Of a DNA stretch of 64,000 nt, positions 1 through 64,000 are shown one piece after another. The notes below the pieces were generated by a model. That model made no database searches and had not been told where the DNA came from. It worked only from the letters and a program-made list of their open reading frames with translations. The translations under genes were made by a program, and so were the position numbers. Within the stretch, counting starts at the first letter, position 1. Each line of letters begins with the position of its first letter. The DNA is taken from the NCBI GenBank assembly GCA_958009085.1, contig OY253680.1:372001-436000 (forward strand), in the 5' to 3' direction. The DNA comes from Protoeuglena noctilucae (lineage: Eukaryota).

Positions 1-1855
1 CGCACGCGCGCAAATAGCTTCTGGGGTACGCGGGGGAGGGGCTGAGCATGCGGCCTGGGGTGGGTTCGTGCTGGAGGGGCACGGTAGGCGCAACCAGGCT
101 CACCTCCAGGTTGCCGTACTTGGTCGCGCCGCACTCCTTGTGGAAGTCGAAGTTGACTAACTGGAAGGCCGGGGAGCGCTTCTCGAAGTTGGCCGCCGCA
201 GCCTTGTAAGCGTCCGACACCTTGCCCTCGCCTTTGCCCGGCTTTAACCCCGCCAGGTTGATGGCGACCACGCTCTGCGGCGGCGAGAAACAAGCAGGGT
301 CCTGTGCACATCACACGTGTCGGCTGTGCGGCGCGTTAGGAGAGCGGGCACCCGCCCTGTGCGAGCAACGGCCAACCCCACGGACCTGGTACTTCTTGAT
401 GAGACCCTGGGCGTGGGCGTCGAACGCCGCCTGGCTGAGGTCCGCGGGGGCGAACGCCCGCTTCGGCTTGTACATGAGGTTGGGGACCTCCGACCACAGC
501 ACGGGCGCCGAGCCGCGAACCTGGAGGCGTAGGGTGGGAGTCATCAGGCGATCACTAGGTGGGGCACGGGTGCAGCAGCGTCGATGGTACGCAGCCGCGT
601 TGAACAGCACCGGGGCCCTCGCCTGGACGAAGGAGCTGACGAGGTTCATGTCCCGGATCTCCACGATCATCTCGGACTCGACGTGGTTGGAAGCGTTGCC
701 CTCCAGGTCCAGCCCACGCGACCAGTGGCGGGTCCCGGCCCGGCTGACGTCGCGCCGCGCCACCAGCGTCACCACGACCTCGGACGTCTGCAGGGGTTGC
801 CCGGGTCGCGCAGCGTTGGTCTGCTAGGAGCGCCCGAGTTCATCCCAACGTGCCCAGGGGTCATGCCTTATCGCCAGGCGTACCTTGGACCCCGCCGCGA
901 GGTTCTCGCTGATCTGGCCCACGAAGCCCTGCACCACGGCCACTCCGAAACCCAGGGCCCCCGCCTCCCGCAGGGGCTTCAGCAGGTGGTGGTTCCAGGT
1001 GAACTTGCCTGCGGGGCATGGTACGCAGTCAGGCTCAGTGAATGAATTGCGCGAGGGAGGTGCGGCAGTGGCCGGCCACAAAGTCACCCGTGGCACGTGC
1101 CGCCACGCCCTCCTTGCCCTCCCCCATGTCACGTGGCCCGAAGCACTTCGTGCTGTCGCCCTTCCCGGCCTTGTCCTGCTCTTGCATGGACGTCGTGAGG
1201 TCGTACGTGGGAGAGAAGAAGGTGTCCCTGCAGAGGAGAGCGGAGCTGTGGCCGTGGCGCTCGCCAAAGGGCGGAGCGGCACGCGACCCAAGGACGGCAG
1301 CGAGGGGCACCTCATCAGGAAGGACGTGTCCATGGCGCGGCGGAAGAGGCTCGCGATGGGATCCCCGGCAGAGGGGCCGTAGACGGCGACTTCGGTCACT
1401 TTGAGCAGAGGGTGGTCCCCGAGCAGCCCGACCTTGATGGCCTGCGAGCGCCGGGTGGCCCCGAGACTGCGCATCCACGCGACCACACTCGCGCACACCC
1501 CGCAGCCTCTGACAGCCGCGGGATTTGTGCATGCCGCGCACCTGGCGAATCACTGCCACCGCGCACCCATTCCGCAGCGGGAGGATGCCCAGGAGGCCGT
1601 GCACCGGGATCTCCGAGGTCGCCGACCCCACCGAGAACTTCTTGTCCGGCCGGAACGTCGCAGACGCCTGCGATCTCCCGCGGCGTCGAAGTTTGGGGCA
1701 GTCCCTCCAGAGACGGGCCGCGTCCGCCCGCCTGGCGCTGCGCAGCGCGACCAGCTCACCGATATCTTGCTCAAGTCAATGGAGAGCACATCTGCCTGCC
1801 CCGAGCCCTTTATCTCCACCACCCTGCCGTCCGTCCTCAGCGTGAAGCCTGCCAT
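1..1855 (-). CDS. SAC1: SAC1-family phosphoinositide phosphatase (multi-exon; 3' end runs off the window)
   Basis: Exon peptides GLLGILPL, FFSPTYDLT, FTWNHHLLKPL, VVQGFVG, RAGTRHWSRGLDLEGNASNHVESEMIV, SSFVQ-RGSAPVLWSEVPNLMYKP and VNFDFHKEC match the SacI domain. ATG at 1855. Confidence 0.9.
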
Positions 1856-2057
1856 GGCAGGATCTCGTCCCCCGTCCCTCGAACGTAGCTACACTCGGCT
1901 CACTCGTTTTCAAGGGAATTTATGAGAGGTGCTGGAGTCAGTCTAGGGCGCAGCGCCGGCCAAGTAGACCGCACAGGCGCTGGCCGCACTGCGTCAGAGG
2001 CCTGTAAATCCCATGGAGGGCGCTTCCATGCGACGCCACTACAGCTGCGCCAGAGTC

Positions 2058-3496
2058 TCAAGCCCCTTCGATCCGCGTCGTCCCCAGGGTGTACCCCCCG
2101 CGCCTGTAGAAGCGCACGTGCTCGATGGGTCGCCCCTCCGTCACCACGTGGGGCTTCACGCCCAAGTCCTCCAGGCCGAGGCTCTCGGGCGAGCGAACGA
2201 GGTTCGTCCTGAGCGCACACGGCGAAAGAGGCGATGAAAAGGCCCGACGACCTGCTTACGTGACGCTGCCAAGCTGCGGGGGCGCCATGACTCACTGGGC
2301 CTCCTTCATCCCGTCCTCCGTGTACCATGGGTTGAACATGTACGTCGGGAGGCTGCCGTTCATCATGAAGCGCTGAACAGCACCCGCAACGGGCCCCACC
2401 AAGGCACCCGGGACTGGCAACGGCGCCTTCTGCGGCCAGGCGGGGCTCGGGAGAGCGCATAAGGCATGCACACGCGCTAGTCTCTGCGAGCACACCCAGT
2501 CACGCGGCGCCGTCCCCTCACCCAGTGCTCCCGCATGACCTCCGTAATGATGTCGTGCAGCTCCGCCATCGAGTACGTGGCGGGGCCCCCGAGCTCGAGC
2601 GTCTGCGGTTGAAGAAGCAGTCGAGGCGTTTCGCTCTGGAAAGCGGAGCGGGGTGGTGCTAGGGCACCATGGCCCGTGCTTGCCTTGCCGTCCCAGCCGT
2701 CCTGCGCCAGGAGGTTGTGGAAGCCCTTGGCCACGTCCTTGATCCACACGGGCTGCACGCGGTTCGCCCCGCCATCGACGAGGAGGAACCGGGGCATGCC
2801 CTTGATGAGCGCCGCCATGCGGTTGAAGAAGCGGTCCTCGGCGCCCACGACCGGGCCCAGGCGCACCACGGTCGCGGAGGGCAGCGCGGCCCGCACCGCC
2901 CGCTCTCCCTCGTAGCGCGACCGCAGGCGGTGCGACGGCGCGTCCGAGGCCGCCCCGAGGCACGACACGTGGATGAACTTCTCGACCGAGGGCGTCTCGG
3001 CGCAGATGCGCGCCAGCTGGCCCGGGAACTTGGCGTGGACCTCGTCGAAGCGCCAGTTCCACGTCTCCTTCTCCGCACCGACCAGGTTGATGACCACGTT
3101 CGACCGGGAGACGGCCTCACGGATCTTGGCCTCGTCCCGAATGCCATCCTTCGCCATCTTCATCGGCACAATCTGACCCAGGTCCCCCATGACTTTGAGA
3201 TGGATCATCTCGTTGTCCTGCAGCGAAGGAAGCGGAGCGCGGGTCCTACCCTGGCGCAGGGGCTGGCTCTCCGCTGCTTGCCCAAGGCCACGGCCGCCTA
3301 CCCGCACCTGGCAGCGGTAGGGGACGACCACCTGGGAGCCGATCATGCCGAGGTTGTTGATGACGTACCGACCCACGAACCCCGTCCCGCCAAAGACGGT
3401 CGCGACGACCCCGGAAACGGACGAACGCCCTCCCTGCCCCGCACCCATCCCGTTCTGCTTGATGCTCAGCGCATACGACATCCCACGCGACAGCAT
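2058..3496 (-). CDS. NDUFA9: NADH:ubiquinone oxidoreductase 39 kDa subunit (SDR fold), mitochondrial
   Basis: GGRSSVSGVVATVFGGTGFVGRYV, LKVMGDLGQIV, SNVVINLVG, VQPVWIKDVAKG and GKTLELGGP. Last exon ends YRRGGYTLGTTRIEGA-TGA. Confidence 0.93.
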
Positions 3497-4186
3497 CGGC
3501 GCTTCTGCGACTACGGAGGGCGGACGCCGCGGGTCGCGGCCGGGAACCCCGCGAGCCGGCGGGGAGATCGCGCGAGGTTGTCGGGGTCGCACAGGTGGCT
3601 TGCCGGGGACAGCGGGCACGCGGCAGCGACGTGGCGCGGCAGAACACGGACTAGTCAAGCCATCGGAGGCGTCGACGAGGCAGCTCAGCTACGGAGTCGC
3701 TGGGTTGGGCGGCAGCCCGAGCTGCAGCACCTTGTCACCTCCTGCGCTCGTCAGCGCGCTACTCGCGAGCTGCTGTGCCACCCTCTCCACCAGCCTGGCA
3801 CTCTGGAGACGCGCCATGGCCACCGCGAGCGTCCCCTGGCCCCGAGCTGGTGCTCGTCCACCCCGGCAGGTCCAAGTGGCTTACTGCTGTCCCTGTCGCC
3901 TGCCAGTGAGTGCCCGCGTGAGGAGGAGCAGGACAGCACGCGCACTGACCGGAGCAGGCGCCGCGCGCGACCGGGAGACCTGACACCGCGCCAGAGCAGG
4001 GCTTGGCGACAATGTAGGGGTCCGAGGGCGCATGCGGCGGGCCACTCGCATTTGAAAATGGTAGGGGTGCCGCCTGTTTGGAAGAACCTTGCGCTGTGAA
4101 GACCAGACTGAATCATTTGCGCGCTTGGTCGCGCTCTCCTCGTCCGCCCCGCTGTCGCGGGATACTCTGCGTGGGATCGTTACTCG

Positions 4187-6566
4187 ATGGCGAGTCGCAT
4201 GCCCATCCCACGAGCGAGCGTGACTCGTTTCCCGTCTGGGCTGCCCGTGCGCCGTTTGCGTTTCGTTTTCCTGGCCGCGCCCGAGGCTGCCGCCGTGCCT
4301 CTGCAGCTCTCATGCATACGGGGTCTTCGTGCAACGGCTCGCGATGGCGCGGCTCATCGGGACCGCGTGGACATGCCTGCAGGTCCACGCCACAGGGCGA
4401 CAGAGCCTGCTCCGGGCACAGGAGAACCGGAACGCGAAGCGCAGGGAGCAAGAGTTGCGGGATGTCGAAGTGATGCGGTACTTTGGGGAGCAGCGGTGAG
4501 GCGCCCACGGGTCCGCGGGGCATGCCGAGCGTGTCCATGTCGTCGACATTTCAGGGCCCGGCCGTCGGGCGAGGGGCGTGCGAGCGCTCTGGACCGCCTC
4601 GTGTGCGCAGGTCATTGGAATCGGGTCTGCGGCAGATGGAGCGGGACCCCGAGCGGCGGAAGCTGCGGGAGATGAAGGAGCGGGAGCTCGAGGCACGGGT
4701 GCTGGAGGACGTGCGCAGGTGCGGCGCGGGGCAGCGATGACCCGCACGCCACCGCGAGCCCCGTCGATGCGAGCTCCACGGCTGACCCCGTCCTGCCGCG
4801 TCCCCAGGGCCACGGTGGAGGGGCAGCTGCGGGCGCAGCAGGCGGACGAGGAGGGGCGCATCCTGGCCGAGATAGAGCGCCGTGACAAGGCTCAGCTGCG
4901 TCACCGCCTGGAGCTGCAGAAGCTGTGCGAGGAGAGCGAGGAGCTGCGGGTGCTGCGGGAGAAGCTGCGGATGGCGCAGACGACGTTTGAGCGGTCGCGT
5001 CAGAGGGACGAGGCGGCCATGATCGAGCGCAAGGAGCGGGAGTACGAGGCGGCGCTGCATGAGGCGATGGAGAGGCGGCTGGAGAGCGAGCGGGAGGCCG
5101 AGCTGGAGAGGGAACGCCGCCGCCACGAGGACTTCCTGCATGCCAAGGCGGTGCTGGTGGAGCAGATGGAGGTGAGGGCGTCTTCGCCGGCAAGGCGCGA
5201 GCTGAGATTGAGTGGCTCAGGACGGCGTCGGAGATGCGGGTGACCAAAATGCGACCTTGCGTGGGCCGCCCCAATCGACGCTGCCGCTGCCACTGCACGC
5301 AGGAGCGCAAGGAGGCGCAGCGCCTGGCCAAGCTCGAATTCGAGCGGGAGCGCGCCATGGTGGACGAGATCGCGCGGCGCATCGCGGAGGAGGAGCAGAT
5401 GGAGGCGGAGGCCAAGCGCCGCAAGCAGGAGGACACGCGGCAGTACATCCAGCAGTTCCTGCTGGAGCAGGAGGAGATGCGGATGCGGCAGGTCGCGGAG
5501 GAGGTGAGGGCTGCAGGTTCAAGGGTGCACACATGGGGCCCAGCATGGGTCGCGTTTGGATGACGTAGCGACTGGGGCCCTGCACAGCCGGGCCGTCGGT
5601 GGAGCGCCCCGGCGATCACTGTCCCCGCAGGAGGAGGAGGAGCGTCGGATCGAGGAGTACGCGGCCCGCGTGCGCGCACGGCAGGCGGAGGAGGAGGCGC
5701 GCAAGGCGGCTCGCAAGGAGGCCGCGGACCGCATCTACGACCAGATCCGGGCGCAGCGGGAGGAGGAGATGCGGCAGCGGGAGGAGGAGGAGCGCCTGAT
5801 CAACCTGCTGCGGGAGGAGGAGGAGGAGGAGCGCCGGCGGCGCGCGGAGCAGGAGCGGCGGGAGCGGCAGGAGCGCATGCGGCAGGAGATGATGGAGGCC
5901 AACGAGTACCAGAAGAAGTTGCGGGCGGAAAGGAGGGCGATGGAGGAGGCGGAGGAGCTCGAGTTCCGCCGCCAGATGATGGCCAAGGTGGGGGGCTCGC
6001 AGGGGCAGTGCGGTGGTGCTGCGGTGCCGCGAGCGTGGGTTTCGCGAGGCCGCAGCGGCTGTGGGAGTGGCCTGTCATACAATGCGACTCTCTCGGCCCA
6101 TACCTCGGCAGTTCGAGGAGGACGAGCGCATCGAGCGCCTCAATGCCCAGCGCCGGCGTCAGAAGATGCTGGACCACAAGGCCGAGGTGGAGCGCCTCAT
6201 CGCGGAGCGCCGCGAGATGTACGAGCGCATGCGGGCGCTCGAGGCGGAGCAGATGGTCGCGGAGAAGTACAGGCGAGGCGCGCAGGGGCTGGGGTGCTGT
6301 TTCGACTTCTCAGGTCAATAGCGAGTGCTGCGGCTGACGGTGGCCACTGAGCCCCCATGGTGGAGCGGTGCCTGTAATGCTGCCTCTGAAAGCGACCTGT
6401 TGTCGCGTCGGTGCGCAGGGAAGAGGAGAAGGCGGCGCTGGTGGAGCAGGAACGCCGGCGCCTGCTCCAGGAGTTTGCGCATCTCAAGGACTTCTTCCCC
6501 AAGGGCGTGCTCAAGCAGATGGAGGACATGGCGATCGTCGACAATGCCCTTCAACAGCGCGCATGA
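4187..6566 (+). CDS. MNS1: MNS1/FAP127-like coiled-coil ciliary microtubule inner protein (start approximate)
   Basis: Long E/R-rich coiled-coil exons, ESEELRVLREKLRMA, FEEDERIERLNAQRRRQKMLDHK, and C-terminal LLQEFAHLKDFFPKGVLK resembling the MNS1 C-terminus. Confidence 0.8.
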
Positions 6567-6627
6567 GATGCGGGTCACGGGCGCGATGTGCTTCCCTGGC
6601 ACCCCCCCGCCACGCCGCGCTGTCATG

Positions 6628-8555
6628 TCACGACCTAGACGCCTGTGCCCGACCCGCGCGCTGTATCTCGCTTATCTTGCGGCACGTGGCGCGGGCCATG
6701 AACTGCCGCTTGGCCAGGACCCGCACGCGCTTGAGGAACTCCTCTGCGGACAGCGAGCCGCCCTCAAACGCCCCGTCCAACACCTCCTGCAGGCCAGGCA
6801 GGAAACACATCGGTTGCACTAGGCTCTAAGAACGAGCTGTGAAGGGCAGCCAGTGTCACGGCAGTGCAGTCCATCGCAAAACAGCCGGCCTCACCAGCGC
6901 GTCCTCGATGGCCAGGTCCTCGGCGTGCGAGGCGATCAGCTGCCCGTCTAGTGGCGATTCCGGCGCGATCGCCGCAGCCGTCCCGTTCTCGGAAGCCCCC
7001 TCGGCACGCTCGTTGCGCGCCAGCCACGCCGCCACTCCCCGTGCCGCCTCTTGGAGTTGCCTGCGCGCCAGGGGCCACGCAAACCGCTCGCGCGAGCTCA
7101 TGCGACGCGCCCCTGGCGGCAGCACGTGCGCGTCCCTCACCCTGCCGCCCGGTCCACCGCCATGCGCTCCGCCTGCAGCTGTGCCACCACGCCGTCCGCC
7201 TCCCGGGCCTCCCCAGCGAGCTCCCGGAACACCCCTTCCGCCGCAGCCACCTGCGCGCGGCGAGCCTCGATGGCCGCGCCCACGCACACCGAGAGGTCCT
7301 CTGCCACCCGGGCCCGGAGCAACGCCGTCAGCGCTCCCTCTGCATCGCGGCGCCCGGCCTGAGCTGCAGCGGCAGCCGCGGATGTCGGGCCGCTAGCAGG
7401 CGGCCGGGCTACGGAGGGGGGCGTCACGGCTGCGGCGAGGCTCCCCGCAGAGGGGTGCGCCATGGGAGGAGGTTGGGGCGGCGTGGGTGCGAAGCCATAC
7501 ATCGGGATGGACGGCTGTCCCAAGGTGGGCTGCCCAGCTGCCGCTTGCGACGGTCCAGGCACTCCGTAGCCCCCCGGGGTGACGACCTGGCCACCGTACA
7601 TGTTGTAGCTGCAGGCCAAGCCGCAGTCATGGTTGGGCAAAATCGGGCAGGCTTCAGTGGAGTGGCAGCTCTGTAGTCCACATGCAGACTGTGGCTCACC
7701 CGAAGCCCCCCGAGCGAGCATCTGGGCGGGCGGACGAGGAAGGGGGTGGCACGACCGTGTGGGGGATGGATGAGACGGGTGGCTGGGGGCGTGGCGGCGG
7801 GGCGTCATCGGGGACGGAGTAGAGGGGCGGAATCTGCGTGAACACGGCCACCATCTCGTCCAGGGCCTGCCGCAGGGCGGTGACGCGGCGCTCCCAGCTC
7901 CTGCGCGAAGGAAAAGCGACGGACGGCGTCGGGCACAGGCCGGGCCAATGCAGTGCCAGCATTTGCAAGTTGCATAGGATGCGTTGAGCGGCGCTCCTGA
8001 GCACTGCGCGCCTCAGGGTCGCGGTGAAAACCTCTCCGCTCGGGTTGACGTACGGATGCTTCTCCGCGACGCGCATGCGAGGCGTGGGCGTCACAAAGAC
8101 GACCGGCGGGCTTCTAGGGAAATCCTCCACCAGCCACATCACGACGGGGATGTTGTACGTGCTCCCCTCGTAGCGAATGGGCACCGTCCCTTTGAGCTGG
8201 ACCAGGAAGACTGTGAGGCCGTTGTTGTGCGTGTAATCCTCCGCCGCAGGGTTCAAATTCTTGTACGCCTTCAGCGCCTCCAAGATCATGTCCCGGATGA
8301 ACGTCTGGAGGAATGGGGGCACGTTGACCGCACTCTCTGTGTGCCGCGGCCCGCGGGGCGAGCTCACGATGCGCCAGCGTCATGAAATCTAACCTTATTT
8401 CGCTCCTCGTACGGCACCCGGGGCGACCAGAGAAGGCGGTTCACCTGCGGAGGGGCACCCTCGCAGCGTGCGCGAGAGCGAAGAGAGGCGCAACCAGGCC
8501 AGCAGTCTGCGTGCCAATCCCTCCCCACCTTCATATCTTTCGACTCGACCGCCAT
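6628..8555 (-). CDS. VPS23: ESCRT-I subunit VPS23/TSG101 (UEV, Pro-rich, coiled coil, SB domain)
   Basis: LKGTVPIRYEGSTYNIPVVMWLVEDFPRSPPVVFVTPT...HPYVNPSG (UEV). AEDLAIEDAL and FLKRVRVLAKRQFMARA (steadiness box). Confidence 0.92.
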
Positions 8556-8814
8556 GGTCCCGGGCGGGGCTTCCAGCCCACCCCCTGCTTCAGGGCTCCC
8601 TAAGTGGTGACTGTGCTAACTCACAGCGTCCCAGAACGCAGCCACGTGCGGTCCGCGATGAGGACAGGCAACATACGGCGATTGCTGTCGGTTCTGCCGA
8701 AGAGCGGCCCTTCGCTCGCTCGCCACTTTGGCCAGAAACTTCAGGTGCTGCAGCACGGTGTCCTGTTCCTTCAATAATGCTAGAGCCCCCACGCCCCCGA
8801 CACGCCCGCAACGC

Positions 8815-9499
8815 TCACCGACGCAGACTTTCACCGCCTGGCGCTGACCTGAGCGCAAGGAAGGGGAAGGGGCTTTCCACGATTGGATCGCGATCGCTTC
8901 CAACGTGCCTGCGCCGTTCATGAACACAAGCTGCGTCCCTCACCGCCGTCTTCTTGGCCTTGGCGCTCCTCTTCTTTGCGACGATCGACTCCTTGGAGGG
9001 CGGCGGCACGTTGAGCATGTCGGCGTGCTTGACAATGAACCCCGTGTCCGTGTCCCCGGCGCGGAAGAACTCGTTGTCGAGGATGTTCTGCGGAGACGAC
9101 AAGGCAGATGACATGGCCCGGGTGCACTACCTGACTACCCGTGGAGTACACTTCTCAGGCCAGGATGCGTGCCCGCGCCTTGTGGTAGTCGATGGTGGTG
9201 GGCACCCCCGCGATGGTCATCTCGTCCAGGGCGCGGCGGGCGCGGGCGATGCACTTGTCGCGGTCCTCAGCCCACACGATCAGCTTGCCGAGGAGGGAGT
9301 CGTAGTTGGGGGGCACCTGCGGGGCGGTGCGGCGGTGGTGAGCGCGCGCACGACAGGGTCACGGGCAGCCCTGCCCCTTCTCAAAGCGGGGCTCACCAGG
9401 TAGTCCGTGTAGATGTGCGAGTCCATGCGGACGTTGGGCCCGCCCGGGGGCAGGTAGGCCTGGATGCGGCCGGGGCCGGGGCGGAAGTTCTGGAAGGGG

Positions 9500-9534
<35 letters not shown>

Positions 9535-11222
9535 GCGGATCTTGATGTCCTCCTGCTTCAGCCGCAGGGGCTCGCCCATGGCCACGCGGATCTGCTCCTG
9601 GATGAGGTCGACGCCCGTGATCATCTCTGTCACGGGGTGCTCCACCTGGATGCGCGTGTTCATCTCCATGAAGTAGAAGCCGCGCTCCTCCCACAAAAAC
9701 TCGATGGTGCCGACCCCGATGTAGTTGATGAACTTGGCCGCCTTGACCGCCGCGTCGCCCATGGCCTTGCGCACCTCGGGCGTGAGGACGGGCGACGGGC
9801 CCTCCTCCAGCAGCTTCTGGTTGCGGCGCTGGATGGAGCAGTCGCGCTCCCCCAGGTGGATCACATTGCCGTACTTGTCGGCGAGCACCTGGAACTCGAT
9901 GTGGCGGGGGTTCTGCACGTAGCGCTCGATGTACACGTCGGGGTTGCCGAAGGCGGCCTGCGCCTCCTGCTGCGCCGCCTGCATCAGGCTCAGGAACTCG
10001 TCACGCGACTTGGCCAGACGCATGCCGCGCCCGCCGCCGCCCGCCGTGGCCTTGATCATCACCGGGAAGCCGATCTCCTGCGGGCGAGGCACGGGTGACG
10101 TCAAGGGCGGCGATGGGGACACCTGTTTGCCAGGGCGCGGCAGGGCCACGCGCGCTCACGTCAGCAACGCGCAGTGCCTCCTCCGTGCTCCGGATGATGC
10201 CCGGGGACCCAGGGACCGTGGGCACTCCCGCCCTCTTCATCGTCTCGCGAGCCGTGGACTTGTCGCCCATGAGGTTGATCTGCTCCGGCAGGGGCCCGAT
10301 GAACTCAATGCCGTGCTCGCGGACCATCTCGACGAACGTGGAGTTCTCCGACTGTGGAGGGGAGGGGCCGTGGGCCAGGGTTCGTGGGTTTATGCCGTTC
10401 GCTGCCGCCACGGCCACCCGGCTCGCTCAGCTGCCCGCCCGACCCTGGGGCCTCACCAGGAACCCGTAGCCAGGGTGGATGGCATCGGCACCCCTGGACA
10501 CGGCCGCGGCGATGACGGACGGCTTCGCCAAGTAGGACTCGCTCGAGGGCGCCTTGCCAATGCACACGGCTTCGTCGGCCAGGTGCACGTGGAGCGAGTC
10601 GGCATCCGCGGTGGAGTAGACGGCGACCGTCTGCAAGCACAGGCAAGGGTCGGATGACTGCGCTCAGCGCTGTGGAGGGGCGCACCACGGTTGACACAGC
10701 ACGCCTCGCCACACTCCCCCAGCCCCTTGCCTTGAGCCCCAGCTCCTTGCACGCGCGGATCACGCGAACGGCAATCTCCCCGCGGTTAGCGATCAGGACC
10801 TTCTTGATCTCCTTGCCCTGAATCTCCTGCCCGTTCGTCCCCGCCGACGCCGACGCCTGCGCGGGCAGCAGGATGCTTCCCCCAGGTGAGGCGACCGGGC
10901 CAGCAAGGCGAGGGCTCGGCATCGACCCGTTCCACACCTTGACGGAGAGCCGCGAGTTGCGGGCGGCCAGCAACGGGGCTACAGTCCCCTCGGCGTGCGG
11001 CCTCGCATGAGCCTTCGACGACGCGGCAAGGGGGGCGCGGGAGCGCTCCGTACCCCGGGTCAGGGTCCCCACCACCCTTGTCTGCAGCCACGGAGGACGG
11101 GGCGCGCTTGCTGCGGAGCCGGAGTCGAGGCACGCGGGCCGAGAGCCGTGGGTGGGCCGTGCGCAGGGCACGCAACGAGGACCTGGCCGATCTCAGCGGC
11201 TATATCCACCTTCTCCCGTCAT
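8815..11222 (-). CDS. accC: Biotin carboxylase subunit of plastid heteromeric acetyl-CoA carboxylase, with transit peptide (ends approximate)
   Basis: [74 protein letters not shown] and RINAEDP. Confidence 0.95.
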
Positions 11223-11913
11223 GAACGAGCGCAGAGGGTCAGGACACGCAATCTGAAGTCGTCCAAAGGATTCACCGAGGCTCAAAAGCGGCCCAGGCCC
11301 GAACTCCAGCTCCCGACCCCTCGCGGAGCGGGCCGAGTTCGACCGCCGTTCCGGGTCCAGTGCAACCGCCGCACGCACATTTGCTGACCAGTGCGCGTAC
11401 GGCGGGATCAGCGATTCGGCCGCGCCAGCGGGAGCAGATGGATTTTGGGGTTGGTGAGTCCCGCAGCGACGCCCGGGCGCCGATGGGCCGGGCTGGGACA
11501 TGAATCCACCGAGCAAACGAAACAGTGGGATCGGGCGACGGCCGACATGTCGCGCCCTCCACCCGAGCGAGGCAGGAAAGCGCCGAGGGTCACCCCGCCG
11601 GCTGGCCACGGCCCCGATGGCCGTGCCACCTCGTCTGCAGGACAGCATGACCTCAGATGCTCACCTGGGCAAGGGCAGATGTCACGCCCGCCATCGTCAC
11701 CGCGATTTCCTCAGCCAGCAAGCGCCCGGGCCAGTATCCACGCGCCGCAGCCGTCGCCACGTGACAGGGCTCGAACAGACAGGCATTCCGGCCCGCGCGC
11801 GCTCTCTCTCCGCGCCTAGCTGCCTGCACTGGCAGCGACACATCTGGCAAAGTGGCTTGAAGAGCGGGCCCGTTGTTAGCCGTCGCCCTAGTTGCCACAG
11901 ACTGGACTTCATC

Positions 11914-12883
11914 ATGGACAACCTTGCCGGGTACGCCAGCTCAGACGGGGAGGACGAGGCGCGCAACGGGCGTGATGCGTCCGAGGTGTCCTCCAGCGAG
12001 AGCGAGGGGGGGTCAACGGACGTCGAGGATGAGGACCCCAAGTACAGGTACTACTCTCTGCCGCGACTGGGGCATCGGGACGCTGCGCAGGAGCAACGGT
12101 GGCCTCGCCCACGCCACGGCCCGTCTCTGCGCAGGCGTGCGCGGGAACTGACGGCGTCCAGGGCCGCTGCGCGCGCGGCGTCCTCGTCGTCCCTGCCGGA
12201 CCCCTTGGCGGCGCTACAGCAGGTCCCCGGCTCGCTCGACTTCTTGAACCCCGAGGCGACGCGGCAGATCAACCGCATGGCCCATGGGGCAGGGGAGGCC
12301 GAAGAGAATGCGGGGGGACCCGCGGACCCAGGGCCCACGCGTGGTCAGGTGCGTCAGCAGGCGGTTGTCGCTGCGCTGCTTCCACGGTACCCAGCCGAGC
12401 CCACCGTGCCTGGCCGCCGTCACACGCAGCCCAAGGGCCCCGAGTTTGATATCTCGAGGCTGGCCCCGAAGCTCCCGTCGGAGAGCAAGCGGAAGCAGGG
12501 GCCGGTGGTGCAAGGGGAGGCCAAGCGTGCCAAGACCGCCCAGGAGTTGCACATGGAGGCGGTGGGGACGGCATCATCGCTGGCCATCGCTGCACTGGGG
12601 GGGCATGCGGAGGGCAAGCGCCCGGGGACGGAGGCCATGCCTTTGGAAGACTTCATCTCCCGGGGGTTAGGCGGCGCTCAGCTGCCACGCAAGAAGGGGA
12701 GCGACCGGTGAGTCACTTTCACGTTCCACCCACCAGCGCCGTGCAGCATGGCGCCACAGATTGACAACGCGCACCGCTTGACGCAGGGTCGACAAGGAGA
12801 AGGCCAAGCGCATGAAGGGCCAGTCCACGCACGCGAGGTGGAAATCCGAAGCTGAAATGGTCCTCCGACAGCAGTACGACTAG
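11914..12883 (+). CDS. Conserved uncharacterised protein, C1orf52/UPF0690-like
   Basis: Acidic start MDNLAGYASSD, internal LPDP...DFLNP, and C-terminal KEKAKRMKGQSTHARWKSEAEMVLRQQYD-TAG. Confidence 0.65.
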
Positions 12884-13000
12884 AGAGGGTCTCTTTCTCC
12901 CCGCAAATGCAGACTCCGCCCTCCCTCGCCTCCCACCACTGTCTCCCAAGCGGTCCCCGGCCGGGCCAGCAGCCCTCGCGCCCTGGCAGACCCTGCGGGC

Positions 13001-14243
13001 TCAGAGCGTGACTTGCTGAAGCCCGACGCCCGCATCGTGTCGCTGCCATAGAGCGCAGGATATACCAGCTAGCTCCCACGCACCCCACGTCGCCCGTGTG
13101 TACGTGGACATGGGCCGTGCGCCGTCCCCCCTGGCAGGACTTCCGGAAGACTGCGCGGGGGCTGCCTGCCCCACGGACGCCCCCGCGTCCCTCCCAATGC
13201 GCTTGAAAGCCCTGTCGGCTGGCGCACCCTGCGCAGACGGCACAGCGGGCAGTCGCATAGCATTGACGGCCCAGCAGCCGCCGACCCACCCATGCCAAGC
13301 TCCGTGGCCCTTGCCTCCGGGTAGTACCGAAGCGATGTGCGGTCCAGTTGCCGCAGAATGCCATCCAGGTCCGCATCCGTCACAGTCCTGTCCCGCACGT
13401 CCCTCGCGGGGGTGTCCAGGGGACCCACGGGCCGCGGGGCAGGCTCGGCCTTGGCCTTTTCTGCGTGCCACGAGCGGGGCAGCGGTGTGTCCATGCGGGC
13501 GGCGGAGATGCGACATGCGCCCCCTCGCGAGCGGCAGCCGCGCTCGCCTTCCGCGGCCGTCTTGAGGACGGACCCACTGGCGTTTCGGCCCCGCGTCACG
13601 CGGACGCGCTTCCCCTCCTCCGTGAAGGCCTGAAGCGGCGAGCGAGGGGCGTGGTGTGCGACACGGCACGCATGCACGACAGCGCGCACAGGGCGGCACA
13701 CGAGTGCAGGGTGCCGTGGGAGGGGAAGCCGGGGCAAGCGCTCACCCAGCCAACGCGCACAGGCTTGCGGGTCACAGGGTCCAGGACCATGACGTTCGAG
13801 TAGTGCATGGCCTTCTCGCTGACAAAGGATCTCCCCTCCATGTCCTTGTTGTTCGGGTCCTGCGAATGAGGGAACAACACCCTCAGTGACACTGAGAAGC
13901 CCCATCGGGCATGTCGCCGCGCCAGACCCCATCCCACGTCTCGCCTTTGGAACGGGTCGCCGTTGCAGATTCACTCCGTCTATCACCACCCGCGGTCGAA
14001 CCTTGTCGTGAATGACCTCCTTCACGAATCCCACCTTGCCCTTCTCGCGGCCCGCGATGACTGCCACCTGCGCCATGCCGACACGTCTGAGGCTCCCTCC
14101 GCGCGGGTGCGCGAGGGACGTTTGCAGACAGAGGCAGTGAGCGGCGCCGCCGCCGCGCTTACCTCGTCGCCCTTGCGAATCTTCCACCGCTTCAACCCGT
14201 CCATCGCATGCTTGATGTGCGCACGCGAATACGCCCTCCCCAT
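13001..14243 (-). CDS. MRPL24: Ribosomal protein uL24 (KOW), probably mitochondrial; 3' end uncertain
   Basis: RWKIRKGDE-VAVIAGREKGKVG...VVIDGVNL, EKAMHYSNVMVLDPVTRKPVRVGW, FTEEGKRVRVTRG and GPLDTP. Confidence 0.88.
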
Positions 14244-14614
14244 GGTGCCGAGCTGTAGACTAACTGATGATTGCGCGACAGCGCATCGCTCACGCCGAAC
14301 TGTGCGAAGGAGAGGAGGGGGCGCGGGGAGACCAGACCACTCACTTTGCACGGTCTCAGTCACGCATCTAACGTCGCAACGAGCGAGGTGAGGGGCTCCC
14401 CGGCAGCAATCGCAATCCACCTAGAGTCTGGGGCACCCGGCGCATGCATCGCCTTCTCAAGGCCGACGCCAGAACTGACGGCGACAGCCGAAGACTGGCG
14501 ATGGACGGACTTTCCCGTGGCATTGATATTCACTGCCCGCCATCGCATGTGCGCGAAGAGTAGAGGGCCTGTCGACGTTTGGACGCGGCAGGAATCGGTG
14601 GGGACGCCGCGGCC

Positions 14615-17524
14615 ATGCTCTCAACGCTGTGCGTGCCGGCCGACGCGCCCTCCACCAGCGGTCGGTCCCCTGTCGCTACGCGCGTAGCTGTCGTCGGCCC
14701 CGTGCATCATGGCCGTCGCAAGGAATGGGCCCCAGGCGCCCCTCTTCGTCGCCAGGACCTCTGCACAGCACGGGCCGCCTCCGCTGCTTCTGAGGACGCG
14801 GCCAACGCGGTCGCGCGCCGCGTGCGCAAGTTCTTCAGGTCGGGTCTGGACGTCACGCCGGAGATGAAGGTGTCGGCCGTGTCGGACACGCCTCGCTGGA
14901 TCCCCGAGTGGGTGCTGCAACTCCTTCCTGCCCTGAGGTGAGTCATTCTACGCCCCTGCATCCCTGTCACGGTGCCCCGACGCGGCTCGGAAGTCCCGTC
15001 GGTCGGTCCCCATCCTCACAGGTACTGGGACGTCTGGAAGGCCGCGGCAGTCACGGCGACCTGTGTGGCTGTGTACGCCCTCCTGCACGGCGTCCCCATC
15101 CCCGGGATGGACCACCAGCTGCGCCAGGCGAGACTGCCCTCACCCTTGCCTGTTGGAATTGCTCCCGCTTGACGCGCATGAGCCTCACGGCTGAGCTGTG
15201 GTCGTCTCCGCAGTACGCGGTCGGCAACACAGGGGGACTGGCCGCCGGGCCGTGGAAGGACTCCTTCGGTCTGCTGCGGCTGGGGCTGCAGCCATACATC
15301 CAGGCATCTATCACGGTGAGTTCCTGGTCCAGACGAGGTTTTTGCAATGCGTTGATGCGTCATTGCACCCCGCCCCTTCCCCTTTACAACTTGCCACCAC
15401 TGCCGCCTTATCTCGGACCTTTGCCGCAGCTGTCCGTCTTCACTAGCACCCTCATGCCTCCCAGCATCCGCAACCTGCCACCCTGGGAGAACACGAGCCG
15501 CTACAAGAAGCACGGGAAAGCGTTTGAGGACGGGTACCGCTTTGTGAGGCGTGCGCTGGCCTAGCTGCCAGTCCGGGCAGTACGCGAGGTGCATGCTCCG
15601 CGACTGGCGGGGACTCCATTCGGCTAGCACTCGCTGGCCCGGTGCATGCAGGAGCTGATGGCGTGGACGGTGGCCCTCGCGGCCGTCAATGCGCTGGGAA
15701 TGGCACGGGAGGCCTCTGCGTTCGCCGTCTCGCCCGGACTCCCCTTCCTCGCTCTCACGTCTGCACTCCTGTTCTGCGGCACGCTCCTCTCCATCAAGAT
15801 ATCCAACTTCATCAACAGCAGGGGCATCGGGGAGGGCGTGTCCATGGTGAGAGGAGCCTCGCGGTGGGCGCCAGCCCCAAGCGTCTCGTGCGGCTGCGCG
15901 CGTGGCGTGCCTCGTCTGGAGCTCTGTGACTCGTTTTCGCTCGCAGTTAATCTGTGTCTCCATTCTATCGGATGCAACGCGCACCGTGCGCACGCTCATC
16001 CAGGTGTGTGAGCCCTCCCCATGCATGCCCAGCACAGCAAGCACAAACGCTGGCTCTTCTCGTTCGTGACATCTCTGCCTCTCCTCTCCTCCAGACGGCG
16101 TCCGTAGGCCTGGCGCCCGTGGGGGAGGTGGCTTGGATCACTGCCCTGTGGGCCGCCCTGGGGGTGTTCGTGGCGTGGATGACCCGGCTGGAGGGCCGCG
16201 TTCCCTTGCGCTTTTTCCGGGCGAGTCGCGTGTCTGCAGCAGGGAACCCGCCACACAGAGACGCTCCCACACGCAGCTCTGATGCGCTCTGTCTTCCCAC
16301 CTCGACGCAGATCTCAGGGCCTCAGAGCAACTGGTGGCGCGCGTCCCCTGGCCCGACATCCAAGCCCCAGGGACCCTCCTTCCCCATCCTCCTCGTCAAC
16401 AACGCCGTCATGCTCCTCATCTTCTCCCAGGCGTGGCGGCCGCGGCCATGCAGCCGACCAAGGCCTCGCCGCACTAGACACCCTTGATCAGCCCTTGTCA
16501 ACCCACACATCCTCCGTCTCCTCTCTCCAGGTGTCCGTCCACGGCATGTGCAGCCTCCTCGGCATGCTCCCATGGATGAAGACGGCCGTGCAGGGCTTCC
16601 TGTCAAGCTCCATGGCGGTGCACCAGGCCACGGTGGGGTGCATCCTGCTCATGAGCACCCTGGGCTCGTACGCATCGGGGCTGAGCGCGGACCAGGCGCT
16701 TGAGAAGGGCCAGACGGGCGTGGACGTGACGGTAACTGCGCGCTTCTCCAAAGCTGTGCGGGCGCTGGCCAAGGTCGAGGCGCGCGTCCTGGCGTCGCAG
16801 GCCAAAGAGCTCAGGTCAGTGGACGTGCCCGACGCTTCTGGGCTTCCATGCCATCCTGCAGGGCGCCGTGAGGGGCCTTGCACTGCGGCATGCGACCCTC
16901 CCCGCAGCCGCCGGGAGATCCGGAGTCCCGAGGACGCGACGGAGAAGCGGGAGGTGTCGCTGAAGCTGGCGGCGCACCAGGCGGAGGAGGCCATGCAGGA
17001 GGAGGCCAGGGCCCAGGGGCTGGGGGACGTCATGGTTGGGCGCAAGGTGGGCCACGCTGATTGTGCCACTGTGATGCCACGCCCTTGTGCCACGCTACTC
17101 TGTATCTTAGCTGCATGCGCTGGTGTTTGACGAGCGGTATTTCTGCTGCAGATCCCACCGGGCAAGTACCAGCGCTACTACATGATATGGCGCTCCGTCA
17201 CCCTGGGCACGCTGAGGGCCATCCTCCTCTCCGCGCTCTACATGGCCGCGGCGTTGCTGGATGCGTACGCGCGCAGCACGGTGAGTGCAGGGGCGCATCC
17301 ACGGGTGCGCAGGCGACTGCAGCAGGGCACCCCAATGCACCTGTGCCCTGCCCGTGCAGTTGGGCGTCGAGCTGGACTCCGTGTCCCTCCTCATCATTAC
17401 TTCCCTCGTCATGACGGTCACGCGCCAAGTGGGGTCCATGCTTGCCATGGCGAGAGCCAGGGATGCGGGGGCCATCGCACTCGCGCCCCTGCGCACGGCT
17501 GGGCCCGTATACACGCTCACTTGA
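14615..17524 (+). CDS. Divergent plastid-targeted SecY-family translocon subunit (SCY2-like or a further paralog)
   Basis: SecY-like motifs in the expected order: VPIPGMD, LGLQPYIQASI (TM2), INSRGIGEGVSM, PILLVNNAVMLLIFSQ (TM7), IPPGK, DSVSLLIITSLV (TM10). Ser/Arg/Ala-rich transit-like N-terminus. Confidence 0.72.
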
Positions 17525-17682
17525 GTCACGGAAGAGTCCTGCTTTCGGCACTGCCGGCGGTGTTCGCTGACATCATGCGTGGATACGTAGGGATTCAAAG
17601 CCAATATGGTCCGATGGGTTGGCCCGCATGGGTCGGCAGGGTTGGCCCCGGTCGGCCTGCGTTCCTGTGCCAGGCGGCCCTA

Positions 17683-19719
17683 TCAAACAAGCTTGTGCAC
17701 CACCGCCTTGGCGAGCGACGACAGACTGTCCGCCCACTTCCCCATGGCTTCGTACTGCGCGTCCTCCTCGGTGGACGCCTGCTCCATGCGCAGCATCTGG
17801 AGGCAGCAGGAATCAAGGCCAGAGGTCCCCAGCGTCACCAAGAACACGACGTCGATCGTGAGCGCGGCGCTTGTCTCTCCTCGGCATCTCCGCCACTGCC
17901 ATGTGCGTGCCACTTGCCAGCCGCCCCCACCCTCACCTTGTTGACCTGGTCAATGCGCCCCCGGACCTTGCCCTCGTGGATGAGCGTCACCAACAGCTTC
18001 TCGACCTCCTCCTCCGTCACGTTGAGGTGGGCGCACACGAACGGGACCCTCACCGCCTTGTACGGCCGCAGCAGCTCCAGGAGCACCTGCACAGGGGCAG
18101 GGGCACGGTCAAGGGGGCCTTGGGCCCGCACGCCGTGCTTTGTGCCGCGAGCAGGGCCGGCACCTGTGTCCGCAGCGTCCGCAGGAGGTCCTCGATGTGG
18201 CTGGCGATGAAGGTGTCGCCCATGATCTGGCGGCGGTGCGTACGCAGCACACGCTCGAACTGGTCAATGTGGTTGCTCTGGTACGCCTCCACCAGCGACG
18301 TCATGGCGACCACCTCGGGGTCTGCGGGGGCGCAGCGCATACGCGTGAGAGGGCAGGCTGCGCAGTCCCATGCACGCGTCCCAGCACCGGCCGCCGCCCA
18401 CCGCTCTTGTAGGGCTTGGCCTCCTGGGCGTTGAAAGGGTCCACGTTGCTCTGGTTGAGCATGTACGCGAGCACCAGGTACTTGAGGCACTGCAGCCGCC
18501 GGGGGTGCCCCGCCTCGTCGTAGGACTTGAAGGCCTCGAAGAAGGCAGTGGCGGCGTCCATCCACTGGCGCTCGCGAGCGTGCATCTTGCCACCGCACTC
18601 GCGGATGACGCCCATGATGCGCGGGTGCGGGATGGCGCTCTTGACCGTCAGCGCGTGCGTGTAAATCTCCTTCAGGCGCTTGCTGTTGCCCTGCTCCGTG
18701 TGCATCTGGATCTCCAACGCGTAGACCTCGAGCAACTGCAGGGAGCAGGCGGTGCCGGGAGGCTCGCCACGCTACCCCGACACAAAACCGATGCGGGCCC
18801 AGGCACGCGGACGCTGCAGCACGCGGTCAGGCCGGCGCTGCAGCAGGCCCAGCGCCCCCCGTGTCCTCGCCTGCGTCCCCTTCCGCGCGTCCTCGGACCC
18901 GTCCTCCGCCAGGCAGCTCTTGCGCAGCTCCCGCAGCACGCGCGTGAGCCGCGCCCAGTCGTGGCGATGCACCCACAGGTTCGCCAGGCGCACGTTCGTC
19001 TTGAACCACAGGCGCTCGTTCCCCTGGTCCGCCACGGCCCGCAGCGTCGCCTCGTACAGCTGCTGCAGCAGGGCCGTGTCCTCGCACGCAGACAGGTGCT
19101 CCAGCGTCGAGGAGACCTTCTTCTCCGCGTGGTTCTTGGTCACCGCGCCCTTCATGTACTCGAGCATCGCGTCGTATGACGACACCACCTCCTGCATCCG
19201 CCCCGCCCGGAAGTGCAGCTTGATGATCTGCTTCAGGGCGCGGAAGCCCCACTCCCCCTTGTCCCCCTGGTCCTTCTCCATCTGCAGCACCTTCCGGAAT
19301 CCCCCCAGCGCTTCCTGTGGGGGAACATCGAGGGATCGCTCAGCTGGCGCGCTACGGCCGACCCTGAAACCCCGGCCTCCCCGCCGCCCCCGCCAGCGAG
19401 CTCACGTCCCACTCCTCGTCCTCCAAAAGGCCCTTGGAGTTGTAATATGTGTTCTCTATATCCACGGCGTTGTCCTCCAGCTCCTCCTCGTCCGAGTACT
19501 CGAACCCGTAGTCTGCAGCCTCGGGGTGCGGGTGGAGATCTTCACTGGTCCTCGGGAGACGCCGGGTCGGTTGCTCCCGCCGTCATGTCGACCAGACGGT
19601 GCCGGAAAGCCGCGACAGCTTCAACATCGGATGCTCTCAACCGCAGTGCCCCCTCCCAAGCCTCCAAAGGCCTCCGCGTGTCCATCCCCCGACGCACCCT
19701 CCATCTCATCGTCCGACAT
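17683..19719 (-). CDS. CSN2: COP9 signalosome subunit 2 (PCI domain)
   Basis: MSDDEM start, [69 protein letters not shown] and [13 protein letters not shown]. Confidence 0.95.
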
Positions 19720-20031
19720 TCTTCATCAGCTGCGATCCCGCGCGTTTGCGCGTTGCGCAGTGCAGCTCTCCTCCTCAGCCGCGGCTCCGGGTGCAACACG
19801 GCACTCTTTGATAGAGTCTTTTTGCAGGCGATGCGATCTTCCTAGCGCACCAGGCATCCACAGGCTGCTCCTGCTCCTGGCTGACTCCTTTGTAAGTGCC
19901 ACAACGATGGTAAAACCCTTCAACGAAGCGACTTGCAACGCTCGTGTCGAGTCAACAGGGAGAAAAAAGACAGTCTGAGTGTGGAAAGCACGGCCCAAGC
20001 TAAAAACCCCACGTCGCACCCAAAGACGTGC

Positions 20032-21554
20032 TCAGCCAAGCAGGACGGTGCTGTCGCTGATGAACTTGTACTGCGGCACTTCCAGGTTGAGGGGAGCAGG
20101 GCCCTGTGACCACAGCGAAGGAAGGTGCCGCGTCACAACTCCAACTGCGTGGCCAGTAAGGACTTCCGCACGCAGGCATCCCTCCCCGGCCCCCTTGCTC
20201 GGCCCCGTCGAGCGTCGCACCTTGCGGATGCGGCCCGAGGCGTCGTAGTGCGACCCGTGGCAGGGGCAGAACCACCCGTTGTAGTCCCCGGCGTTGGCGA
20301 TGGGCACGCATCCCAGGTGCGTGCACACCCCCAGCACCACGAGCCACTCGGGGTTCTGCACGCGCGTCTCGTCGGGCTGCGGGTCCCGGAGGTCCGAGAC
20401 GCTGACCGCGTTCATGGCGCTGACCTCCGCGGGCGTCCGGTGCCGGATGAAAACCGGCTTGCCCCTCCACTTCACCGTCACCGTCTGCCCCGCCTGGATC
20501 GACGACAGGTCCACCTCCAGCGTGGCCAGCGCCAGCACGTCCTGCGCGGGGCGGCGGGGGGGTCGCGGCTCGCCGACGCCGAGGCAGCGAGCGATCGCCT
20601 GCGCGCCGCGGCCAGCCGCGCGCGCCCCACCTTGGAGGCCGACATCGAGTAGATGAACTTGAGGACCGTGAGGAGCGCTGCCGAGGCGTACACGAAGCGG
20701 CCCGTGGTCAGTACCAGGTAATTAAACGCCTTCTTCTCCAGGCCGTTCCCGGGCGGCAGCTGCGCGTGGTGCTTCTCGTCGTAGGCGAAGTACGGCGTGG
20801 CGTTGGACGTGACATGGTCCACGGGGTGCATCCCCGACTCGTGCACCATGACGCGGCCCGAAGTGTCCCCGACCTGCGATGGAGGCGACGAGGCCGTCGC
20901 CGGCGGGCCGCCGACCGCGCGGCCAGCAAGGGCAAGGCCAGCATCTGCGGGATGGCACCTTGACGACCTTCAGGTCCGCCTGCCCCGTGCCCGGGTCCCC
21001 GCTCGGGCTCAACACCTTCCCCATCGGAAACGGATCGACGCTCGGCCTCGAGACTGCGGGCGGAAGGCGTTGAGCGGAGAGCTCGCGCACCACAGCGCCA
21101 CGCCACTTCTCGACACCGGCAGGTGCGACGCCAGGGCGCTTTGCGCCCACGAACATCCCCCGGCACGTCGACAATGCATCGATGATTCCTCGAGTGCCGC
21201 GGTGGCCCGAGGAAGGTGCCAGGCAAGCGCGGCAAGCCCCTTCCTCGTGTCCCGGCCCCGTCCGCCGATCTCCCGGCGCACGGCTCCCGAGGTCCCCTCC
21301 TGGCACGCAAGTCTTGTTTCCTCAGCACCGGTGAGCCAGGAGCGAGCGGCGCGGCAGAGCAACTCACCGGAGGACGCCCAGCGACCCCGTCCCGCCACAT
21401 CCGCGCCCGGACGGCTCAGCAGCGCCCCCAGCGGCCCCGCCCACGACGAAGAAGACGACGCGACGCACGCGGCGCCGGCATCCCCCGCCAGGGACGAGGC
21501 GGACTGGCCGCCCAGCCGCGACAGAAGCCTCCCGATGTTCCGCGTGAACGACAT
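20032..21554 (-). CDS. UQCRFS1: Cytochrome bc1 Rieske iron-sulfur subunit, mitochondrial
   Basis: [55 protein letters not shown]. Presequence [14 protein letters not shown]. Confidence 0.95.
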
Positions 21555-21856
21555 CGTGTCTCCTGTGCTGGTGGGAAGGACCAACGGCGCAGAGAAGGCG
21601 GGCGTTTTAAACGGCATTCGGACACCACTCACTGGCAAGGCAGCGCCGTTGCATCACTCCGTGGTACTCACCCCGCCAATCGCACAAACGCGACCGTCGA
21701 CCCGCTTCTGCGACCGGGCTGCCACCCTCGATAGGGTTTGTCGTGTAGAGCGCGTAGCGGTCCATTTGCGACCTGTTGGAGCGCGGCGTATTCGCTAGGC
21801 GCTAGCGAGACCCCGTCTGGCCCGACCCGGCCGCCAGGGGCGGGCGAGGGGCGACC

Positions 21857-23262
21857 ATGTCGTCGCTGGCCGCGGCGAGGGCGGATGGGTACTACATCCC
21901 GCCCGACTTCGACTGGCGCAAGCACAAGAGCGTGAACCACTACCATGGCGTGCACGCTCTGCGAGAGAGGGCCGCGAAGCTGGACCAGGTGCTTGCTTCG
22001 CTGGACGGGAGGGCGGGGCCTCGCGTCGGGGTCCGGACGGCGGTCCCTAGCATCGCCTGGGTTCGTTTTCGTCGCAGGGCATCCTGGTCATTCGCTTCGA
22101 GATGCCCTTCAACGTGTGGTGCGGGGGCTGCGGGAAGCACATCGCCAAGGGCGTGCGCTTCAACGCCGAGAAGCAGCAAGTCGGCATGTATCACTCGACC
22201 AAGGTGACGCTGGAAATACATGGTGGCTCCTACCAGGGGCAGGGTGCGGTCTCAGGCCGACAGCTGTGGCGCAGGCCAGAGCACGGTACCCGCCTGGCCC
22301 GCAGATATGGTCCTTCCGGTTCAACACGGCGTGCTGCCAGTCCAAGATGGAAATCCAGACGGATCCTGAACACTCGGATTACCGCATCGGTGGGTGTAGC
22401 GCGACGCAGGCACCAGGCGTGCTCGCCGGGGCGGCAGGGACGCGCATCTCTGGTTCGCCTTCGTCTCCGCAGTCACGGGGGGCATGCGGAAGCGGGAGGC
22501 GTACGACGCCAAGTCGGCACAGGTGGAGGAGCTCATCAGCAACGAGGAGCGTGAGCGCATCCGCTCGGACGCCATGTACCGCACCGAGCGTGACACGGCG
22601 AGGGCGGCCGCGCTCTCCGAGGGGTACAGGGAGCTGTCGCGCCTGAAAGACGAGCTGGACATGCGACACGCAGACGAGGCGGGGGTGAGGCGCGGCTCGG
22701 GGGGCGCGGCGTGCGTGGTTGCAGGGTGGGGCATCGGTGCGACTCACGGCCCCGCGGACCTCTGCAGGTGAACCGGGAGCTAAGGCGGCGCATGCGCGAG
22801 GCGAAGAAGGCCGAGACACGGCGCGAGCAGCACAAGGCATCGCTGGGGGTGGCGGAGCACGTCCGCCTGCTCCCCACGACGACAGAGGAGGTGGAGCACG
22901 CACGGCTGGCTGCCGATGTGGGCATCGGGGTGCGGTCGGCAGCCGACACCTTCAAGGAGGAGCGCAGGCGCATCTCGCGGCAGAGCATCTTTGCCGCCAA
23001 GGGCGCCAAGCCAACGGCAGGCGAGCCCATGGACGAGCGCTGCTACGGTCGCTGCGGGTGCGTGCCATGCCTATGGTCCGACCGTCAGTCCGCCGCGCAC
23101 GCAGGGGAGGCGCTGCTGAATAAGCACGCTGGCAAGGCGCTGCTGGGTGCCAGGGGGGGCGTGGCCAAGGGAGGCGGAGGCTTCGCGGGTGGGGCACGCG
23201 GGGGCGGGAAAGGGAAAGACCTCAAGCGCAAAGCGGCTGCTCTGGCACTAGGGCGTGCATGA
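21857..23262 (+). CDS. CCDC130: CWC16/YJU2-family splicing factor CCDC130 (YJU2B)
   Basis: MSSLAAARADGYYIPPD, ALRERAAKLDQGILVIRFEMPFNVWCGGC, GVRFNAEK and EIQTDP. Confidence 0.92.
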
Positions 23263-23285
23263 ATCACGTGCATGAGATTTGAAGG

Positions 23286-25618
23286 CTACGGACACGTGGC
23301 AGGCGTCACCAGCAGCGGCACTTGCCACTGCAGCGTCTCCTCGTCGCCGGTGACCGCGTCGACAGCCACGGCCCGCAGCGCCAGCACCCAGCGCAGGCTG
23401 ATGAGGAGCGTCGTGAAGGAGGGCGTGCTCTGAGGCGGCACTACCATGGCGAACCACGTGGACAGCAGGTCACCCACGCGTGCTTCCCACTCCTGGACCA
23501 CTTGCACGTGCACCTCGCTTGGTCCCGCCGCAAACTCCAGCGGCCCTGCGGCGCAAGCGGGACGCCACTTTCCGCGGAAGCAGAGCACGGCAAGGCAGCT
23601 GTTCTCCCGCCCACCCTACACACACTGCCGCACCTTCCAACCCCGCTGCGTCCCGCTTGCCAGGAACCACCGTCAGCACCGCGTCCGGGTTCCCTTGCCC
23701 CTCGGGCAGCAGTGCTCGGTTGGGGCACTCGAGGATCTCGAGGGAAGCCGCCAGATGACGGCACGCGATGCCCGACCTCTGGGGGCCGCCTGGGTCCGCA
23801 GACAGGTCTACGAATCCCTGGAAGCCCGAGCCCACGCGCACCTCGCGCAGGCCAGAACCAGGGCTCCCAAGCGGTTGGTCCGACGCAGATGAGACGCCCA
23901 GCAGAACGACGCGGCCCAGATGCACCCCCGACGAGTGCCGCAAGGTGAACACCTGGGGGCCCGTGTCGGGGGTCGGCAGCGCCGCGAGGTCCCTGCGAGA
24001 GGGTCGGGCGAGAGAGGCATGGAGCTGCACGGCCAAAACCTCATGCTGCAGGGGCGTGCCCGTGTTCGCGTGGGCCCTCACTCTGGGTCTCCGAGCGAGC
24101 CGAGCGTGTGGAAGGAGGCCGTGGGGCGTGGGGTGGCCCATGGGCTGGCGCGCCGGGGCGACTCGTTCTCCCCCAGGACCTGCAGCCAATGAGAGGCGCC
24201 GCGTCGCACACGCCCCTCTCCAAACACCGGCTGACGGCAGTCCTGGCCGCACGCCCCATCCACGCTCACGTCCACGTCCTCGGTGGGCTCATCCATAGCG
24301 AGCGCGGACACGAGGCTCCGGAGACCAGATATCTGACGGGAGCCCCATCCCGCTCCCTCGGAGAGATCGATGAAGGTGCCCTGACTCATCCCCGACTGCG
24401 GTCAGACGTTCCTGGCGTGGCTGTCGCTCTGCCTTCCTAGACTCACGGCCCACGCAGCCCGCACTGAAAAGCGCACTTGCCTCCGAGGGTGCGCGGGTGC
24501 TGGCCTCACTAATGACGGTGGGCCCGCCCCCACGAGGCCGCCCCTCCGCATCGAGCGCCACGCACCCCGACCCCGTCAATTCCACCGCAGAGATCTTGAC
24601 GACGGCGGCCCCCGCCGACGGGTCCTGAGCTCCCGGCGGCCCCCGGGCGTAGACTGCGGGAAGGTCAGAGCTGCAGGGTTGGGGCCCACCCGTCTCAGAG
24701 AGACCGCAGGCCCTGCCCAGGGCGCAGTGCGTGTTGCCAGCCTCACCGATGAAGGGGTCTCCTGCGGGGCCCACGGGCGCCCCCTCCTCCAGTGGCCCCC
24801 TGCGCACCGACACGACCAGAGGGACGCGGGCGAGTGTCCCGCGAGGCGTGGGCCGCGGTGTCCGTGACGTGCTCTCCAAGCCAAAGATTCCGCGCAGGAG
24901 ACCCCACCCTGCGAGCACGACTTGGGTACTTCGCCACGGCCGCGACGTGCCCCAGCATGGCCCTTGCACCTCCGCGCCAACCGCGGTGATCCCACCTGAG
25001 GATTTGGGAGCGCTGGACGTTGCATCGGCCTTCGAGGCGACAGTTCCCTCCACCACGACGTGGTACGCCACCTTGACAGCCATGCCGCGGAAGGACGGGG
25101 GCAGGCGAGGAGGCAAGCGGAAGGAGAGGAGGTAGCCGCGCTTGTCGCCGTGCTCGAGCGTCGCCGACGAAACGACCGTGCACGGCAGCGACGACAGGAT
25201 GCGCCTGATCACGAGGGACAAGGTGAGAGAGTAGGTTGTGTCAAGGAGACGGCGAGGAGCCGGCGCGCGTCGTCCCCTCACCGGTCAAGGTAGCGAGAGC
25301 GCGACACCAGGGAGTCTGTGGCCGGCCCAGATCCCGAGGGAATCCTCTCCTTGATAAAGCACGTGTCCACACGCTCAATGCCGACCACGCGGACGCCCAC
25401 GTTGCTTAGCTGGGCGGCATTGCCTGCGCACAGATGCAGTGCGGGCAGCATGAAGAGCCAGCCTGCACAAGCGCCGGCAGTACGTGCCCAATGCCGCGCT
25501 TGCCCACGCCCTAACACTCGCCTGCGTTGGACAGGTGCAACAAGGCGCTCACGCTGTCTCCCGGCGAGAAGACCTCTCTGCTGAGACTCAGCCCGCACTC
25601 GAGGGACGTATCTGCCAT
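23286..25618 (-). CDS. RGP1: RGP1 (Rab6/Ypt6 GEF complex partner, arrestin-like fold)
   Basis: VFSPGDSV, FRLPPRLPPSFRGMAVKVAYHV, and C-terminal TPSFTTLLISLRWVL...ETLQWQVPLLV. Confidence 0.8.
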
Positions 25619-25973
25619 GGCTGGACGTCTCTCTCTCGCGAGGAGGACTACCACGGAGCGCGGAGTCCACAGAAGCTCGCCTACCCGGTCCCCCCTCAAG
25701 ACGGTGGCGTCGCCACGCCAGAGAATGGCACGGCGGCGCCTGCGGTTTCACCGGGTTTGAAGCGCTGGATGAGACGTTTGGTATCGACATCCCGCGATTC
25801 ACCTGCACCGAAAGGGATGCGAGGACCACCCGAATTCGATTTCGCGTGACCTATAAAAGCTGGCCGTCGACTGTTGAGAGCGTAACGGTTGCATAGATGG
25901 CGCGCTTTGCGTCGTCGTCGTTAACTGTCGTATCGTGCAGCTCCCAGCACCCGCTGGGAGGAGGAGGAGCGCG

Positions 25974-27935
25974 ATGGCGTGCAGGCACACTAGCGACACG
26001 TGCCGCGCTCCTTTCTGGAGGCGTTCGCGCGCCCCGTCATACCGTTGGTGGGTGGCCGTCGGAGGCATTATCATGTCGCTCGAGCGGGGCTGGACGGAGA
26101 GCTGCGTGTGGCTGGAGGGGATGACTGCGGCCTCGTCCCCGCAGACACTCGGGCGCGGGCGGTGGGGCCCGACACCGACGCGGACGCCGCCCCCTCTGCG
26201 ACCCCTAGACTCTCCAGGATTTCCAAATCGGCTCTTGCCGGCGCTCGGAGGGGCCACTGCTACGGCTGCGGGGTGCGCCTGCAGACGAGCAGCCGCACCG
26301 CCCCCGGCTTCGTGGAGCAGGAGCAGTACCTCATCAAGCAGCGCCATCGTCAACTGGACCGCCTGCTCTGCGAAAGATGCCACGACCTTAACCACGGGAA
26401 GATGGTGCCGGGCGTCCAGGACCTGGCCCTCCGCAGTGACCCTGGCGAGGTGGGTGGCGGGACCCTCAGGCAGCGTGGGGCACTCGCGGCGGCGGCTCGG
26501 CGGTCTCCAGCTTTTTTGAAACCGCACGCGTGCAGGTCCGCCTGGCGACGCCCGAGGGGCTCCGCGGGGCGCTCGCGCATGTGCGGGAGGAGCGCGCCGT
26601 GGCCGTCCTGCTGGTGGACGTGCTGGACGCGTCGGGGTATTTCCTGTCCCGCGTCCGGGATCTCGTCGGGGCTAATCCAGTGGTCCTCATAGCCACCAAG
26701 GTGGACCTGCTCCCCACGGGCACCAACGAGGGAGCTGTGCTCGACTGGGTGGTGAGTCTCGCGGCGTTCAAGCGCCTGCGGGTGGAGAGCGCACATCTCG
26801 TCTCGAGCAAAACAGGGCGAGTTGCCGCGACCACCTGCGCATGGCGCAGGCCACACCCACCCATGCAGGGCATGGCGCATCTGGACTGTCCTGCCCTTCC
26901 TGCAGGCAGGGCCTGTCTGAGGCCATTGGGGAAGTCCTCCGCATGCGTCAGGGGCGTGACGTGTACGTGCTCGGCGCTGCGAACGTGGGCAAGTCGGCCT
27001 TTGTGCGCGCCATGCTGGCGCAGATGGCGTCCTTCTCCAGCCGGCACTTCGACCCGGCAGCTACGGGCGTGGGGCGGTACATGCCGACGGAGAGCCCGAT
27101 GCCGGGGACGACGCTGGGGCTCATCGCGCTGCGGCCGTTCGAGTCCGGGTGACGATCGCGCAACCATGGTTTGGCGGCTGGGCGTACGAGACGGTGGGGT
27201 GACGCTCCTTCTCTCCGTGTCTGCAGAGGTGTGCTCTTCGACACTCCCGGACTCCACCTCCATCACCGGCTGCCCCACTCTCTCCAGCCCCACGAGATGC
27301 GCGCCCTGCATCCCACTAAGCGCCTCCGGCCCTTCGTGGCGCCCTCACCTGGGGACGTGCTGGGTGACGAGGGGGCGGGCGCACGCCGCCGTGTCCCGGG
27401 GACCGGCGGGCAGGCGGGAACGAGGGATGCGGACGGCGCCTCGTACTGGTGGGGGGGCGTGGCGCGGGTGGACCTCGTTGGGTGCCCGAGAGCCAAGCCC
27501 GTCTTCTACGGGCCCAGCGCGCTTCGGGTCCAGGCCAGCCCCTTGCGGGCGGGGGACGTCGTTGCGGAAGCCGGCCCGGGTACTCCCCACGAGGGCAGCT
27601 TTGGGGCGGAGGTGAGGGAGCCCTTGCCAAGCGCTGCGAGGGCGGCGGCATGCCGCCCGAGGGGCTATGCGAGGCTGAGCAGTGTGGACTTGGGCATGCA
27701 GAGCGTGCTCGCGAGGGGAGGCCTGCGACTGGCGAGGGAGGAGGTGTTCGAGGGGCGGGGAGGACCACACGCATCGTTCGATGTCGCAGTGTCTGGCATC
27801 CCGGGGTGGGTGGCGGTGCACTTGCCGCCGGGGGTGGCGAGCAGTGTGACGGTCCGGGTCTGGACGTGCCGTGGGGTGGAGGCGTTTGTGAGGCCGCCTG
27901 TCCCAGTTCCCAGCCCCTTTGCAGCCCCAGCCTAG
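25974..27935 (+). CDS. NOA1: NOA1/YqeH circularly permuted GTPase
   Basis: Zn knuckle CYGCG...LCERC, G4 TKVD, G1 GAANVGKS, G2 PGTTLG and G3 DTPG. Confidence 0.92.
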
Positions 27936-28056
27936 TCCTCACACAGCGCTGCGAGCTTCAACGATCCGTGCTGGATCACGATAGAAGGCGGGGGTGTGCT
28001 GTCATGGCGGCCCGCAGGCATGCACCACAGTCTTCATGCGACATCTGGGCGGGGCA

Positions 28057-29714
28057 TCAACCATCTGCTGTGGTCTTCTTGCGCTCGCCGGCCCACCACT
28101 CCACGAACTCGTTGAACTGCGCACAGGGGCCAACCCGCGCCTGAGAGCGAGGCGTCAGAACAGAAGGGAGGCGTACATCGCAAAGCCCCAGGCAGGCAGT
28201 AACGCACCTCGATGACTCCGTTCCCGTTCTTGTCCAGAAGCTTGAGCGCAGTGGCCGCCTCCTCCTCCGTGAGGGGCTGCCCCATCTCCTTAGCCAGGCG
28301 CATGAGCTCCCGGGGCTCGATGCGCTGGTTGGCGTTCTCGTCGAAGCGCGCAAACCACTTGGCCACCCGCGCCCCCTCCTCGGGCGTCATGCCGTAGTCG
28401 GACGCCCGGAACCCGAACTTCTCCTGCGCCTCGTCGATGATCATGAACGCCGACAGGTTGCTGAGTGTGTCTGCGAGAACGAAGCAGCGCATTCGGTCAT
28501 GGGAGCCGCGCACCATCTAGCCTTGCACAGTTCCTCTCGCGGCCCCGCACCCACCATCCCGGCACCCAGGACCCCTCACCCTGCATGCTCGCCGTCAACT
28601 CCTTCTCCCTAAGGACGTCCGCGATGCTCTTGAGCACCTCCGCCAGCTGCAGGCGCATACAGTCCCACAGCGTGTCCACCGCCCCGCTGTCCGCTGACCG
28701 CTGGGAGCAACACCCGCTGCCCACACGTGCGCACCTGACCCGGCACCCGTCCCTCACCTTGGCGCTCTCCTGGGCGAGCTTCGCACGGTCCAGCAGGCCC
28801 ACCCCCGTCTCCTTGCCCGCCAGCGACCGCACCACGTCCAGGTACGTCTCCGTGTTGGCTGCGAATGCAATCGCCGAGGTGGCGAAGGACCCCACGAGGA
28901 ACAGGTCCACCACGGCCTGCGTATGGGAAAGCCGGTGTCGTTCGCCTTTCCGAGTACTTTCCAAGCAATCGTTGCTGCCATTTGCATCGCAGGCAAGTGT
29001 CGTGTCCATGGACGGGCCTCTCGCGATGGGGTGTTTATGCTGCTGCTCACCTGCAGCACGAAATAGAGAGCCACTGCGTACGTGATGAACAGACCCAGGA
29101 TACTGAACCAGCTGCCGTCGGACGCGGCCGCGACACTCTGCCCGGCGACGAGGCCCATGCCCCCCGCCCCAGCGTCGAAGAACGTCTGGAGGAGAAGGCC
29201 GCCGAGGGGGGCTAGCGTGCCCTTCAGGAAGAAACCCCTGCGCGTGCGGAAGGCCTAGCATTGTGCCGAGCATGTGCCTCCCGGGCATGCCATCGACGTG
29301 CTTTCGCGTAGGCGTGCACGGCCACAACGCACCGCAGCGCGTCGGGGTCCGTAGCCCCCGCCTTCTCCCACTGGCTGAGGATCCGCCTAGCCTGCTCCTT
29401 CGTCAGGCCCGCCTTCTTGAGGGTCTCCTCCAGCTTTGCCACCCTGCAAGCCATCTCAGGTCTCAGGCCTCTATCCCTCCCCTCCCTGTCCAGGCCGGCA
29501 AGCATCGCAGCCGCGTCCAAACTGCTCACTTGTCCTGGCCCTTCTTCTCGCTGGGCTTAGTGCCATCGTCACCGGTAGCGGCGACGGGGACTTGGCGAGG
29601 GCGCCGTGGCACGCGCAACGGGCCATGTGCTCGGACCTGGCGCGAACAGAGCTTGCGGGTTTTCCGTGGACGCACATGATCATGACGAGAGCATCGATGC
29701 AGCTGCTTGAGCAT
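28057..29714 (-). CDS. Putative plastid membrane protein with two C-terminal EF-hands
   Basis: Arg-rich transit-like N-terminus, hydrophobic segments (WFSILGLFITYAVALYFVLQ; LFLVGSFATSAIAFA), and EF loops DENANQRIEPRE and DKNGNGVIEFNE. Confidence 0.72.
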
Positions 29715-30136
29715 AGCCGCGGCCACGGGGGAAGCGCGGGGATCTCCCCGCCTCACCTGGGAGAGGCCCGGACATCGGGCGGCTAATCGAACGTTCCCGA
29801 GCATATCGAGGCCCTTTCCGTCACCGCTGTCTCCACGGCACGCGTCGGCTGGCCCTCACAAGACCAAATGAAGCGCGCAGCGGCGTGTCAGTAAAACGCA
29901 CCAGCAACCAGCGGCGCCGCAGTGCTTTAGCCAGCGCGCCCCGCACGGTGATGCAGGTCCGCAAGCAAAGATTCGCACCAAAGCTCGTCCCTTTGCGATC
30001 GCTTCCCGATCTGCTGGCGAGCGAAGCACGCTGAGGCCATTTGGCCACGTCGGGTCACCGAGCGTGGAGGGGCGCTCACCAGGTTTTCGACGCGGGTGCT
30101 CCCCTGCGGGGGTAGTTTCGGTGTTGGACGGACAGG

Positions 30137-32402
30137 ATGGTTAAGACGTACGAGCAGGAATGCTCGTACATCCGGCAGGTCTCGCCGGTGAAGTACGTCA
30201 TCGACAAGGGCTTCGTGGACTCCATGAATGTGGTGGGAGAGTTTTACGTGAACGATCGCCTGAAGCCCCTGCTCTTTGACGAGGTGGGGCGCGCGCGCGC
30301 CATGACGACGCTGCGGCCCGGGCGATGGCTTCGCGCGAGCTGCCGCTGCCAGCTGATGCAATTGCGATGCAAACGACGTGAGGGAGCCTTTCCTGTCCGC
30401 AGCTCCGACAGTTCTGCTCTCGCGGGGACCATGGCGGCTTCCTCCCTGCCGTCAAGCAGCTGGCGAACGTGGCTGCGCTTCCTGGGATCGTGAAAAAGTC
30501 GATTGCACTCCCTGATGTGCACTCCGGCTACGGATTCGCCATCGGAAACGTGGCTGCTTTCGACATGGCCAACCCCGCGTCGGTCGTTTCACCAGGTGGG
30601 AGCAGCCCCTTGCAGCCGCGACCCGTGAGCGCTCTTTCGCGGTCGGGCTGGCTCACTTGGATGTTTGGTGCCTGCTGTGTGTGTGTAAGTGGCCCCGCTC
30701 GAGCTCACAGCCCGCCTCTGCCTCGCAGGGGGGGTGGGCTTCGACATCAACTGCGGGGTGCGCCTGATCAGGACCAACCTGACCGAGGCGGAGGTAGGGC
30801 CACTGCGCGAAAAACTCGCCCAGGCTCTCTTCGACCACATCCCCGTGGGCGTGGGCTCCCAGGGCATCATCCCCACCACCCGGGACGACCTGGAGATGGC
30901 GCTCGAGATGGGCATTGACTGGTCGGTGCGGGAGGCCTACGCGTGGGCGGAGGACAAGGAACACTGCGAGGAGTACGGGCGAATGCTCAACGCAGACCCC
31001 TCCAAGGTCAGCCAGCGCGCCAAGAAGCGGGGACTGCCGCAGATGGGCACGCTTGGAGCAGGGAACCACTACGCGGAGATCCAGGTCGTCGACGAGGTGT
31101 ACGACAAGGTGCGGAGACGCATCGCCCTGCCGTCTGCGCCAGGGTCCGTCTGGCAGTGGCAGCGAGGGCGGGGAACCGGTGCCCTGCGTGCCCTCGCAGT
31201 GGGCCGCGCGCAAGATGGGCATCGATCAGAAGGGGCAGGTCTGCATCATGATCCATTCCGGGTCCCGGGGCCTGGGCCACCAGGTGCGCCGCGGTCATGC
31301 CCTTTGCAGTCTGCGCCAGCGCTGATGCCTGTGCCATCATCGAGGCCTTCTCCTGCCCGGCAGGTCGCCACGGACGCCCTCGTGGCAATGGAGCGCGCCA
31401 TGGCACGGGACGGCATCCAGACCAACGACCGGCAGCTGGCGTGCGCTCGGATTGACTCGGACGAGGGGCAGGACTACTTGGCTGCCATGGCGTGCGCGGC
31501 CAACTATGCATGGGTGAACCGCTCCAGCATGACCTTCCTGACCCGTCAAGCGTTTGCGAAGGTGAGGGCGCATGGGGACGAACGGCTGCGGCTGTGCAAC
31601 GCCATGCCATGGGGAGGGAGTGTGGGAAGGAAGGTTTGGGCTGGTTCGCACGGTGCCATCAACGGTGCTGCCGATCCGGGTGCAGGTCTTCAACTCCACT
31701 CCGGACGACCTGGACATGCACGTCATTTACGACGTCAGCCACAACATCGCCAAGATTGAGGAGCACATGGTGGACGGGCGCCCTCGCAAGCTCCTCGTGC
31801 ACCGCAAGGGCTCGACGCGTGCCTTGCCGCCCCACCACCCCCTCATTCCCGTTGACTATCAGTTCACAGGGCAGCCCGTCCTTATTGGGGGGACGATGGG
31901 CACGTGCAGGTGCCGCATGGGCTTGGTGCAGCCGAGCGGCGCGGCTGCAGGGGTGCCGCGATGCGTGCCGCCCCCGTGGCTCAAGGAACAACAACCCTGA
32001 TTCGGCTCCCAAATGTCTCGCGCAGCTACGTGCTCACGGGGACGGAGCGAGGCATGGAGGAGACGTTTGGGTCGACCTGCCACGGTGCAGGGCGGCAGCG
32101 TTCCCGCAACAACTCGCGCACCAAGATTGAGTACACGGACGTGCTGGAGGGTCTGAAAACCAAGGGCATTGCCATCCGCGTGGCATCTCCCAAGGTGATG
32201 TGCACGCGGGCTGGCGGCGCATGCGGGGGCGCTGGGGCTGGGCCGCCCCCGGTCAGCAATGGGACCCCATTGCCCGCAGTTGGTGATGGAGGAGGCACCC
32301 GAGTCGTACAAGGATGTGTGCGACGTGGTCGACACGTGCCACGAGGCGGGCATCAGCAAAAAGTGCTTCAAGCTGCGCCCGATCGCGGTCGTCAAGGGCT
32401 GA
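30137..32402 (+). CDS. RTCB: RNA-splicing ligase RtcB
   Basis: [83 protein letters not shown] and [12 protein letters not shown]. Confidence 0.97.
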
Positions 32403-32446
32403 AAAGCGCTGTGCGGTAGTCAGGCGCCTAGTGGCGTTGGTCGTGA

Positions 32447-33351
32447 TCAGTCGAAGTAGGTGGGGATGGTCTTTAGGAAAGCCTCCTTGTCCTCCTGAGC
32501 AACCGACGGGGCGTCCGGGTTGTTGGGCGTGCTCTCGAGGCGCCGCCGCTTCGACCCGCACCCCAGCGACCGGCGCGTCTCCACGCCCGTGACAGGGTTC
32601 ACGCCGTCCGCGTATCGGCACATCTTGATTTGCTGGTCCTTGTCGATGAGGGCGTATGAGAAGTCCGCCCCGTAGATGTCCGCGGAACCAAAGTCTGACC
32701 GGGTGAACACGCCCCTCATCAGGATGGCGTTGCGCAGATTTGCCTCGTTCAGCACCGCGCGGTCCATGAGCGTGTCGGAGAGGTCGGCGCCCTCGAAGTT
32801 GGTCTGGAAGGCCACGGCCTTGATGAAGTACGCGCCGTTCAGCTTGCTCTTCTGCGATGGCAGGCAGCTTGGTTTGTCAGTCTTGTCTCATCCCGGGCGT
32901 GTCCTAGTCACATCCATGATGCGTCCACCGGCTGGCGTTCGGTCAGATGAGCTGGGACGCCGTGGAGACAGGTCGGCACCTGGAAGTTACATCGCCGCAC
33001 GTCCGCGGCAGTAAAGTTGGCCCGGCGGAGGTCCTGTCCTGAAAAGTCTTGCCCCGCTACATCCGCCTCCCCGAACTGCTGTGCCGAGCCGATGCCGAAC
33101 TCGCCGCCGGCTGCGGCCTCAAACCGGTTCAGCTCCGCCAGCGCCGGGCTTGCGACCATCAAAGTCAGCGCGATGGTGGTCGCAGCCAGCGCGCGCCCTC
33201 CTTTCCCATCCGTGGACTGTCCTGCAGCGCGCACCGTCCGTCCGGCTCTGCGGTGAGGCAGATAGCCGCGAGGCGCGACACACTTTGTCATCTGGTGGCC
33301 GGCACGCGACCCCGCTGCGGCGCGTCCGCTTGGCCACGCGATGATCGCCAT
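32447..33351 (-). CDS. Thylakoid lumenal pentapeptide-repeat protein (TL20.3-like)
   Basis: Bipartite signal ending ASPALA-ELNRFEA, GEFGIGSAQQFG, A(D/N)Lxx pentapeptide repeats, and CRYADGVNPVTGVETRRSLGC. Confidence 0.88.
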
Positions 33352-33816
33352 ACGCGCGAGCGACACATGCGCACCTTGCGTGTGCACAGCGCGAGGGCTT
33401 GCAACCCCAAGCTGAGCGCGGATTCGCGCCGATGGAGCAGGACATGGTGCGCACTGGAATCGCCCCCAAGCCTCCACCCCGGCCGCTCCAAGTGAAAGTC
33501 CGTGACACGATCGGCGCGAAAGACCATCTCCGCGCCCCGCCCGTGCCTCCTGGGCGCGCAGCCGCACCTGGCGACCACTGGCAGTTTCTGACGCCTCGAG
33601 AGCGGCCCCTCTTTGCCCCGCCGGGACCCCAGCGCTCTCTCCGAATTCGACTAGGGACCTCTCGCGCGCTCGTGAGTTCTGCGACCATGACGCTCAAGGT
33701 GCGGGACGGGATGGGGAGATAAGCGGGGGCGAGCCGGTGTAGTAGGCTCCGAGCGCGTGGCGGCCTGCCACCCCCTCGAACCCTTCGACGGCTTCGATTG
33801 CCCGCCACACGGCCAC

Positions 33817-33822
33817 TATAAA
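33817..33822 (+). promoter_or_regulatory. Candidate TATA box (TATAAA) upstream of the Rubisco activase gene
   Basis: cacTATAAAgcc lies about 100 nt before the ATG at 33922, in otherwise very GC-rich DNA. Confidence 0.5.
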
Positions 33823-33921
33823 GCCGGCGCGCCCTGCGGCCGCCTCGCTTCGCCGCGCAGCCCGTCCCGAGTTGAGGCCCCCCTTGAACGGGACCCCCGC
33901 GCTCGATCCCCGCAGGTTTCC

Positions 33922-36900
33922 ATGACCACGGGCGTCAGGTGACTTCCTCTTCCTCGTCTGCGCCACTGCGCGCGGCCGGGGCGCCCCGCGCTGCGCGGGC
34001 CGTCCTGGCCGTCGCGGAAAGGCGCCCACCCCTGGCTCGGGGGTGGCGCGCCGCCCTCGCGTGCCCTCTCGCCGCCCCGCTCCGCTTTCGGGAAGCTCAT
34101 GACCGATTTCGTGCTTGTCTCCCCCCGGACGGCCGCGTGGGCGAGCGCATCGCCCGGGTACTCGGCACGTTGCCACGCGACCCCCCGTCGCCCCCGCGAG
34201 GGGCGGCAGGCCCCGGGCCCCCGAGGCGTCCACAAGCGGCCATTTCCGTTCTCGGGGTGGCGCTTGCCGGCGCCGACGGCCCGTTCCGGGCCTCCCGAGG
34301 CCCCCCAGCCACTCCGGAGCCTTGCGGCTCGTCGACCGAGCGGCGCACGGCCGCCTTCCGCCGGTTTCGCGTTTATCGTTGCTTACGGCCGTTGCCGCGA
34401 CTGCCGGGAGAGCGGCCGCCGGTCGCCCGCGGGCGCGGGAGGCTGCATCGACCCCTGGCCCTCATCAGCCCTCGAGCACCCGCGGGGCTCCGCTGCACCT
34501 CCACTCACCTCTCCCCCTCCTTCTCCCCGTTGCAGGGCCCGTATGGCTCCGGCCGCCGGCCGCCGCTCGCGGCCTGTGTGCCGCTACGGCAAGAAGGACA
34601 GCAAGGCGTCTTCCTGGGACGCTTGGGAGTCGGCCTCCGGTTCCAGCTCCTTCTGGGACACCAAGTCGTCCTCGTCCTCTAAGTCGTCCTCCGGCTCGTC
34701 GTCCGGCTCCAGCTCCTTCTGGGACACCAAGCCCTCGTCCGGCGCCAGCTCCTTCTGGGACACGACGCCGTCGTCCGGCTCTTCCTCGACGGGCAGCAGC
34801 TCGTTCTGGGACACGACGCCCTCGTCCGGCTCGTCTTCTTCGTCCGGCGCCAGCTCCTTCTGGGACACCACGCCCTCGTCCTCCAGCTCGTCGTCCGGCG
34901 CCAGCTCCTTCTGGGACACGACGCCGTCGTCCGGCTCTTCCTCGACGGGCAGCAGCTCGTTCTGGGACACGCCCTCTTCCTCCAGCTCGTCGTCGAGCAG
35001 CTCCTTCTGGGACACCAAGTCGTCGTCGTCGTCGTCCTCCGGCTCGTCGTCGAGCAGCAACTTCTGGGACACCTTCTCGTCCGGCTCGACTGGCGGCAGC
35101 TCCTTCTGGGACACCAAGTCTTCCTCGTCCACGCCCGCCTCGTCCAAGTCCACGAGCTCCTTCTGGGACACGACGCCCTCGTCCTCCAGCTCGTCGTCCG
35201 GCGCCAGCTCCTTCTGGGACACCATGCCCTCGTCCTCCAGCTCGTCGTCCGGCGCCAGCTCCTTCTGGGACACGACGCCGTCGTCCGGCTCTTCCTCGAC
35301 GGGCAGCAGCTCGTTCTGGGACACGACGCCCTCGTCTGGCTCGTCGTCTTCGTCCGGCGCCAGCTCCTTCTGGGATACGCCCTCGTCCTCCAGCTCGTCG
35401 TCCGGCGCCAGCTCCTTCTGGGACACCGAGCCCTCGTCCGGCTCGTCTTCCGGCGCCAGCTCCTTCTGGGACACGACGCCGTCGTCCGGCTCTTCCTCGA
35501 CGGGCAGCAGCTCCTTCTGGGACACGACGCCCTCGTCCAGCTCGTCTTCGTCCGGCGCCAGCTCCTTCTGGGACACCACGCCCTCGTCCTCCAGCTCGTC
35601 GCCCGGCGCCAGCTCCTTCTGGGACACCACGCCCTCGTCCTCCAGCTCGTCCTCCAGCTCGTCGTCGAGCAGCAACTTCTGGGACACCTTCTCGTCCGGC
35701 TCTTCCTCGAGTGGCGGCAGCTCCTTCTGGGACACCAAGTCTTCCTCGTCCACGCCCGCCTCGTCCAAGTCCACGAGCTCCTTCTGGGACACCAAGCTCG
35801 AGAAGACCACCTCTGCCCCTACGACCGAGAAGAAGAAGGACAACCGCAACGCCCCCGGCCGCTGGAAGGGCATGGACGCCGGCAGGGACACCTCGGACGA
35901 CCAACAGGACATCACCCGCGGCCGCGACATGGTTGACTCGCTCTTCCAGGGCAGCCAGGGCATGAGCGGCACCCACAACGCCATCCTCGCGTCGACCGAG
36001 TACATCAAGACGGCCCAGCGCAACTTCGGTGACCTCAAGGGCGACTACTACATCTCGCCGCGCTTCCTGGACAAGATGGCCATCCACATCGCCAAGAACT
36101 ACATGGACCTGCCCAAGATCAAGGTCCCGCTCATTCTCGGCATCTGGGGTGGCAAGGGCAACGGCAAGACCTTCCAGGTCGAGCTCGCCTACAAGAAGCT
36201 CGGCATCAACCCCATCGTCATGTCGGCCGGCGAGCTCGAGTCGGGCAACGCTGGCGAGCCTGCCAAGCTCGTCCGCCAGCGCTACAGGTGGGCCGCGGCG
36301 GCGCCGGCGGCGAGCTGGAGTGGCAGGCAGTGCTGCAGGTCTCGCGTGCCACGCCTGGCTGTGCCGCAGCGCTCGTGCGCCATGTGCCGCTGAGGTGCGC
36401 CTTGTCCGCAGGGAGGCGTCTGACATCATCAAGAAGGGCACGATGTGCTCGCTCTTCATCAACGACCTGGACGCCGGTGCCGGCCGCATGGGCGACACGA
36501 CCCAGTACACGGTCAACAACCAGATGGTGAACGCCACGCTGATGAACATCGCCGACAACCCCACCAACGTGCAGCTGCCCGGCGTGTACAACAACGAGAC
36601 CATTCCCCGTGTGCCCATCATCGTGACGGGCAACGACTTCTCGACCCTCTACGCGCCCCTCATCCGTGACGGCCGCATGGAGAAGTTCTACTGGGCGCCC
36701 ACGCGCGAGGACCGCATCGGCATCTGCATGGGCATCTTCTCCGCCGACGGCATCACCCAGGCGGACGTGACGAGGGTGAGCTGATGCTGGTTGAGGCGGG
36801 CGCGAGGGGGCACCCGGACAGACTGCTGTGGGGTTTTCTGACACGTGTCTCCCGCCCCCGCCCCCGCAGTTGGTGGACGCCTTCCCCAACCAGTCGATCG

Positions 36901-37187
36901 ACTTCTTCGGGGCCCTCCGCGCGCGCATCTACGACGACATGGTGCGCGACTTCATCAACAACACGGGCCTGGAGAACCTCCAGAAGCGCCTGGTCAACTC
37001 GCGCGAGGGCAAGGTCACCTTCGCGCCCCCCCGCATCACCATCGACAAGCTCCTGGCCTACGGCAACGCCCTGGTGGCCGAGCAGGACAACGTGCGCCGC
37101 ATCCAGCTGGCCGACTCGTACCTGTCGGGGGCCGACCTGGCGGGCAGCACGGGCAGCTCCCTGCCCGAGGCCGTGCGCAACAACTGA
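33922..37187 (+). CDS. RCA: Green-type Rubisco activase (AAA+) with an unusually long N-terminal FWDT/Ser repeat extension
   Basis: Exon 1 MTTGV(R) splices in frame (ag|gtgact...ttgcag|g) to [16 protein letters not shown]. Then [93 protein letters not shown] and [12 protein letters not shown]. Confidence 0.96.
34651..35793 (+). repeat. Coding tandem repeat: 23 units of FWDT plus Ser/Gly/Thr spacer (about 12-25 aa, mostly 16-19)
   Basis: ttctggga(c/t)ac recurs 23 times in one frame. Typical unit [17 protein letters not shown]. Confidence 0.97.
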
Positions 37188-37505
37188 GCGCCGCGGCGCA
37201 GGAGGCTTTTTGGGGCGAGCCAACGTGACCAGTTTTTGTGAGCGGATGCAGGAGCACGCCGCCCCTCCTGCCCCACGGGCCCCTTGTCGGGCCCGCCAAA
37301 CCCTCGCAAGGCAATAGACTCGTCCTGTCGGGTCTGCTCTGCCAGCGTCTTGGTGGCGCTGGCGGCCCGGATGCAGACATTGGATTGCGCGGCTGCATGC
37401 GGCTGGTATGGTGGTCTAGACTGCAACACGGTGCAGACGGTTGAAGCTCAGATAGGTCCATGCTAGAGGGGCCTCAGCGCCTTGCGCGCCCCATTCAGTG
37501 GCGCA

Positions 37506-39623
37506 TCACAGACCAAGCTGATCATAACCCCTAGGAGCTGGACGCGTGGGTTGGCCCCTTAGGCGGCCATATAGGCCCCCCACGGCCGATGCTGCCCACG
37601 ATGCGCTTGACCGCACCCCTGCCCAAGCTTGGGACGTGGCGGAGGCAGCAGACGCGCCCATTCCGCGTGTCGCTGGCGCAGCCTCGCCATCGAAGCCAAA
37701 GGGACCCGCCCCCGGCGGTGCACCTGCAAGGGCCACAAGTCCGGTCAGCGCACGGAGCATGATCGTGCCTCCGCAGATCGGCTACTACTTGCACTTGCAT
37801 CAGAGTGTCACTCTGATCTGCCCCCCCAGCAGCAAAGCGCTTCCCCATGCAGCTCACCTCCCGTTCCACCCTCGAAAGGGTCATACTCCTGGCCTTCCAA
37901 GGGTTGCCCTCGCCTCGTTTGAGCCGCCCCCGCAAACCCCCGGTAGATGAAGGCGGCGATGCCCCCCACCGCGCCGATGATGAACAGCGTGAGGAACACG
38001 CGGCCGGCCACACACCCCGAGCGCCGCTTGCCATCGCCTGTGCCTGGCGTGGGATGCGGCGCGGGCGTGGGCGTGCTTGGGTCGGGCGTGCTTGGAGAAG
38101 GGGTGCGTGGGCCTGGCGTGTCGGGTGCAGGGGTGCCGTGACCTGGCTCGGGCGGCTCCCCAACGGACAAGATGCGCTGGGCCTGGTCGTTCGGGACCTC
38201 TGGCCACGAGAAGACGCCCTGCCATGTCTGACCGCCGTCATCAGATGCGGCGAGGGTCAGTGAGGCAGCGAAGTGGTCCACCAGGTCGGCGGGGGACGCC
38301 AGCTCTACGCAGCCCACGGCCCCTGGGCTCGCGAGCTCCACCACGACCTCGGATCCTCCGTCCGATCCCTCAGCTGCCTCCCACCAGAAGGTGGTCAGGG
38401 GCGTGTCGGCATACAGCTGGCCCTGCTGAGACAACTGCCCTCGCTTCTTCCACACGTCCAGGTCCAGCTGGGCGTCCGACTGCATGGAGCGAGGGACTCT
38501 CGGCGTCTCACCGTGACATGCGCCACACGGCTTGCGCGCGGCGCGCGCTTGCACGTGACGGCGCCCATCGATGGCTCCCACCTTGGCGGGCAGCAAGGCC
38601 CCCGAACAGTCCTGCTCTGCGTAAAACGCCACTTGGCTCAGGCTCCACAGGTGCTTCCCGCTCGCGTCCACAAAGGGCCCGCCCCGCTCCGACACGACTC
38701 TCCAGAAAGTGTGCACGTCGTCCGGCGGCGCCGGCGTCGGCGTCGGTGACGCGGGCGTGGGAGACGGGGTGGGCTCAGCGGGGGGTTCCGTCGGGCCGGG
38801 CGTGGGGCTGTCAGCAAAGCAGGCGAGGCAAGAAAAGAGGCCAGTGAAGCTCGAGTCCGACGCCGTAATCACTGCGGTCATTATGGCTCTTGGAATGGTG
38901 ATGCCATGTTGCGTACGGTGCCACAGAGAGCATGCCACCGATACTCGCCGCCGCAAGCAGTCCCAGAGCGCCGCGACGCTGGCCGACGCGGCACCCATGC
39001 CGGTCCCCGAGACAACCCCACACGCACCCAAGGGTCGGTCTTGGCCCACGTCCCGGAACATCTGCTTGGAGAGGTCGAACGGGTCGCCCAGAGCGGCGTC
39101 GTCGCCGCCCATGCGGTTCTCCTGTACGAACTGGCATGTCTTGGCGTCCTCGGTTGGGAGGTGCGTGACAGCGACGTGGAGGTCGTGAGGCATGCTGTCC
39201 GTCACCTGAGGGAACGGGTGCTTCCACAAGCGTCCAAACGCGCCGCACTCCGCGTCGCGCAGCGTCAGGAATGAAGACATTCGGGACGCGCACCTCGGGA
39301 AAGACCGTCTGAGCCGCGTCCCCGTCACACTGGAAGTAGACTCGTGGGGCTCCAAATTGAGAAGCCGGTTCAAAGGTGTACACTGTAAGCGTGTCGACCA
39401 TCACCTCCGCGGTGTCGGCCCGGGCTGCTTGCAGGACCGCCCCCGCAAGGAAAAGCAGGGCGAGCGCCTGGGATAAAAGGGTCCGTAGGTCGCGAGGCAC
39501 AGGATATGTATGCAAGCAGCATGGGGCACTACAGCAAGCGGGGATTGGAGACGGGCGCCGCGCGTGGTGGGCGAACGGAGCAGGCCGTGTCACCTGACGC
39601 GGACGCGCGGCCGCCATCCTCAT
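37506..39623 (-). CDS. Type I membrane protein: signal peptide, N-terminal Cys-containing domain, PT linkers, discoidin/F5-8-like domain, one TM, cytosolic tail
   Basis: ALALLFLAGAVLQAARA signal, PRVYFQC, PTPSPTP linkers, WRVV...WSLSQVAFY...ASDDGGQTW, TM VFLTLFIIGAVGGIAAFIY, and YDPF/YDQL in the tail. Confidence 0.7.
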
Positions 39624-39658
39624 GCCACCTTCTCACGATGACGCCGATCTCGCTTTCA

Positions 39659-42600
39659 ATGTCCGGTGCGCCAAGGCACGAGGGAAAGCGCTTCCAGCGA
39701 GTTGTGGCGATTGGAATCTTGTGCACACTCGCCGGTCTGCATGCGCTTCTAAGAAGAGGGATGACGCATGCGGCACACGCCGAGCCGCTGCTTAGAGCAT
39801 CCTCTCCGATACCTGGGGACGAGGGCGCCATTTACTTGTCCCATTGCAATTTTTCTGGTAGGTCATGCCCGGGTGGACTGCACGTTTCGAGCCCGCGATG
39901 TGCGCGGCGCATTGGCTGCGGTCGTTTACGTCCATCGTCGTCATGGCATCGAGGAGCGTGGCAAGGCTCGTTTTCGGGTAGCATGGCGCGCGACGTCCCG
40001 AGGTCTTCGCGGGTATCCTCGCGGGGAACGTGATCAATACCACAATATGCTTGTGGGACTCCCTGCGGCCCCGGAGGCCGCGGTCCGTGCAGTTTACAAG
40101 GACGCGCAAGGGCAGCCGGATGCGCAGCCCCTGCGCTGGACGGGCCGTGATGGGTCGCGGAAGCAGCTCATCTTCCAGGAGCAGGGCCTGGCCGATGGCC
40201 CGAGCTCTCCGGGAGCTCCAACAGGTGCGTTTGACCAGGCGCGCGATAACCCTGCGCTCTGTCGCCGGCATCCCATCGTAGCTCTCGGACCTTCCGTCTC
40301 GTCGCATACAGGACGCACGGGGCGCGCCGGGTTGCCCGCCATCCAGACCCGCATCGGCGACCACGACACCAAGTCACCACAGTCCCGAGGTGCGGAGGGC
40401 TGCAGTGGCACTCCGGGCGAGCTCAGACGCCGCCAAGCCGTGATTGACACGCTTTGGGGGGTGTCAATGCCGAGACGAGCTGCTGAGCGCTGGGTCGCCC
40501 GCAGCACCAGTCAAGCCGAGTCACAGCGCGCGGCCCCCTACGCTTCTGGAGGTCGAGTACGCCCAAGAGGCCCAGGAGGCATCCAGAGCGAAGCGGAACA
40601 GCGAAGCAGTGTCAGGCTTTGTCGCACCTGGGCCGGAGGAGTGCGCCCAGCGGCCCCGTAGCGATGCTGCGCCGGCCCTCCCCACCACTGCCACGCCGTC
40701 GTCCCTGGCGGGGGGACCCCGCGGCGCTGCCGTCCCCGCCGTAGGATGCTTCGGGTGGTGCTGGCCGCGGTTCAGGCGACGCGCGGGGGAGAGAGACCCT
40801 CCGCCCCGAGGCCCGATGCAGCCCCAGAGGCAGCAGGAGCCCGGCACATTGCCCGAGGTTGCCCCTCTCGTGAGTCGCACAACGCCGTCGTGCTGCTCAA
40901 CGCATTCCTTGCCGCTGACGAGGCTGGGGAGCTGCGTTAGGGAGCGCCTCCCACCCTCGCCTGCCCCGCTTGCAGGAGACCCCGCGACACGCCCCACGGC
41001 TCCCACAGCAGGGCGTTGAGGACGCCGTGCCAACAGCTGTAGTCCAGGCGCAGCAGGGTGCCGACGGGGGCTCACCTCGCAGTACCAGCTCCCCGGGCCG
41101 CTCCCCGGGCGTCCATGCGCGCCCTCAAGTCCAGCTGGGAGGCGTCACGGGACCCGCAGTGGCGGCAACGCTGTGCCCGCCGACGCAGGCTTCCAAGGCG
41201 GCGGCTGAGGATCGGATCAAGCACTCCGATGCCTTGTGCACGGCGGACCATTCGGGGGAGGACGAGGTGGCGCGGGCTGCGGCAGGGGACGTGAGGTCTT
41301 CGGAGGGGACCACGAGTGAAGGGGACTCACAGGACAAGGCCCACAGCAGCTGTGGGGCCCCCACCCAGGCTCCGCCAGATGGGACCCAAGAGGGAGGGGC
41401 TGGGGTAGCCGTGATGGAGGAGAGGGCAGCCGGTCCAGCCGGCGCGGCGCCCACGGGCCGCGAAGGCACTTCCACTGCCCTGGCGCGTGCCTCTGCGACA
41501 GGTGAGCAGTCTTGTGTGCTAAGGCCAGCTGATGACCGATGCATGGGCCACCAGCAGCTGGAGCATGCGGGGACAGGGATCATTGAGGTAGATGTTCTCC
41601 GTTTCGCGTTGTGTCTGCAGGAACCTCCAGCGCTCGCCTCCAGCCGACTGTGAGCGTCCCAGAGGAGCTCTTTGAAATCCCCGAAACGCGTGCGGTGGGG
41701 AACGGCGCGGGCATCGCGTCCATGCACTCCGTGGCAGCAGCCCACGCCAGGCGGCGCTCCAACATTTCCGATGGCCGCCAGGGCAGCGTGGACGGGTCGG
41801 GGTCACATGCAGGCGGGTCCGACGCGCTCGTCTCAGGGGGCCAGCGAAGGAGCGGGCGGACGGACGGGGCGTCGGAAGACGAGGACGCCCGGGCTCCCTG
41901 CGGCTTGTCGGGGCGCATGGAGAGCGCGCGGCGGCGGTCGATCGAGTCAATTCGGAGGTCTATGGAGGAGAGGCGCCGCAGGTGAGGGGCGCGGTTGCCT
42001 TGGGGGCGTGGGGACGCTCGAAACTATGGTTTCTTGGGGCACGCTAGAGATGTATGTCTCGCTTTGTGCTGAGGTGGAGTCCCTGGCCCTTGATCCACAG
42101 TCTCAGCCACCGCCAACCGTCATTGCACGGGTCAGCGTGCGGCTGCGGAGCGGGCGCCCCTACGCATTCGTTCAATGCGCTGGACGCCAACGTGGATATG
42201 GCCCCGCGGGTTTGGGTGGCAGGCGTGGTGTCGCGGACGGGCTCCTCGGCTGCTGCACACCGTGCGGAGGTGGTGGATCTCGCGCAGTTCACGGACGCAG
42301 CCACTGTGGCCACGCGGGGGACCTCCACGCACCACGAGGATCCGGACGTGGACGCAGCTTTTCAGGTGAGCGCTGATGCATCCTGGGTCTGCCTTTGCGC
42401 ACAGGAGCTGTTCGTGGGTTCCAGAGGGTCACGTCACCATGGCCATTCGTCCCCGACGCAGGCGGAGGACCGAAGCTGGGCAGCGGCGTCTGTGCTGGGT
42501 ACTCCGCCCAGGACCCCCCCGCCCCCAGTCGAAGGGACCAGCTGTGCACATGGCCCGCCTGACGCGCTGGCCTCGACTTCCAGTCGTCGACGAACGTCCC

Positions 42601-43733
42601 GCCAAGTCGCGACCCTCACGTCCAGCCTGGCTCGCCTGTCGTCGACAACGGGCGTTGGCGCCGCCGCTGGCCGCGACGTGGCCACGCTGGCCGAGGTCGG
42701 CGCTGGAGGCAGGGTGCGCGCCTCACCTTCCGTTGCCCCCCAGCACCGTCGCCGGGCACCGCGGGGAGGCTCGTACGCAGCGAGCGTCCTCGCATCTGAT
42801 GCCGCCAGCGTTCTGACACGGGCTGGCACATGCGGGGAGGCCAGCAGCTGTCGTGTGAGCGACGACGAAGAGTATGCGCGTGCTCTCCAGGAAGCCTTTG
42901 ATCGGCAGGAGCTGGAAGAGCGGCAGGCGTTGGGGGGGACGACAATGGAGACTCACAGGGAAGGAGGTGGCGCCGACTCTGCTGCTCTGCCGCCGCCAAT
43001 CGACGTGCTGGATGTCTTGGCAGCATCCGTGTATAGAGACGGTCTATTCTACGTCGTGCAAGAGGGGGCCGTGAGGGTTGGAGGAGCGCTGGTGCCGCCC
43101 GGAGGCCGTGCCGCCGCTCCCGTTGCACCCCCTGACACCAGTGACGTCGATCGGGATTTCTTGATGGCGTTGGAGCTCGATCGACTGTGGAACGGTTCCC
43201 CTGCACAGATGCGTGGGGAAGGTGCACGGGGAACAGTGAGTGCCACAGCTGCAGACGAGGCCCAGGGAGAGGCGCGCTTCGTGGCATACGCAGTCCCCCC
43301 GGCCCCCGCCCCTGCGATGGCCTGGGGTGGGCCTAGCCAGAATGACGATGCGAGGGCACGTGACCGCCGAACCACCGGAACAGGCGTCGACAACGTGCGC
43401 GACGGTGATTTACGAAGGAGCTCGCCTTCGACCGGCGGAGAGGCATCCACGCCGCGGCCGAGACCCCTGCCACGTTTAGAGCCCCTCGGCGCCCAGCGGC
43501 GGCCATCTCCACTGTCATTCCCGATCTCGGGTTCCCCGTCCTCGCGTGCTTTGCCTGTTGGCGCGGGAATTCGCACGGCCATGACTCGGCACGACGTGGA
43601 GCTCCCGCCCTGGCCGCTTGCACCGGCGCGGCTGACCGGGCGAGGGCGACGTCTGCGCAGCGTGACTCTTCTCCTCCGTCCCGGGCTGCGTCGCGTCCTC
43701 TCCCGATGCGCGGTACGACATCCCAAGCACTGA
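39659..43733 (+). CDS. Large low-complexity hypothetical protein with two ubiquitin-binding-like helices (gene model uncertain)
   Basis: Chain of + strand ORFs with splice-like junctions. DDEEYARALQEAFD and DVDRDFLMALELD motifs in the 42054-43733 ORF. Confidence 0.4.
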
Positions 43734-44484
43734 TGCGTGCTTCCCCGCCGGGGCAGGACGCAACCGAGTTGCGGGCAGAGTCCACGGAGCGCAACGAGAG
43801 GAGGTGCTTCGCTGCAAGCCGATGAGCTTCCTGATAAGCTTTGCACGCTGCGCAGTGCCGCCGCATGATTCGACCTTTCTAAGCTGCACGCAGGCCACGT
43901 CTTGCGCTTCCAAAGGACATCAAGGGGCTGGAGCGACCCCTGGCCCGGAAGTTGCGGTACATGGTGCGGTCATTCGTTCCGCCGAAGGTCAAACCTGGGG
44001 AGGACCCAGTACCATGCCTGGTTTGCCAAGACGACCTCGAGGTGTGGCGAAGGTCCCTGCCAATGCTTAGGTGACCGCTTTGTGGCCGCAGACAGGTCAC
44101 TGGGAGTAACTGCGCTCATCCGTGATGCTTGCAGAGGGATCAGCTCGTCGTGACCCTTCCGTGCTTCCATCAATATCACTGGGAGTGCCTTTGTGACTTC
44201 CTCAGCATGCACCAAGGGGCTAAGAAATGTCTCCATGACAACATACTTCTCGAAACTCTTCTGAGGGATCTATAGACGTACTTCAGACTGTCCAATGTTT
44301 GTTTCAATAGGTCTCTGAGCATCATCTCGGGGGGACTTTTTAGTTGCTTCAGCCTAGGTGCCCTTGTCGGGCCGTCACACGTCGTTCAAGACGTAAATGC
44401 CTTCAGAAGCAGAGAAATGTGTGACCCAAACTGCCCGCACGTCCGGTCCCTGCACGGGGGAGCCACCGCAGGACGTGCACGGCC

Positions 44485-47400
44485 TCATGTCCGCTTCCCC
44501 TTGACTGATGCACCTCTCATTGCCGCGCGAACAGACGTCGTTGATGGCGAAGAAGGGGCCACACGCACTGGCCCGGGTCCAGAGCCTGGCATGACCCGCA
44601 ACGACTGAGTGTCGGGGCTGTACGCTCCCTTGGAGTGGACAGACGTAGCTGGTGCTCCGCCAGGAAAAATTCCGTGTGCGGGAAGCAGTTCCGGCATCCT
44701 CCCTGCATGCCCCGTGTTGGGCCGGAAGGGGCTTGCTGGTCTGCACTCAGGGAACTCAGTAGTAGCTGTGTTGGGAAGCTCAACAAAGCCCCATGCAGCG
44801 CAGGGTGCTCCAAGCGCGTCGTACCTGGCTGGCCTCCCGAAATCTTGCTCGTCGCCTCGCCTGCCTGCCACGGGGTCACGCCGCGAAAGAGCCTGAAACA
44901 AGTCCGCTGTGACGGCGGCTTTCAGGCGCGCCGCATACTCGGCAACGTCAAGGAGGGCGGCCACCTCGATATGCTCTTCGGCAACGGGCGCAGGCTCTCG
45001 AGACGCGGAACTAAGATGCGTGAGCGGCATGGCCTTCGGCGCAGACGGCGGGGTGCTCATGAGGCTATGGCCAACAGGGAGCACAGGAGTACTGTCCATC
45101 GTCTGCACGGCAGAGGGGGACATCAGCACAGCAGAGGCAAGAGCCGCATCTGCAAAGGAGGGTTCCGCGGTTTGGGGCGGATGGCCAAACGTCAAGGGCG
45201 TGCGGTCTTGGACCTCAGCGTCCGGTGAGGAGGCTCCTTCATCTGCAAGGTCGGCGTCAGCCACTGCCAGTGGAGACCTCGCGGGGCTGGGTACGGAGAT
45301 AGCGATAGCATGCTGCGACGAGGAGCGACGCGTCCCTCCCTCCGAGCTCCGCCCTGTGTGCCCACGGTCTCTCCTTGCAAGACGCTCGACACGATCTGTG
45401 AAGGGTGTGGGCCCCCCCACCGGAATCGCCTCCGCGTCAACAGTCTCCAGTGCGTGCTGAATCCGTGCTGTGGCGGAGAGACCTGGCGGGGTCAGTCGCC
45501 GCCGCGCAGAAGTAGGCCGGCTGTCTGGAGACCCAGGGACCGCACGGCTTCGGCGAGTCACTTCGTCGAAGATCAGGGGCGTTGCCACAGGGGAAGTACG
45601 GCCCACGCGCCAACCCGTCATCCCCATCTGCAGGTGCAACGTTGCGGGCGGTAAGGAAAGCCCGGCCGCACCAAACAGTGCACACATTAGGACCACCACA
45701 GGCCCCGCGGTCCCACCTCGTTATCGTCAATCTGGCGGAAGGTGGCGACGGAGCTTGCGGCTCCAGGCAAGTCCACTCGAACGGAGATGGTGGGGGCGTT
45801 CAGAATCTCGGTCGCTAGCACGCCAGACGCCTGACCCGCATCGATGCTGACGGTGTTGCCACTTCGCGCCCCACTTGCAGTCAGAGGGGCGTCCCGCATA
45901 GGTGCCCTCTCCCCAGTGCTTTGCACCGCCGACGTGACCACAGAGCCACGCGCATGTACACCGAGGGCTTGAGTGAGCCCACCACGGGCGTCGACCTCAT
46001 CCAAGTCGCTGATGCCAATGTCGTCGATGTCCTCGGCGAGCAGATCGTCGAGCTCGTCTCTGTAAGCCGACGCATTCTCCTCGGGAACCGCTGGTAGTGG
46101 CGCTTCGGAAATCCCAGCTGGCTGCTCATCTTGAGACTCGGCACGGCGCGCAGACATGTTTGACAGCCCCGATGCCTTTGACGGCACAACTCCCGCTTCC
46201 GTGTATGCATGCTGCTCTTCGGAAGCCGCAGGAACCCGAGCTGGTGACGACGGTGCCGTCTCCCCACCAAGATCTGACTGCCTGTGTCGACACAAAAGAC
46301 ACCAATACAGATCAGCATGACACAATTCGGCTCTGCTGCACTGCACTGCATTCGGGACGACCTCACCTGCGGCCGTCGGTGTCTTACTCCCCACCAAAGT
46401 CTCCATGCAACATCTGCGGGACACGGGCCTGCACGCCTGGCCGGGTTTTGGATGCCCCGCTGTGCGGCCGCCTGGATGAGGCAGCACTGCCTGGGCGGGC
46501 CTGCCGTGTGCCTCTCGGACCTGCAAGCGAGCCATGCAGAGCTCTTTTAAGCAGCAGTTTTGGTAGGAAGTCCTGACAGGTGAAACAGCCAAGCCAGGGC
46601 GGGCTTACTTTGGTCAACCGGCGGAGCTGACAGCGGCAGTGCGCCATCCGGTTGTGCCGATGGTGAAGCCAAAGGCTGCATGCCAAGGGAAGCTTCAGGA
46701 GGGAAGGCGCCAGGCCGGTCCGTCGCATGGGATTGGGAGTGCTTGCCACGCTGGTAGCCATCTGCAGCAAGCAGATAGCCCCCGAGACTGCTGCGAGCTG
46801 CGTTTGCGGACGCTGGACGCTGCCTACGCGCAAAGGAGCCCGAGGCCGATGCAGGGCGCGAGCTGTCCCATGCGGTCAGGTTGCCATCGTCAAAAACAGC
46901 CCCGGGAGGCGAAGCGTGCACAAGGGAGGGACGCAGGCGCGCAGCACGTGGCGACAAAGGGCCTGAGGCGTCTGTCCTCAGCGTGGGAGCATGGGTCGCT
47001 GACTGAGGCCGCACGCGCCGAGCAAGGACCTCGGGAGTGATCGCTGGGACACGCACGCCAGGATCCAGCACGTGACGCGGATGAAGCCCGAAGTCAAGAC
47101 TAAGCGGAGACTCCTCTGCTCGGGAGTAGCCCCATGCCTGCGGAGCTGGCCTTGCTGTTGCTGACGCATCTTGCCTCCAACCCAGTTTTGTGCCGTCCTG
47201 TAGCCTTGCGCCTTTGTTGTCCCATACCTCGACAGCATCTGAATCCAGGTCGAGGTGCAGAGCTTCGACCTTGGAAGCACCCAGCATCAACCTCGGGGGC
47301 GGGCGATTCTTGCCCCGTTGGCCCGCCAGCCGCGGGACTGGGCGACCGAGTCTGGTGATTGGCGGCTTGGCAACTTGGTAGAACGTGGCCTGCGCTTCCG

Positions 47401-50400
47401 CGCGCGCCTCGGCACGAGAAGGGCGAGCCGCAGGTAGGGCCGACACGGGCCGCAAAAGCGCAGTTCCAGCGGCGCCTGTCGGGAGAGACATCGACCCTCG
47501 AAGCCCCGTAAGCATGCCCGTAACGTTAAGGTAGTCCATGGCCGTCTCATCATCCATGAACGAGAGGGAGCCCAAAGTCCCTGCCTGCAGGTCAACACGA
47601 TGCCGACGTGGCTCAGTCAACGACCGGGATTACATGATCCTTTGCGGCCATCCTGACGCATCTCGACTCACTTTGGCCATGTGAACGAGCATTGCCCGTA
47701 TTTGTCGCGAATGGACCGTGGTGGCGTCGGAAACGGCTGGGCCAGTGTAGTTCCAATTCACGTAAGGAGAGGGACCACGCCGCTCCGTCACGAATGTGAT
47801 GGCGCCTCCCTGCGCGACACGAAGCAGAAAAGTTGTGCCCCATCCGCAAAACGCCTGCTAAAACGCGCCAGAGCAACTCTCACGTCTGTGAACTTGATGC
47901 CACGCATCCGACCAACAACCTCGTCCTGGGCAGCATCGATCGTAGCCTGCCGGAAAAGGCTCAAGCGTGCCGCAGCTTCCGCGGACATACGCGGGGCTGG
48001 CACGGGAGGAGACGGCAGTTCTGCTGCCGCCTGAACCGGGGACCCACCCACACCCGTAGCTGCCTCCTCTGCTGCCTTCTGTCGAGCCGCCACGGCGCGC
48101 TGCAGAAACAAGCACGGGTTTGCACTTGCAACGCCGGGGACGCGCCACGCCGCAGTTGGGTTGTGGCATCCCTCCGCTGCATTCCAACTTACCTCCCGCG
48201 CCTTCCTCTCCTCCTCCTCTCGTGCATGCTCCTCTGCCTGCCGACGTCTCTCATCCTCCAGCTCGCGCCGGTACTCATCACGCAAACGCAGATACCGTAC
48301 ACGGCAGAAAAAGCGGCGCCAGTATTTCTGCGGCCGTCGAACGATGTCTGGCGTCGCTGGCATGACACATGGCCACAGCCACCCGCCCGGCACTCATGCT
48401 CACCTGAATGACGAGGGTGGCAGCCTCCCGACGGGCACGGAGCCTCTCCATATGGACAAGAGCGGAGATACGCCACTCTCTCTCAGTCTCCTCCAGCGAG
48501 AGACCATCTTCGCTCCCAAACGAGTCCCCTCGCTTCAGCGCCCCGGTGCCCATGTGCTGCGGATGAAAGCACCCTTCTTTGCAAACCCCATGAAGACGTC
48601 GTAGGATCCCGCATGCAAAGATCGCTCCCGCACCTCGAAGCGCTGCATGCGCCGCTGGACGGCCAGAACCCTCCGCTTGGTCTCGCGTTGCGCCTTCCAT
48701 CTCGCATTCACGAGCACGTTGTCCCTCATTGCCGGGTGGTTCTCGATGGCCACCAAGTCCGCTCGTCGCTCGAACCGCATGATGCGTTCCTTCCGCTGCT
48801 CGCTCGATTCCTTGAGGCTCTCCACACGCTCCAACAGAGCCCCCCGCTCCGCCTGCTCTCTGGCCCGCCGCCGCCGTGCCCTCGCCCGTGCCTCTGCGTT
48901 GGGCCCCGTTTCCTCTAACGCCCCACTGTCCACGCTCGCCGTGCCACTTTCAGCAGCTGACAGCACGCCGGTCGAAGGCCTTGCCGCAGAGACCAACCCC
49001 CATCGCCTCGGGTCCGCCGCTGGGGGCCCAACTGCCGCCGATTCTGGGCCAGGTTGCGGTGCAGGGGTGTCCTGGCCTGGGTCAGGCACGGTTTGTTGAG
49101 CAGCAGCGTGCCAGCTGACCATGAAGTGAGGGCCTCGGCCACCTTCGGCACTTCTCGCGCGAGCACTGGGGCCCCGCGCAACTCCGCGACCACCGAACCC
49201 TGCAGGAAAGCGTGTCTGTGCCTGGCCGTGGAAGCCCGCCGGCTGTGAAGGTCCGACAAAGCTCGCTCCGGTCGATTGCGGGCCGTCCTGGGATGGGCCT
49301 CTGTCAGCCTCTATGGTGATGTTGCTGAGCGGCGGCGCCCCTGCCGCCCCCGAAGCCCGCCTCAGCGACGACTTGCGGTGTAGCCCTGCTTCCTCGGCCA
49401 GTGGCAGCGCCTCGGATTGGCGGCCCGAGGGCTGTTCCAACTCGTCCTCAGCAGGTACCTCAGTCGCCTGCAGGCCCGTCTCTGCTTCCCCGCCCATAGT
49501 ATCGTCGGCCCCTTCTCCGCGCACCCCGTCGCGCCCCGGGGGCGGCTCTGATGCCATCAACGAAGCCTGATGCCCGGGGCCCATTTCTTCTCCATCCAAA
49601 AGGGCCTCCCCCGCCGATGCACGCGCGTCCTCGTCCTTCCCCTGAACAAATGTGCGACAAGAGCGGACAAGCTTCGGTCCGCTCACGACATGCATCCCCC
49701 GTGCACCCGCTCTTAAGCCCCATTACCCCGTCACCTGAGCTGCAGCATCAGCAGGTGCCGGGGCTGGATGGTCGCGAGTCAGAGCTGCGAAACCCCCCGC
49801 TTGTGCCAACGCACTCCCTGCACGCAGAGGCGTCGTACGCTGAAACAACGCATGTCTCTGCGGCCATGGCACCTGCACTCCCATGCCCGTGTCTCGCCTT
49901 CCTCCCGCAGGTCCACCGAGTCCCGCATGGACCTGGACGGCATCCGCGTCTGGATCTCCCCCGCCTGAATGAGCACCAGCTGCGGTGCTTGCAAAGCCCC
50001 GAGCGCGGCAATCTCGGCCGCCGACGGCACCAAGCGCTCCGACTTTGGCACGTACGGGATGGGGGGGCGCTTCAACGATTCCGGAGCTGATAGCCTGCGG
50101 GCGAGACAGTGCGGTAGGGGACGTGCCAGTGCACGCAAGGGCCAGGTGTCTGCTGAACCGGTGCGAACAGCCATCGCACCCGTGTTGATCAACGGTGTAC
50201 AGCGTGCGGTGTGGCTGCGACGTCGGCGGTGGGGTCCGGCGCTTCCCTGAGCCTGGCCTCCCATGGCTCAGGGTCGCCGACTCGACGTGCAGTCCAAGGC
50301 TGCCGGCCCGGGCAAGCGTGGCGCCGCGCTCGGACTTCGCAGGGGGCAACGCCGGCGCAGCGGTTTGGGGGCGCGTCTGCGGCATCAAGGCGGCAAGGGC

Positions 50401-52273
50401 GTTAGTCCCAGATGGAAAGGGACCGGGAGCGTGTCGCCTTGCACCACCGTGGGCCCTCACCTGACCCCGCGGGGAACGGAGCGCGGGCTTGCCCGGCGAG
50501 GCCCTCGGCGACCGCTGCGCAGCGTCAGCCGTGGCGGGGCGGGCGGGTCCACCTGTAGCGGGCTCCTGCGCCCACGAAATACATTCCCTTGTCACGCATG
50601 GCAGCCTCGACAGCAAGAAGCATCGCGCAGCCGCGTAGCAGTGCAGGCTTTGCGCGTGTCCCTCTTGCCTTCCCGGGGGGGAACTGGTCGTACTTGGAGC
50701 CCCGTGGCCCGGGGAACTCGGACGACAAGTGGGTGCGGGGGCGAGGGGAGCGTGAGGCAGCAGGGAGAGGCGGATTGGACGCCAGAGTGGGGTAGGTTTG
50801 GGGAGGAAGTGACGACGGGGCCGTGAGGGAGTCCCTCTGCAGGGAGGAGGGGAACCAGCACCGCAGGTTCCCGAGGACTGTTTCGGGCAGGTGGAAGCGG
50901 GGCTGCAGCGCGGTAGAGCTCACTCCTGCTGCTGAGATGCAAGTCAGAGCACAGGGTGATCGGCAGGGGAAGGCACGCTCGCTCACCGGTTGACGGCCGT
51001 GGGGATCACGAGGTGCGACCGGTACAGGCTCATCCTCCCGCGGATGCTTCTCATGACCGTCTCCGTCACTGTCCTCAGCCGCCTGCACCGCCGACCGCGG
51101 ACGCGGCGCCCGCGCCCGCCGCGCGGGGGAGGCGCTCCGGCTCCGGCTGCGGCTCCGTGGCGCCCCAGTCTCGGCCCCGCCCGTCGCGGGCCCCGTCCCG
51201 TCCGCGAAGTCCGTCATCTCCATCAAGTCCACGGCTCGCTGTGGCCGTAGCCCGCGGTAACGTCCGTGGGGAGCCACGGGCACCCACGGGCGTGGCGTGC
51301 CACCCACGTCCGCACCCACGCGCAGGCTCATCGCCAGCGACGGGTCACAGTCCTGTGCAGCCTCAGGAGGAGGCACAGGGAACGACACGCCGTCGGGGGT
51401 GGCCGCAGGGGCCTGGGCTGCCTCAGGGGGGCCTTCCTCCAGCGTCCCTTCACCCTCCCTCGCCACCGCCTCTCCGGTGGCCTCGATGGCCCCGCCCTCG
51501 CCTCCTCCTTCGTCCTCAACCGGAGATGCAACTCGGGCCTCCACCATGGACGCGCCGGCCGATCCCATATCAAGCTTGGCCCCTTCCAACACTTGGTCGG
51601 ACGGCCCTCCAGCGACCCGGGGCTCCTCCTCCTCGTCCTCGGGGCCCAGCTGCATCCCCGTGCCCAGAAAGGCGCTCTCATCGGCGTCCACTGCGACTGC
51701 ACGGACACGACGAGCGCTGAAGCCAGCGGGCGGTGTCCTCCCGTGGCGGGACTGTGCATGCCTGCTCCGCACCTGCGGTGAGAATGTGGGCCCCACCCTT
51801 GGCCGACGAGGGACGGCGGGCGGAGGAAGGTCGTGATTTCGCGTGGGCGGAAGAAGCCCTCGCGCGGGCCGACTGGGGTCGCGCCCGGCCCTCGCCGGAG
51901 CTGCGAGACGTGCCGGGGCCCCGGCTCGCGGCAAGTGCCGCGGTGTGTGGCTGGTCCGCACTGTAGGGTGATGTCGTAGGGTCCTTCGCATGTTCCTGCA
52001 CGCTGCTCTCGGCCGGGGAGGGCCCCAAGCCTTCACGACCGTCGGTGCCACGAGAGTCTCGCGCCCTGGAACGCAAGGCGTGGTCTCGTTCGGCAATGAC
52101 CTTCCCCTATCAGTCACGCAATGGGACTCGGCAGGCTGACTGATGCAGATGCTGCGCCGAGCGCTCAAACATGTACAGACTTGGGCCCACGCGCCCAAAC
52201 ATGTGAACCACCGCGCTCACCGCGAAGTCGTCCTCGGGACGGGCACAAGGCCCAGATTCTCAATGTGCGGCAT
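44485..52273 (-). CDS. Very large disordered protein with IQ motif, coiled coil and many RPx[S/T] motifs (may be more than one gene; ends uncertain)
   Basis: Successive long minus-strand ORFs. The spliced IQ motif AATLVIQ-KYWRRFFCRVRY is followed by an E/R coiled coil. Candidate first exon MPHIENLGLV. Confidence 0.55.
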
Positions 52274-52557
52274 GCTTGACAGCTACATGGAAGCGACACG
52301 TCGCCAAAGGTTTAAATGCATGTCAAGCGAACGCTCCATGCAGTACTCCGCACATACTGCGCCGGCGTGGCGCTCGAGAAGCCCGGCAAGCAATGTAGCT
52401 TTCACTTTTCCCCTGGCTGCCGCAGAAAGGCTGAAAGCGGTTTATTCGACTTGCCAGAGCGCCGATGTCAGGGGCACTCTTCAAGACTACAATTCTTGAA
52501 GTTGAATCGTTTTCTGATGCAGCTCGAGAAGCTAAGGGCTCCATGCACCCTCGAAGC

Positions 52558-54241
52558 TCATGTGGTAGTTGTGCTTCCCCGGTATCGTTGGCCGATAGGA
52601 GCCCGGCCCCGGCCTTGCGGTGGCTTTTGAGCCCCCGCCAGGGACAGTCCTCCCCGTCGACCCCAGGAAGCTGCTTGTGCCCTGCCTCTTGCGCGCCTGG
52701 GGGGCCACTCCCGCACGGCACCTCCTCGCGCCTGTCGCGTGCGCGCTCCATCAGCGCCCGGGAGATCCAGCTCGACCTCATGCGCAGACCCCCACACCGC
52801 AGACCCCTGGAGCCCGGGCGGCGCAGGCGAGGCTGTCGCGTCGCCGCCCTCACTCGCCCCCGTGCCGTTCGCCCCCGACGCCGTCCGGAACGCGGCACTC
52901 TGCCCCGCGGCGCGCGACCGCCGGGCCTCGTATGCGACCGTGCCCTGCCCATACGAGTACCGACCCGGCCCGGGCACCTCGTCCCGGGACGTGTCCGCGT
53001 GCCCGACCAGGTGGACGACCCACTCGGAGAGCCGCACGGGGCGGACCAGCGGGCCGCCATGGCCCGGTGTGTGACGGAAGTGGCTGTGCGCGGCCGCTGG
53101 AGGGGGGTGGAAAGCCCCGGGGAGGTCGTAGCTGCCGGGGTCGGGTGCGCGGGGCCGAGGCACCACTCCGGCGAAGCGCTGCCGGGGGTCGCGGAAGGGC
53201 ACCGACGTGGGAGACCCCGCCCGGCGCCGGGGGTCAAACGCCCCGGGCTTGGCCCCGTGGTACTTCCCAGGGTCCGGAGGCCTTTGCGAGAATCTCCATG
53301 AGAGAGGCACGTGCGGAGGGTGCACACGCTGCGGATGTGGCAAAGACGCGGCGTCTCGGTGTGGCAGAGTGCACCAGTGGTGTGGGTCTGCTAGCCCGCG
53401 GACGTCCCTCACACGGATCCGAGCGCCTCACCTCCGTGTGTGCGAAGGCGCTGGACATGTTGCGCCCAAAGTCTGACCGGCTGGGTGACACTGGAGCCTC
53501 ATACTGGCCCGGCCCCGGCCCCGTGAAGGCCTTGCGCTCCTCAAACCGGCGTCTCTCGTGACTGCGGTCAGACAATCGCCCCTTGGTCCGTCGGGACTGC
53601 CGCTCAGATCGAACCGCCTCCCGTCCGGCATGTCGCAGCTCACCTCCAGGGCACCGTCCCGTGCCCGCCGCGGCTCACAGCCGGGCGAGGCTCGTGGTAA
53701 AGGCCTGGTCCTACGGTGCTGGAGTTCTTCTCCGAAGGAAACCTGGCGGTTGAGCTCAAAAATGAGCAGTTGACCCCCTTGACCGGACGCCGGTTGCCGG
53801 CGTGGCGCGAGAGCGGCGTTCCCATCGGCAAAAACTGCTCCCCGGGGGGCGCGGAGGTGCCTGCGCCATCATCATAGGGAAGTCGAAGACCCGCAGTCAG
53901 GGGCGGCGACGCAGGGGACCGGCGCCCTGTCGTGAGCTCTCTGCAGGCAAGGAAGATTGCCGCTGGCACTCCTCCGCGGCACAGCTGTGCTGCGCAGGAC
54001 CACATGTAACTTGAAGCTCGCTCCAACACCTCTGCATGCCCGATAGCCCCGCTTGCCTTGTGCCGCGTTGGTCCGACACGCGCAAGCACAGCCCGGCGAA
54101 AGCCGGTCCGCCCGCCGCCTGAGATGCCCAACCCCACCGCCGCTCGTGTACCAAGACTCGTATAGAAGTGTCACACCCCTCAAGGCGGCACCAAATCTCT
54201 GAAGAACCCCAGTTATGGTTGCTTCGTTCACAGCACGCCAT
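52558..54241 (-). CDS. SHIPPO/STPG/ODF3-like PG-repeat ciliary protein
   Basis: Repeats VGPGLY, TGPGPGQY, PDPGKY, APDPGSY and VPGPGRY, accompanied by AF/SF...RF motifs. Confidence 0.75.
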
Positions 54242-54480
54242 CGATTTCTCAGAACTAGCAAGAACCTCAATCGTTTGTTCGACCTCGCACCCTGCTGAAA
54301 GGTTTGCGGCTTGATTCAATGCCAGAGACCTATGCTGGCGCTGCGAATGGCTCGCGCTTCGGCGAATGGCTCGCGTTTCCAGCGACCCCGCGCCAGTCGC
54401 TTGCTCTGCCTGTCTGAATATCTCACATGCTGACATTCGAAGAGTCCCTGGAGGCCCCAGAAACCACCTGTGCCCAGTCG

Positions 54481-56824
54481 TCATCCGCCCATGTCCACGT
54501 CGTCGACCTCGCGCATCCAGCGCGTAACAATCCACTTCCGGCCCCGCAGCACCGGCTCGGCGGCGTGCTGAGAGGACGGCGGGGGGCTGGGGCGTCAGGA
54601 CGTGCCGCCCAGCGCATGCACGCGGCGTCCCAGCCTCGGCTGCACGCACCAGCGACGCGGGGTCTTCGGACCCGTCCACCCGGCGTGACCAAAACACCAG
54701 CGCACGCCCCTCCCGGGGGAAGACGCGGATGCCCTGCCCCCCCCCGCCCCGCAGTGGCGTGGCCTTGGGGAAGTACGTGGCCCCGCCCTCGTGGCAGTCG
54801 CCGCCTGCGAGTCACGCGCGAGGAGAGCGACGGCGGTAGGTAGAATATCTGCCGATCCTTGCTGGCCCGGCGTGGCATCCCCGCCTCCTCCCCACGCACC
54901 CACGTAGACGATGACGGTGGCCGCCCGCATGTGCACGGAACCGATCCGGTTGTCAAAGTGCTCCGAGTACATCTGGCCCACGCCGTAGTAGACGGCCTGT
55001 AGTGACTCGGTCTTGAAGAGGGGCTTGCGCACGACCTGGGGCGAGAACGAGGGCGCCGCAGTGGTTCGCAAGGAAAGCAGCGAGCACAGGGTCCCTTCTG
55101 GCAAGCCCCGCCCCCTTTCCGGACCTGCAGATCCTCCCCTCTGCGGATGGCGTTGTTCTCAAGGAGGGCGCTCAGCCGGCTCTCCACCGCACGGACGACC
55201 ACGTGGCGCTCCAGGTTCCCGGTGAAGAAGCAACCGTACGAGGTGCGGGACTTGGTCTGCGGTTGCCACGGAGATGCCTCGAGTCTGCCGCGGTCCAAGG
55301 AGCCCAGGAGGGCCTGCAGCACGAGCGCAGTCCCACCTCTGTCCCAGAGGACACCCGGCTGCGCTGGAGGAGCGGCTTGGCCAGGTCGCGGATCTGCTGG
55401 CACTCCTCGGGGGACAGAAAGTCCTCGATGACCACCATCCGAGGGGACTCGGACACGAGCATCACGTCCGAGCCACGGTGCTCCCCCAGCACCGCCCCGC
55501 TTGGCGCCACTGCGGGGGGGGCCACTTGTGTCGTGGCACCATGCAGGGCACCAGAGCCAACGTTCGGACATGCCGTGCACGCCCTGAGAGTTTCAACCAC
55601 AAAGCACCAACCTCGATCCCGACAGCAGCAACCGCAGCTTCACCCGTGGGGTTGGTCGCGAGGACGGAGGCATCGAGCACTTCCAGGCGGATGGTGAGTT
55701 GAGAGTCGCGATCCACCATCGCGGGGATGTCGGAGAGGAAGATGAAGTCCTGCACCCCCCACACCATGTCCTTGCCCTGCGTGACGCAACATCGTGGGGA
55801 CAGCTGCGAGGCTCAGCTGGGCCGGGAATCTACGGAGCGGCGCCCCGACCATGCAGCGCGCCAGGTGTCGTGACGCACGCGCGTGTGAGTGTGGTGGCTT
55901 CAGTGGCCGTTGCCCCGCTCAACACGCAGGTCACCGGCATGAACACATGGCGCATCTCCATGCGGATGTCGTGACCCCCCGGGTGGCGCGTGCTCAGCGC
56001 AAAGGACAACTCCACGTGCGACTGCTGGTCAGCCTGCGAGCGGCGTGCACTGTGCCATCGGCTGCTTTCCCAGCCAGGGAAGGGCTCCGACGCTGATGGC
56101 TTGGCTGCCACGGCGCTCGCGGTCACCTCGGCGGTGGAGATGAGGTACACGCTCGCAGCGTCGCCGGAGAACTCGAAGGGGACGAAGAGGAGGTGCCACG
56201 CGTGGCGTGCCGAGACGGTGCTGAGCACGAAGGGCTGCGAGCCCAGAACTGGGACGTCCGGGGCGCCCCGGCCGTCTGCCAAGGGCTGGGCTTGCCGACC
56301 GTCCTTCCTGCATGGCCGTTTCGGGCATGGCTTGCGAGTGCGGGCCATGCGCAGCCCTACATTGCCGACCTGCAGGCCCGCCAGGTCGACGTCTCGCTTG
56401 CCCGTCACCCTCATGCTCACCCGAGGGGCTCCTCCAGCACCGGCCTGGGGTCCACGAACCACTCCACCACGCTCGCTCCACCCGTGCTCGACACCAGCAG
56501 TCTGCCTGATGCTTTCCGCGGATAGCCAGACGACAGTAGTGCCGTGGAGGCATCAGCAGCCGGGCCTTCGCGACGAACCTGCAAGGTTCCAAGGTGCTGT
56601 CTCTTGTGCGGTGCCCGCCGCGCGCAACTGCGTCGCCGGTACTTCAAGACGAGGGTGCGCTGGCCCGGGCCCCGCACCTCGGGGTCCAGGGCCAAGCCGG
56701 CGCGGTCCGCCATGTGCGCCGCTGGCGCCATGTCGGTGGAAGCGCCCTTCCGAAGCGAGGTTGAGGGTGGCTTGGAGCACAGATTGCCCATGGCGTCGGC
56801 GATGCGCTCGAAGAAGAAGCTCAT
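54481..56824 (-). CDS. MATH-domain / prolyl 4-hydroxylase (2OG-Fe(II) dioxygenase) fusion protein
   Basis: MATH-like SQPF...WHLLFVP...SVYL...HVF...WGVQDFI...LTIRLEV. P4H motifs PRMVVIEDFLSPEEC, RTSYG, EHFD, EGGATYFP, LHAAEPVLRGRKWIVTRW. Confidence 0.8.
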
Positions 56825-57567
56825 CGTCGACTCCCTGCGCAGGGTGCGTGCCGAGGTGTCACGAATTCCCACCCTCGGCTGCGGGCGCAGAGAGCCCGGC
56901 GCCGGCGCCAAGCACCCTCGGTGTCACGAGTATACTATTCTCATTCGAGCTCAGGCTGGCGATGCGCCAATGTGGCCCCGGCAGGGAAGCGGCCCGGCCC
57001 AGAGCAGCCACCAGCACCAAGTGCAGCTGAGCCCGGACGCGCATCGGGGCCGGCTACTGACGGCATCTCGGGCCAGGATAATCTCTGCTAGCGGATCATC
57101 AGGCCCGATGCGCCAAAGGGACTCGGGGGCGCTGAGCAGCGCAGGTGCTGGAGCGAGGCCCCTGCGGCCAGCCCACAGGGACATCCCGAGCCAGCCACTG
57201 CCCGCTCCCGTCTCTCTCGCCTCCTGTCTTCAGCGCACCTTCCCTTCCTCCAGCCAAGGCGAGCCAGACGCAACGAATAAGACGCTGGGGCGGAAAGTGG
57301 GACACTGGCGCGCTACTACGATGAGCTGGCTATTGCGATGGGTATTTGAATGCTGCAATTGTGCCCGGGACCTGCTATCGCGTTACACCAGCCAGCCCTG
57401 GTCCCTGATTCAGGTGGCAGTCCAGTCAGCGCCGTCAGATTACAAGCGCAGCGGCTTCGATCGCCACGATTCGATCGCCGGAAGGAGTTGGTCGCTCCTC
57501 GCTCCCCCTCTCGGGACAGGCGCGCGCGTCTTGCGCATTTGAGCCCGCCTGTCCCTGCTCCGCCCCG

Positions 57568-58582
57568 ATGACGACGCGCGTCCTATCCACCGGGATTGGG
57601 GGGTCTATCACCTCGCGGCCGGTGCCATCGGGGCGCGCGGTAGGCGGGGCTCGCGGGAGGGGGAGGACTCCTGCGCTTGGCAGGAAGCGCCAATCGCGGG
57701 AGACACCTAGCGCGCTTCCCGGACGCCAGACCCTCGCCACGTTAACAGGTCGGATGATAATGTGATCGCTGTGGTCGCCTTGGCCCGGCTGAGCGACCCA
57801 ACTTGCTCACCTACCGCGAGATGTGGCGAGATGTGGTAGGACGCCACGCTCGCAGGCCTGGGCGCAACCGTGGGTACTGCTCTGGATGGGATTCACACTC
57901 GGGTGGGTCTCCAGACGTACGACAGTCTTACTCTGGACATTTTAGGAATCCAATCCTCCGCATGGTAAGGGGTGATAACGCGCACCGCCCCGAGCAGGGC
58001 CAAGCCGCCAATTGCTTTCGACCGTGCTTCGTTCCTGGTGCCCGCAGGGTTCCTCCTTTGCTCGGGGCGTTCTATGCCGTGGGCGGTGCCCTGCTCCTCG
58101 TCCTCGACGGCGGTGAGGGCCGGAAGGTCGAAGGGGGCACCGTGCTGGCGGCATTCGGGGCGTTGGCTCTCTCCCTTCTTGCCAGTGGCGTGATGTTCGA
58201 GGGTCGGGTGGACGCCAGCACGGAGGCAGCTGTCCTGGCCGGGCTGGGCACCCTGTCGTGGGCGGCGTTTGACCGAACGCCCCAGGGTCTCGGCTTTTGT
58301 CTGCTGCTGGGCATCCTGGCGCCAGTCTGCGAGATTCTCATCCTCGACTCGTTCCCTCTCTGGCACTACCCGAGGTGAGGGCCCCGCTCGTGCGCTCTGC
58401 AGGCACACATGCCTCCGCCATGCGCGTCAAGACATTGGACCCTCATCGTGCGCAGGGCCGACGTGGCGATCGTGGGCGTGGGTTTCATGACGTGGGTCCC
58501 CTGGTGCTACTTCATGTATGGTCCTGCGCTCACCGCGCTCGCACGGTTTCTGCACTCGCGCGAGCGTGAAGAGGCCTCCTAG
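57568..58582 (+). CDS. INSIG-like multi-pass membrane protein with transit-peptide-like N-terminus
   Basis: GTALDGIHTRVGLQTY, W-VPPLLG, WAAFDRTPQG, APVCEIL, WHYPR-AD and WVPWCYFMYGP. Confidence 0.75.
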
Positions 58583-59214
58583 GGAGACGCGTGTGATTTA
58601 CCGTCCTAGCGCAGGCATGGATTGGTCTGTCCCTGAACACTGGCTGTCGCACGTCTGGCGCCAGCGCCATTGGTAGGGGTTGCCCTCCTGACGAGGTTGA
58701 CAAACCGATCCGCACCGCTCCGCCGATGCTAGGGGAGGGGCCAGCTTGCGCTGCAGCGCCAGACGGTAGAACCCTTAACAGCCATCGACTCCTTCAATTG
58801 ATTGACTCGTGCAATGTCCATCTCCCAGCCTGCCTCGACCAGTGTCTCGGCTCGAATCCTAGGCCGCAGTGCCTTCGCGCGCCTTTGCACACTGAGCCCG
58901 TCGCTGCGCTTCCCCGACGTGAGTGGATGTCGCCGGGCGATACACCCGCGCAGTATCGAGCCTTTGTACATGCTTGGCGTTGCTTAGGACGAGGCGCAGC
59001 GGGGCCCGCCCCTCGAGTCGTGCTCAGGCCGGGATTTCCTCTGAGCGCTCGGCGCGGCCCGACGGATGGGGAATGCCATTGCCGCGAGCATATCTTCGTT
59101 GCATACAGCACGCGTCCCTGTGTCGCTGGGGCGCTGGAGACCGGCGCGGCCCCACGACTGAGCACACCGATCCCTCCTGCGCGTCGCAGCTCTCGAGAGG
59201 CGCGACGATGCGTC

Positions 59215-60469
59215 ATGACGAAGTCCAAGAAGCAAAATAAACCCATCCCCAAGGCTACTACACCGCGCCATCAGCCTGGATGTGACCAGGCGCGCCAGCA
59301 GCCGACGAACGAGAGGAGTAATCTGTGCAACGGTTTCAAGTATGGCCAAGGCTATTGCACGTGGCCCCCCGGCCAGTGCACGTTCTAGCACCCCGAGGGT
59401 GGCTGGGCACTCAATGGCCCGACAGAGGACACCTTTTCGATACGCCCCCAGCACCACCCCGACCACCCGTGCTACCGTGTCCCGGCCCGCTGCCGAGGCA
59501 CGAACTGCCAGGTGAGCTGGGGAGTGAGGCAGCGGCTTCACTGCACCGCCTTGGGCCCCTCACTCACGATGCGATGTGCGGCCTCACATATCGTGCCGCA
59601 GGGGTCGAAGTGCCCGTTCGTGCACTTGGATGAAGGGGACACGGAGGACTTCATACGTTTGGCCATTGCTGCCTATGCCGACCACGTCCAGGTGAGCGAT
59701 GGCAGATGTCATGTTATGGTCGGGGCAGCGCGGGCTAGGAGTCTTTTGAATGCTGCCGTGACTGTTTCTGCAGTGGGTGACGGCGGTTCTCGACAGTCGG
59801 GGCCTGCTTGGCACGTGCCCCACGTGCAAGAAGCGCCGCCTGAAGGAGACGCTTTCGGTGCACGTCCCGCGCTGCGTGCCCTGGGTGCCCAGTGGCGAGG
59901 AGGACACGGAGCTCGTTCGAGGCTGGCTCGAGGACCTTGGCTACCTGAGCGGCGGCGAGGGGCCTGCGACCCCGGCACGGGCCGGGCCGCCCGAGCATGA
60001 CGCCGCGGGGCCCTCCACGCCCGCCCCGGAGCACGTCTCTCCTCTCTCGGACGCGACGGAGTTGGTGGGGGAGGCACCCACGCCCCTTTGGTCGGGCAAG
60101 AAGGAGCCCTCAAGGTTCGCGGAGCTCGCTGGCCTCATGAGGGAGATCGATTTGATACAGGCGAGACGCGCGCTGGAGCGGGTGAGCGTCTCTGCAAGGG
60201 CGCAGCAAGGACCAGGCCGGGATTGGCGGAATAAGTCCCCGCACCGTCCCACGCAGGAGGCTGCTGCGGCCGAGCGCGCATACCAGGCCCAGTCTGGTGG
60301 GTTACACCTGCCCAGGGACGCCAAGTCTGCGCAGTTGGAGGCCGAGATCGACGCCGTCGAAGCCAAGCTCGACGCCGAGATTGACCGCGTCGGCTCACAG
60401 CTGACGGACCTCTTGCGGGGAAAGATTTCGCTGCGCAACGTGCGCCTGGGGGCCCAGGGCCGTGCATGA
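59215..60469 (+). CDS. Zinc-finger protein (two CCCH-like fingers, C2HC finger, coiled coil) interrupted by an in-frame TAG at 59386
   Basis: LCNGFKYGQGYCTWPPGQCTF*H, CRGTNCQ-GSKCPFVH and CPTCKKRRLKETLSVHVPRC. Confidence 0.55.
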
Positions 60470-60924
60470 CACGCTTTTGCGGCGCTTGAGGTCTTGCAGT
60501 GAGCCTAGCGTTGCAGTAAGCCTAGCGTTGGTCGCGAGCCAGCTTGATGACCAGGGCGGCAAGCCAACATGTGAGTCATTACAAGTTGCCGTGAGGGCCT
60601 CCAGCTTGACAGAGCCACCATCCCCACTCAAGCCGCATCGCCATAAAAGCGAGATGACACTCTCCCGAAAGCCGCTTTCTGTTTATCTCCAAACAGCTCT
60701 AGCTAGCGGTGAGTCCTCGCCCCCTGCAGCCCTGTCCGCCTGCGGTTCGTCGCACATTGTCATCCTTGACGCGGGTAGCTCTGCTAAGGTGCCCCTTCGG
60801 CCCCAGTGACGCTGCCCCGCGATTGTGCTTCGCGGGCGTGCTACGGGGGGCGTTTGAGCGACCGCTCACCACCCGGCGCTTTCTTTCCCCACTCCACTGA
60901 AGCCTTCGTCATCTAATAAACATC

Positions 60925-61281
60925 ATGAACAACTCAACCGACGGCGCTACGGAGGCCGCTGGCGCTCCCTCTCGCGGGGAGTCGCCAAGCGGACCGCGCG
61001 CCCGGGAGCTCTCGCTGCGCAAGCGGATGTGCGCTCGCATCCGTGCCGTGCTTAGAATGGCCATCCACAGACGAGCCAGCAACTTGCGCTCGATGTTCCA
61101 ATGGCATGCGTTTTGGTCCCCGATGCACAAATGCCACGCACTCGAGCGCGCCACGGTTCAACTGCAGAGCTTGCGCGAATCCGAGGCTGTGCTTGGCAGT
61201 GAGATCAGAAGGCTTGACGCGCTGTGCCGCGCCCTCCACGAAGAGAGGCAGCATAATGTGACAGCCGGTCATGACGGTTGA
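60925..61281 (+). CDS. Small coiled-coil hypothetical protein
   Basis: ATG-started ORF ending EIRRLDALCRALHEERQ, resembling the taxilin C-terminal motif. Confidence 0.35.
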   Translation: MNNSTDGATEAAGAPSRGESPSGPRARELSLRKRMCARIRAVLRMAIHRRASNLRSMFQWHAFWSPMHKCHALERATVQLQSLRESEAVLGSEIRRLDALCRALHEERQHNVTAGHDG

Positions 61282-61295
61282 AGAAGACTGCTGCC

Positions 61296-62517
61296 TCAGA
61301 CCTCAGAGTCGGCCAGCGCACACCGCAACGTGAACAGGACGGGCTGGTCGGTGGTGACGACCACCTCGTCCTTCTCGACCAGGTTGGACGTGCTGATGAT
61401 GCCCCTGAAGGACAGGGTCAATCCGTCCATGTCCCAGCGCAGGCCGCTCGTCGACACCACCGCGTCCCCCGCCATAGGCACCACGCCGCACTCGGGGCCC
61501 TCACAGGACCGCTCCACGCGGACCACCGTTTGTCCGGGCTGAAGGAGCCTGCGTGAACCGGCACGGCGCACTTACCCCTGCAGCACGCGACGGTCCGTGG
61601 CCCATCCGCAACAGCACGCACCTGGCGATGTTGCCGTCCCCAACCAGAACGATGTCCATGTGCGAGAAGGTGTGCAGGGCAGCCACGTTTGCCAGGGTGT
61701 GGTCGAAGCGACCCCCGAACGCGCCCAGGACGAGCACCGTCGGGAGGGGCCCGCGCGTCCCTGCTGCCTGCTCCACTGCACGCAGGCACTTGACCAAGTC
61801 TGTCGTGTCTTCGTCACCAGACAGGTCCCGCACTGCGATCACGCCGCGCTTGCGCCATTGCTCTCCCGGGACGAAGCAAAGCAGGGCGCTTTCCCTACAT
61901 TCCGCTGCCCAGTGGCGCCACTCGCCCTCGATGCCGCGACTTCGGTAAAAGTCCCTGGCCTCCGAAGAGATGCTGTCTAAGTCCCCCACGACGAGGTCTG
62001 GGAGAAGCTGGTCGCGCACAGCAGCGACCGGCCTGCCCTCGCGCCTGGCCAGCCCCTCCGCGACCCCGCGATACAGCCGATCGGCGCCCCCGTCTGCAAC
62101 GACCCTGCCGACGCCACGGGCAGAAGTCTTTCGGCGTTCTCCGACAGCACATGCAAATCCGCACGCCACGCCTGTGGGGATTACTGTGTCACCTGTACTG
62201 GGAGTTGCGCCACGCCCGCAAAAAGCACGCGGGCTGCTTCCAGTTGAGCACCACGACGGTCGTCGGCTGATCTGCGTGGTAACAACCCGAGGGTGCGGAA
62301 AGGACGTCGGCCACGGTCGACGCCGCGAACAGCAACAGTTCCATGGACAGCCCTCTAGCGCGCCGCCCCGGGAGCTCTCCACACCCGATGACGCGGCCTC
62401 TGACCACACGGATCGACTGTCTACCACTCGCGATCCCATCCTTAATGAATTAAGGGCCCGCGGGCCCGGAACCCCGGCGTGGACGAACTTCAGCAGCAGC
62501 CCGCCCACGAGGCGCAT
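61296..62517 (-). CDS. TPK1: Thiamine pyrophosphokinase (start may be 62344)
   Basis: VADGGADRLY, PDLVVGDLDSI, DEDTTDLVKC, GAFGGRFDHTLAN, STSGLRWDM and IISTSN. Confidence 0.93.
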
Positions 62518-62913
62518 GAGCGCCGGCGCGGCACGCGCAGCAACGGGACGAGTAGGGACCTTGAGAGGCGCTCAATTAGTCCCGACGAGTCCAAACCGAG
62601 GGTTTTGGACGGGAACGGCTGACAAGTGGAACTGACGACAGGAACTGCTGCTGCCAGTGCTGGCGGTCGTCATCCCTCCAGAACAAACCCTCTTTGTTTG
62701 CACCGAATCGCGACGCACACGCTCCGCGCAGGCTTTCGCAGGCCCGAGGGCCCTGTCGGTGCGGGCGTCTTGGCGCATTTGAAACGACAGCTGTGCGCTG
62801 CCGCTGCGATTGAGCGCTGAGAGCGCGCCCGTCTGCGTGGCCTGAACCACAGGAAGTGTCCGGTAAATTCGGTGCCCTTACCGTTCGGAGGCCGCGGCCA
62901 AAGCGGGAAGGAC

Positions 62914-64000
62914 ATGGCCGTCTCTAGCCTCGTCCTGGCCCGTCTGCGGGACGACGCTCCGGCGCTCCGGGGCATCCCTTCACTCGACGTGAGGAGCGAC
63001 ATTTCCTTCAGCTGCTCCTCGGCAGCGCTAGAAGCCTTTCAGCGCCCGTCCGCTGCGCGCAACCCGCCCCTTCCTGCGCTTCCAGGACGGCGCCGCTGAG
63101 ACCACGCACGCGCGTTGGGACCCGTCCAGTCCATCATGCTCGTACATGGCTGACAGGCAGGGTGTCATCCGCGTCGTGGAGATGGGCGCCATGCAGTCGA
63201 CGCGCGTCCAAGCGGCCTTCCGCCTTGAGCATGCAGCGGAAGGTCCCGAGGCAAGTCCTGTCACACGCCTGGGATGCCTGGGTCAGGCACGACTGGGCTC
63301 AGCCTCGAGGTAGCCACTTACTAGCCCCCCCCGTCATTCCCTCGTGCAGGACAAAGTCCGTGCCGTCGGCCGAGCCTTCTCGTGCCTGGAAGCCATCCCG
63401 CTTCGCGCGGGAGCCCTTCTCGCCAGCCAGGCAGGGTCGAGCAACGTCCTCTTCCTGCGCCTGGCCCCCTACGCTTCCTCGCCCGAGCCCGTCTTCCGCT
63501 TCGGCTCCCACGCGGCGCCGGTCGCCTCGCTCGCCGTGAGCCGCAACGGCGCCCTGGCTGCCTGCGGGTCCGAGGCTGGCGCCCTCCGGGTCTGGCGCAC
63601 GTTCGACGGCGCGCTGGCGTCCGAGCACCCCCTGGCGCACCGCGGCGGCACCACCGCCGTCGGGTTTGCGGGCGTCGGGACGGTCGTCTCTGGGGGGCGC
63701 GACGGACGGCTCGCAGTGTGGGACCTCGCCCGCGGGCAGCTCGTTGCCATCCAATGGCTGGCGCTGGGCCCCTGCACCGTCACCGCCGTCGCTGGGTGGG
63801 CTCCGCACGGGTGAGGCCGGACGCGTGCATGACCTCCCATCCCCTGAGGTCCAAAGGCCCCGCACTGTCCTCGCCCTGTACTCCTGCCAAGCTTTCCGTG
63901 GCCTTGAAACGCGTTGCCAACCTGCTTTGCAGTGTTCCAGCGTCCCCGGAAGCCTGGCGGCTGTCGGAGCTGTCGCGGTGGGAGGCCCCCGAGACGCACC
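62914..64000 (+). CDS. WD40-repeat protein (partial, continues beyond the window)
   Basis: SHAAPVASLAVSRNGALAACGSEAGALRVW and AHRGGTTAVGF...VVSGGRDGRLAVWDL. Confidence 0.8.

Follow-up and report, generated by a model that had tools for sequence, protein, structure and literature searches.

The window, a 64,000-nucleotide stretch of Protoeuglena noctilucae DNA, carries a three-exon gene for Rubisco activase (Rca), in which a Ser-rich array of FWDT motifs lies in frame ahead of the enzyme. The RNA evidence came from three runs (X8, X12 and X13), one per metatranscriptome study, and one DNA run was analyzed alongside. The features of the gene and its transcript are as follows, in window positions.

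34543-37187, plus strand: Rca gene, three exons; the product is a green-type Rubisco activase of 808 aa
33914..34542, plus strand: 5' leader (minimum extent), from the gap-free X8 RNA contig 33914-34763
33922, inside the 5' leader: ATG of an upstream ORF of 6 codons
34099, inside the 5' leader: second ATG, in frame with the Rca ORF
34543..34584, plus strand: start codon and basic presequence of 14 residues; GC3 up to 0.86 from this point
34609..35793, plus strand: Ser-rich low-complexity array, a leading SSWDAW and then 23 FWDT-ending units; GC3 0.94, RNA unitigs, pLDDT 32
35794..35856, plus strand: Lys/Thr-rich connector of 21 residues from the array to the N-domain
35857..36287, plus strand: remainder of exon 1, with the Rca N-domain and the beginning of the AAA+ core; 65-81% identity to Rca proteins, RNA contig unbroken from 35763
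35857-35877: GRWKGMD of the N-domain (aa 439-445)
35890-35910: TSDDQQD of the N-domain (aa 450-456)
36148-36171: Walker A motif GGKGNGKT, in exon 1
36288..36411, plus strand: intron 1, GT..AG, 124 nt; joint in 3 of 3 RNA runs and none in the DNA run
36412..36775, plus strand: exon 2, AAA+ core; Pfam AAA 31 bits, RNA contigs
36776..36869, plus strand: intron 2, GT..AG, 94 nt; joint in 3 of 3 RNA runs
36870..37187, plus strand: exon 3, Rca-specific helical domain and stop codon TGA; PF21228 98.4 bits (cut-off 27)
37188..37450, plus strand: 3' UTR (minimum extent), from RNA contigs reaching 37450 (X12) and 37445 (X13)

Apart from the array, the gene is a canonical green-type Rubisco activase. Kinship with Rca was found at E<=0.001 for 1955 of the 2116 candidates, with top algal identities of 80-81%, and the window Rca formed a clade with P0004 and P0015 (SH-aLRT 98). 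The Pfam AAA family scored 17.4 bits, under its cut-off, with exon 1 alone, and 31 bits with exon 2. The conserved Trp and the S/T-DDQQD residues of the disordered N-domain are retained, and the inspected homologues have them as well. Pfam scans of the exons found no SSUL (RbcS-like) domain, and the protein stops 30 residues past PF21228.

The 5' part of the transcript was read from the X8 contig. The entry of the earlier note begins at 34536; that contig is continuous over 34535/34536, so in this transcript the exon does not begin there and the segment is 5' leader. X12 and X13 had zero cover of 33700-34707, which is uninformative. A mini-exon from the ATG at 33922 to a donor at 33939, spliced in frame to an acceptor at 34535, was rejected, as none of the 4 runs showed the joint and an RNA contig continues unspliced across the site. 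The GC contents of the leader at the three codon positions (0.72/0.78/0.76) showed no coding periodicity, and a start at the in-frame ATG 34099 is unlikely because codon-position GC is flat upstream of 34543. A minus-strand ORF at 34584-36044 (486 aa) was set aside as an artefact that mirrors the high-GC3 frame; the splicing polarity puts the transcript on the plus strand. The Ser-rich, Trp-bearing leader of P0015 showed a weak likeness to the window leader, with a score of 64 against 51.8 +/- 6.0 for shuffles, 19 of 500 of which reached it.

The 14-residue presequence is presumed to be a short transit peptide. The array had been described as lying between a transit peptide and the Rca N-domain in a single exon; the shared exon and the intact N-domain held, and the preceding presequence turned out to be just 14-22 residues long.

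Counting the motif in frame from ATG 34543 confirmed the 23 FWDT copies and the leading WDAW, a number that comes from the window assembly, with short RNA contigs supporting the unit junctions and not the total. SSWDAW at aa 23-28 comes first, and the FWDT copies then run from one at aa 37 (34651-34662) to one at aa 414 (35782-35793). The array thus covers residues 23-417, about 395 aa (34609-35793) in place of the roughly 380 aa first estimated, and its frame stays open into GRWKGMD and TSDDQQD of the N-domain. The motifs are 12-22 residues apart (20 of 22 spacings are below 20), and the spacers are 51% Ser. Serine accounts for 204 and aromatic residues for 51 (12%) of 430 residues, and the net charge of the array is -18 (K+R 8, D+E 26; 34 charged residues of 396). 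The array holds 23 S-x-x-D sites and 16 [ST]P sites; the S-x-x-D around each FWDT motif is presumably a phosphorylation consensus. AlphaFold2, run on the single sequence, gave a mean pLDDT of 32.1 with no secondary structure and no helix. On this prediction, the array is a disordered domain, rich in Ser and mildly acidic, with a short basic presequence on one side and a normal Rca N-domain on the other.

Alignment of the units gave the core G-[AS]-S-S-F-W-D-T-[TK]-P-S-S. All 23 units are identical at the four motif columns and at position -2, and the flanks vary, for example at position +4 (T11/K6/P2/F2/M1/E1) and position -3 (A10/S9/G2/T2). The 13 flanking columns require at least 27 replacements across the 23 units, and a rough Poisson estimate puts the P value for constraint on the motif at about 2.5e-4 to 1e-5. 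An invariant motif among varying spacers, as proposed from the first reading, was therefore upheld, with the motif columns fixed and the flanks and lengths drifting.

The array is coding and is expressed at the mRNA level. Its GC3 of 0.94 is close to that of the Rca exons (0.95-0.99), and the leader has 0.76. Serine is encoded by a mixture of codons (TCC 76, TCG 70, AGC 40, TCT 17), so the array is more than a simple microsatellite; essentially one codon each encodes F, W and D. Both Rca introns were spliced in all three RNA runs, and in each of them a contig extended from the last FWDT unit (35763) through Rca. RNA unitigs within the array were found in X8, X12 and X13 (e.g., 34942-35071, with 0 differences), and the array sequence was identical across the three studies in the unitigs listed. 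Depth in the intron bins corresponded to the exon share only, so DNA carry-over is negligible; the introns themselves were without RNA cover, in contrast to the gap-free 5' leader (33914-34542). No splice joint that would remove the array was found among the RNA contigs of the three studies, and no donor-like GTGAG or GTGGG occurs within it. The array is therefore present in spliced mRNA, a point that the earlier note had put forward for checking.

Rca N termini were compared among relatives, as had also been suggested. The array was absent from about 80 readable related metagenomic loci, including the syntenic orthologous loci L001 and L008, which indicates that Rca works without it. A search of 1.84 billion representative proteins returned 17 matches, none of which was an Rca; 16 of the 17 were unrelated repeat proteins, such as an SF3B1-like protein with RWDATPTP. 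The array is specific to its lineage, added to an Rca that is canonical in all other respects.

A six-frame scan of the 64-kb window found no FWDT outside the array (23 of 23 lie inside). Among the representative proteins, on the other hand, the unrelated protein P0128 has 12 SSF[WF] motifs, 15-22 residues apart and likewise acidic; it lacks an Rca and has an extended E/R-rich region that resembles a coiled coil. The SSFW[D/G] core common to P0128 and the window array suggests a real short linear motif. None of 7997 candidates matched the array in a word-indexed search, in which Ser words probably swamped the signal, and when the C-terminal part of P0128 was the query, P0128 alone came back. 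The ESM Atlas gave a usable match for neither the array nor P0128. A literature search found no paper describing an FWDT/SSFWD motif or of such an Rca fusion.

The reading that we favor, with a probability of roughly 45%, is that the array is a putative multivalent domain of aromatic stickers and spacers, which retains Rca within a Rubisco condensate or contributes to the building of one. The FW aromatic pairs would be the stickers and the Ser/Gly/Thr/Pro stretches the spacers, giving 23 weak contact points per subunit and up to 138 per hexamer. Such contacts would retain the activase in, or help form, a dense Rubisco phase such as the pyrenoid matrix. The motif may touch Rubisco directly, or the tails may self-associate through FW-FW contacts, with the N-domain and the AAA+ ring engaging Rubisco as usual. 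Phosphorylation beside the aromatic pair, which sits in an S-x-x-D context in each motif, could switch the contacts off.

The aromatics are evenly spaced in polar, low-charge spacers, which is the composition of a sticker-and-spacer domain, and the retained N-domain Trp and TSDDQQD point to a normal Rca function and also count for the condensate reading. The second array in P0128 and two precedents, the SSUL-bearing Rca of cyanobacteria and the Trp-dependent sticker of PYCO1, count for it as well. Several observations count against it: the array is acidic (-18), and the known linker motifs are positively charged or salt-bridging; its spacing is mostly below 20 residues, and the FLIPPer range is 20-120; it has no predicted helix; and relatives, L001 and L008 included, have no array. 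The array is in frame, with coding-like codons, spliced mRNA, predicted disorder, a conserved motif among drifting spacers and restriction to one lineage. With these testable preconditions holding, the condensate or pyrenoid interpretation of the earlier note is partly supported, as a candidate role.

It was considered that the motif may instead bind a partner other than Rubisco, such as a starch or polysaccharide sheath, a membrane surface or another stromal protein, so that Rca would be anchored at a site outside the Rubisco phase. Trp/Phe pairs within tracts rich in Ser and Thr typically stack on glycans or sit at interfaces, which would suit this reading, as would the acidity of the array, unlike known Rubisco linkers, and the presence of the same core in the coiled-coil-like P0128. 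However, Pfam found only AAA on the array-bearing exon, with no carbohydrate- or membrane-binding family, and Rubisco is the sole known substrate of the fused enzyme. We regard such a partner as unlikely.

It is equally unlikely, in our view, that the array has no condensate role and tunes Rca as a phospho-switchable, auto-inhibitory or solubility tail, which hides the N-domain or changes how the hexamer assembles. Plant Rca is a substrate of plastid CK2, and the array, located directly before the N-domain, offers 23 S-x-x-D and 16 [ST]P sites. In the section of the Chlamydomonas study available to us, the phosphomimetic S19D keeps Rca out of droplets (PMC13172511). Yet a phospho-tail needs no invariant aromatic pair, and 23 copies seem far beyond regulatory need.

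Less likely still, the repeats may have expanded neutrally, or nearly so, in an N terminus that was already disordered; young units homogenised by unequal crossing-over would then look invariant. DNA identity between units ranges from 70 to 100%; several units are 98-100% identical, with exact repeats of up to 100 nt, and the single codons for F, W and D and the array-less relatives would fit such an origin as well. However, the oldest units (70-87% identity, differing lengths) retain SSFWDT or SNFWDT exactly. The coding-like GC3, the diversity of Ser codons, the transcription of an identical sequence (in the unitigs listed) in three studies and the independent P0128 array with the same core also argue against neutrality.

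The least likely alternative is that the array belongs to the import signal or is lost when that signal is cleaved, a long unstructured stretch aiding a transit peptide of just 14 residues. Against it, an invariant acidic aromatic motif and a length of about 395 residues far exceed the need for a spacer, transit peptides avoid acidic residues, and the Rca proteins of relatives are imported with presequences of 20-60 residues. In its favor, the excerpted source reports that Chlamydomonas transit peptides often require downstream unstructured sequence (PMC9133816).

A bolder form of the sticker-and-spacer reading, which we consider doubtful, is that SSFWD[T] is a candidate for a new kind of Rubisco-binding motif, acidic and phospho-switchable, in a marine green-algal lineage that has received little study. 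The activase would then be the matrix scaffold, its hexamer of up to 138 stickers replacing an EPYC1-like linker, and the motif (cf. P0128) could be an address label for other pyrenoid proteins.

Pyrenoid linkers have several independent origins, each new one being another way to condense Rubisco, and they serve as parts lists for attempts at building pyrenoids in crops. If the condensate reading is true, this would be the first eukaryotic case of a repair enzyme and a scaffold or targeting module in a single polypeptide, and its acidic aromatic motif would differ from every characterised sticker; the case would parallel the cyanobacterial Rca-SSUL, and CcmM is a further cyanobacterial parallel to an activase-scaffold fusion. 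Should the array do no more than raise the retention of Rca, there would still be use for a portable motif, about 17 residues long, with which a client can be concentrated alongside Rubisco. A tail that instead regulates Rca or attaches to another structure would be a clean natural experiment on what the Rca N terminus tolerates.

Among known systems, the low-complexity domains of FUS and hnRNPA1 belong to nuclear or cytosolic RNA-binding proteins and have single Tyr/Phe stickers in polar, Ser/Gly-rich spacers. The array resembles them in its evenly spaced aromatics and polar, low-charge spacers, but it belongs to a plastid enzyme, and four residues, Asp among them, make up its invariant sticker.

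The pyrenoid linkers EPYC1, CsLinker and SUPA1 have repeat units of roughly 45-60 residues, and the linkers known to us are basic. Like the array, they are disordered and repetitive, each repeat holding one short conserved motif, and the multivalent binding that they show is putative for the array. However, they are stand-alone proteins with 5-6 repeats and helix-forming motifs, whereas the array is enzyme-fused and acidic, with 23 motifs and no predicted helix. SUPA1 motifs are positively charged helices, and EPYC1 stickers form salt bridges. By the available portion of the FLIPPer paper, repeats 20-120 residues apart could feasibly cross-link Rubiscos (PMC11570498). Judged as a linker, the array has the disorder (as predicted) and the repeats, and lacks both this spacing and a basic helix-forming motif.

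In the diatom PYCO1, as far as the excerpt at hand describes it, the aromatics of the sticker KWSPRGGS drive homotypic and Rubisco-dependent condensation, which W-to-A replacement abolishes (PMC10288592). Both proteins have a short Trp-centred motif followed by Ser/Pro/Gly, a resemblance to FWDT[T]PSSGSS seen by eye only. PYCO1 differs in being a stand-alone protein that binds red-type Rubisco and has 6 copies of a basic motif (K...R).

In Chlamydomonas Rca, the critical Trp and S/T-DDQQD-type residues of the N-domain partition Rca into EPYC1-Rubisco droplets, according to the accessible part of that study (PMC13172511). The window Rca likewise has a disordered N-terminal segment and keeps W and S/T-DDQQD. 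By that account, a single N-domain of 61 residues suffices in Chlamydomonas, whereas the window protein adds 23 SSFWDT (not GRWKG) motifs upstream.

In cyanobacteria, the C-terminal SSUL of Nostoc Rca (NosRca) provides a second, non-catalytic Rubisco contact and packages the activase with Rubisco, as stated in the portion of the preprint consulted (10.1101/2020.05.16.099382). SSUL is folded, RbcS-like and present once per subunit, whereas the window module is N-terminal and predicted to be disordered, with 23 motifs and an unrelated sequence. In both cases, an AAA+ activase is fused to an extra module, for which contact with Rubisco is putative in the window protein.

The window carries a gene for a canonical green-type Rubisco activase (Rca). 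A search with the exon 1 segment that encodes Rca matched 1955 of 2116 candidates at E≤0.001, and the best algal identities were 81% (the protein P0004) and 80% (Chlorella variabilis). The N-domain signature (GRWKGMD, aa 439-445; TSDDQQD, aa 450-456) and the Walker A motif GGKGNGKT were complete. The features of the gene and its protein are as follows.

34543-37187, plus strand: Rca gene, three exons, 808 residues
34543-36287, plus strand: exon 1
36412-36775, plus strand: exon 2, Pfam AAA (31 bits)
36870-37187, plus strand: exon 3, Rubisco-activase helical domain PF21228 (98.4 bits; cut-off, 27)
N-terminus of the 808-residue protein, plus strand: basic presequence of 14 residues
After the presequence, plus strand: short stretch YGKKDSKA
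Between that stretch and the first FWDT unit, plus strand: SSWDAW
First FWDT at aa 37 and last at aa 414, plus strand: 23 units, each ending in FWDT
Between the last FWDT unit and the Rca N-domain, plus strand: Lys/Thr-rich connector of 21 residues

The neighbours of Rca were ordinary nuclear genes (SacI-domain phosphatase, NAD-dependent epimerase/dehydratase family, UEV, biotin carboxylase, Rieske, RtcB, pentapeptide repeat, and WD40), and none of the 20 window segments scanned held a CCM gene. An open frame of 530 aa (37808-39400, minus strand) encodes two tracts rich in Pro, Thr, and Ser and, toward the C-terminus, a hydrophobic segment, with no Pfam match on 37913-39169, and a multi-exon Glu/Arg-rich gene (4600-6550, plus strand) matched the trichohyalin-plectin-homology domain.

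As the earlier note had described, the FWDT array lies in exon 1, ahead of the Rca N-domain and in one open frame with it. The 23 motifs were counted again, a total that is that of the window assembly, the array contigs being too short to span all units. All 23 FWDT in the six-frame translation of the 64 kb fell inside the array. Motif-to-motif spacing was 12 to 22 residues (mode, 17), and the consensus was G-[AS]-S-S-F-W-D-T-[TK]-P-S-S, with all units identical at positions -2 and 0 to +3 and with S in 21 and N in 2 at position -1. Serine accounted for 204 and aromatic residues for 51 of the first 430 residues. The array itself (396 residues) had 8 K+R and 26 D+E, a net charge of -18. Tandem Repeats Finder gave repeat periods of 51, 201, and 354 nt, and unit-by-unit comparison revealed a duplication mosaic with DNA identities of 70 to 100% and a longest exact repeat of 100 nt. 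Since the serine codons were mixed (TCC, 76; TCG, 70; AGC, 40; TCT, 17; AGT, 1), the serine run is not a simple product of trinucleotide slippage.

The GC3 was 0.94 in the array and 0.95 to 0.99 in the Rca exons; in the 444 nt upstream it was 0.76, without periodicity. No GTGAG- or GTGGG-type donor was found within the array. The region 33700-37450 was present in 20 of the 24 listed public runs (7 studies), 11 of the 20 being RNA, and the environmental runs among them were all labelled marine.

Transcripts were analyzed in the RNA runs X8, X12, and X13, each from a different study, and in one DNA run (X5). Both introns (GT..AG; 124 and 94 nt) were spliced in all three RNA runs and not in the DNA run. 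In every RNA run the spliced contig started at 35763, within the last FWDT unit, and this is also where the DNA contig broke, as expected at a repeat. The proposal that the array is part of the mature mRNA held: array unitigs occurred in all three RNA runs, and no splice joint in these runs or the DNA run excised any part of 34543-36284. These short unitigs (34942-35071 in X8, X12, and X13; 35244-35325, 35622-35686, and 35657-35792 in X12 and X13; 35657-35744 in X8) had zero differences. The depth of bins straddling intron 1 was exactly the exon share (X8, 65/126 x 2500.5 = 1289.9; X12 and X13 fit likewise). Therefore, the RNA libraries contained no measurable DNA of the locus, and the array pieces came from RNA. 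Another X8 contig matched the Rca exon to 36943 and continued with 255 nt of differing but Rca-like sequence; this represents a second Rca transcript of the sample, from a paralogue or another species.

The interval in the earlier note begins at 34536, directly after an acceptor-like TTGCAG (34530-34535) taken as marking an exon start, but a gapless X8 RNA contig (33914-34763) reads through this site, so that in this transcript a leader of at least 630 nt precedes ATG 34543. The leader (33914-34542) was very GC-rich (0.76). Within it lie a 6-codon uORF that starts at ATG 33922 and, at 34099, an ATG in frame with the main ORF and open through to 34543; a TATAAA occurs at 33818-33823. Coding periodicity sets in at 34543, and this ATG was therefore taken as the start. 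A start at ATG 34099, which would lengthen the presequence by 148 residues, is less likely.

At least 27 replacements were needed over the 13 motif-flanking columns (about 2.1 per column, and 2.8 when only the five nearest variable columns are counted) and none in the four motif columns. A rough Poisson estimate for this invariance was 2.5e-4 to 1.4e-5, a range that is indicative only, as it ignores unit kinship and alignment slippage. The most diverged units (2, 3, 9-11, and 21-23; 70 to 87% identity, unequal lengths) retained the motif. A single-sequence AlphaFold2 model of the 430-residue N-terminal part had a mean pLDDT of 32.1, a pTM of 0.14, pLDDT below 50 in 426 of 430 residues, and no secondary structure, which fits a disordered array. 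The varying unit length argues against a solenoid.

FWDT was absent from the nine Rca relatives examined. Metagenome contigs were scanned with the Rca-encoding segment of exon 1; the scan yielded 319 relatives, and 80 loci (68 to 81% identity) were kept. DDQQD was anchored in all but L078, and in none of the 79 anchored loci did the open frame ahead of it contain FWD or WD. In six frames, none of the 80 loci had a stretch of 100 residues with at least three motifs of the aromatic-WD type. Two loci, L001 and L008 (GC, 0.68), have the window's divergent pentapeptide-repeat neighbour (32450-33693, minus strand, in the window) paired with Rca and are therefore orthologous; their presequences were ordinary (about 60 to 77 residues). 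The presequence of the pentapeptide-repeat gene looks bipartite, basic and then hydrophobic (...ALTLMVASPALA), like that of a thylakoid-lumen protein.

In a quick tree of 32 rows (the window and 31 of the 120 listed proteins, selected as those with a name and the highest-ranking ones without), the window grouped with P0004 and P0015 (SH-aLRT, 98) in a clade without a named member. P0015, one of the two closest relatives, is predicted to start MRAGWDSADSWGSSSGSSYSSSSRSSSGS...; this leader ahead of the N-domain is short, rich in Ser, and contains Trp. Its likeness to the window leader was weak (19 of 500 shuffles reached the observed score), and it may correspond to the array in a small or truncated form.

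The array was also compared with 1.84 billion representative proteins by index-free phmmer (E≤0.001). None of the 17 matches, all examined, was an Rca. P0128/P0142 is an unnamed JGI protein of 875 to 900 aa (P0128, 875 aa, JGI only). P0128 has a transit-peptide-like N-terminus (by eye) and 12 SSF[WF] motifs, 9 of them SSFWD, spaced 15 to 22 residues apart, with Gln/Glu-rich spacers (K+R, 12; D+E, 40); it had no Pfam match, and no homologues were found. An E/R-rich coiled-coil-like region and a C-terminal domain lie beyond the motifs. Core motif and spacing are like those of the window's array, but the proteins are otherwise unrelated.

The array has the anatomy of a sticker-and-spacer domain: its aromatic pairs are invariant and regularly spaced along a polar chain of low charge, which is attached to a hexameric enzyme. 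The protein can be classed as an activase to which a putative association module has been added. Full-text search (main texts of openly available papers) found no paper on an FWDT motif or a repeat-bearing eukaryotic Rca. Rubisco is the only known client of hexameric Rca. We favour, with a probability of roughly 0.45, a multivalent module that would retain Rca in, or help build, a dense Rubisco phase. The FWDT motifs could contact Rubisco directly; alternatively, aromatic tail-tail contacts could combine with normal Rca-Rubisco engagement. Each of the 23 motifs lies in an S-x-x-D context, which matches the CK2 consensus, and a phospho-switch of motif contacts at these sites is plausible from the sequence.

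That the array binds another partner, or that it regulates Rca itself, is unlikely, each to a like degree. Neutral expansion is slightly less probable than either, and an import aid that is removed later is the least probable of these four by a small margin.

Several points stand against a condensate role. The array is acidic, whereas the motifs of SUPA1 are helices with positive charge (10.64898/2026.07.16.738900) and the stickers of EPYC1 engage in salt bridges (PMC10288592); its spacing is mostly below the 20 to 120 residues used by FLIPPer (PMC11570498). AlphaFold2 predicted no helix in the array, and relatives lack it. The bolder proposal, in which the activase would itself serve as linker through an acidic sticker of a new kind, has a low probability. 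A condensate role is the most economical reading because of three precedents. Chlamydomonas Rca owes its partition into EPYC1-Rubisco droplets to its own disordered N-domain, and a change of Trp-9 or Ser-19 abolishes this partition (PMC13172511); in cyanobacteria, RbcS-like domains package Rca with Rubisco (10.1101/2020.05.16.099382); and the diatom PYCO1 combines a Trp-dependent KWSPRGGS sticker with aromatic homotypic contacts (PMC10288592).
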